The notes beneath the pieces are model-generated. The model was not told the DNA's origin and ran no database searches. It was given only the letters and a program-made list of their open reading frames with translations. From positions 124,377-188,376 of the forward strand of contig DF237069.1 of NCBI GenBank assembly GCA_000708835.1: DNA of 64,000 bases, read 5' to 3'. The translations under genes were made by a program, and so were the position numbers. Positions within the stretch are counted from its first letter, which is position 1, and the number at the start of each line of letters is the position of its first letter. This document shows, one piece after another, positions 1-64,000 of this stretch. This DNA is from Klebsormidium nitens (taxonomy: Eukaryota; Plantae; Klebsormidiophyceae).

Positions 1-87
1 CGGTCGAGATGGATTGGCCCTTGCCAAGTGCAATTTCAAAGCATTGTTAATGAGGTTAATGACATGTTTTTTCTCGAGTTTCCGCAG

Positions 88-1945
88 GAGTTCGAGCCGA
101 TCTCCCAAAAACCTTTCAGCATTGTGTACATCCACTCCGCAGTCTCCTACGACCAGTGAGTACCCCTTGCATATGTGGATCTTGATTCGATTCTAGAGGC
201 TTCGAAGAGTGTCTTGGTCTGCTTTCGATAATGTGATAATTCAGTCTTTGGAGAAACTCCATTTTTGGCTGTCAAAGACAGTCTCGTCCTCGATGCTAGG
301 ATTCGTCTAGGTGTACGTGAATCTGCGGCTGCATCTCCCGTTGATCGAATCACGAACCGAGGGGTGTGTTTCACTCCGAGTTCTGGACCTTTTCAAGAGC
401 TTAGGCTTCCTTTGGGCTCATCCTTTGGTCTCGATCTCGTGCTGCAGACAGCCTGGCATCACGTGGCTGGAGAGGCTGGAACAAATCCTTGGTCGAAAAC
501 ACCGAGCCAATCTCCGGGTGAGCCTCGTCCCCCCGCCTGCACCTGCGCCCCACTTTGTTTGACGCAATCCGAACAGGAGATAGAAAACGCGCTCTGAAAG
601 CCCTATCATGCACACAGGCGGTGCCCAGAAACGTTAAGACCCGCCGGCACAATTGTATGCACGAAAACGCCCCTGCTCAGTCACTCGGGATGCAACCTTC
701 CGCGTCCCTTTGCTTCTCCCAATGCGCAGCTTTCGCGATCCCGTTCTTTTTTGCTTCCTGCAGCACATCTACATCCTCCACCCCACCATCAGCTTGAAGG
801 CCGGCCTGCTGCTGCTGCAAACGTTCGTCCAGCCCGAGGTGCGCCATTGGCTCGCTCACATTGTGCCGTGTGTTCTGTGCGTCCTGGGCCTTGGGTCGCT
901 TACGCGGGCGAGTCGACGGCATACCATTGCAAACCCTCAAGACAGTACTCAAAAGTGACGTCAGAATCTGGTATGTGACGAACTGGGAACGATTCCAGAC
1001 CGGTTTGGCGACGAAGTGGCGACAATCATGCGCCAAAAGTCGTAGTGACGGTCTAGTCACGTGCTTTTACGGTGCTGTTTTGTCGCTGAAGAAAGACAAG
1101 GGATTGAAGGTGTCGCTTCGGCGCCACTTTGGTATCGAATAGTACGGGGTTCGGTGCGGTTCCACAAGGCGCTCTGTTCCGGCTCCTTTATCATGATCTA
1201 CCTCGGAGTCAGGCTGTCGATGTCAAAACCTCGACCTGTTGAAGTTCCGATTTGCCGGAGCACCTGCGGAGAAAATTTTATCAGACGGATCGTTGGGCTC
1301 TTGTCACTTCGAACCAATTGGGGTGCAGGGTCGATCGGAGATTCGCACAAGATGATCTCGAGCCGAGTGCATCCTATTGTTGCTGAGCTGCCCAGCCTAT
1401 GGATTGGGGTTATGTAACGCTCGCAACTTTGCTGGCTTCGCAACAAGTAGCCGGCTGCCCCTGAACAGCCCTTGTGTGTGCCCAGGTGTGGAGCAAGGTG
1501 ATCTACATCGAGCACCTGGGGGACCTGTTCCGATACGTGCAGAAGGAGCAATTGTCAGGCATCCCCGACTTTGTGCTGCAGTGAGTAGCCTTCCATGCAG
1601 CACTCTGATTACACCTTGGAACCTTGATTCTTCAACTCTGGGCCTGCCCTCTTCTCTGGCGTTGTCAAGTTTTTCTTGTAAGATATTTCTACTGCTGTCG
1701 CAAAGGTGGCTGCTGGAATCTGTCTATTATTCTCTCAGGAAAGAAGTTGCAGAATGTCAAGATTAGCAGGTAAATTGTCAGAAACTAAAGAATGTTGCTG
1801 CAAGCAAAGCTCTTTTTGTTCCTGAAGTTTCTGCTCTGTTCGCTGCAGGCATGACTTGGAGATCTCGGGAAGTAAAGACGCCATATTGAGCGGGGCTGTC
1901 AAGAACCGTATACGACGAAGTCAAGAATGGTTGGGCGACCGCTGA
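88..1945 (+). CDS. 3' exons of a GDAP2-like CRAL-TRIO (BNIP2/Sec14-like) domain protein; 5' part lies before the window
   Basis: GT-AG exons 88-155, 448-517, 764-838, 1486-1580 and 1849-1945 splice in phase to EFEPISQKPFSIVYIHSAVSYDQQPGITWLERLEQILGRKHRANLRHIYILHPTISLKAGLLLLQTFVQPEVWSKVIYIEHLGDLFRYVQKEQLSGIPDFVLQHDLEISGSK...DR*. This matches the C-terminus of plant macro-domain/GDAP2 proteins as I recall it. Confidence 0.88.
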
Positions 1946-3782
1946 GCCACCGCTTGTTGCGCGCAGCATTTCTCATGTACAGAACCGAGTGTAAGTAAGA
2001 TGTTCACATTACCCTGACAAAATAAAGCAGACGTGTCTGCTCCTCACTTGGAGATATAAAGGTCCGACGATTGTCACGAGTTTCCCGCTGCTCAGTTAAA
2101 AGGGCCGCACACCCACCACTTGTATATGCATGGCTCAATAAGCGCAGTCCATTTTCTTCCTTGCAAGTACACAGTATAGGTTGTGTATGGCTGATACATG
2201 CGCTCAGGCTGGATCGTGCTTGCGTTGCTCACTTTAATTGTGCAATTATCACGCAAACGGATATTGAAGTGTTAGCACGCTGTCCGCGCGGTCGATGCGA
2301 GACCAGGAACGAATCATGCTGTGAAATATGTCCCTATAGGGTGTACTTTGATAAAATTCATTGCGCATGCCAGGGTGCCGCCTGGCATGCATGGCTGGTC
2401 AGTGTGCACATCGTCGAAATGCGTGACTTGTTGTGCAGATTGTATATCTATCTAAGATTCAATGACGGACTGCAACTTTTGTTGCATTGTCCGTTTCCAT
2501 GCCTCAAGTTATCCATGTCACGCAAAAAGAATATATGCATGCCGGCGCGGCGCGCTGCCCAGCCTGCTGAGGCCGGCGGGAATTGATTCCATAATGTTAG
2601 AAATCTGGGGGTGGCCCGGCAGGCTTGCATGCGTATAGGTGGACGCAACGATCGAGATTAGTACTGCACATGCCAATGAGTCCTGCACGGGCCCGGCCAT
2701 ATATGCATTAGCCGCAGCATCAGTTGGACATGATACAGTCACTCGCGAGCACCGTGCACGGACGTTTCAGTAAATGGAGAGTCAATAGTGAACTGCAACG
2801 TATTGAGAAACCACTCGCATGGCCACTCATTTGCTCCCCGTTTGCTGTAATGACCTTCCTATCCGTTTTCCTTGACCTGCCATGATCAATGAAAAAGAAC
2901 AAAGTTCTTTGATACCTCCGTTCAATGCAGAATCGAGGGGGCAAGGACCGCGTCATGTCATCTGATCAGATCGAGGACGTTGCGCCTTCGCTGCGATCCG
3001 GATTGCTCTTCGCGTTGCTCATTTTGCTGACGCTTACTCGACAGGTGTGCAAAAAAGGTTCGAGTATGCCCGCACTAGATGAGCCGGCCACTCAGTGCCG
3101 GCTGAGCTCTACGTCGATTCAGCGTTGGTTCGACTCTTACCTTGTTGGTGCGCAATGTCAGAAAGATGAACTAGAGTGTGCCCAGTGCAAGGCTTCAGTT
3201 ATGTAGATCGCGGTACATACTTTTGCAAATGTGAATTGTGACTCGGACCTCTTTCGAAGTTTCGAAAGGAGAATGGAGAATGGCCATGCAGTAGTCTTGA
3301 CCCGATCTTTGACCGACTGCGATTCGGAAGAGACGACAAATGTGGAGGAAAGCGAAGATCCTGCTGCGAAGATGTGAGCAACAGCCCGCACACGTCGAAT
3401 ATGAGAACAACAGGGCGCGCAGGACGCGTAAGGGAGCTGTATAGGAGGGTGCATGAAAGACGAGCGCGGCGCCATATTCGGCTAAGTGCGCCTCTCGATC
3501 AAGGTCCAGGCGTTAGTAGATTCAGAGTGAAACATTCTGACCCGGGCTCCTCGTTGAGGAACCTTTTGAGCGGTCTTCGATACTTTTGCGAAGATCAACC
3601 TGACATAATTCTGATCAGGTGCATCTTGCACTTATCTCGCTAAGGAATCAATCTTGAGGACTGAATCAAAAGGACAAATGGCTTATACATCGTGCAGGCA
3701 GTGCAGCAATGAACCAATATCGCACTGCTTCGTTTGAGGGGCTGAAAGAAGGGATCAGGCTAGCAAGGCTGGTCTCGAAAAC

Positions 3783-6383
3783 ATGGAGGAAGGTGCCAGT
3801 TTTATCCTCAGGTTACCAAGCGAGGTGCAATTGAAGATCCTTGACATGGCTGAAGATTCTGAGGCCAACAGACGATGTTACGAATTGTTTCCACTCGGTC
3901 CTATTTGGGCCAGGTGCAGGTGGGCCAAGCTCGCTGTTGTTAGCCGATTGTCACCAGCGCCTATAAGTCCTTTTATCAGCTAGGAAGTTTATGTGATCAA
4001 GGCAGATGATTTTATCGTTGATCCTGTATGTAGGTGCTTGTAATTGTCCGTTGACTTGGACCTTGACGAATGTTAGCACAACCTGGCTGTTTGGTTGTTC
4101 ATGCAATGACGTTGGTCTACCAATCTTGAAAATAGTATTTGGGGGCTGAGCGTAACAACCATGACCAATGCCTTCAAGACAAAGTTGTAGATGTTGATCA
4201 TCCTACTAAGCGGATGCCCTTCAACCCTGATATCTAACCATGCTTCCCTTGCAGCTTGGTTTGCAAACAGTGGCGTGACTTGTTTGAGAGTCGCCATCCT
4301 TGGCCTCATTTGACCCTCCGGATCACAAACCGAGCTGCATTCAGGTCTGATGGAGAGAAGCAGAGCAGATTGATAGAATGCATGCTGCGGTTCCTTCCAA
4401 TATGCATCAACAAGATTGAAAGTTTGAAGTTCGGCTGCGACGAACTGGACGAGAGCAAAATGGTGGAAATCATGCATCAGGCTGGACCGGTCTTGAAGAA
4501 AGTCGATTTTAGCTCCCCGGTAAGTTTGCCGTGTATATTCTCAGGTTCCAACATCCTTCGCACATTCATAACCTGGGTTTCAGGGCTTGTAGCATTCGAT
4601 GGTCGTTCTCTCCTGATGATCAGAAACCACTATCTCCTTCCGAATAACCGGGCCTATTGCACTTTTATTCCTTTTGAATAAACACAGCAGTTGCATGCTC
4701 GCAGACTATTTGGTTACTGAACACTTGGAAAGGTCTCGTCAAGTAGATACGAATCCAGTGATTATGAGTGTCTTACAGGGCCGCCAATTCGGACCTGGTA
4801 TGGTCGATTGGTTCCGAAACTCTCCCCACATCAGAGAAGTGCACACAGCGTACAGCAAGCCGCGCTTGGAGCATATGCCGCCCTACCTGGAGGTCGCGAA
4901 CTTCTCGAGTGCCACTCACATTACACCAGAGGGTTTGGAACGGCTTGCTGCCATCAGAAACTTGAAGTTAAGCTCCTGCTCCAGGGCCGCAAACGGTGCA
5001 AGTTTTGGGGTGACGCTGAAGCTCGAAAAAGCCAACGCATGGCATTGATGCAACAACCACCAGCTCTGATCAGGTTTTGCCGTCAAGCGCGCAAGCCATA
5101 GCCTCCCTCTCTCTGCTTCTCGAGTGCTCAGACTGCTCTACTTGCGTGTTCCAGAGTAATTTAACATGGTGCACTAAAGCACGTCTCCTTCCATAATGAA
5201 ACGTCACGAGATTACCGTTGCTGACCGTTCATTACGACCAGGTACTCAAACTGCAACCATATGTGACCGGTTCGGAATACCCTGAGGTCCTTGACTGCCA
5301 CGCGCACATCGACGACCTTGCCGTGCTTTCTCAATTGGTCAACTTGGAGGAGCTCGAGATCATACGCGTAGTCATCTACTCTGTTCCCGACTGGCTTGGA
5401 AATTTGTCGCGCCTGAAAGTGAGTGTCAAAACAATCTAGTCTTGGAAATGCTGTTCGGTTACATACGAAGATGTTGATTGTCGAACAAGTTCAGATTTGA
5501 TTGTTCACAAGTCCCAAGCTTTGAATCTAGTGGCCTATTTAGTGGATCCCTTGTGAGAATTCGGCTTGTGTTCGTGAGGTATGATGATGCTCATTTGGAG
5601 CAGATTGCGTGGATCAGGGCACGTCTGTTTCGAAGCTTGCAGGCGCTTTTACCAGATTTTGAGGATCTAAGTTTCTCACATTGGTCGATCGAATCAGCTA
5701 GGAAAGACTCGTCAAATCAAGTTCATAAAAGTCCCACCCATTCGCTGTCGTAGGGCCCCGACACCCACTCATCGTTCAAGAGATGATATCAAATAACGAA
5801 GCTGCGGTCATAAAATCCTCGTGTGCTTTGTCTTTTCCATCAGGCAGTGTACCTGAGCAAGTTCGTGCCACATCACGCCCATCCTTACTTCAACCTGCAC
5901 CGTCTGGCCCACATCCAGCAGCTCAAGCTTCGTTTCGTGAACGAGATTCCCACCGAACTCGCTGCCCTTTCCAATCTCGAACTCCTCATGATGGACGCCT
6001 GGCGCTCCGAGCTGGACTTTGGCTCCCTGAGCACGTGCCCGAAGCTTAAGGTCATCACGATCGACAGCAGTAGGAACCTGCAGAGCGGCTACATGACAAT
6101 CAAGGGTTTGGAGAAGGTTCCGAATCTGGAGGCATTCCAGTATTTGCCAGAGCATTTGAACGGAGACATCGTGCTGGGAGAGGGCGGCCTGATCAACTTG
6201 AAGAATTTTGTTGCCACCGCGGGAGCAGGGCGTTTGCTGCTTGAGGGATCCCCCCAGGCTTTTGAAAGATTGTGCCACGGGGCAAAGAAGATCGTAATCA
6301 GCATGCATGACAAGAGTGCGACCGATGAGAAAATCAAGGTGGGGATTCAGGGCATACTCCGAGCGGCGCGAGCCTCGGTGTGA
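3783..6383 (+). CDS. F-box / leucine-rich-repeat protein
   Basis: Exons 3783-3919, 4255-4519, 4779-(4967 or 5009), 5242-5418 and 5844-6383. The F-box is split across exons 1-2 (ILRLPSEVQLKIL...ARCSLVCKQWRDLF). LRR-like repeats follow (LAVLSQLVNLEELEI, SVPDWLGNLSRLK, EIPTELAALSNLELL, LSTCPKLKVITI). The exon 3 donor is ambiguous. Confidence 0.8.
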
Positions 6384-7411
6384 ACATGGAACCAAGCATG
6401 GGCTTTGGCGGATTAATCACCTCCACACATCCGGTGCTTGGGAAAGGCTCAATCCTCCAAATCGACAATTCAGGGCAGTACTTGAAAGATTTAGACAATC
6501 TGTAAGTTTGTTCAAGGTGATGCACTGAAACTGTTGCATGAAGCGTACGTACGCGTTAACGCGGCAGGATGCGGCTTTCAATTGTTGACAGCAGACTCCA
6601 GGTGGACTGTCACATGTGGTACCAAGACGCAAGCTGACTATTAATTTATCAGTTCAATTCGTGGTCTAGATCTAGGCACTTGATTGCGCAAGATGTATGA
6701 AATTGCAAATCTGCTTCTACTGATATCCATGCTTGCAAAGGGCTACCTGAGGTCGGACTCACCTGCGTTCCCCTCATCGAGCTTCGTACAGCAATATTCT
6801 ACATATAGGACATAACACCACGAGTTCCGTCGCAACCAGATCATGTGTCCGGAGGAACATGCTTTGTACGTGAACAGTGCGTGCAATTGCAGCACTCAAT
6901 CGAAGTGACTGCATTCTGTTCCAAGCACACCGGATCCGAAATATAGGGCATGAAGACTCAAATATGCATGAGCTAATTGAGAATTAATGCGACATTCTTG
7001 GTGAGACTGAACTCTATGCATCGAAGGAACTGCGTGCTTGTAGCCAAACTTCTTTATACATCCATTTTTCTCGACAGGATATAGCCGCAGGCTTCATTTT
7101 GACACGTACATATGTTCCAGGCCTCCCGGGGCGCTGCTACTATGGTCCGCACTGTACAAGGCTTAATGTACACTGGCCACAGACCTGACAATGCTTTCCC
7201 GTCCACCAGTGAAAGCAACGGCGTAATCATCGACTGTAAGCTGGCTGATAGAAACCAAGTTCGCTTGAGCGACTCGAATGATGAAGCTTCACTTCACATG
7301 GTCTTTTCTAGCTTGGCTTGTTATCCTCGATCACCGTCCGGGTGACGGTGGTGATCCAGCCGTCAGCCTGGAGATCTTACAGACAAAAGTCACTTTTGTA
7401 CTTTAGACGCG

Positions 7412-10400
7412 CTACCTCCTTTCCGCTATCTCTGGTGTGCCAGGCGACGTGTCCCCATCAGAGACCACCACTGCCCCCGCTTCGTCGCCTGGGGCCCGTC
7501 TCCGCACCAACCGCCTGGCCTCGCCCCCGTGCTTCTGCTCACCCCCCGAGTCGCTCGCCTGCCCCTTCTTCCGGAGCAGCTCCCAGTACGCCGCGGGCTG
7601 CCGTCCCGGCCCGGCCTCTGCCGGCGCCGAGCTGCCCCTCCGGGCCCGCACCCGCCACCCGGCCTGCTCCTCGTCCTCACTGTTTCCTCCACTGACCTCG
7701 TCTTCAACTAGCGCACCGGCCAGACTATTCTCGTATCCTCTTTCGTGGGGGCTTTCTTCCGACGGCGCCGGCCAAGCCATCGGCGATGTGCTTGCGTCCT
7801 GACCTGCGTCTTGCGAACGGTCGGTTTCCTTCGCCGGCGCTGGAGCCTCCTCGAAGCTCCACAGCTCCGCGCTTTGCGGCTCGAGCGCCTCCCCCGACAG
7901 CAGGTCCACGACATCGATGCGCTCCGCTGAGCGCCGCCGTCCTGCGTCGTCGCGGTCACTCTCTCTCCACCCCGTGCGGATCGAACTTGCCAACTTTTCC
8001 GACGGCTGCATCGAAACAAAAGGCCCCAAAAGGTCGTCCTCCTCCCGTCCTAACTGCACCTTCGCCACCCCCACTGTGCTGCCTGCACCTCCCGTCTCCT
8101 TCACTAACCTCTGCCCGCCCTCCGAGCTTTCCTTGGAAACAGTTGGTGCGATCGCGTGTACCCTTTCTTTCTGAGTCTCCGCTGCCGCTTGCTTTCCGAC
8201 TTTCTCCATCAATTGCCCGGCCCCGTTTCCCACTGCCCGCTGTTCGTTCTCCTCCCCCTCCCCTGAAGACGAGAGCTCTTCCGACGAGAACCCGGGGGCC
8301 TGCGGCTGGGGCGGGTGGCGCGCCGCATGGGAGGGGCGGGGACCCCGGGTGCGCACAAAGTGCAGCTTCTTGCCCAGCCCCGACCCGGAGACAGCAATCG
8401 GGTCGCCCATGCGGACCAGCAGGTGAGTCAGCTTCAGCGCGCCGTACTCGGCCAGGAAGAGGGGCCTGCCACAGAAAACCCCACACATTTAACCAGCAAC
8501 GAAAGGGTTCAGAAATAGCAACGAAACGTTGCGGTCACAGGAGGGACTGTGAAGGCATGAAGAGGCACAATCCCCGTAGGAGAGACAGTAGGAATGGTCC
8601 ACCAGATGTAAAGAATAGGCCCGATAATGTCAGAGCTACAATGACACAATGGAGAAACGAGGCCACATTCAGACAGGTCATAGATATCTGGTTTTAGGTT
8701 ACTCTCAGCTACGCTCATACAGCGCTTCCTACATGTCTAAATTGCTTTAGTAGAAGCCGAACATGGCCAAAGCCCACACCTTGTACCTTCACAGCGATTT
8801 CCCCCCACCTGCCATACACCTTGCGATACTCGGTGGGCACTTTGACGAGGTCCAGCGGCCCCCCGTTGCGTGACAGCAGGTCCACCAGCTGCGCCTTCAG
8901 CCCCTGCAAATCCCCCGGCCGCGCCCACTCCCCGTCACCGCTCGATTCAGGCACGCTCCGCACGGGCTGTGGTCTCCCCTTCTCACTGCCCTCAAGTACG
9001 TACCCCCTGCCAGAGTCAGCCTCGATTGCTGCCCAGGCGACTCCACCCCGTTTTGCTTCGCTGAGGAGGTTGTGGTGAAAGGGATTTGTCTTCGGATTTC
9101 CCTCAGGAAGATCCCCTTGGGGTGCCGCAAGGCCCTCGCTCTGGGCAGGGTGTCCGTTGAAAGGCGCGCCTGACGGGGGCGATCCGTCAACCGTTGAAGC
9201 GGAGCGGAGGAGAGCAGCAGTCGGAATGAGCCGCTGCTGGGGTGCGTTTGATGGCTGCGGACCGATCCAGGTGCGAGACGGGTGGCGTGCCGCAGTGCCC
9301 CGTACCCAAGGGGGTGTCTGTGTAAAGGCAGGGCTGCCGGGGAAGGAGAAGGGCGGAAGGGGAGAACCTGAATGACCAGGAGACATGGTCAGTAAGAGTT
9401 CGCTTCGTCCGGCCGTCACCACTACCGCGACACGACAACACAGGGGAGGCATCTGCGAACAATACCACGAAAGCTGGTAGCAAATCCTCTGAAGAACTTC
9501 AAAAGCACCGGCAAATCGGACCCGACCCAACCCGTAACATCTTCCAGCCATAACCAGAGGGAAACTGCTCACCCTCATTCGGTGCTCCTGATGCAGGCCC
9601 CGCATCCCCACTATAGTCTGGACTGTGGGCCGGCAACAAGCCCTGCCCCCGCGCAAGAGCCGGCCACTGCCACACACAGCTGGCGGCATTGGACAGCGCC
9701 AGCGACACGCCTTGCCCCGTGCCAGCCCCATGCGCCAGCACAACGGTGTACCCTCGCTGACTCAGCTTGTGCAGCGCAGCTGAGAAATCAACGTCGCCCT
9801 GGCCACGTAACAGTATAAATGTGAGTAAAAACCAGACTAGCAGTGCTTGGCTCAAGGCAACAACGTAATGGTGGATCGCCCTAAGTAACCAAGTAAGATG
9901 AAAAAGAGCTGCAGGCATGAACGACCGTCCAAAAAGGTATACACGCAACCGGGTCAAATAGTCAAAGTAGGGCCAAGGAAACCTACCGAAATGAGGAAGA
10001 TAGTCGAGGGGGGCGGGTGATCAATTGCAAACCTGAAGGCAACAAGCATCCATCATCAAAAGATGACTAAGCCTCTCAACACCTTCCTTTCGTTTTAACC
10101 GCACCTGCCCTTGTTGAGACTGCCTGATTCAAGCCTGGTCAATGTACTGCATATTGCAAGGCGGAAGAGCAGACACAATCCTTTCATGACAAGTGTCAAG
10201 AGAAGGGCTTCGAACAAAGTAACTTAGTAGTCAAAGAGCGATGCTTACAAGAAGAGGTCCACTAAGATGGCCTTGTCTGCTGCATCTTTACGACCGCTGG
10301 GCACGTCAATCAGATTCACGCCCGTGCGCTGGCAGCCCTCCCGCAGCTTTCGGGGGAACTGCACATTTTAAAAGCTTGTCACTGACGTTGAAAAGCACAC

Positions 10401-11007
10401 AAACTGCTCTAGCTCTGCCCACAGGTCCTCTCCTTCTGAGAGACTCTTTCTGATATGGTCTTCTGGAAAACGAGGCTACCAAAGAATACACAGAATTCTT
10501 TCGAGTTTGCGGTTTTTGAAGCCTGTCCACCAGAAGGTGCCCATGCACGAGGCTGATAAAGACAGCAGCCAGCACCTGATTGAAATCTCCATACGCAGAG
10601 AACACTGTGACGGGTCCGCCGACGATCGGGTGTGTCTTCAGCGCCAAGCAGATGTTAACAGCCACGTCCTCAGACCGCACGTCGTTTGGCACCGGGCAAT
10701 TCTGCACAGCACAAAAACTTTTGCTTTAGACAGTGGAGATATGGGTTGCTTTAAGTGATCGAGTGTCATGAATAGACTCAAGATCAAGAAACAAAGGTTG
10801 TGCTAAAGCTTCTCTCAAAGTTTGCCCCAGGGGAATAAGCAACAGAGTGCTTCTGTAGCAACACAGGTGCTTCCTCAAGTGGAGATGTTGATATAAAAGG
10901 ACACCCAAGAATGCTGGCAAAGAAAAACAGCAAGCCCTTCTCACCTCTATGTCCCAAAGAAGCCCAACAGGCTGCCTCGCCATCCGGTCCGATCCAGCCA
11001 TAGCCAT
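7412..11007 (-). CDS. NYN-domain (limkain-b1/MARF1-type PIN-like) ribonuclease with OST-HTH/LOTUS domain and long low-complexity acidic tail
   Basis: Exons 11007-10945, 10701-10576, 10358-10249, 10032-9987, 9798-9555, 9367-8809 and 8465-7412. They give VGLLWDIENCPVP...FSAYGDFNQFPRKLREGCQRTGVNLIDVPSGRKDAADKAILVDLFLFAIDHPPPSTIFLISGDVDFSAALHKLSQRGYTVVL (plant NYN motifs) and DLQGLKAQLVDLLSRNGGPLDLVKVPTEYRKVYGRPLFLAEYGALKLTHLL (LOTUS). Confidence 0.92.
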
Positions 11008-11405
11008 TGTTTCCCAACACTTTTCGAAAGGACGATTCTGATGCAGAACGTCTGAGGTGCCTTATCACAGAGAAACCTATATGCTTATCTGTGGCAAGAG
11101 GTGACCAAGAAACTTGCTTGTCAGAAACAACAAAAAATTTACTGAGATATCCGGGCCACTTCACAAGCTTACTACCGCCTGTCTAACGAGCCCAGGGCCG
11201 CAACAAACGGTGCCTGGCAAATGCTGCCCCTTATAAAACTTCAGAAAGCGTCTGCAACGCTTCCCTCACGTCCCAGCTCCCTACCAGTATTTGTACTACG
11301 GAACTTCTGCTCCCTCTCTCTCTGCTGGCACCCAATGTTGCCAGTGCAGTCTGCAGCACAGGACTGTACAGGTGCGCATGTGCTCCTCCTCCCTTCTTCC
11401 CGAAC

Positions 11406-12157
11406 CAACCCAGACTCACGGCCCGTTTTGAGAAAACCTCTCGAAACACCAATTTGAAAGTTTGAGTAAACCTCTCAAAATACGGCGATCAATTTTGGAC
11501 AAATCGTTCGTATCCGGTCGGGTCATTTTGGAGAAAATGCTCAAAACTGCGTCGTGCGATACGAACAAATTGTTCAAATTTGCGACCGGGTCCGTCCGGG
11601 TCTGCCGTCGCGACGTACGGGTAGTTTTCAAGAGATCTCCACCGTCGATGTAGGTGGACCATCGCGACCCACAACATTGATCGCGAAGACCGCCGGCATC
11701 GCGGTACATAAAGGACGGTACCCTTATGGGTGGTTGGTCGGGGCGGCGGGCGACCGCAACTTCCCGGGGACAACGGACACTTCCCTCTGGACTAGTAGTT
11801 TAGGGACCGTGGCACCCGAGAAGCAACCGGGCCCTGCCTGTGACATTAAGGTCTCGCGGGCAACCCTGGGACAACCGGGCACTTCCCAAAAGCAACCGGG
11901 CCTTCCCGCTTTAGGGTTACACCACTGCGAGTGACAACCGAGCAAGTCCTTTTAGTTTTAGTGTGTGCCCGGGGCTTCCACAAATTCGAACCTTTTCTTC
12001 GAATGGCGCAGCTAGAATACGAGCGATTTGATCAAAACTCGATCGGCTATTTCGAGCGATTTGTTCAAAACCCGGCCGGCACTTTTGAGCATTTTGTCCA
12101 AACCGACACGGCTGGTGTTTTGAGAGGTTTTCTCAAAACGGGCGTGAGACTGGGTTG
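11406..12157. mobile_element. Non-autonomous TIR DNA transposon (MITE-like, 752 bp) with 7-bp TSD
   Basis: Left end caacccagactcacggcccgttttgagaaaacctctcgaaacacc versus reverse complement of right end caacccagtctcacg-cccgttttgagaaaacctctcaaaacacc (about 45 bp, 3 differences). Identical flanking cccgaac at 11399-11405 and 12158-12164. Mirrored subterminal ttttgagc/ttttgtcc-type units and central caaccggg repeats; no recognisable transposase ORF. Confidence 0.88.
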
Positions 12158-12337
12158 CCCGAACTGAGCTCGAGAGTGACGTGGGCACACGGCTTGACTT
12201 CAAGGTGACGTCCCTTCAGCCGCGTTACAGAGACCAAGGAAACGCAAGGTGGGCGCCACGCCGACAAAAGCTGGGCGAGTTGCTGTAACGCTAGACACGT
12301 TATGTGTGATCGAGGGATGATCAAGCGTGCTGCTCTA

Positions 12338-12346
12338 AAACCCTAA
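12338..12346 (+). promoter_or_regulatory. Telo-box-like motif (AAACCCTAA) upstream of the APE2-like gene
   Basis: aaaccctaa about 200 bp before the ATG at 12547. Telo-boxes are known plant promoter elements, but a 9-mer can occur by chance. Confidence 0.25.
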
Positions 12347-12546
12347 ACCTCTGGAAAAGGGCTGGAAACCATGCATGACCAGCTTCTGGGTTTCACTTTA
12401 GATGCATGCGCGCTCAGTTCCATTATACTGAAAGTAACGTTCCTTCATATTGGCATTGCATTTTTGGCTGATTCCATTATACTGAGAGTACGTTCCTTCA
12501 TATTGGAATTGCATTTCTAGCTGATTGCACCTCGCTCGCCAGCGCA

Positions 12547-15500
12547 ATGCAGGAAGCAGGGTCGCAGCAATCTGGGGGCGGCTGCAAGATTCGTGTCATG
12601 ACATGGAATGTGAACGGCCTGTCCCGTATCCTTAAGAGCCGCTTCACCAGTCTTGAAAACATGCTGAACACGCTGCACGCAGGTGAGTAGCAGGGCGTGG
12701 TCCTTGTTTTTACTTTGTGTAGTCAATCACATAGTGCAGAGGATCATAAGTTGCACGAGCTTGCCCTGCGCTCTCAGGTCTATTTTCGTTCGGCTTAGTA
12801 TATGGCTCTCCATTGATGTGCGGCAGAGGCAGACGACAGGAAGAAAGCCAGTGAGCAGCTACTCTGGGGCCGCTTGCCACTGAGGATGGAAAGAGGTCCA
12901 AAGTTTGCCAAGGCCCAAAGATGCTGACGTGTATTTGTCCCCTGTTTGCATGCAGACATTGTTTGTCTCCAAGAGACCAAGTTATCCAAGGCAGACATGG
13001 AGCGCTTTGAGCAGCTGGCCGTCGTGCCGGGCTGGTGAGGGGGCGCCTACGTCTTTGAAACCCGCCAATTGAGTGCACTTATGGGACTGAAAAGGTTTTG
13101 GCCCTCTTGAGGAAGCGTCTGGTTCGAAGCAATTGAGAGTGGTTCAGATATCAGTGGGAAGCCTGTGGACATATAATCTCAAGACTAGTATGTGTCTCAT
13201 GCTCCTTGCAAGCAGTCAAAAGACAAATTGGGTGCGTTACACTCGGAGGTTAGCCAGCAGGGCAACAACTAGATAGCTTGAAAGCACAAAAACCAGGTGG
13301 GGCAAGCACGACCATGCCCCTACATCCAGACAAGCAGAAAGAACCGGGCGCGTCGTTATGCTCACTCTGGGTTGCTGACAGCCTGTTGTTTGTGGCAGGC
13401 AGTCCTTTTTCAGTTTCTGCACCTACCGTGGCGGCTACGCTGGTACCGCCACCTTCTGCCAAGAATCCCTTGCCCCGGTGGCAGCCGAATCAGGCCTAAC
13501 GGGGCCTGCAACCCAGGGTAACAAGCCGCCAGGGGCGACAGTGGACTTCCCGGACGATGAGGCGTTCTGGAACAAGTAAGCTGGGTTTGAGACTGGGCTG
13601 ATTTCGGCTCGCCCCAAGTCTCTAAAAGCATCAGAGTAGTGCAATAGTGAAGGAATCTTGCTATACAAAGTTTGTTTTGCAAAAGACATCAATTGTTAAG
13701 TTTGTCGGTTGCTTGGATCTTGTAAGAGAGTAAGTCAGGCCCTCATTCCCCTCATGGATCCTCTTCTCAGGAAAGTCGAAGACAGGAGGAGACCAACCAG
13801 AGAGGCTTCTTTCATGCTCTGTCGCCCAAGTGATGAAATAAGGTACTGACGTCACATCAGCGGACTGCAGGTACGATTCTGCTGAGCTTGCGTTGATGGA
13901 CAGTCAAGGGCGCTGCGTCATCACCGACCACTCCGCCCTGGTGGTCTTCAACGTGTAGGTAAACTTGCCAGCGTCTATATCGCAATCTGTCTCTTCTGAG
14001 TTGTGCTCTCTTCGGCTTTGGGTCGATGAAAGTTTGACCCGATGTGGGCCTTAAAATGCTCAAGATAGCGCTTTTCTAATTCAAATTAGCACGCTGAAAG
14101 ACGTCAACGCACGGGCCGTCTTGCTGTGGGCTGGCCTTGTTCCCTCTCCTACCTTGCCCGAGTCATTTTCCTTTCTTCCCGCAGGTACGGCCTGGCTGTG
14201 ACCGCCCAGGACAGCCCACGCTTTGCCATGAAGCTTCACATGTACGAGGTGAGGCAGCCTCCAACGTGCTCTGCGGTTTTACCATGATCAACCGATGCAT
14301 TCTTACACATCCCAACTTATCTTCGACTTCCAAGTCTAGTTCTTGCCGCACATATTCCTCTCCGATCCCAAGCCTCGCTTCGATTTCGCTCTCAATCTCG
14401 CTCACACTCCTGCCCGTCCTGATGTGCATAAACGTTTGAATAATTCTTCCATATGCGTCTTCTTTATGGATACTGCAGATTCTGCAACGAAGGGTAGAGG
14501 CCCTCGTGGCGAAGGGGCGGGCGGTGCTGGTGGTGGGCGACTTGAACATCGCGGTGGCACTTGAGGATCACTGCGACTACGCGGACGCCCGCCCCAGCGT
14601 CCAGAGCTCTTTTCTGGACGGCCGGCCGGACAGGACGCACCTGCAGGCACTGCTCGCCGCAGCGGGGGGTCCCCTCTCCGATCTGTACAGGTAGAGAGAA
14701 AGTTCCGCCGAGGTTTTTGTTCGTCAGTCCGGGGTATGGATCCTCTTTCCGGGGTATGGATCCTCCTGATGTCGATGACAGAAACATTGACTCAAAGGTT
14801 CTGCGAGACACGGCCGATTCCGAGAAACGGCCCGCAAGATCCTTGCGACGATGCCTCAGCTGACAGGGCGTGGTTCGGAATAATTACCCGCTTCCCTACA
14901 TGAAAACCGTTTGACCATCGCTGTTGGCAAAAACCAGAGTGTCCAAATCTGCCTGCGATTGCAACTGATAGGCGTTGGGCGGTCGTGCAGGCAGCACCAC
15001 GTGGGCGAGCGCTACTCGTACACGGTGTGGGGGGGTGCGGGGGCCCTGACCGGCAGCAGGCCTCGCAGCAGGGGGTCCCGCGTGGACTACATCCTGGGGG
15101 GGGGCAAGCTGCAGGTCAGCGGTAACCTGTTCGCGTCTTTTCGATACGTCTTTGCCTGGCCGTGAAGCATATTCTGTTCCATTTGGGCATATCGGCTCAC
15201 CAGTAGTGGGGGCGGCCTCGAGAGAGAAGTAGACGCTGTAAAGTGGGTCTGCCATTTTCTCTGCAAGAGACTGAGACTCACAGCACCCGAGCGCCTCAAA
15301 ATAGTACGAGGCCTAAAAAGACGGTGTTGATACGTTAAAACTTGTTCATCTACGCCCGTCAGTGTCTGTCACTCGGGTCATTGTATACGCTATGATGATT
15401 GCAGGGTAGCCCTCTGGCTGCTGCCTGCACTGCCTCGGGGATTGATGCCCAGCTGTTGGGTTCCGACCACGCCCCGGTGTGGGCCGACATCAATCTTCCG

Positions 15501-15952
15501 GCTTCCGCTTTCGCCTCTTCCGGCGAGGAAGGAGCGGAGCAGGCCATCCTGCCACTCGACTCGCGGACTATCGCACGAGCTGGTAAGATGTAGACGCCTC
15601 GCATGTATGATCAACTCTTTCAACATTACGCTATGTAAGATAGGGCTGATTCGTCGTCGTTGCTTGTGGTGCAATCTGATATCTGAGCCGATTGTCGTAC
15701 CTCACAGAGGAGGGCCTGTCATGTGAGTAGGGAGTCTGACCGTCTCTTTTAGATGTGTATCTTCGTGATGGAGAAAAGCAGCGTTTGCCAAACGCTTGAC
15801 AAGTGATTCGTGGGTTGGTGGCAGGTCGATCAAGCAGACCGACTCGTCTCGAGAGTTGGCTTCAAACGCCGAAGGCCCAAGGGCGCAAGCGGAAAGCTAG
15901 TCCGCTGGAGGAAACACCGTCTCCTCCAAGTAGGCGGGAAGAAACAGAGTAA
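12547..15952 (+). CDS. APE2: APE2-like apurinic/apyrimidinic endonuclease (ExoIII/EEP family), apparently without the C-terminal GRF zinc finger
   Basis: Exons at about 12547-12682, 12956-13034, 13410-13575, 13872-13953, 14185-14246, 14480-14690, 14988-15114, 15406-15582 and 15825-15952; the 13034/13410 junction is unresolved. Motifs in order: VMTWNVNGL, DIVCLQETK, GYAGTATFC, DSQGRCVITDH...FNVYG, VGDLNIA, SRVDYIL, GSDHAPV. Confidence 0.88.
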
Positions 15953-17371
15953 GGGAAGGATGAATGTCCCACTTTTGGACGGTTTCGACACAATGCAGAC
16001 ACCATGCGCGCAGATGCGAATACGAGATGCGATTCTCACGTATACATATGACTTCCGACCTTGCTGTCTGCACACTGACCATTCCTTTGTGACCACTGTT
16101 GACCATTTCCTTTGTGACCACTGTTGCCCAATGCCCCTTTCAACGTGAGTCGTTGCAATATCGCAACATTCTGCCTGACGGTCAACTTCTGAAGATATAT
16201 GCTTTCTTCCTGATATGGCGTAGACTACCTGAGACCGCCATGGACAGCATGGCGTACATGGACAATAGGTTCGCAAATTTGGTCTTTCCAAGTGTACCAA
16301 CTTATGGCCAGAAGTCGTCTACCTTCAATTGAACTACAAACCCAAAGATGAACGTCCAGATTCTTATGTTTCTATTAGCAGCATCTATGCGGGTTGTACG
16401 TGCTACGGTGTTCATTGATTTATTATTTTACCGTAATAGTGCAGCCGGGTTACAATAACTCAGCATAATCTGCTTATGTCAAGTAAGCCAATGCTATACG
16501 CCTGCTGCGGTGTTTGTTGGCTTTGCCACCAATGGAAGGAGGTCACTAGTTCTGTGCCTATATGAGCCATCGCCAACGCGTCGGCCCCGCGGCTTCCACA
16601 TGCTAAATGAAGAATCTAAGCTGTACGTGGCGATTGAAGGCGATCATTCTTACAAGACCAGCTTACGCATCTTGCAAGTTTCTGGTTTTTAAACTCTCGA
16701 ATGATTTTGCTTGTCAAGCTGGCTAATTGAGCTTTGCACTATACCGTAGTACGATGGGGCATGATGCAACAATCACAACAACAGAACAAGCAGAACATTC
16801 TCTGGACGAGGCGGCATCCAGACTCCAGCAAACAAGTTACAACGCCATAGGTATGATGATTGACGGATGACTCCTTCCTTACCCAACTTCGATACAGTTG
16901 TCGCGAATAGCAGCCGTCAGATGAGTCACATGCCTGCTTTTATGTACCCGCCGTGGCTGTCACACCGTCCATTTTCTACCCTCCGGATGTCATCATCATG
17001 CATCATGCCAACCTGCATAGGTGTACAGCTGTACCGGCCAACCGGCACATGCATCATTCATCGTGCTGCAGGCTGCAAAGCCTGTAATGTGCAGCAGAGC
17101 TGGGGCGCATGAGCCTGCCATGGAGGCCAAGGCGATATGATTCTCGTGTGCTGGGCAATGAAGGAAAGATCGCTTGCAACAGGCACGGCATTGCTGATAT
17201 TTTCTGTAGATGAACGTGTTTCGACCATCCCTGTCACTTCCATGGAAGACCGACAATAATGGCGGCAACAGCATTGCCAATGTAATGCAGGTTGTTTGGG
17301 TGTTTGATGTGAACACAGTGCAACCAGCTCAGGAAGGAGCGTTCAGCGCGTCGAAGGCATAAGCATCCAAA

Positions 17372-20300
17372 ATGGCACCAGCACCGCGGGATGAGAGGCT
17401 GATCAGGGCGCTTCAAGCCCGGGCGGCCTTGGCATCTGCACAGAATAATATTCGGAAGAGTGCGAGCTATCAGAAAGCGGTTGAGAAACTGACTGCCCAC
17501 AGGCGGCCAATAACTAGTGCGATGGAGATTGGCATGGTGAAAGGGATTGGAGTCCAGATTAAGAAGCTACTTGAGAAGGTTTACAATGGGGATGTGGAAG
17601 AAATACCCCCAGAAGCTGAAGAGGCAATGGAATACGGAGACTTGCCCATTCCCCAGGTAAGAAAATGGAGGACTTGGGCAAGAAGGAGCAGAGGGCAATT
17701 CCACTTACATGAGGTGAAACTGTAAAGAAACTGGAGGCACCTGCTGTTCAGTAGATGTAACATCCATGTAGCAAGCATGAAAGAGGGTCCCAATTGTCTC
17801 GTTGTCTGGTTGTCTGCTCATCTCGTTGTTGTGAGCCTTGAGGCTAACTTTTTGCTGCTGCCCAGTTGCCCCGTACATTCAAATCAGGAGCCTCTACATC
17901 GCCCTCTGTTTTGAAGCAGGAGCCCTCTCCTGCATCCTTCCGTCGCCTTGTGCTGGGGCAATCTGAAGGGCCTTTTGAATGCAGCAAAGTCAAATAGCCC
18001 TGGGCGTTCCTTTGCTTGCCATGTGCCTCCTGTCTCTTGGTATGTGCATCCTATCAACAGTTTTCTACGTTCGATCTCTCTTGACCTCTTTCGTCAAAGG
18101 GTGGAGCATTGACCCATAAAAGCTGCGTACCGCCCACAGGGTTTCGCCTACATTCCTGGCCCCAACACTGGCGCCCGTGCCATTCTCATTGCCATGTTTG
18201 GTGAAACAAAGAGACCCGGATATCCAGGCTTCCTGATGAAAGATCAAATCCAGGCGGCAGCTACAGCAACAGGTGACTTTGACCATCCTTTAAGCTGTAC
18301 AAGATGAAGGAATACGTCTCGGGTGTTTGTCAGTGCTTTCTCTGTTGAAAAGGTGCTGTTGTGTTTTCTTGTGCGCTTCTATCATCATATCCAAAGAAAC
18401 TATCAAAGTAGATATCTGACCCCGTGTACGTTTCTGCAGGAATCAGCAACACCTCAATGTATCCGCAGCCCAATGTGGGCCGCTTCTACAGTGGTTGGGA
18501 CGGGATCAGAACGCTGGAAGAGAACGGCCTGGTTCTCAGAACCAAACATGGTAAAAAGGTCTCCTTCACTTTTGATTCTTGGATATAGCTGGACGTATGC
18601 GTATTCTGCAGACCACTCTCAACCACAAATAGCTGCTTAAAGAACATCTCATCACATTTGCGTGTCTGATTAATATGAGGCATTACTTTTCAACAACGAA
18701 GGGGCACTCCAACTGAGCTGTGATCGCAGAGATACAAGAGAGCATCTGGTTGAAGTAAGAGGTCTGATATGAAACAGCTGATTGCTGCAGGGGTTTGAAT
18801 GACGACAATGAAATCACTGTTTTGTGCTTTCTATGAATGCGGACCTCTTGGTTGCATTGATGCTCGAATCAGTGTCTATTCCTGGACACTGTACTGAGAA
18901 GTCACCAGTACAGAGTCCCTAATGAACGCTTATGGAATCAGCTGCTTACACAGGTACAGATGACTAGAAAGTGTCTTCCCACAACGTTGCCCGTCACATC
19001 CAACATATAAAAGGTGACCCCCCCCCAAAAATGGAGGAAAAAGAAGAAATCGCAATATGCTGTTGCTTTGCAGGTATGGGGGTTAAGGAGCAGTTCCGCC
19101 TGACAGACCAGGGCCGGCAGCTTGCATACTTCCTGGAGGGAGAGCTGGGCCTACAACAAGGGGGCCGACAAGATGGCGGGGTCGCACTCCCCCAAGACTT
19201 CTCTCCCGCGCACCGCCGTCTCTCAGGTCACTGTCAGGGGCGCCAGGCGGGGGAAGGCGGCTTTCCAGAGGTCATGATCGGCCGGGGTCGAGAAATTGAG
19301 ATGGGCAGCAACTTGCAACAAGTGGAAGAGGTTGAAGCGGCCACCGGAGAGGGCTTCCGCCTGTACAAGGCGGTGTGCAAGAGCAGCAGTGCGGTGAGGA
19401 AAAAGTACGCAGTGCAACTTCATGTCAGGGTGACACTTGCTCGAGACGCGGAGGTGGAGCAGGCAGAGGCCCTGGGGCGAGTTTTCGCGGGCAGGAGGCC
19501 GGAGCTGGTGGCACGGCTCAAAGAGATGGGCTTCAGCGAGGATCGGGTGTTGGCGGCTCTGGCGGCCACCGGAGCTGATGAGGCAGCCGCTGTGCAGATG
19601 CTAGTGGATGGGGCAAGCATGCAACGTGACGAAAGTGGGACAGCAGCGCCAGGTGGCGTCACCCAGATGGTGGTAGTCAGGAGCGAGTGCGCTTGCCCCG
19701 AGGGGCGGTCGTCTCACGGCAAGTGCAAGCATGCGGCCGCCCTGTTTTTGAGAGTGGACGCCCACCTGCGGAGCGGGGCGGAGCTGGATCGGCCGGAGCC
19801 CGGTAAGAAGAAGACGCCCAGGAAGAAGCGAGAAAACGGGGATGGTGGGTTGCAAGCGAAAACCGCGCCCAAGAGGCGAAAAAGCGGAGGAGGGGCGGAG
19901 GCGCCTCTGCCTAGGGAAGAGGATCGCAGCCTGGGTGCAATTGCTGCACAGCTGGCGAAGTCGGTGGGCTCACCAATAACGCCTCCAAAGCACAAGGACG
20001 TGGCGCGCACGCCTGTCGGGGCCAGCCCGCGGGAGATGGCGGCCCAGGCGGCCTTTGAACGGGCAGCCATGCAGGCGTCCCTCCGGAAAGACTCCCCGAC
20101 GAGAGCGCCGCCGGTGGAGAAGGGGACGGGGCAACGGAATGTGGACTTTGTCGATCTTGAGGGAGGGCTGGGCCGCGCTCACGAGCGGCACGAGAGCGAT
20201 CAGGGGGTTAGACGGGCGGTCTCTGCCAACAAAGAGTCGCGCTCAGAGACTTGGAAAGGGAAGGAAGCAGCCCGAGATGCGTTGCATGGTAGTATGCTTA

Positions 20301-23300
20301 ACTTGGGCCGAGCGACCCCCGGAAAAGGCAAGGCGGTGGCCTTTGTCGACTTGGACAGCGATTGTGACGACCCGCCGGGGCAGCGGGATGCTGACTCCGA
20401 GGAGGACGCCGCTCTCCTCTCAGTGGACTGGAAGAGCCCCAGAGCCAGCTGGGGTAGCGGGTGGAGCAGCGCCGCTACTCCCGCATCAGATCACCGAGAG
20501 AAGAGCGGAGGGCGGCGTGGCGAGGAGGCTGGGCGGGGCCGATCGCTTGATCTGGACTGGCTGACAGGCGACAACGCGCCAGATCCTGCCGAGCTTGACA
20601 GGCTCGTGGATACGGTGACTGCCACAGCGGAGCCCGGGAGTGCGCCCTCGGCGAGTGGTAGGAAGCAAGGTGGCGAAGTGGGCGGCGTGCGTCGCGTGAC
20701 GGTCGTAGTTGATGAGACGGAGCGGCAGACCAACAGCAACCCGAACTCGGTGTACCTGGAGCTGCATCGCCAGCACGAAGCGCTGCATGCGGTGGCCGGC
20801 GTGGCGCTGGCGGCGGAGAAGCACAAGCTGGAGACGGGGGACTACCTTTGGCTGGCAGAGACGGACGAAGGCAGGTGAGGACTCGATGCTTGCATCAAGC
20901 AGGGTTTGGACACAAGCTTCCGAATCCATGGGTTGTTACAAGTCATGTGAAAGTTAATTTGTACTCTTGTTCGATGAAGGCATCATTCCATGAATACCTG
21001 TCGGCTGCCCGTCCAAAGTGCATGGGTGGGATTATTCGACTCAAGGGCAAAGAGTTTTGGCGGAATTACCATTATCTCGCGGCTTCGAAGGCTTTCGTTC
21101 GAGATTCTGGTTGGACGAGTGTGGGTCTTGACGGAAGCATGCAACTGTTAATCAAGGTTACTCGCGTCCCGTGTGACTCGTTTAGCTTCTGCTATATGTG
21201 CTAGCGTGCAAACAGTCTGACAGGTCTGAGTCTCCCCCTCCTTCGATACTGACGTTCAACCACCGTGGCTTCATTCGATAAGATGCTTTGTTGCAAAAAT
21301 CCACGACTCGCTGACACTTCTCGGCTCAAGGAAGCCCAGCTCGGCTGCAGACTTCTCCTGAATGACCAACCACTCGTTGCACGAACTCCGAAGGAAACAC
21401 GAACATAGGATGGCAACAACTGGCCCTCGACTGACAAATTGATCCTCTATTATGCACGGTCCGTTTGCAGTCGGTCCTAGAGCCGAATGAACACCCGTTT
21501 GAGTCTAGCCCAACTGACAGTCCGACTCAATCGAACGAGTACACTTGTAACGAGGAGACTTTGGTTGGACCGGCAAATCTGTTTGTGATGAGAAGTGACG
21601 ACTCTGCTTCATGTGCAGTTTCGTTCTCGACACGGTCATCGAGCGCAAGACGATGTCCGACTTGGTCACCCGGTCGGTCACGAACGCCCACCTGAAGCAG
21701 ATCCAAAAGATGCGCGCCAGCGGACTGCCGCACGTGTGCCTCTTACTCGAAGGAGAGTTTCGGTGAGCGCCTGCCTGCAGTCCCTCGGGTCTGTCGCCTG
21801 GTTTCCGCACAAGGGTTTGTTTGAATCTTGCTGCGAGTTGCCTTCTAGAGCAGATGCAAAGGTCGAGCTTCTTTCCAACACCTGGAAACTCAAGATGGTC
21901 AGGTGCTGGAGTGAAGGACGTGCTGATCCCCCGGTCCTGTAAGCTGTCGGGCCCGAGCACAACCCTCGACGACCTCGGTCAACGTGGAGGTTCAAGACTT
22001 CGATACGTTATCCTCTGACAGTACTCTCGAAAAAAGCTTCCTTCCGACGAGGATTGCAGTTTGCCTTCATAGTGGCCTTATACTCGCTTGCAGGACCGCA
22101 CGCAAGTTCGTGGCAGTGGCGGGGCAAGACTGCCGCGGAGACGTGGACAGCGCGGAGGCGGTGTGGCAGCTGATGGCGGAGCTCCTGATCGGCACCGCAA
22201 AGGGGATGGACGTGCCGCAGGGGGTGCCTATTGGCAGCGGGTATGGCCCCCCGCCGCCAGTGAGGGTGCTCCAAACGAAGGACGTCAAGGGGACTTGCAA
22301 GCTGCTGACTCACATCTCCGCCGCTCTGGCCGCCAGGGTTGGAGGCGGGCTAGAAGGTGGGGAAGCTGCGAGCGCGGCAGCTTCGCGTCAGATCTCTCTT
22401 GAGGATTTCAACAAGGAGGCGCGGCAAAGGAGAACCAAGATGAACAAGCTGCTCAAGGAGGCGGAGGGGCGGGCAATTGAGAGTCGAGTAGGGGACGACG
22501 GGTTGGAGGATCCGGGCGAAAGACGTGGGTTTGCGGACGAGGTTCAAAGACTGTCCGCAGATCCGGACGCTGGTGTCGGTCCCAGCGCAGCGCAGGCAAG
22601 GAGCGGGGTTGCTGACGCAAGCGCGCAAGGGGGCCAGCCCTGCGACGAGTGCGAGGCGCAGCGGGCAGCGCTCGAGTGCGCAGAATGCGAGCAAGCGCTG
22701 TGCTCCGACTGCTGCGCCAGCCTCCACTCCGGGGGGGCCCGGAGGGCTCACCGGCTGACGTCACTGCCCCCTCCGTGGCAGTGCGAGGAGTGCGAGGGGG
22801 CATCGGCGGCCGTCTCGTGCGGGGAGTGCGAGCAGGCCCTCTGCGCGAGCTGCTCCGCCAAGATTCACTCTAAGGGGGCCAGGGCACGGCATGCGGTGGC
22901 GCCACTGAGCCTCGCACCCATGCAACCCACCTCACGAGTTTCGACGCCGCCCGACACTCACGATAGCGTAGAGAGGTCAGGGCGTGCGCTGATGGTGGCC
23001 AGTAGCAGTGTGTACGCGAGCCTGCGCACCGTGGATCTCGGGCCGAGAGTGGCTCTGGAGCAGACACGTGGCGAGCGGGACAGAGGCCCCGTGGAGGAGA
23101 GCCTGTACCTGGGCCTGGCGGACCCGGGTGGGGCAGCGGGGCGGGCAGGAGAACGCGAGGCCTTTTGGGTGGTCCTGGTCAAAGGGGACGCCTTCCTGCG
23201 GGGCATGATCCAATCGCAGGTAAGCTTGGTTGCAAGTGCCGCAGGCGAAACGGGTCACTGACTGAGTGCTCCCTCTGTCATTCGCGAGTTGGGGAATCTC

Positions 23301-24082
23301 CTCTTTACTCGATGTTGAGGGCGCACGGGGGCACGATAATGAGGCAGGTCAGGACGAAAAGGCTACTTTGGCTATGCGAAGGATGCATTTGCAGGTAGCT
23401 GAAGCATCACGCATCTTGTTTTGACAATGCTTTCACATTCATGTTGAGGACAGCGTGATGCTTTCATCAGCGACATCCAGCAGCGGATATGGAAAGCCTA
23501 TGGATCCACCCAGGAGTCAAAAATTTATGCAGCAATGGATACTTGCCCCTCTTAGCTGAGCGTTTGGTCTCAAACGAGGGGTCTCGCTGCTTACCACGAT
23601 TTCGGTCGTACTCCAGTAAAGTCCAAGACAAACCTGCAAAAGTAGCTGCCACCTCGGCGCTTCTGCGCATCAACACCCGCTGCTTGTGCTAACCGCAGGT
23701 GGCAGTCAGCGGCGCATCCTCTGCCACCTGTCCGGAGCCCGACCTGCAGGCAGCGGCGGTGCTCTTCCTGACCTCCCTCCCAGACCCGCCCTGCCCCTCC
23801 GCCCACTCCCCAGGCAAAATCCTGATACTCGAAAACGTGTTGCATCACTGCCGCGCGATGGCTGCGGCGGCAGAGCGAGCGCGGCTGAATGGGGCGGCAG
23901 GCCCTGGCGAGGACGGGGACCAGGAGCTGCGCGCGTTCTTGGGTTGCCACGATTTGAATGAAGAGATGATTCGGTGGATAGTCAGGATCATGTTCTCACG
24001 AGGTTGGAACGTGCAATTTACAGGTAATCAGCTCGAGAGCTCTCTGCTTTTCAGGCACTTGGCAAAGGCATATGTAAAGTAG
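17372..24082 (+). CDS. MUS81-like structure-specific endonuclease with extra SWIM, UBA, 2x B-box and a second degenerate ERCC4 domain (about 1,300 aa)
   Basis: Exons 17372-17656, 18140-18272, 18440-18550, 19074-20874, 21619-21761, probable 21944-21989, 22094-23219 and 23699-24082, with compatible phases. N-terminal HhH (MVKGIGVQIKKLLE). MUS81 winged helix (YIPGPNTGARAILIAM...FYSGWDGIRTLEENGLV...FRLTDQGRQLA). ERCC4 core VVVDETE...GDYLW...FVLDTVIERKTMSD...KQIQKMRASGLPHVCLLLEG, which fits GDXnERKX3D. Confidence 0.85.
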
Positions 24083-25295
24083 TCTTAACGCTTACTCAGC
24101 TCAGTGTCAAAGCAACTTGTACACTAGAAACTCGCTCAGGAGCAGTTTGCTCTTGGATGTGTATAAATGTAAACAGTGTTTGGTTTGGCAGTGTGCATCT
24201 AGGCAGGTTGACTGTGTTTGTGTTTGAAGGCTGACAAAGGTTTGCCTAATTTCGTGTCATATCTGGCGCCTCACTCAACTTTGCGCTCAACAATCACCGT
24301 TTTGGTTATTGCGGCCGCAGGACCGCAGCTGAAGTCAATAGGGGTTCGATGGTCTCTTTTCACAGTGACGCCGTAGCCAGTGCGCGGCCATATAGGCTTC
24401 TCATGGCATACAATGTGTATGATTGTTCTGTTGCCGATGCTTAGCTACCTAGAATGATCCTTCTCGATTGGACGAAGTGGAAGTATAGAGTCTACTTCTT
24501 CAGCACACGTATACAAAAATGGTTGCTTCAACGAAGTATACGGCGGGGTCTTGCGCGACTGCAGATCAACCATTTCATGAGTTCTTCCCTAACCGTCCAT
24601 TTGATTGACGCACATGTGGTGCTTGCAAATCTGGTGCTTGGCCCGACGGTTCATGAAATCGAAGTGACAACTACCTGTGGATTTCCTAGATCATTCTTAT
24701 ACTAAGATGGACGAACCAGTGTATGTGGCCGTGGCTATAGGTATCTTCAAAGGTACATAGCACGTACGCTTGTGGACGATCTGAACCGTCCTGACTCATG
24801 GGCTACCCGGATATGAGGGCGGACCTGTCTAGTGCAATTCCGTCCCAGTCCAAGCTGTCGGATCATTGTAAGTTGGGGACAGAGACGTACGATGTCGGAC
24901 GTCCGGATCAATCAAGGGCCCCATCTGCACCGCGTGTACTAAGACCCGTACATGGATGTAATACTAAGCGGCCGTCGGATGCCAGCTATGCCAACTTCAT
25001 TCCATATCACAGGCCACGACAGAGGGCTAATTGCAGTCTCCTATGATTACCGTTGAGTATATTCGACAGCCTTGCTTGCCTGTCCGAATGCAAGATTGGA
25101 CCCTCGGCCAAAAATCTTCTCAGTACTCGGCCTGCAAAGCATTGCAGTGGCCCCCAAACCCACATGTTGCGCGTCCGGGTCCCTCAGCAAAGATTCACAT
25201 CATCCGTCCCTTACTTTGGCAAATGGGTGAAAGCCGCCTGAAATTCGAACTCCTGAGCAATTATTGTCGAGAGCCGGATCGCTTTATTGAGCAGC

Positions 25296-27677
25296 TTAAC
25301 CCGCTGCGGCCTTGATCTCGCCGGCTATAGACTCCGCTAAGGTGTCAACTGTGTAATTCTTTCCAAAGAATTTGACAAACTCCATGTTCGGGTCCATAAG
25401 ATACCTGCACAAATACGAAAGGTGAGTCAGCATGTGCATCGACCTTCCACCGAGTCATGAGCAGATATCTGCAACCTCCTTTTAAGGCGTAATGAAGTGT
25501 AAAAGAGTGGAGGCTTCACAAAAACCTCTGGTCCGGTTTATCCACAGCTCATGACATCAGGCGAGGCAGACAAGTCTGCGCGTGGCTTTGAAACTCACTG
25601 GATGATTGAATGGTCGACCAGGTAGTCGTCTCCTTCCTCCTCCGTCTTCATGTAGTATACCCGGTATGCTTTGGCAGCCTGCTTGACCGCTTCAGCACTT
25701 CCAGTAAGCCCCACGAGACGGGGGTGGAACTCTGGAGAAAGGGCGCAGCCTCAATCATTTCCAGACCGACACACAGATATCTGGACACGTCAAGTCGAGA
25801 TCCTGAACACGCATGCCCTGAGCACTGTACAGGTGTAGGACAAAGACAAGGGACAAAACAAACCCTTCCCAGAATTGTGTCTGCAAACTGCTAGAACTAA
25901 ACGCGATCTAAATCACGGCAGCGGCATTCGAAAGTCGTGGTCCTTACCTTTGACATATCGCCCCACTTGTTCCACGTTATCTCGTTCTGGATCAACTGAG
26001 ATGAAGATAGGGACGACCTTGACACCGATGTTTGTCTCCACCTGTGGAAAAACGTAAGGTCAATACCCAGACATAACCAGGAGCTTCGTGCAACTTGTCG
26101 ACTCCCGTTCGGATCCAATAATACGATAAAAACTTTAGCTGGAAGAAGCACACGCCTTCTGGAGATCAACCGCTGGTCATCGACCAAACAACTTAAAGTG
26201 TATAGACATCCCAGCCCTCAGCCCTCAGCCCTCAAGTTCCGCAGTGCCCGGGACTGGCTCCTCACCTTGTCGATAGCCTCTGCCATCTTCTTCAACTCGT
26301 CAGGACAGATGTCCGGGCAGAAGGTGAAGCCAAAGTAGACCAGGTTCCAGTTCCCCTTGAAGTCCTTGTCCGTCACCTTCTTCCCATCCTGGTTCACGAG
26401 CTCAAACGCACCGCCAATTGCTGCCTTCCCGACGGACGGACCCTGTTTGACCGTTTCCAGCTTCCGTCGCTTCTCTCGATCATAGAACGCCAGCAGGCCC
26501 GCTCCTGTGATCAGCAGCAGGGCGAGGCTCCCCCAGGACACCGGCTGCAAGAGGGACAGCCGGTTGCTATTTCCACATCCAGAGAAACAATCTCACCCAG
26601 CCCTCTGCCATGACTCATGTGGGTTTTCCTGCTTGGATAAAGTAGATTGGGAGTTGAAGTATGTCAGTCAGTCGCAGAGTATGCTAGCATGTCAGTCAGA
26701 GTGAAGGCAAACGTTTTCAGCAAGACTGGTCCCCCAAAACGGAGTAGGAGGATGGGGCTGTTGAGATAGGAAAGATCCTGGATAAGGGGGCTAGCCTAGA
26801 GAACCAAACAGAGCATTTGAGCCCAAACATCTTACTTGATTGTCTGATGATTATCAATTTGAAACTTTCAAGGCCTGTGCACCAACTGATGCTAAAATCC
26901 CGCATCACCATGCGGCGTTATCTGCAAGCCCGGACCTCCATCTAACATGTCAACAAGTGTTACTGCTACTGAGCAAAAGATCTTCTGTTGGAACCTGTGT
27001 TTGATTGGAACCACGGTGGATCATGAACTATTCCTCTATGTGACCAGAGGAAAAACGTTGATTGTCAGCACCCTTCCAGGAGTATGAAGTCAAAATGTCG
27101 CTCAAGATCTGCCTCGGACGAGCATCTCTACGACGGACAAAACAAACGCACCACCACACCATCAATCACAAAAGTAGGCCCAGATAGCAGAGCAGTGATA
27201 ACCTTTCGCAAGTGCATCCTTCGTGACCTGGTTTGCAGCTCCAGCTTTACTGCTTACCCCTGACATTCTTCCCTTCCGCATAGCCACTGTAGCAGCTGGC
27301 GTCTGTTCTCCTGACGTACTGGCTGCTGCCTCCGGTATAGGCTTATCTTTGCCGGCCTCCTTTGCTGCGGCCCCGCTCTCCTCAGCCGCAGCTTTCAGAG
27401 TCGGAGACGATGTGAACCGCCGCAGCATTTGCAATGGGTTCTGCGGCTGTTGCTGAACAGTAATAGTTTCCCATGCTGCGAAGCCATTGGCACTGTTTGC
27501 AAGTGTTCGTCCTGAAAAAGTGCTGAAGTGATTGCTGATCCGTGCTGGCGCTGCCGTGCCTGCTTGCAGGGCCACGCCGAGATCTGGGCCTACGTGTTTC
27601 CACATTGCCTGCAAGTGCCATGTCTGCCGTTCCAAATGCTGCAGAACCTTGTGCAATTTAAACAGCTTCTGAGCCAT
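25296..27677 (-). CDS. SCO1: Mitochondrial copper chaperone SCO1 (HCC1-like)
   Basis: Exons 27677-27203 (presequence-like), 26544-26266, 26041-25948, 25731-25599 and 25404-25296; a small exon may lie between the first two. Motifs [14 protein letters not shown] (TM), [29 protein letters not shown] (CxxxC), [18 protein letters not shown] (Cu-ligand His), [17 protein letters not shown]. Confidence 0.95.
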
Positions 27678-27900
27678 CGGTTTCCGAGAAGAAGCTCCTT
27701 TTGCGCCACCACTGCCAATCACTGTGATCACACAGAGTCAGAGTGATCTTGACGAAGACGCAATTCGTGCCTGGACCTCCTCCTCTGACCTTGCCACCTG
27801 GACTAGGTCCTAGTCCAGCAAGAAAAGCAAGGGACAGCTTTCAAGTTTCATAGTAATTCATACGAGGAAGTTCGCTGTTCAAAATCCTCTGGCATATATA

Positions 27901-28223
27901 CCGTAGAGCGCCCAAAACCGGATCACGTACCATTAGTGGATCACCTCCGCCCTAAACTGGACCTATCTTGATCCAGTCTCGTATTTCCAACTGTACTAAA
28001 CTGGATCAGCTCTTTTGTGCGGAAAACCGAGGTTGTTGACTCCAGAGCACCTCCAGAGCATGACCTAGAGTTGGTCAAATCTGGATCCAAGTGCATCGGC
28101 AGATAGCCTTTGAAAAACCTGGATATATGGAGAAAACCGCACTTTAAAATCGTATATTCGTTAAAAAATATTGCAGATAAGCGGTACGAAAAATAAGGTG
28201 ATCCAGTAATGGGCGCTCTACGG
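27901..28223. mobile_element. Tc1/mariner-type MITE (323 bp, TA TSD)
   Basis: Perfect 14-bp terminal inverted repeat ccgtagagcgccca / tgggcgctctacgg, extending imperfectly to about 28 bp (ggatcac core). TA flanks at 27899-27900 and 28224-28225. Internal tggatc/gatcca repeats; no coding capacity. Confidence 0.78.
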
Positions 28224-28646
28224 TAATAGATAGGTGGCGTTTGCATCAAAAATTGTCTCAATTATTGTGCAAGGCCTCTGCCCAACACAGAATCCGATCC
28301 GAGGTGGCTGGTGCTATGGTTGGCCGACCGGGCCGCGTTTCAATAAACCTCCTATCGAAATGGGTTAAGGAGCGCAAACCCAGTCCGATCCTGCCGGTGG
28401 GTTCGACGCAAGCCGGTCACCTGCCGAAACCTTCTACGAAGACTCTCGAACCAAGTGCCGTTTTCTGAAATGGACTCTGTCAACTTCCTGGAACCTCCGA
28501 GTCCAGGGAATTTGCAGCGGCAGGCCGCTCAGCTACTACTAGCTGCATGTTCTGATATTTATGTGAAAGTCCAACTTGGACACACCAGTAGTGCATTTAT
28601 GGGTCCTGGGTGGCTGCAAAGACTGAAGAGCTGGCGGGCACTCAAC

Positions 28647-29657
28647 ATGGCGGGTGTTAACAACGGTGTGCCTGCTGGAGAACAAGGTCTGCCAGGGCAA
28701 GCAGCGGTACCCAGCGAGGCCGGTCCAGAAAGGGCACAGGCAGGTGGCGGCGCCACTGGAGGGGAAAGCAACATAGTGTTCAAAAAGAAGGCACCCAGCA
28801 AAAACGTGAGGAGGAGAGCTCGCGATGATGGTGACGATGATGATGCAGCTGGGGGAGCGTCGGCGGTAGTAAAGAAAAGCAGCAAGCAGCCACGTTGGGA
28901 GAAGGACGCTGGGACTCCCGATGAAGCTGGCGCGCAGAAGAAGGCCGGGTTTGTGTTTGATTCGAGCCGGCAGGTCCAAGTGGTAGGGGATGCAGGGGCC
29001 ACGAGGACCAACGAAATGGAGACGGAGTTTGATAAGGATGGGCGGGCGCTGAGAGAGCAGCAGCTGAAGAAAGCAGGGCAAGGGAAAGAGGTCGATGATA
29101 AGGTGTACAGGGGTATGAATGCCTACACAGATCATCGAGCAGGGTTCCGGAGGGAGCATACGATAGCGGGTGAGAAAGGTGGAGGGGCGCATGGGCCATT
29201 GCGGGCGTCTGCGCATCTTCGGGCGTCGGTCAGGTTTGACTACCAGCCTGACCTGTGTAAGGACTACAAGGAGACAGGATACTGCGGATTCGGGGACGCG
29301 TGCAAGTTCATGCACGATAGAGGGGATTACAAGTCGGGGTGGCAAATGGAAAAAGAGTGGGATGAGAAGGAGAAGTTGAGAAAGGCGAGGTTGGCACAAG
29401 GAGTTGAGGAGGAACAAGAGGACGACGACGAGGATAGTGATGAGGATGCCTTGCCATTTGCTTGCTTTATCTGCCGGCAGCCTTTCAAGGATCCTGTGGT
29501 AACTAAGTGCGGGCACTATTTCTGTGAACATTGCGCTTTAAAGCATAATTCGAAAACAAAGAACTGCTATGTTTGCGAAAAGCCGACGGGGGGAGTGTTT
29601 AACACCGCACATGAGATCATTAAAAAGATGAAAGAAGAAAAGACTAAAGTAGGATAG
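28647..29657 (+). CDS. CWC24: RNF113A/CWC24 spliceosomal CCCH zinc finger + RING protein
   Basis: Single-exon ORF (open from 28455; likely ATG 28647). [51 protein letters not shown] (CCCH) and [30 protein letters not shown]...CYVC (RING). Confidence 0.96.
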
Positions 29658-30147
29658 TAGGCCCGCTTTGTGTAAGCCTGCTGCAGCAGGAAGACCTTAT
29701 CTACCTGAGAAAGGTGCATCAAGCATCCTTTCAGATGCTCCAAACAGTCGCCAGATCATGTCTTCTTTGTTACAAAACACAACCAACCGTTCCTGCTCTC
29801 GGAAGCAATCTATCACTGGTTTGACATAATTGCTTGTTGGTCTGCATTTCGTTTTAATTAATCTATGATCCTCGAGCATCAGTCGTTGAGCTGCAACATG
29901 AGTTGAGTTATTATTGCAAAGCTCGATGCATGGCATGTGTCACTTATAGGTGGTTGGCCACCGGTGACATATGTACAGGCAGCTCGTCGGCCAGCTTTAG
30001 TATCCCTAGCTGTTCATGATTGCGTGCTCTTCTAACCCAAGCTTCGATGAAAGATATCCAGCACATGGTCCACCAATTGCTTAACCAGCTGATTCATTTC
30101 GACAGAAGCTCCTACACCGCCTAGGATCGATCATGCACACGCAAACT

Positions 30148-30397
30148 TGTTGAGCAATTGCATGTTTATCTGCAGGAACAATTGTTTTGCAGAATTGGTA
30201 TGAATTCTGCAATTGACAGATTGGTTCTAGCTGTCTGACAGTCCCTACCGTCATCATGGCATGTAGGTATATCACATGTTGAGCAATTAAAAGTTCGATA
30301 AGCAGGAAAATTTGTTCCAGAATTGGTATGATTTTTGCAATTGACAGCTGATTGGTTCTGTCTGACAGTCCCTACCGTCATCATGGTAAATATCACA
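30148..30397. repeat. Diverged tandem duplication, unit about 125 bp x2
   Basis: Units start tgttgagcaatt at 30148 and 30277. Both contain agaattggtatga...tgcaattgacag, gattggttct and the identical tgtctgacagtccctaccgtcatcatgg. Confidence 0.85.
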
Positions 30398-30614
30398 AGA
30401 AACACGATCCATTTTTGTGTGTTTGGGTCATGCATAAAAGTCGCAAACGGATCCTTCGCTGTTGCTAGCAAGTGAAGAAGAGCAAGTGAAGATCCCCTCA
30501 AATCCGACACCAATTATTCACATCTTGACAACCCCGCACATTCCACCTTCCAAAATCCCCAATCTTCTGCTGACGGATTATCACCTTTCAATCCCGCTCT
30601 TCTGGGCGGCTTCC

Positions 30615-35946
<5,332 letters not shown>

Positions 35947-37299
35947 AGTGCCAATAGCAAAAACTCATACACCTTTTCGTGATGCATTAAATTTACAGCA
36001 AGTTGAAAGTGGACCTTGGAATGCTTGAAGCGATGTCGTGAAACTTGGAAGTGGACCTCGTTAGCTCGGTAATTACTGACAAAGTCAGTACCGAGCTGTC
36101 GCAATCGACCCCGGGGTTTCCGAAAAGGGGGAAGTGGCGATGCAGACTGGATCACTCTATTAAGCCCGGTTCGGCCCGTCGAACGTAGAATTCAGTGATT
36201 CACGGTCTGATTTTGCAGACCCCCATTTTCGACGGGTTTTGAGGTTCGATGCTTCGCAAAACTTTTTTCTAGGGGTTAAACCCTGAACCCTGCACGTGCC
36301 TGTCGGGTCTGCATCGCCCGACTACCGACAGAGCCGCGCGGCCGGCCGTTCTCTGAATCGCGCCCGCCAGAAGTCGTAACGGGAATAAGCTTAAGATTTA
36401 TCATAGCTTATCAGGAGCACACGCAATCTGACGTACGTATTTGATGCTCGCACGATCGATTATACAATTGTTTGCGGTGGATGGTTATAGTACGTGTAAA
36501 GCGTATGTTTGCAGGTCTTATAAACTACCGGTATTTCATGCGTCTGAAGACTGAAGTGGCTTTCTTATACTATTTGTATGATTCAGCTGTTTTCGAATGG
36601 ATTGAAATTTGAAATGATATCGCCTCATCGTAAACCAAGCGATTGCAGCGTTTCGCTGCCTACATTTTTTTAATTTTGTTTCAACATTCGCCCTACCCTA
36701 TAGGGCCAGGCGGAATTCACGGGTTACAAACCCAGTTATACGTTCAAATGTTCGTTTTTCCTGCCCATTCGAACGCCGTTTCAAACCCATCTGACTGCTG
36801 CCAGTCGCTACAACTCAGGAGTCTGAGGACATCCTAGGTGGCGACCATTGCTTTGATTACAGATGAAATGTTAGGGTAGCGGTAGTACCAGGAATATGGC
36901 CGAATATACTGGTTTACAGTAAGAACACGGTATTTGTGCAGACTAGTAGTAATAGCGAAGTGAGCAAAGCAGCACTGGTGAAGCCGCAGTCGCGACTCGC
37001 ACCATGGCAGCACAGGCTTGAAGGAAACTCTCCATGCTGCTTAAACTTATTAAGTGCTTTCAAAGTTGGTCCCGACTCCCACTCCAGCTGGCCTCATTGT
37101 CCACTAGCTGTCCTTCGAGTGGCTCCATACTTTGTCGTCCTCTGATCCTGGTCCAGGATGTGGCGGGCTTGAAACAATGCAGAACGTTGACTGAGAAAGC
37201 AATGTGATTGCTGCCAGGCGAGCTGCTGTGACATTCGAAAGGAGGATAAAGAGAGCGCATTGCCTGCCGACGTTGTTAGCGGAGGGCTCCTCAGAAAAG

Positions 37300-40200
37300 A
37301 TGGTCGCAGCCTCGACCTCGCAGTCAGTGCTACGGAGCTGGCAGGTCGGGAATCCCTCTGTGCCCCGCTCAAAGGCAAATGCGGCACACGTCAGCAAAAT
37401 TTGCTGCATCCTCAAAAAGGCCAATGCAAGCCAGCCCTTCGGCTTCCAGAACCCCACAGGCCTTCCCCACTCTCTGGCTACCCGCAGCCACTGCCATCTC
37501 CGGCGTGAGTCTTTCCATGTCAGGTGCTCGAATGCCGCCGAAGCTGTGGCTGCAAAGCAACATCCGGCCAAGAAGCACCATGACAAGAGGCATGAACACC
37601 ACAAGGCCACCGAGGACGTCGGTATCATTGAGTGGTTGAAGGAAAATGGGGCGGAGCAGCCACAGGTTGCTTTGAAGGACAAGAAGGTCCATGGGCAAAA
37701 CGAGCGCCCTATTCATGTCCTTGTGGCAGCAGAGGACCTGAAAGTAAGTCAGGATTGGCACATTCTTTGAGTCGCCAAGGTTTCCAGCCCCTTCAGGGGT
37801 GTTGCATTTCGAGCACCCCCACGCAGCAGCAACAAGTGACGCGTTCAGTGCAATTGGAGAAACCAATTCGTGCGAGCCAGTCACTCAGCTAGGCTCGCTT
37901 GGCACAAATCTTCTCGACGGCAGCCTCGCAACTTTGATTGCACTGTATGACATTCACTACATGCATCAGGGTGTGTAAGGCAACCCAGCTAAGTCTGGAC
38001 CTGGACCAAGGAAACATAATTGGGTTTGCCTTGATTCCAGGCCGGCCACAAGGCGCTGTCCATTCCGGACAATCTGGTCGTCACACTTGAACGCGTGCTT
38101 GGCGATGAGAACGTTGGTAAGTAAGCCTGTATGTATTGGCTCAACTTCTGCACGAAATGTGGCAAGCACAATGCTGTTTCTTCTTTCTACTTAATAGTAA
38201 CAGACAGAGCATCTATCAGAACCTGTCGTGCAGAGCTCATGCGGTTGTAGTGAGTGGAGACGGGAACTTGTGGCAATCGAGGGACTGTGCTGCATTACAG
38301 AAGAGTAGGTAATCCAAGTTCCCAGCCTCTAGCAGAACACCACAGCAGCAGAGTTCTGAGCAGCATCAGGATCTCAACTAACACCATGTCACAAACAAGG
38401 ACTGTTGAAGAGTATTACGAATCTTCTGCAGCGGAGCTCCTGACAACCAACAAGCTGTCGGAGCTGGCGTGCTTGGCCCTGTACCTTATGTATGAGAAGA
38501 AGCGGGGGAGGGAGTCGTTCTGGTTCCCATTCATCCGGGAGCTGGACAGGCAGAGGGGACGGGGACAGGCGGCTGTCGAGTCGCCGCTGCTCTGGTCAAA
38601 GGACGAGGTCGACGCGTACTTGCAAGGGAGTCCAATGAAGGTGAAGGTGGCACGATTTGAGCCTGCATGATCCTACCACACTCTTCTCTTACACCAAGCA
38701 GACTATCAACTTTCTTTCCTGGCTTTCTCAATGTAACATTGCCGTGTGCACCAGTCGGCCTTACATCCTGAAGCCTGCTTCCTCCTGTGCAGCAAATTGT
38801 GGCGGAGCGGTTGATTGGCATCGAGCGGGAATACAACGAGTTGGACACAGTGTGGTTCATGGCGGGCAGCCTGTTCCAGGTGAGGGCTTCCGCTGAGCAC
38901 CTGGAACTACACTGCCCACTTTCGCTGTGCCCTCTGGAACTACACCGCCCACTGCACTGTTGTACAGAGGATCTGGCTTCCTTAATGGAAGATGGGGGAT
39001 GAGGTGTGACTTGCAACGAAAGAACCGAGAGTTGGACAGTAGACCTACCCTTGACTTCACTGTTTTAGGTTGGGTCTTGTTGAATACAGTACGCTTCCAC
39101 AAGAGCGGCATGGTTGTGCTTGGATGGTTGTGGAACCCAGCAATTAAGTCTTGCAGATATCTCATCCACGGCTGCTGATCCTGCTCTTGGCTATCTAACT
39201 GCAGGAGTACCCGTTTGACATCCCCACCGAGGCCTTTACCTTCCAGATCTTCAAGCAAGCGTTTGCTGCGGTCCAGGCGTCCGTAGTGCACCTGCAGGTA
39301 GTCCTCTAAGCTTCCTTCTCTAGTGCTCCAACATGCCCCTCCTTCCTTCGAGAGGTTTCCTTTGCTTGGGGTCAGAGTGCCTGAGCTAAGCGGTTCAATC
39401 AAAAGGGAAGATGCATAGGTAGGTCGCTTCCTTTAGCCTTCGACAAACCCCTGTCTGCCGTCCAGTCTTTCGTCCGTTTCGGCAGACAAACTCTTTCCTC
39501 CATCTGGGGGGCCTATTCCTTCGTATGCTGGTCTGTGACGTGTCCCCCGCTGCTACCAGGGCGTCAACCTGGCCAAGCGCTTTGCGTTGGTGCCGCTCGG
39601 CCCGCCGCTGACGTCGTACAAGAGCAATTGCCGGGCAATGCTCAAGGCGAACGCGGGGCACGTGGAGCTGGAGGTTGACCGGGACTACGAACAAGGGGAG
39701 CCCATCGTGGCCTGGTAAGTGGCCTCGACTAATTCGACTCCAATGCAAAAGCAGGGGCGTCGAGGGGCTTGTGGAGCCGAAAGCACGGGCGGGGTTGCTG
39801 GAGGATAGAGTCGTTCTGGCCGTGCTGGCTTCGATGGTTTGATAAAAAGTCGCCCGCCGTCTTGGACGCTCAAAGAAACCGTTCAACGAGTGTTGTCAGT
39901 CCAGCGACCACTTTTGCACTTGGCCCTCGCTCAAACCGTTCTCTCGGTATGACACCATTCGGTGCGCTGGAGCTGACACTCGGTTGCTCGCACGCAGGTG
40001 CGGGCCGCAGCCCAACGTGAAGCTGTTCTTGAACTACGGCTTTGTGGACGAGGATAACCCGTACGATCGGCTCACTGTGGAGGTAACGATCCAGCACAGC
40101 CGCTCATTCATTCTGGAGGTTGTTTGTTCTTGCGAGCAGATTACGATAGATGCCGCTGACAGTTGGGCCAACTTCATCTGCGATTGAGGGCACTGTTACC

Positions 40201-41830
40201 TTCCGACGGCCGCCGTATGATTAAAACGTGCCATGTCATAGCGTCTAGTTCGAAAAGAAGACCAGCAATCTTCGGGTAGGGGCTTCACTTTGGCTTGGCG
40301 CCTTTCCTGAAGGAACTTGCCGCTCCGGCCTCAGGTCTCCCAAGTGCTTTCGCGTCCGTTAAATCCCGACCATGTCCTACTTGACAAGCAGCTGTTTCGC
40401 TAACTGGCCCCTGAGAAAGGCGCCGAAGCCGGTCTTAACTGAGGTCAAGGGTCGCGGTGCAGGCCGCTCTCGACACCAAGGATCCGCTGTACCAGCAGAA
40501 GAAGGCCATCGTGCAGAAGAACGAGAAGATGCGCGTGCAGGCTTTCCAGGTGCGGCCTCTCTGTCTTGACCATTCTGCGCCACTTGGTGATTTTAGCGAC
40601 ACCTTTGAACCGCGGAGGAGCAGATGTGGACAGCGAAATTGCTCTTCACTCGTCCTCACCTCGACTGCTGCCGATTCGTTCTCACCACGGAGAATCACAT
40701 CTTGGTTTCGTAGGCATCCGTGTCGTGTTTTTCGAACATTACGAACATGTCATGGGATGCGCCATGCTGTGAGCTAAACCCCAGACGGGTCCGGCCCGGC
40801 AAAGTCTGACGGAAACTGTTCCCGTGTCGATCGCTGTTCAGATCTACCGCAACAAGGAGATGGCTGCGGTGTACGAGATGTTGCCGTACGTCCGCTTGGC
40901 GCACGTGGTCGAAGAGGAGGCGCTGGAGGACGTCATCTTCGCCAAGGGGCCCATCTGCCCCGTGAGTCGGCCGCCCCTCTCTTAAAGACGCGCGAAAATG
41001 CATCGCCTTAAGCTGGTGTAGTGTTCCAGAGCTCTCTTCCACATCTGTCTTCCGAAGTGGTGACATGGAATCACCTGCCAGACACGTGCGAATGAATCCT
41101 CCCAGGCTGAGCTGTACTCCAAAGAAAGAAGAGCGGAAGCGCAATCTAAAGCTGATCTGTTTGCGAGCTAGACAAAGAGGGCCAGGGGAGGCTCAGAGAG
41201 GTTTGCCAAATTGTTCGTGATGACGAGGGGCCGACCCGGAGTTGCCGCTTGCTCTCATATTTGCAGGTTCCTATTGTGGCTGCGGGAGGGCCTTTCTTTG
41301 ATGCGCATCTGGTTGCGAAGACGGGTATCCTGCTGTTGTCACACTCGTTCCGACTCGTGCTTAGGAGCAGATTTAGAAACATAGGGTAAGCATGACCATG
41401 TGTGCTGTGGTTCAGGTGAGCCCCTGCAACGAGAGGGCCGTGTTGAACCAGATTCGGGATTATACCGTTGAGCGCATGGCAGGCTACGCCACGACCATCG
41501 AGGAGGACAACAAAGTGGTAAGCCCCCTCCTGCATTCTTAATTGTTGCTACTTCGACTCTTGTATTTGTTACCTGTTGGCTTATGTGAGATCTATTGAGA
41601 ATAGCTTGCAATTTGATGTGCTGGCATTGGTTTTGATCTCAAGCTGGGAATTGCATGTACAGATTGGGGACGACAAAGCACCTCCAAAGAAGCGAGTCGC
41701 CTCGAAGTTACTAAAGCTAGAAAAGAAGATCCTCAGGAACTTCTTGGCAGCTGTCGACGAGTTGATTAACGAACTGCCAGATGGGTCGGATATCCCATGC
41801 CAGGGAGTGTTCCCCCCAATCTTTAAGTAG
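37300..41830 (+). CDS. SAFE1: Chloroplast SET-domain / Rubisco-LSMT substrate-binding protein, SAFE1 (At5g14260)-like
   Basis: Multi-exon. After a transit-peptide-like N-terminus: RPIHVLVAAEDLK, VVTLERVLGDE, AELLTTNKLSELACLALYLMYEKK, RELDRQRGRGQ...ESPLLWS, REYNELDTVWFMAGSLFQ, YPFDIPTEAF, FALVPLGPPL, GPQPNVKLFLNYGFVDEDNPYDRL, PKKRVASKLLKLEKKIL...PCQGVFPPIFK*. These follow the Arabidopsis protein as I recall it. Confidence 0.9.
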
Positions 41831-43128
41831 CATTGATCTGTCCATTGGTTTCTGAAAGGATCACATCCAACAGTTTGCTAACTTCCCAGAAGCCTCGGAA
41901 ATCATAGGGTGATACTGAGCCTGCAAAGTGCAGTGCTATACCATCTTTTTGGATTCCTGCATGAATTTGGTGTCATAGTAAGCTCTTGTGCCTATAGTAG
42001 TCAGCAATCTGGCTATATAGTGCTGTCTTACTTGCGAGTGCACCGATCATGCTGTGCCACATGTGCACGGAACTTCAATACCATGATGACCCCGTGAAGT
42101 ACGACACTGATGCACATGTGTGCGCAATTTGAATGACTGGTTGGAACATACCAGGCTAGCTTATCGCTGAATCCTACCATATGCTACTCGCCACGCATCA
42201 ATCGGAAGCTATGAGGTCAAAATTCGTAATATGCTCAGAAGCACATGCACATGTCCAACAACAGACGATCTCGACTTTGAGTGAAAATACAAGGTTGCGA
42301 TATTGGCATGCTATCTCACACTAGCTATGCGCAAACAGAGGGATGCATAAAGGCGTAAGACTTAGATTATGTTTTTTGCTTCGAGCAATCACCTGTCGTT
42401 TCACTGAAAACTACAGAGGAACTGGGCTGTAAAATCTTTCACTACTTACAAACAGGCTGAAGTGCGAGCTACGTGGATTGGTCCTATACTAGCTTATCCA
42501 TGTTTCGTCTAGGTAAAGTCAGCCAATCAAATTCCAGTGCTACGTAGTGAAACCTACAGTAAGTACATGTCCCCACAACTAACAATTTGATGCTATGTAC
42601 AGTATGCACAGCCTTTACAACAACTCCTCCCCCCCAATGCTTTCGATAAATTTCTACAGTTTATTGGTCTAAACAGCATTTACAAGTATGTACAACTGAC
42701 TATACAACCCTGACAGAATGTACAAGCACAGGGACCCCTTATGGGTAAGAAGTGCTTCTGTTTGGAAGCACTCGTTCAAAGCTCGACCTTTCAGCGGAGA
42801 GGAAGCATGTCTTATAGACTAGCAGCCACGAGTGACTCCGCGTTCACATATTCCTGCAAACATCACAGTTTGTCAATTTGAGCTGAAAAGTCTTAGAAGC
42901 AGCAACTACGTATTGAGCAATGCCCACCATAAAAGAAGTGCCCGTCTTTGCACTCAACGGATATATCAATCTACGCCAGAAACCCTGAGCCGAGAACGTA
43001 ATCAAGCATCACAAAGTCTGAACTCGGAATCAGAATTATATTTTCACTATGCCAGTCGGTGCAAAAGACCAGCTGCAAATAGCGGGGTTTAACTCTTCAC
43101 ATCCGGCCAAGCAATATGCGACCCTGCG

Positions 43129-46100
43129 CTAACGCAAGACTCTACAGTTGCTCACCTCGTGGCTGGCCTGGTGCGAGACGACCACCTCGCCCGCTGCGTC
43201 GAGGTCCACCACGAGACTGTCATTCTCAAGGAACCCCCCCACGAGGATGTACTCGCTCAGCGCGTCCTCCACAAGCGCCGTCACCTTTCTGCGCAGCGGG
43301 CGCGCACCGTAGCTGCGGTCGTAGCCCTCCTCGCAAATCTTGGTGACTACGCTGTCCGTCACCTCCAGCTGCAGTCGCCGCTCCGACAGGCAGCGCGCCT
43401 TCACCTCCGCCAGCATCAGGGCCACGATCGAGCGCACCTGGGAGCACCGGCGGTGGCAGTGAGCTTGGGAGCAGAGGGAAGATACCCNNNNNNNNNNNNN
43501 NNNNNNNNNNNNNNNNNNNNNNNNNNNNNNNNNNNNNNNNNNNNNNNNNNNNNNNNNNNNNNNNNNNNNNNNNNNNNNNNNNNNNNNNNNNNNNNNNNNN
43601 NNNNNNNNNNNNNNNNNNNNNNNNNNNNNNNNNNNNNNNNNNNNNNNNNNNNNNNNNNNNNNNNNNNNNNNNNNNNNNNNNNNNNNNNNNNNNNNNNNNN
43701 NNNNNNNNNNNNNNNNNNNNNNNNNNNNNNNNNNNNNNNNNNNNNNNNNNNNNNNNNNNNNNNNNNNNNNNNNNNNNNNNNNNNNNNNNNNNNNNNNNNN
43801 NNNNNNNNNNNNNNNNNNNNNNNNNNNNNNNNNNNNNNNGGCAGGTCCGGTCCATGAGCATGGCCTACCTTAAGCAAAACACCCCCTTGGCCCGCTGTGT
43901 GCCCTGCTCGATTTCAAACCCAATATTGACATTGCTGGCAAGGAAGTCTACCCGCCTTTGCTGTCAGCAATCGCAATATCAACCAGAACGAAACGAATCA
44001 AGAATGGCAGGGTTGCATATGGAGCGCCCACCTCGGCCTTCTCGAGGGACTTGAAGACGACGACCTCGTCCAGGCGGTTGAGCAGCTCGGGGCGGAAGTA
44101 GGCCTTCATCTCCTCCATGACCATGGCCTTCATGCGCGAGTACGCACCGCCGTCCGCCTCTGCGGTCGGCAGCACAAAGCCCAGCTGGTTGCTGCCGCCA
44201 CGAGCAATGACCTGGAAAAAAGGTACACCGAAGTGAGCCATCAATAGGAGAAGAAACATTGACAAGTTTGCAACATGCAGCCGCATTCATCCCGGACGGG
44301 TTGCTGGGCTTCTTACAGTCCGACCGAGGCAGACGTTTTAGAATTACAGCCCATCAGTGCTGCAAGAAGCGCCGAAAAAAACTCGCGGAACATGCAACTC
44401 CTGCGCTCTGCACGGTGCCTCATCGTCCGCGTACCTTGGACCCGATGTTGGAGGTCATGACGATGAGCGTGTTCTTGAAGGACACGGCGCGGCCCTGGCT
44501 GTCGGTGAGGCGGCCGTCCTCGAAGATCTGCAGCAGCATGTTGAACACGTCGGGGTGCGCCTTCTCAATCTCGTCCAGCAGGATCACCGTGAAGGGTCGT
44601 CGCCGCACAGCCTCCGTCAGCACACCCCCCTCGCCATAGCCCACGTACCCTGCAGTAGAGACTCTGGTTTAAAAATGACGGCCTCGAGAACAGGCCGACA
44701 TGGAAACAGAAGAACACTTGCAGACCGGAATCCGAGTAAGGCTTAACCAAGAAGCCGTGAATGTGATAATACCAATTTTCGGGAAAGCGACCAGTATCCG
44801 AGTGCCCACAAGAAAGTAACATTTCCAGCCACACACCAGTGCAGTACTGCCCAACTGCAGGTTGGCTGAACCGATGAGTAATGCTTGCTGTTGCGAGTGT
44901 TGTCTGCGGTGGTCACCTGGGGGCGCTCCCACGAGCTTAGACACGGTGTGGCGCTCCATGAACTCGGACATGTCTAGGCGGATCATGGCGTCCTCGGAGC
45001 CAAAGTACTGCTCCGCCAGGGCCTTGGTCAGCTCCGTCTTGCCCACCCCTGTGGGGCCCGAGAACAGCATGGCCGCAATGGGGCGCTTTGGATCCTTCAG
45101 CCCCACGCGAGCGCGGCGCACAGCACGCGCGATGGCGCTCACAGCGTCGTCCTGCAATTTATCAGCGCAGCTGTGAGACGCTGCTGGCAAATCAAGAAAA
45201 AGATGGACAAAGATTTGACACACTTGACCCTATACCTCGTGAAGGAACCCGACCACAGCACGAAGGTGTCCTTTCTGGCCTGAGGCGACTGAAGCACCTT
45301 GACAAGGGCACACCCAGAGCGGGCGTTCAGTGGGCCGCTCCGAAATAGTCCTATGCTCTGCTGCGAGCAAGCTGGCGGAGGAAGTGTTGAGCCCACCTGG
45401 CCGATCACGCGCGTGCGCAGCGTGTCCTCCAGGTCGACCAGGCGCGCACTCTCCTCAGTGGTAAGCTGCTGCACGGGGACGCCCGACCAGATGCTGGCCA
45501 CCGCCGCAATGTCTTCCAGTCCCACCACAACATCCTCCTCGTCCTCCCAGAAGGTGCTGAACCCCGCGCGCTTCACTGCAGCGTCCAGTTCCGAGATGTC
45601 TGCGGCGCCCGGGGCGGCCGCAATGGCGGCCTTGGAGGGAGCCTCCTCGAACAGATTGAACGAGGGGGATGATGGCTCGTTGGCGAGGACCAGCGCGCTC
45701 TGCTGCTGCTTCTGAACTGCCCGGATCTCGGCCCAGATGTCGGCAGGCGCTGCCGAGAGGACGCTCGTCTGGCGCTGCTTGCGCATGTTGAAGGCGCTAA
45801 TGCGGGCGCGGCTGCCAGCCTCGTCGAGCAGGTCAATGGCCTGGAGAAGAATTTAGGGGGACAGGGTCAAGCCACCGAGGGGACAAAGAAACATTTACGG
45901 ACAGACCGTTGCGACAGGGAGGGTGATTTGTCCTCGACGATCTAGTTCTAAGTACGTGCGTCGTATGATTGCCAGTCGGATTTCAAATCCAGTAGGGATT
46001 CTTTGAAAGGCAGAGATGACAACTTCAAGAACAATAACACTCGCCGTTGACTCTTCTGTTGGGAGTCACATGAATCAGCTGTGTGACCTGCAATCATGGT

Positions 46101-48885
46101 TCCGCCTCACCTTGTCTGGCAGGAACCTGTCAGCAATGTAGCGCGCGGACAGCTCCACTGCGGCATCCACCGCCTGAGGGCTGAACTTGCACTTGTGGTG
46201 CACCTCGTACTTGTCCTGGATCCCACGCAGGATCAGCTTGGCATCTGCCTCCGATGGCTCTAGAACCATCACTGGTTGGAAGCGCCGCGCCAGGGCCTTG
46301 TCCTTCTCAATGTGCTTGCGGTGCTCATCCAGAGTGGTGGCGCCAATGCACTGTTGGAGGAGCAAGCACAGAAGAAGGTTACTTCATGGACACTGATTGC
46401 GCGATGGCTTTCTTCCAAAACACCTGATATATCAATCAATCTTGATGCCGAGGATGAGAGAAGTGACAAGGCAGAACTTTAGCATATATTGAGCGCGAAG
46501 TGTCCTGCAGGATAGATTTGTAACTCTTCTCGTCTGCCACCAGCGTTCCACGGGCTTTAGGCAGGGGGGCTTGCATCGCTTTCGGCGCTTACCTGGAGCA
46601 GCCCTCGTGCAAGCGCTGGCTTCAGAAGGTTAGCAATGTCGAGACCGCCACCCCCGGAGCCGCGGCTGACCGAGCCGGAACCGACCAGAGTGTGCACCTC
46701 ATCAATCATGAGGATAACATCCCCCGCCGTCTTAGTCTCCTCCACCAGGCTGGTGACGCGCGTCTCCAGCTCACCGCGCTCCTTGGCGCCCGCAATGAGC
46801 AGACCCATGTCTAGCGACATCACGCGCTTCTTCTGCAGGGGGGAGGGGCAGCTGGCTTGGCGGGCGCTTCAAAGCGGAAAATGATCTACCAGGTTGCATG
46901 GACGCAAGCCAACAAGTCAGGCGGCCAACAAGCTGCTTCACTTTCCATCCACAAAACAATCTCTGCTGTCGCTGGGTCTGGCATTGTTGCTGCCGCTATG
47001 TCTGGCACGGCAGAATGCATCAACAGTAATCTCGACAATCCAAGTGCAGGCGACTTACGTTCAGAAATTCTGGGACATCATCCTTCACAATCCTGAGAGC
47101 CAGCCCCTCTGCGATGGCGGTCTTGCCCACACCGGGCTCGCCCAGCAAAATTGGGTTGTTCTTGGTCCTCCTAGCCAAGATCTCAACGACTCGTTGCACC
47201 TCTTTTGCGCGCCCAATCACTGGGTCAATCTTCCCCTCCGCTGCTCGAGCAGTGATGTCAACACAAAAGTTGTCTAGGGCACCCTTGCCTGTAATCACAA
47301 GATCATAGAGTGAGGAAGGCGCTCTAGCAGCAAACAAGTCAGATGAGAAGTTCCCATAAGGTCTGCAAGGAAACAACCATCTGCAAAGACTCAAATGACT
47401 TGCACGCCACTGAGCTCCAGCGCACCAGCATTTCTGCCGTTAAGCCTGGCAACTGTCAATTGCAAAACAATGAGCTGACAAGCGGTTGCATAAGGTAAGC
47501 TCACCTTTGCGGCTCGTCTGAGCAGACCTTCTAACACCAACACCTGCGGTCGCCCTCTCACTGGCTGGACTAGGGTTCCCCCGAGTCTCCTTTGCATGCT
47601 CGTCGTTGATCTGATCTACAGCCTCTGCTTCAAGTTTCTCCTTCCGAAGGCCCAATCTGAACATCAGCAGAGCTCGAAACTTAGAATCGCACACCCGCTG
47701 ACCGGTAAAATACCGCCAACGAAGAATAACAAAGTCTGCAAGGCTCACAACAGCTCATCAAGTCATTTCCAAGATGCAGGTGTCGCTGCAGACAAGACGA
47801 GAGCAAACATCTTGTTAGCACAACACGTTCTCCTGCTCATGTGTGCAACTCACCTTTCGATCAGTTTGCTCGCGCCGCCATCATCCGCTCTGACGAGACC
47901 CACCAGAAGGTGCTCAGGAGATATGTACTTGTTTCCCAGGCGCTTGCTCTCGTCCGATGCGGCTTCAAAAGCATTCTTGCAGCCCTACAAAGAAAGGAGG
48001 CGCACTTATAGGAGGCCTTTCTAGCTCCTGCTTTTCATGACTAAGAAGACCTTCAGGCATGCCAGTGCCCGTTAGTTGATCTAATTTGGCTGAGAAGGCA
48101 GAACACCTCAAGGAAGAGAACACAGAACTTACCGCTGAAAAGGGGATTTCGCCCATGCCGCCAGCGCTTGACTCTGGAGTAGTGATTTGACGCATTGCTT
48201 CCCTGGCCCTTTCAACTGTCAGACCTGTCCTCAAGAACCCTCCTTCGCCTCTTGCCTCTGCCACCAGCCCAAGGAACAGCTGAGCAGTCCCAACCTGCAC
48301 CGTTTACAATTGGTCCTAAATGTGAGGGTCCAACAATCCTTTTGAATTGGAGAGATGACCTTCATGCATTGATTTTTGGCAGGACGCAGTCTTAGGAGGT
48401 CCAAATAACAAGCATAACAACGAGTAGCTGGATTTCGGGTCCTTCTTGCACTGCAAACAATAATTAAGCTATGAGAAGGGAGCAGCAAGAAAGTCGCGTA
48501 CCTCCCTCTTGCCCAATGCTTTCGCCTCCTTTTGCGAATTCATGACAGCCTTGATGGCTCTCTCAGTGAACTTCTCAAAAATGGCCACAATCACACCTCT
48601 CCGAGCACCGCCCCTGTGCCTCACGCTAGTTGCTGCTGCCAGACTTGCAAGCAGACTGGAGGGACCTGCCACTGATCTGCTTAGCCTGTCCAAAGTGCAC
48701 TCTCTTCTCAAGCCCGTGCAAGAAGCATCCAGCATAATTTTGCTGCATGGCGCATGCTTCTGAGCCACATGGGCTTTGCCAGCCTTGTGACTCCTCCTGC
48801 TTTGCCTGTGGCATCCTTCTCTCGCTGAATTGCTGAGTCCCAAGGAGCTAAGAGCAAAGCTAGGTGCTACTGCACTCATTGCCAT
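43129..48885 (-). CDS. CLPD: Chloroplast Clp protease ATP-binding chaperone ClpD (ERD1-type Hsp100)
   Basis: Transit peptide then [25 protein letters not shown]. Two AAA+ modules: [117 protein letters not shown]. The PIAAMLF and ELTKALA wording favours ClpD over ClpC. One intron contains the N gap. Confidence 0.9.
43488..43839. other. Assembly gap (352 N) inside a ClpD intron
   Basis: Run of n from 43488 to 43839. Confidence 1.
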
Positions 48886-50592
48886 GTTGGCGTATCAACG
48901 TAGAGCAAAAAGGAGTGTTTGACAATCCGCAGAAACAGAGAGGAGCCGCCAGCAATTGATCCAAAAGCAGCACTCTCAAAAACCTCTCACCAACGACTAG
49001 GGCTCCAATTGCAGCGGCTCTACTGACCTCCCTAGCTGTGGGCCTGCTCTGACTTGTAATCTTGCTCGAAAGCGGCTCCTTCCTTCCCCCTGGTGCGCCT
49101 CGCACAGAGTCGACACAAGCGACCTCGAATGCAGAGCTCCTACCGTATACCGGTAGTCCGAGTCTTCGCCAGAGTTCGCCATGAGATTTTGGCGCGCAAG
49201 TACGTGGCACTTCCAACACCTACCGGGCAGACTCTAGGGACACCGGCGTTTGCCACGAGCAAATCCCCGAGATGATCCAGTCTGAGGACCAGCTTTCGCT
49301 GACCGTCGGCGTCTATCTGGAGTATCCCGGTGAATGCAGCTCCCGATCGGTTCAAACTTTGGCGGTGCTGACAGGTGCCGCTGATCTGGAAAGTCAAAAT
49401 TCCAACCGTCTTCAGGCAGCTGGTCTCCACGTCACAAGTGGCACGCGGGAGCGGTTACCAGGCAGCTCCGCGAGTCGCCACGTTGGATTCACATGCATGG
49501 GCATTGGGCTTCTGGGGCCGGAATTTGGGGTTTGCATATTGTCATTTTTGCCCTGGATTGTGCGGGCCTGGATTGGTACTCTCCCCCGCCATGAGGCTGC
49601 ACATCGGGGCGACTGTCCCCGAAATCCTACGAAATTCATTATGGAATCTGGTACTACAGATTTTCGGAGCTTTTGTTGAGTAGGTACTCACCGTCGGTTG
49701 TGTATCCAACGGTGTTAAAATGCAGACGAGAGATCTCGACCAAATCCGACGGCAAATATAGTACCGTCACTCGAAACCCCCTGGCATGACAGTGCTGACT
49801 GACTCGGCCATCGTTGAATTGGCAGCCTACTGAAGAAGCAAACCATCTGCAGATCAAGTTGGTGTCGGCATTGAGCTGCAATTCGAACACATCGCAAGCC
49901 ACTCGCTGGACGCTATTAAGTTCCAGCTTCTCTGTTCTGGCTCTTGATAGACATGCCGGCTCTTTCAAATTGACATATATCACGAGTCCCTATACTAGCT
50001 TCAGTGGAAATACATGCGTGAAATAGCTTATACAATACATGGTTCAGCTTCAGCCTTTCAGGGATGTAAACGAAGTCATGGATCTTCTTCCTTGCAACAT
50101 AATTTCGAAGATCCTACATGCGATACACCCTAGTCTTAGCACACAGACAATGAGCGTGAAATGAGCTATGGACAAATTCTGTGTCGTGATAAGGAAGTTA
50201 CCATAAGGATTGTCAAAAAACTTTTGGCCCTTTTACTCCAGACATAGTGATGATGCAAACAGCAAAAAAATGTTTCATACAGAAAGTGCAGAAAAGAGTT
50301 TAGCGACCTGGCTAAAAGTTTGGGGCTACCACATATACCCTTCAATCCTACCCGAAAACCACCCTCCCACAACCTGATGAGGCGAGACATTTATACAAGG
50401 CTGGATCATCCGCTGTATTGTCCTAGCACTTATGAACAAGAACCCCAAAAACAAGAAGTTTATAGATCTTTCTAGACAACACTATATTTACAAGATGAAA
50501 GCACATGGTGCATCGCCTAGCTTCGCAAAGCCGTCTTTGCTGTTTCTTAGCTGTACACATGCCTGAATCTGCGGCCCTTTTGCCGCGCGGCC

Positions 50593-53500
50593 TTAACTCG
50601 TCCGGTAGCATCCGCCTGGTTCCAACAGCGCTGGCTTTAGGACCTTTATGGCTCCTTTGATAGACCCGTGGCAGGCTGGGCACTGCAGGGCCAGGCTGGG
50701 CGCGCGGTCTTTGGTCCCGTTGCTCTGGGTCCTGGTAGGCAACATCAAGCAGGAGGAGCAGAAGCGGCACCCGCACGGGTCCACCGCGGTGTTGGCCGTC
50801 AGGGTGTGGCACAGCAGGCACTTGTTTGATAGCCGCAAGAGAGACAGCTCGCTCTGCAAGGTGGAGGCAGAGTATTATCGGCACTGACTGCGTACACCAG
50901 CAAGGGAAGCATGAGCTTCGGGCTCGAGAAACTACCATGCACTTGCGATCTGCACATTCAGCATATAGAATCTATTTCGACGTTGGAGAGAACTTTCTAT
51001 CGCCCCGCAGCAAACAGACTGGTTACCTCCGTCGGCCTCTGAAAGGAAAGCACTAACTTCCTGTTGGCGTGCGGAAGGACCACGGTCACCAATGGCCTCG
51101 CTAGTTCAGCATTAACTAGAGACAGGGCATAGGCGTGGGCCCGCACCTGCAGCGTGTGCTTCTCCACGAGCAGCGCCGCGATGTTGGCCTCCAGGTCCTT
51201 GTGCTTCGCCTCCAACACCTCGAGGTCGGCCTGGTGGCCCAGGAACTGCGCCTCCTGCGCCTCCAGCTGCTCGTTCAACTGACGGATCTGGGGGCAGACA
51301 GCACAGACAGTCAAGACGAGACCACCACAGCAGGGACGGCTGCATCATGCCTTCTCCTTGCTATCGCAGTGCTAAGGCTGTCACTACGTCCATCTAAGCG
51401 GCACCACTACAGAAAACGGGAGAGGTCGTAAAGATCTCGTAGAAAACAAACGTCAACTTCACGTTCCAAAACCTCCTTAAAACGGCCGTTTGACTGATGC
51501 AACTCTTTTCCGGAAAGGATATCGACGTCAAGGAGCCCCCTGCTGAACGCCACCCCTTCCAGGTTTGCCCGCAACCTCATGTCTCAACTGCCCACCTGCT
51601 TCCTGAGCGTGCCGTTTGCTGCCCGCTCCTCCCCCAGCTCGTGCCGCAGCGCCGCCACCTCTTCCCGCAGTGCCGCCACCTCCGGCCTCTCCTTAGCCTC
51701 CTCGGTGCGCGTCAGCTCCGCCAGGCACGTCTCCAGCTTGGCACGCGTCGCCAGCTCTTGCTTCAGCTTCCAGGCCACCTGAGCGCCCTCCGCCTCCAGC
51801 CGAACGCGCGCCTCCTCTGCGGTCCGTAGCTCCCACGCCAGGCGCCGCGCCTCGTGGGCCTCACTGCGGGACCGCTTGGGCTCCGCTCCATCGGACTCGC
51901 CTGCGCCCTCAGCAGCAACTAGGCGCTTCAGAGCATGCCGCGCTGCCATGGTGGCCCCAGGCGAAGTCTGCGGGCTGGAAGGCTGCTGCAATGAGGGGGA
52001 AACAGGGTCATGTTACAAACAGATTGATGTTAGAGCACGCGACTCAAATGGGACACCGGGTCAGGTCCTGATAATTACAGACGCTTCGGCAGTGCAACTT
52101 GCCACCTGCACGTTAAGGATCACGGGCTTTACTGTACCTTCTCATATCTCGAAACCGATTGGTTTTGAAATTGAGGAGCACCTTGACGTGCAGCCTCCAC
52201 GGCACATGATACGAGAGCCCAGGGTGCAGTACACAGGTCAGCCTTCCTCTTTACAAGCTTTCAGCACCTGGTACCAGTGACTTACCGGTGCCTTCTCCGG
52301 GCTGGTGGTTGGTGCGGCCGCCTCGTCTGCACTGTCCTTCTTGCATAGCTCTGCGCAGGCCCCCGTGCTCCTTTCTGGCCCGTTGTCCTCCTTCTTGAGC
52401 CGGTCGCTGCTGGAGGGGCCCTGGTGCGTGGACGCCGCCAGCATCTGAGTAAGGGCCTCGTGCGCGCCAGCCTCGTCCTCGTCCATCTCCGAGAAGTCGG
52501 CTGCCCCCAGGTCGCTCACTTTAACTGCAGAGAAAACGCACTTCAAGGTTGCTGCAAAAGCCACGAGCAAAAGTAACATGCTTTCATCATGACGGCTTCA
52601 GATACGCAAGACACCCTGTTCCCGGGGTTTCTATTGGCTGCGTGGTTCCGCCGGATAACAAGAAGCGTTAAGCCATGTTCATCGTCTTGTTTGCAAGCAA
52701 CGATTAGCATATCCGGCTTGGCAGAGCTCAGGCATACTCCGACTCCGATGACCTCTAAGCCAGGAAACTGCTCCAAAGCAGGAGGTGTTTCCAAACGCTT
52801 CGGATCACTGCACAATTGTTGCACCTGTGGCCTTACCTTGGAAGCACCTGAGGTGCTGCCTGCCCGCCTGTTGCTCTGACAGCAGCTCCAGCGAATCCTC
52901 GCGCCGCACTTTGGCTGCCAGCAGCAGCCGGTCCACCGCACTGTGCGGCCGCACCGCCTTCTTGGTGCGCGTCCTCTTCTGCAGCCGGAACTCCAAGCTC
53001 AGGAAGGGGAACGCCTCCTGCTCCTCTGACACCGGCTCCGCCTTGGGCAACTTTCGCTTGCGGCCCCGGGGCTGCGCCTCCTGTGGCGTCTTGTTCCCCT
53101 TGGGGCTTCCCCGAGTGCTCCGCTTGAGCCCCGGCGTTCGCCGCTTGCCCGCCCCCTTGGCAGCGCGTGCCCCGCTGTTCAGGCGCTGCTTGCGCCGCAG
53201 CTCAAAGTGGTACTGGCAGTACTTGGAGTCCTCGATGCGCGGCCGTCCGCACTTCCACCCGGTGCCCCCGGACATGATGCACCGCTTGAACTCCCCCTTG
53301 AGCTCGCCGCCGTCCTCTGTCTTCACTTTGACCCCCTCTGCTGGACCGTTCCCTTGGGCTCCCAGCCGCTCCTGTACATGCCCCTCATGGGCTTCCGCAC
53401 CAACGTCGTCTGCATGTCCCAAGTTGTCCAGGCCGCCCGCGAGCGCCTCAACAATCATGCCCACTCGTCTGAGAGACTCCCCCTTGGGCGACATGCTGCT

Positions 53501-56078
53501 TTCTGGCCGGTAGGGCGGCTCCCGCAAACCAGCATCTGCTTGCATGTCCTGATGCCCCTCTCCCCTCTCCTGCGCTCGTAGAAACGCATCTGGCAGCTCG
53601 CCCAACACGGCTCTGACAGGGGCATGGGCTGTCATGGTGCCACTTGAACCCCCATCTACAACGCTCTCGGCCTTAATGCCAGGCTGCAGTGCCTCCTCAT
53701 TCTTCCCACCTGCTCCGCCCGTTCTGGCCTCCTCACTGTACTTGTGCGCAAGCGCCCATTCTGCCAACTCCTTCTCGCTCGCACCAATTGTCACATCTGG
53801 TCCCAGTGCGGATGCTCCATTCTCAAACTCACCCCTCGCCCATGGCTCCCTTGCTGCTCCTGGGGTCACGGCAAACCGTTTCTTCATTGGCAGGTGCTGC
53901 TGTGGAAGGAGGGGCGGCGGGCCACCATCTTCATCCCCAACAAGCTCGTCACCAGAGGAGTAAGCCTGCTGCCTATCCAGACCGTCTCCCTCAGAGCCCT
54001 CAGAATCTGTACAATCATTTCCCCAACCTCCCCTGTGCACTTCCCTGCGGAGCCCTTCGGTAGTTCCCTGCTGCAGGCTCCTTCTTCGAGTTCTCCTGCG
54101 CCCGTTGCTGGAATCAGGGGCCTCCGCCTCTGCCTCAATGCTCTGAGTGCGGCTCAGCTTCTCGTGCGCCGGCAGGTTTTTGCGGGGAATCAGCTTCCCG
54201 TCCACGTAGTCCCTGCAATGCCGGAAGTCTCTCGTGCATACCAAGAGCCAGAAAATGACCTGATTGACACGGTCTTTGCAGCACCAGCTCTGCATAGCTC
54301 CTAAAGTCTGGCCGTATGCTGGCTTGGGAACTCGCACCTGCTTCATGAAAAGAACAGGCAGCCAGGTATACATGCAATGCAATGTGCAGAATTCTGACAA
54401 AAAATGAGGTGCCTGACATACTGCAACAGCACCTTGCAGTGCGAAGGGCGACCTTGCAATGCATGCACCTTACCTGATATGATATATACAGTAGCGCGAT
54501 CCCGGGTGCCTGGACCTGCTGCACCGCCAGCTGCGGTTGTTGGACTTGCAGCAGCGCTCTCCCTCCTGCAACCCCGGCAGCAACCCCGCCTCCTCCTCCT
54601 TGTCCCAACCGCCCGCTTCTTCGATTCCCGCTTCCTCGTCCTCCCTCTCCTCCACTGTTTTCTTGGCTGCCTTCCTCTTCGGCTTGACGGCGACAAATTC
54701 CTCTTCTTTTAAGGGCTCGTCAACCTGTGCCCCTGCCCTCTTCTCCTCCTCCAATGTGACGGCCTTCTGGCCCCTCCTTACACTGCTCTCCTGCTTCTGG
54801 TTTTTCCCGCCGCCTTTCGAGCTTCTTGAGCCAGGCTTGGTAGTGGCAAGCCCTGCGCCACCAATGACCTCATTGTGCACGCTAGCAACAGCGGCCTCTG
54901 GTGCGGCGACAGTCAAGCCAAATAGCTCATGGCTCCTGGTCTCCTCGCTGCACTCTGCTTTCTCAACGGCGTCAACATCCCCACTGACTTCCTTTGCAGA
55001 GCCATGTGTCGGAGAGGCAGCTCCTTCTTGAGGGTCCCCTGCTAAGGTTTGGCCAATGTGTGCTGCTTCCCCAATATCCCTAGTATGTACAAACTCCTTC
55101 TCATGCCAATTCCTGCACAGAGAAGGCTCAGATGGTCAGTACATGCCTTTTGATAGCATCAGCTCTATGGCTTGATGAAGGAATGTATGCTGGTCAATTG
55201 GAGTCAAAACATGCTGTCACAAAAGGATCCCTCCTTCTGACATCCTCCCAGGAGGCAGAATGGACATGCAAGCTTTCAACAACCTGTGGGCGTCGATTCC
55301 CCATGAACATTCAGCTCTTGCCGCTTGCCTCAACTGAAACTGAGAGCCACATTCCAAATCGGAGTTCGCTAGATGGGACTTACATTCCATTGTTCATCCC
55401 ATGCAGGTTGCTAGCAGCCACCTGCTGATTGTCTTCTTCTTTGTTCCTGCCCTCTGCCACCACTCCATGCTGTGAAAGACCCATGGCCTGCTCCTCCTTC
55501 CGCTTGGCCTGCTCAAGAGTTTCCCGCTCCAGCGCCGCTGCCACAGCAGCTAGGGCAGCCCTCTCTTCTTCAACTTTGAGCTCCTGCAAGTACCAGGACC
55601 CCTCCATTTAACAACAGGCTTCTGCTTAACCTAGCTTTTATTGAAGCAAGTGAACATGGCCTGCGCCTACCAAAACATTGCTTCTAGAGCGCCCTTGCTT
55701 CTAAGGGCTTCTAAAGCCAAAACTGGACACCTCAAACCACCTGTAGTTGGCGCTTTACTTCCTAACTTTCTGGAGCAAGTAGATGCCCCAGTTGCCTGCC
55801 AGATTTTCCACGCCTGCCCAAACTGTCCAATGTTAATACAGAATAGAAAGACAAGGAGCGCCAAACAAGAAGCCCCATACCTGCAACATTTTCCTCCGTG
55901 CAATCAATTCCTCCACAGGATCAGCCCATGAGAACTGATTCTGGTAATATGCAACTCCACATTTGTTGCAAAGATTCTTCTCTCCGGACGGCCCTCTCCT
56001 CCACTGGGAACTCCACTTGATAGAACAACAAAAGCATCCTCCATCTGGCCCTTTCACTTTCCCATCCATGCCCCAAAC
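50593..56078 (-). CDS. GATA zinc finger + two WRC domains + coiled coil + C-terminal RING-like protein (5' exons unresolved, probably further upstream toward 56700-57100)
   Basis: Phase-compatible GT-AG exons 56078-55881, 55583-55384, 55112-54474, 54212-52837, 52524-52286, 51985-51596, 51287-51147 and 50853-50593. GATA CFCCSIKWSSQWRRGPSGEKNLCNKCG (C-x2-C-x18-C-x2-C). WRC1 RCCKSNNRSWRCSRSRHPGSRYCIYH. WRC2 RCIMSGGTGWKCGRPRIEDSKYCQYH. RING CLLC...PCGCRFCSSC...CPAC. Confidence 0.82.
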
Positions 56079-57626
56079 CTGCAGAAAAATCAGGATTCTC
56101 TGCAGTGTGAGAGGATACGCAGTGCTGTTGACCACACTGTGTTGAACCAATGAGGCTCTGATTCAGTTGCACTTCAACCAACCGGCATGCCTTCCAAACA
56201 ATGCATGTATAATGAACGCTTCTCCTTGTAAGAAAATCGAAAACTCCCATTGCAGCAAATGCAAATTCCAGCTTCAATCTTGAAGATGCCATTTCTGGTC
56301 CTGAGAGGCCTTAAAGACGCAAAAACGTTCAAAGCATGTTCACCTGCATAAAGGTGGCTACACATTGAATCTCAACATGACATACGCAGGCACAAGGCTT
56401 CTTCCAATTGTGAGGTAGACAAAGGAGTCTGGCGGTATGTTTGACCTTTTCTGCTTTCAGCGTAACGAAGGTCTAGAGCACTTGAGGTTTCATAATACTT
56501 TCTGATGGATGCGGTAACTTGCTCTCAGAAGATTGGAAGTAAGAAACTTGAGAATCACAGAGGTATGCCGAAATGCAGGACATGCAAGGAGCCCTGCTCA
56601 TGCAACCCTCGTCCAATCCCCCCATGTACAAAGCCTCCAAATATCTGGTGAGAAGATGACACGGGGAGCAAAAGCTTCTCCAAGGGCGGCACTTACTGTA
56701 AAAGGTCTTGTTTCATATGCCTCCTTCTCTTCACACTCCTTCCTGCTTGCTCATTGTGGCTACTATGGACAGACCGCCCTACAAGGATCAGCCAACACCT
56801 TCTGTTTGCACGTTCTCAAGGTCCATCTAACCCTGGGCAAGAAGGGGAGCGCGAAAAAACGTTTTATATCGCAAGGCAAGCAAGCCTGTCAGCAGATGTT
56901 GGCTGCCTTCCCGCAACCGCCACTTCCTCTATTTAGCTGCTTGGGCTCGTTCAAAGGTCCAATTGTTTCTCATTACTCTCAACCCTTCTCAAACTGCGAC
57001 CCACGGTCGAATAGCACTGCCACTTCACAAGGAGGCGCCATGATGTGCCTGTCAGGACACCCTTCCAGGTCAACTGAATTGTGAGATTGGTTGGCCCTGC
57101 AAACCTAGGTACCTGCTTGAACTTTGCTTGAACTTGAAGTTGCACCAGTTCAACTTCATCTTCCTGGACCCTGGTTGCCTTGTCACGCTTGTGCTTTGTA
57201 TTACCGGTACCTACCTACCTACATACCTAGATTGGCGGACTAAATGGCGTTGCCACATACAAGTCAATGACAGTGGTGTAAATGACCCCGGGGAGCCGAT
57301 CCGGGGCTACTTATATTCAGGTGGGAATGCACAGGAGCCCATGCCCCGGGGAATTCAATAGCAGTCCCCAGCTGGCTCCAGCCTGAATATGAAGGAGGGC
57401 TCCGCTCAATTTTGTGACTGCACAGAATCTAGCTACCAAATCACGGTAGGTGCAAAATCACGGTCCGGTTTGGAAAGGAAGGGGGAGGAGTCCGAGGAGA
57501 GCGCCTGCCTGGAAGCACACTTTTGAAGGGACAGAAGAAGACGAAGCGTCCGAGCAGACTGGCTGTCATACGCTGATCGAGTTTCCTCTTTGGTGCCTCT
57601 CGTTATTGTATGCTGGTGCACTCAAA

Positions 57627-59852
57627 ATGGCCGGACCAACAGTGCTCCCAATGCAAGTCCTCAACCAACTTATGGACAATGGACTATTTGATACTCTTCG
57701 AAAAAGCATCACAGCCGAACTTGAAAGCAATGTAAGCTGCCATCCACCTTTCACCCTTGCACGTTTTGTTTTCCAGGCTTAAGCAGACTCGGCTGGGATG
57801 CAGTTGCGATTAAGAGAAAGTGATTGTTTCTTTGAGAAAGTCCGTAACAGAAGGATAATGTTTTTGGACAGTGCTCTTATGATTGTCTTGGTTCAATCCT
57901 GTGGCTGCTCAAGGATAGTAATTAGCAGTCACGTAGCACTCTCTGAGCAAGTCAAGAAACCCATGCAGATGGAACTCAAGAAGTTCACCACTGCAGAGGT
58001 CGAGAGAAGTCAAGTACTTCAGGCTCCAGGGGCTGAGAGAAGGTCACGAAGGGAGCTCTTTGAAGCTCTTAGAAGGGAACTACAGTGAGTAGGCCCCTTG
58101 ACTTTGCACTTGGTGGCGGGATTGCATTGCAGTGGACTTGTGAAGCATCATCAAAAGTTTCCTTCAGCACCATCCATAGGTTGTCGTGGTTACTATAAAC
58201 AAATTCCTGGTGAAAAGGAAGCTGTTTTCTGAGTCTGCTATTCCATGATCTCGATTTCCGATGCAGACGGGCCATCCAGCTTTCTTGCAGTCTGCCCACC
58301 CAGTTCCCGCAGCAAAACTTGACATGTACTTTTCGACTCTCTTTTGTCCTCTTGCAGGAGCAAAGTACTGGAAAGGGCTTCCGAGGCAGCCTGGAATGCG
58401 ATCCTCTCAAAAGACAGTGTTGGTCGTCAGATTGAGGAGCAGGTGGAGAAGACGTGGTGGGAACTCAATGGCTGGGGAACACCGCCTGAGCGCATTCAAC
58501 CCCCAAAACAGAAGCCAGCAGAAGAGAAACCTCTGGTTGTTGTTGAGCACTCAGCCCCTTCATTGACCAATGCGTCTGGCATTGGCAGCGGAACGGCAGA
58601 TGAAAGAGGCCCTGATGCGGTGGGAGCTGCAGACCAGCCAGAGGCCGCTGCTCAAGTGACACTAGGTGCCGGAGCAGCACCTCGAGAGGCTTCACATTCC
58701 CTTCCAGAGGAAGTTCAGTACGTGCCTCTTAGAATGGACTTGGACCAGGCGCCAGGGGAGGGGACTGAGGGTGGTGCACCTCCAAGCAGCGGGGTTCTTG
58801 TGGCCGAAGTTCGCACTGCAGGGGGAACAGAGTCAGAGGGGCAGTCGCGCCTTCTTTCAGATGCACCGGCAGAGGCGTTCGGTCAAGTTGGCGTCAAAGC
58901 AGCTGCAGTGGACGATCCGACATCCATCGCCGCTGAGCCAGCAAATTGTCTTGAAGGGGAAGCGACACGGGCGGCAGCCTTTGTCAGGATGCAGGATGGG
59001 TCAGAGCCGCATCTTGAAGCCCAGGAGGGAGTCGTCAAGCAAGATGATCCATCCCTGAAAGAGTCGGAGCAGGAACATGTGGGGAGTCGTCTCATGGACG
59101 GGCCTGGAGGGCTAGTTGAAGAAAAAGGAGAGACGCATGGTCAGAACACGGAAAGCTCAGTGGAAGGGAATGTTGAGGAGAAGGGGGACAAATCTGGTGC
59201 AGAGCAGATTGTTCACAATGAGGTCCAGCCTTCCAGCATGGAGATCGCAGCGCCAGGTCTTGAACTTGAAGCAAGCAAGACAAGAGATCCTCGCAGAGCA
59301 AGAGGAGGAGACCGGGATACAGATGTCCAGTTGCATCCTAGCATAGGGTCGGAAGCAACGGAAGAGTTCGTTTCTGGTACAGGGCCAGTTGAAGGATCAG
59401 CAACGCCATCTTTGGTACCCTCAAGCAAACCAGAAATTGTTAGCAGCCCAATTGAAGCAGACGTCGAGATGACGGAAGCCACTGCGCTGGCCGATGTTTC
59501 GAATGCTGTTGAAGCTGGTCAATTGCAGACTGGTGGGGATTATGTGGAGGCAGCTGCTGATGGTATCCATCCATCAGTGGGCGGAAAAAGGGGCGTCGAA
59601 ACAGAGGAGGAACAAGCGGGAAGAGGAACGGAGGAGCAAGGGGCCACAGAAGCGATAGGGCAGCTGGATGGACGGGCGAGACTGGGAGGGGCAGGTAGCG
59701 AGGTGCAGGTTTCGGGAGGGCTAGGTGAGGTGGAAAAGCCGGCAGGGTCTTCAAACAATCAAGAACAAGGGGTTTCAGAGATTGGGGCAGCACCTGTCGG
59801 AGCGTTGATAAGTGAACCTCTGATCGAACCCCAAACAATGGAGGAAGGATGA
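57627..59852 (+). CDS. BOD1/Shg1 (COMPASS-associated)-domain protein with long acidic disordered tail
   Basis: Exons 57627-57731, 57969-58084 and 58358-59852 give VLNQLMDNGLFDTLRKSITAELESNMELKKFTTAEVERSQVLQAPGAERRSRRELFEALRRELQSKVLERASEAAWNAILSKDSVGRQIEEQVEKTW. This resembles plant BOD1/Shg1-family N-termini; an E-rich tail follows. Confidence 0.75.
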
Positions 59853-60916
59853 GATTGCTCATCCAACTTGTTCGATCTCGGTTGCCAGACCTCCATATTG
59901 AAGCTTGCTTCTGGATTGGAGTTGTATTGCTATAAGTCTCAAATCTGATGTCAATGCAGAACTTATCCCTAAGGGGCTCTTGATTCGACATGAAGGAGTG
60001 CTTCAATTGCAGGCTTAAATCAATTGACGACCTGAGATGTTGCATACATATCTATACTGTGATCCAGGTTTTGGCAGGTTGTTGATGTGCCAGCGCTTAT
60101 CATGCTCGCCTCGCCGGACGCCCCTTGCTTACATGATTACACGTTCGTCTGAAGAAGGTCGATCAGAGTACTTAGCTATACAAACGACGCGCATTCAATA
60201 AACTCAAGCACGACTCGCTGGCTGAGAATTATACTCACGCGCGACGGTACGTACCTGGCACGCCTAGATCTATGCGGGCATGCGCCTCATCCATTCTAAT
60301 CGAAATTGCAAATCGAACCCGCGGCGCACACATCAAGCACTGAAATTCACGCGTCTCATGAGCAATGATCTGGACTGGCCGCGCGAATGGATGGGATCAG
60401 TTGGACATACATGACGGCCTCGCAACTACAACCTTGGCATCCTGTGGTTGCACATGCTCGACAAGTGCCAGACAGCTGTAGCTCCTATAAAGACAGCTGA
60501 CAGTTGCCGCCCCTCCTAGCTACGAGGACTACCGCTGCTTATCGTTCAGTATCAAACAGTTTCGTTGACACTTCCTGCATGTCACATGCTCAGCAAAACG
60601 GCGTGCTTCATTCGCAGAGGAAACTGCATCTTGCCACGGTGGCTTCAAACATCGCATGTCTGGACAGAGATGCATATCTTACAATTCGTATATGGCACGC
60701 TTCGAACAGGGAGCAACCTTGACGGTCGATGCTGCCAGAGCAACTGCACTGACCACGGTGTTTCCTTCGTTGGCTGCTCATTTCTACCATGACTCAGCAC
60801 GTATAAGGCCAAGCTGCTATTTTCAAGGCCTTGACAGGCGGCCGAGGGAGTGTCTGACCAGCTGCCAGCTCCATCCCTTCGACACAGCCGATTTGGGCAG
60901 GGATTGCACGCTGTCA

Positions 60917-63864
60917 TCAGGTACCTTCTGAACCGAAGTCTGCCGACGCTCTCGTGCTCCCGTCCCTCGCTTCGTCGGATCCCTTCGTCCCATTTTCATG
61001 CGCCGTATTTAACGCACCCTCTACCTCTGACCGTGCCGCATCTAACGTCTCATCCTCCGCCACTTCCTGTCCCTCCTTCGAAGCTTCGCTCAGGCCTCCC
61101 TCGCCACTTTGCCCCCGTTCATCCTGCCCATCCACGCTACCTACGTATGCCCCGAGTTGCGTGCTGCCGAAGGCGTCTCCTTCCTTGGCCTTCCGGTAGC
61201 TAATGTACAGCAGCACCTGGATCACGCTCGCAAGCACGAGCCAGGCCGCCTTGCCGAGCCGCGCGCGCGCCTGGTGCGACCACTCGACGACCGTCACTGT
61301 GCTGATGGGCAGCGGCGCCTTGGTGAAGAAAGTGAAGTAGAGCATGACTGCGATAGGAGTCAGCAGCGGCAGCAGGCGGTACAGCGGGAACGAGGGGGGG
61401 TGCACGAAGCGGCGCTGCCGCACGGCCTGCTTGCTGGAGACGTTTTCGAGGAGGATGGCGGGCCCGGCGACTCCGAGGAGGGGCAGCACGGTGAGGGCGT
61501 AGAAGAAGTAGGAGAACCAAGACGCGATGCGCAGCAGGCGGAGGCCGGGGTAGAGCGCGACCAGGGTGAGGGGGTTGATGCTGGGACAGAGAAAGGATGG
61601 GGCTCAGAGAGGACCTTACGAGAAATGCAAGTAGGAACGCTGGTGGAGTGAGGCGCGTCGTAAAGTAGCGCACCCCAGCTGCGCACTACTGAGGAGCGAC
61701 ACAGCTTCAGAGGCGCCGACAACCAGGGAGGATTGTTGGTGTAACTTGTGCAGGCTAAGGTGGGGGGACTTGTCGTTTTCCTTCCATTACTACACGGACT
61801 TCTGTGAGAATATGAATGCGGCCAATATTTCAATATTTCAGGCGGTCAAAGATTCTACAATCGTACCTTTGCTCTGGCGTTCTGAAGAGGACGACCAGCT
61901 GCACCTTATCCATTTTCTGCAAGACTTATCTCAATCCGGTTTATGAGGCTTTCTGGTACCCTTCCTCTTCACTGGGGACTGCTCTGATTATGACTGACCG
62001 CCATGTTTATACGGGGGCCCTGGGCATCTGTAAAAAGTCGCGTTTGACTTTGTAAACAGAATTGACCACGCAAGTCTTACTGTGAACGAAAGAAGCTGGT
62101 ACGCCTGGTCAACAAGAAACTTCTGGGCGGAGGTATCGGTTCATGGCCCTACGAGGATAGCAATGCAGTGACTGCCCCGGCTCACCGGTTGAGGATCTTC
62201 ATCTCCTGGATGAGCTCCAACTGGCGCGTCCTGGTATCATCCAGGAACCTGTCCCCTTCCAGGCCTGCGTACACGACCACCAGCAGCAGGGGCCAGTACA
62301 CTTTCAGCTGGGTCATCGCCAGGGGCCGCGCGTGCGCCCACCAGTCCCGCAGCGTGTCCCGTATCCGCACAGGCCGGTGTGAGAGAGTGGCAGCAACAGT
62401 GCGTGTGACGGCCGTGATAGACAGGCCGGTGGCCAGGGCCAGGTAGCTCATGTTGAGCAGCAAGAAGGCAAGGGCGGTGAAGACGGAGAGCTTGTTGACG
62501 ATGATGAGAGCGGGGGGGTCGAGCGCGCGAATCAGCTTCACGGTGGCCACCTGCCAGCAAAGGCACAGCTCGGTAAGGAGCCGACTTGGCAATATGTTCG
62601 ATGTGATGAATGGCCTCATCAAGAAACACTAGCTTGCATATTGGGAACAAGATCCATGTCTTTTCTGCCATTTGACAAGAGGCTCAGCTACTTGACCTGA
62701 GGCACACTGCCTCAGTAAGTCGGGGGGCGGCTAACCTGTATCATTTCCTGGATAAACCACAGGAGCGATTGCAGGAGAATCAGGCCCAGGGCATAAACTG
62801 GCCCCATGCCAAGGAGCACTCTGAAGGATGCCGGCAGCTCCCCCAGAAAGCCAAAGTCTTTGACTGCCTCCTTCCCGATGAACCTGCGATTGCAACACTC
62901 ATCAAGGGCTACCAACTTGAGCGGCAGAGTAACGCGTGCTTAAAGGTTCATTCCAGAGTCCATATAAAATTGCCACTCTACCAATGTGGACTTACATCAG
63001 AATTGCAAAGAGGCAACCACAGACAAGCTGCCGCTTGCACCACCCCGCCATCAAAAAATTCCGGGAAATTGGGCTGACGGGACTCAACACATAGATAAAA
63101 AGCCGGACCAGTGCTTACCTGTCCTTCAGGGAGGTCAAGACCCCTCGATTCTGTCCGCCAGCAGCCGAGGGTGTGTTCTCATCTCCAGGCGCGTCATTTT
63201 CGGATGTTGAAGTTTCGGGCTGCTCCAAAGCGCCCTGACGCGATGATGAACAATAATTGTTCAGCCCCACAGCAGTCACGTCACACTATAGTAAGGTGGT
63301 CAAGGCCCTTAAGCCCGATTGCAATGAGACAGGTAGTCGAGAGCGAGAGAGAATGCAATTGCATGGATCTTATATTGCTCCACTGATGCAGAAACATACA
63401 GAGAACTTAAAATGGTACACTATTACCACATCTGGACAAAGAGACAAGGCAAAGTGACCATAACTTCCAAATCAAACATCAAATGATTAATTTGTGCAAC
63501 ATGCATCAACTGTAAATAGTGGTGGTCAAACGCAATGTGGTCTGCCCACCGTGTCCGAGGACGGTGTGGAGGCAGCCCCAGCCGCCTTCAAGCGCCTCCT
63601 TCCGGTGGTTTTGCTTATCTTTGATACCTTGGAAGCATCTGGTGTAAGCTTCCAAATTGTCCTGAATGGTGGGTCTGATTCAGGTTGATTAATGTTTCTT
63701 AGAGCTGCTTGCCTGCCCAAGCGAGGGAGCTCGTGACAAGCAAACGCACTTCTTGCAGCTGATGCTGACCCGCCCAAGTGCGGCTTCTCAAACTTGTCAG
63801 ACGATAGAAAGAAAGCACCAGATGAGGAAAGTTGGCTTGCAGCATTCACAGATCTTAATGCCAT
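60917..63864 (-). CDS. Uncharacterised multi-pass membrane protein with possible plastid transit peptide
   Basis: Ser/Ala-rich N-terminus from ATG 63864 (MALRSVNAASQLSSSGAFFLSS). Coding segments near 63115-63220, 62730-62870, 62186-62533 and 60917-61580, with clear splice donors and several hydrophobic helices (GPVYALGLILLQSLLWFI, VFTALAFLLLNMSYLAL, WFSYFFYALTVLPLLGV, AAWLVLASVIQVLLYI). Small exons around 61867-62150 are unresolved. Confidence 0.7.
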
Positions 63865-64000
63865 CTTGATCAGCAAAAGGTGTACATGCACTGTGCGCTG
63901 CTGAACAAGGCACCTGCTTTGGATGGCACCCCAGCAGCCAAGCACCTATCAGGCAACATGGGCGGAAGTCGGCTCCGTCTGCAACTTGATTTGCAAGCAC

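Follow-up and report, generated by a model that had tools for sequence, protein, structure and literature searches.

To our knowledge, every eukaryotic nuclease of the XPF/MUS81 family that has been studied pairs its ERCC4 domain with a second ERCC4-like subunit, and does so via (HhH)2. Archaeal XPF and Hef are ERCC4 nucleases that act as homodimers without a distinct inactive partner and that have kept the (HhH)2. In animals, fungi and plants, MUS81 has a length of about 550-660 residues. For the catalytic subunit of MUS81-EME1/MMS4, a structure is listed under Chang et al. 2008 (reference 28 of PMC3424549). Inactive ERCC4 partners that act in trans have been described as EME1/EME2, ERCC1 and FAAP24 (PMC3763369, PMC3711432), and a further group is formed by the SHOC1-type ERCC4-(HhH)2-like proteins (PMC5962103); all of these are separate polypeptides that end in (HhH)2. 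A literature search yielded no paper on two ERCC4 domains within one chain.

In a window of 64,000 nucleotides of Klebsormidium nitens DNA (the whole stretch that was analysed, from contig DF237069.1), we observed what is, judged from its sequence, very probably one expressed gene for a divergent structure-specific endonuclease of the MUS81 family that a few related green algae have in common. With canonical MUS81 the encoded protein shares, in identical order, an N-terminal Pol-beta-like HhH, a probable MUS81-type winged helix and an ERCC4 domain with the GD...ERK...D motif; however, canonical MUS81 ends in a C-terminal (HhH)2, which the K. nitens protein does not have. At 1327 residues, compared with about 550-660 in MUS81, it contains three conserved additions: a UBA beside a SWIM zinc finger, which lie with a poorly conserved linker of about 300 residues between winged helix and nuclease, and, after the nuclease, two CONSTANS-like B-boxes and a C-terminal domain of ~210 residues without detectable relatives. 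The gene may be a paralogue that exists alongside canonical MUS81 and EME1.

The gene spans positions 17372-24082 on the + strand as seven exons with GT-AG introns and an open frame of 1327 residues, and an in-frame TAA lies four codons upstream of the ATG. Its features are as follows.

17372-17656, + strand: exon 1, with the start codon and the N-terminal HhH, which as in MUS81 is of the Pol beta/lambda 8-kDa type (Pfam HHH_8)
18140-18272, + strand: exon 2, first part of the probable MUS81-type winged helix
18440-18550, + strand: exon 3, remainder of the probable winged helix
19074-20874, + strand: exon 4, with a linker, UBA and SWIM, then a second linker, long and poorly conserved, and the first half of ERCC4
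about 19499-19603, + strand: UBA, in exon 4 (Pfam, 34 bits)
about 19673-19756, + strand: SWIM zinc finger CxC..CxH, in exon 4 (Pfam, 21.3 bits)
from about 20690, + strand: first half of ERCC4, in exon 4, with the VDETE and GDYLW motifs (in the spliced model)
21619-21762, + strand: exon 5, ERCC4 core, with VIERKTMSDL (ERK..D) and the LLLEG strand (Pfam ERCC4)
22094-23219, + strand: exon 6, with the second half of ERCC4, a linker, the B-boxes and the start of the tail
22094-22334, + strand: second half of ERCC4, in exon 6, ending in VRVLQTKDVKGTCKLLTHISAAL (contiguous with exon 5 in spliced contigs)
22335-22640, + strand: post-nuclease linker, in exon 6, at the usual position of the MUS81 (HhH)2, of which the starting SLEDFNKEAR alone is retained
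about 22641-22757 and 22782-22898, + strand: two tandem B-box zinc fingers, in exon 6 (Pfam zf-B_box)
22980-23219, + strand: first part of the tail, model residues 1121-1200, at the end of exon 6, conserved in four species
23699-24082, + strand: exon 7, second part of the tail and stop codon, spliced onto exon 6 in the contigs from all four runs
24083-24241, + strand: 3' untranslated region, to the limit of the RNA contigs

Support for this model at the RNA level comes from contigs of four public runs from four studies. Exons 3-7 are present on single contigs (X3 record 5, 4444 nt; X6 record 8), 3' ends fall at 24216-24241, and the introns removed in the spliced contigs are 18551-19073, 20875-21618, 21763-22093 and 23220-23698, each bounded by GT..AG. 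At the exon 2/3 junction, the loose 5' ends of four contigs match the last bases of exon 2 (18240-18269). The RNA contigs start within exon 2, and the exon 1/2 junction rests on splice sites and a frame that are conserved in two orthologues. All domains are found on one mRNA, exon 1 being joined by splice sites and frame and the remainder by RNA contigs. An earlier, sequence-only reading of this DNA had assigned the nuclease and the C-terminal exon to one gene, and the contigs from four studies that join exons 6 and 7 confirm this; the coordinates and peptides that it quoted are all found in the window. Of the junctions that it listed, 23219/23699 is seen in RNA, while a boundary at 21944 is unused and has no exon nearby. 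Any model whose exons are read from raw sequence might fuse two genes, or include a C-terminal exon that lies outside the MUS81 transcript. Here this is exceedingly unlikely: single contigs from the four studies carry exons 3-7, with exons 6 and 7 joined at a GT..AG intron, and exon order, phases and open frame are the same in the orthologous loci L001 and L002. Because the C-terminal exon is in the same mRNA as the nuclease, neither separate genes nor an early-ending transcript can account for the locus.

Three related algae retain the gene wholly or in part. L001 (78% amino acid identity) and L002 (about 54%) have the same seven exons and an open frame, and a fourth relative (L003-L006) has part of the gene; outside the gene, L002 shows no collinearity with the window in its flanks. 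In the comparison of the window with L001, dN/dS is 0.125 for the nuclease, 0.126 for the B-boxes, 0.217 for the tail and 0.54-0.58 for the linkers.

The MUS81-type HhH, the probable winged helix and the ERCC4 catalytic motifs have all stayed intact and are the most strongly constrained parts of the protein. The N-terminal HhH is recognised by Pfam HHH_8 (E 5.7e-08), the best PDB match of exon 1 is the Pol lambda 8-kDa domain, although a weak one, and this HhH is kept in L001 and L002. MUS81-like_WH scores 20.3 bits (E 7.5e-04) on the exon 2 piece scanned alone, below the Pfam cut-off of 27 because two introns split the domain; exon 3 is 68% identical to that of L002. Exon 5 alone matches Pfam ERCC4 with E 1.7e-05, both of its junctions are seen in four runs, and it is 84-98% identical to its counterparts in the relatives. 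The GDXn-ERKX3D signature is present, and VDETE, GDYLW and ERKTMSDL are invariant across three species save for one S/A change in ERKTMSDL. The ERCC4 and SWIM matches are marginal, just over their Pfam cut-offs, because introns split the domains and the pieces were scanned apart. As a family member, the enzyme would cut branched DNA (flaps, forks and nicked junctions) via its ERCC4 site, as other MUS81 enzymes do.

The MUS81-type HhH, the intact ERCC4 active site and the lack of a recognisable (HhH)2 following the nuclease had all been noticed from the letters of the sequence, and Pfam agrees on each: HHH_8 reaches 33.5 bits, above its cut-off of 30; ERCC4, whose VDETE, GDYLW and ERKTMSDL motifs are in the spliced model, reaches 25.2 bits (cut-off 24); and downstream of the nuclease no HhH family is found in exon 6 or 7 at E <= 1, nor in the tail pieces at E <= 10. 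The post-nuclease linker is 58% identical to that of L001, with a dN/dS of 0.58, and the protein ends three residues past its last predicted helix. If the tail were a badly diverged (HhH)2, the protein would be an ordinary MUS81 with insertions. The tail does sit at the C-terminus, the usual position of the MUS81 (HhH)2, and AF2 models exon 7 with five helices, which is the count in (HhH)2; however, that model has a pLDDT of 41, the Pfam HhH families remain negative at E <= 10, GhG hairpin motifs are absent from the sequence, and the conserved region, with ~210 residues and a strand-like start in exon 6, is far above the 60-80 residues of (HhH)2. We therefore regard a diverged (HhH)2 as highly improbable. 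An intact, expressed and selected MUS81 without (HhH)2 means that the rule of pairing through (HhH)2 can be broken, and K. nitens MUS81 offers a natural test of the (HhH)2 requirement. The reach of this is modest for now, because the finding is limited to a handful of close relatives and its basis is sequence only. The orphan tail would take the place of (HhH)2 in pairing or in contacting a partner. By analogy with archaeal XPF and Hef, a partner-free homodimer mode could apply to the K. nitens enzyme too, although the archaeal proteins keep the (HhH)2 and have no UBA, SWIM or B-box modules.

The tail comprises ~210 residues (about model residues 1118-1327) and is interrupted by intron 6. Its dN/dS between the window and L001 is 0.217 overall, 0.26 for the exon 6 part and 0.19 for exon 7, and between L002 and L005 it is 0.167; values of 0.17-0.22 in two independent pairs therefore identify it as a real, constrained domain. 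No Pfam family matches either half in any orthologue at E <= 10, and neither phmmer nor profile searches of the PDB returned a relevant match to it. When exon 7 was compared with 1.84 billion representative sequences, the sole match was the same exon of a relative (P0001); word-index searches with exons 4, 6 and 7 returned exon-sized open reading frames of relatives only, an exact search of JGI metagenomes across the exon 6/7 junction gave no match, and a search for related loci with the exon 7 alignment found none. Tail-like sequence thus appears to be restricted to close algal relatives. A search for protein-language-model look-alikes of exon 7 brought up a FIRRM fragment cluster (0.89) and HEAT-type clusters, a lead that we rejected; the same search gave no usable match for exon 7 of L002 and 0.82 at best for the exon 6 tail.

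Two readings of the tail have to be weighed. In the first, the tail is a second, catalytically dead EME1-like ERCC4 fold that packs in cis, so that the protein would be a single-chain MUS81-EME1. By eye, the order of hydrophobic strands and amphipathic helices in the tail can be mapped one to one onto the gene's own nuclease domain, with the tail end WNVQFTGNQLESSLLFRHLAKAY opposite the nuclease end VRVLQTKDVKGTCKLLTHISAAL. Folded separately by AF2, the tail halves have a pLDDT of 38 (exon 6 part) and 41 (exon 7); for the first half, the model, which is of low confidence, shows strands at SLYL and FWVV and a helix at GDAFLRGMIQ, and these two strands and the helix after them lie where the GD and ERK strands would be expected. 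This model fits the proposed strand/helix order without discriminating between folds, and the exon 7 model alone, at its pLDDT of 41, consists of helices only, which argues against an ERCC4 fold. The normal dimerisation module, (HhH)2, has been lost, so that a substitute would be needed, and the 215-residue linker is sufficient for the tail to fold back. However, no ERCC4 or other match is found in Pfam at E <= 10 or by PDB sequence or profile searches, so that sequence similarity of the tail to ERCC4, unlike that of the inactive partners, is undetectable. An hhalign comparison of the tail with the gene's own nuclease domain gave P = 0.45; pairwise alignment of the two against shuffles gave z of 0 to 1.5, and cheap-gap profile alignment against shuffles gave z of 0.6 to 2.3, with the best path outside the proposed register. 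An internal duplication of ERCC4 was rejected, as the hhalign, pairwise and profile alignments were all non-significant. In addition, the known pseudo-partners EME1, ERCC1 and FAAP24 finish in (HhH)2, which the tail lacks, and they act as separate polypeptides whereas the tail is in-chain.

On this evidence a dead ERCC4 fold in the tail is possible but doubtful. Were it true, the tail would share the role of those partners, a catalytically empty ERCC4 fold paired with another ERCC4, be it active or inactive. We hold it unlikely, if conceivable, that the whole arrangement applies, in which the dead domain pairs with the active one in-chain, both (HhH)2 are dispensable and UBA, SWIM and B-boxes provide targeting instead. 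With a tail that is an in-chain pseudo-partner, the protein would be the first MUS81-EME1-like nuclease to be self-contained, and structural and biochemical studies would have a single-chain enzyme ready to use.

The second reading, to which we give an even chance, takes the tail for a new domain, specific to the lineage and not related to ERCC4, with a possible role in homodimerisation, partner binding or regulation; the enzyme would then still need a separate partner or pair with itself. The failure of the Pfam, PDB and representative-sequence searches to detect similarity to any family is consistent with this, as are the negative hhalign and shuffle comparisons with the gene's own nuclease. 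Furthermore, exon 7 contains five Cys/His residues that do not vary across three species and that may make up a metal site, a feature absent from ERCC4 folds. Nevertheless, a fold may be shared despite missing sequence similarity, the strand/helix order is equally compatible with ERCC4, and positive evidence for another fold is absent. Should the tail not be a pseudo-partner, it would represent a new module for dimerisation or for contact with a partner.

The additional modules are more readily assigned. The UBA scores 34 bits against a Pfam cut-off of 22.4 and is annotated in the L001 orthologue too. The adjacent SWIM passes marginally (21.3 bits against 19.6), and its C-x-C...C-x-H residues are invariant across three species. 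Between the window and L001, dN/dS is 0.26 for UBA and SWIM together and 0.27 for the exon 4 linker. We propose that UBA, SWIM and B-boxes would recruit or regulate the enzyme, via ubiquitin and via protein or DNA contacts, and these additions suggest that in these algae the cutting of junctions may be under ubiquitin-linked control. Pfam zf-B_box matches two stretches (E 9.5e-13, 48.5 bits, cut-off 24.1), the B-box Cys/His residues are invariant across three species, and dN/dS between the window and L001 is as low as 0.126. In the PDB, the B-boxes are best matched by 7wsj, the CONSTANS tandem B-box (E 8.8e-07). Plant CONSTANS likewise has two adjacent B-boxes, with identical Cys/His spacing; there, however, they belong to a transcription regulator that also carries a CCT domain, whereas the B-boxes of K. 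nitens sit inside a nuclease.

Canonical GT-AG sites join seven exons on the plus strand of the window into a 1327-codon open frame followed by a stop, with an in-frame TAA four codons 5′ of the ATG. Since introns split the protein, Pfam was run exon by exon.

Exons of the nuclease gene (GT-AG model) and the Pfam families matched in each
17372-17656 (+), exon 1: HHH_8, 33.5 bits
18140-18272 (+), exon 2: MUS81-like winged helix, 20.3 bits (below cut-off; partial domain)
18440-18550 (+), exon 3
19074-20874 (+), exon 4: UBA, 34 bits; SWIM, 21.3 bits
21619-21762 (+), exon 5: ERCC4, 25.2 bits
22094-23219 (+), exon 6: B-box, twice, 48.5 bits
23699-24082 (+), exon 7: zero families matched

Between 0.66 and 0.79 of the sampled words of 19074-24082 are present in each of 18 public runs from 6 studies; exons account for 0.69 of this stretch. 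We aligned contigs from four runs, each from a different study, to 18350-24300, and observed that in all four one contig skips introns 3, 4, 5 and 6 exactly, each GT..AG. Exons 3-7 lie on single contigs in transcript sets X3 (record 5, 4444 nt, ending at 24241) and X6 (record 8, 3862 nt, ending at 24216). Because single contigs splice these exons together, the nuclease and the C-terminal exon sit on one mRNA; the gene is not split, and its contigs, ending at 24216-24241, extend past exon 7. Of the junctions queried by the sequence-only reading, 23219/23699 is thereby confirmed, while at 21761/21944/22094 exon 5 is spliced directly to 22094, with no exon in the vicinity of 21944. At their loose 5′ ends all four contigs run into the final bases of exon 2 (18240-18269), so the exon 2/3 junction is also seen; the exon 1/2 junction is predicted, from conservation only. 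Partial retention of introns 5 and 6 occurs in low-depth contigs of all four runs (21783-22099 and 23192-23723), at depth 2.6-6.5 versus 31-87 for the spliced form, and could reflect unspliced precursor or DNA carry-over.

The spliced model keeps the catalytic motifs VDETE, GDYLW and ERKTMSDL, the intact active site claimed earlier. The MUS81-type HhH proposed with it is recovered as HHH_8, and the winged helix reaches a sub-threshold match over the partial domain scanned. In the PDB, exon 1 matches the Pol lambda 8-kDa domain best, and the B-boxes match the tandem B-box of CONSTANS best. In exon 4 the UBA (about 19499-19603) is flanked on one side by a conserved segment of strand-like character, FRLYKAVCKSS...KKYAVQLHV, and on the other by a SWIM CxC..CxH finger at about 19673-19756 (all within 19262-19760); the Pfam SWIM model spans the zinc-binding end only. 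After the nuclease, the usual C-terminal region is reduced to a short SLEDFNKEAR start and Pfam gives no HhH family at E <= 1, in agreement with the reported lack of a recognisable (HhH)2, whereas in canonical MUS81 a C-terminal (HhH)2 is a defining feature. The sequence-only observation is borne out in full as regards its peptides (found in 17000-24600 by sequence reading and ORF listing), one-mRNA gene and nuclease motifs. We conclude that this is a real, expressed and selected MUS81-family gene of unusual architecture, with a predicted nuclease function. Full-text literature searches turned up no algal MUS81 described as carrying UBA, SWIM or B-box modules.

Searched against 1.84 billion representatives, exon 7 has a single match, its counterpart in a relative represented by an 8.5-kb Logan contig (L001); exon 4 matches both L001 and a contig from a JGI metagenome (L002). 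A fourth relative, closely related to L002, was recovered in pieces L003-L006 with alignments of exons 6 and 7. Rebuilt, the L001 and L002 orthologues each have seven exons with intron phases as in the window, frames that stay open for 1332 and 1391 aa, and identities to the window protein of 78% and about 54%; both keep every domain as well as the catalytic motifs and tail. Because automatic gene calling on the L001 and L002 contigs made each exon its own ORF, the databases contain only pieces of the protein; no spliced copy of the tail domain was found in those searched. Intron 6 measures 405 nt in L001 (6671-7075), 417 nt in L002 (13920-14336) and 479 nt in the window; in both relatives it is a multiple of three, yet with in-frame stops.

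Between the window and L001 (dS about 0.55), dN/dS is 0.125 for the nuclease, 0.126 for the B-boxes, 0.15 for the winged helix, 0.217 for the tail (aa 1121-1327) and 0.54-0.58 for the two linkers adjoining the B-boxes. Because the tail gives 0.217 here and 0.167 in an independent pair (L002 versus L005), its sequence marks it as a constrained domain rather than a drifting extension.

The tail had been proposed to be a second, dead ERCC4 pairing in cis with the active one. Its strand/helix order can be matched to the ERCC4 domain one element at a time, and its last strand-helix pair looks like that of ERCC4; these likenesses, seen by eye, are the same type of reading as the original proposal and carry no statistical weight. 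Sequence tests of the proposal were all negative: neither tail half of any orthologue matched Pfam at E <= 10, and phmmer or profile searches of the PDB returned nothing relevant; hhalign between tail and nuclease, each as an alignment of three species, gave P 0.45, and zero aligned residues in global mode; BLOSUM62 alignment with 500 shuffles gave z = 0 (local), 0.9 (semi-global) and 1.5 (second halves only). Cheap-gap profile alignment at three gap settings gave z = 1.1, 0.6 and 2.3, its top path pairing elements outside the proposed register. The known inactive partners, EME1/2, ERCC1, FAAP24 and the SHOC1 type, are polypeptides of their own with (HhH)2 at the C-terminus (PMC3763369, PMC3711432, PMC5962103, PMC3973302), and full-text searches turned up no single chain that carries two ERCC4 domains. 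We regard an in-cis pseudo-nuclease as rather unlikely, and give an even chance to the tail being a new domain unrelated to ERCC4.

With intron 6 splitting the whole domain, the tail halves were folded separately. Together with one orthologue, exon 7 reached pLDDT 41 and was modelled as helices throughout; the exon 6 part with three orthologues reached pLDDT 38, SLYL and FWVV being modelled as strands and GDAFLRGMIQ as a helix. Both models are too poor for a fold search. Language-model look-alikes of the tail yielded no lead that reproduced. Three Cys and two His of exon 7 (residues 11, 51, 83, 84 and 120; window 23699-24079) are invariant in the three aligned species and could form a metal site, though among such close relatives invariance may mean little.

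In L002 the gene is preceded by ORFs for a NAF-domain kinase (CIPK type) and an EF-hand protein (1-1313 and 4133-4339), neighbours that the window gene was not found to have. An ORF at 28455-29657 (+), downstream of the nuclease gene in the window, encodes a CCCH zinc finger and then a RING finger, in makorin-like order. Two minus-strand ORFs (30615-31855) match the protein arginine methyltransferase oligomerisation subdomain and probably belong, as exons, to a single PRMT gene.
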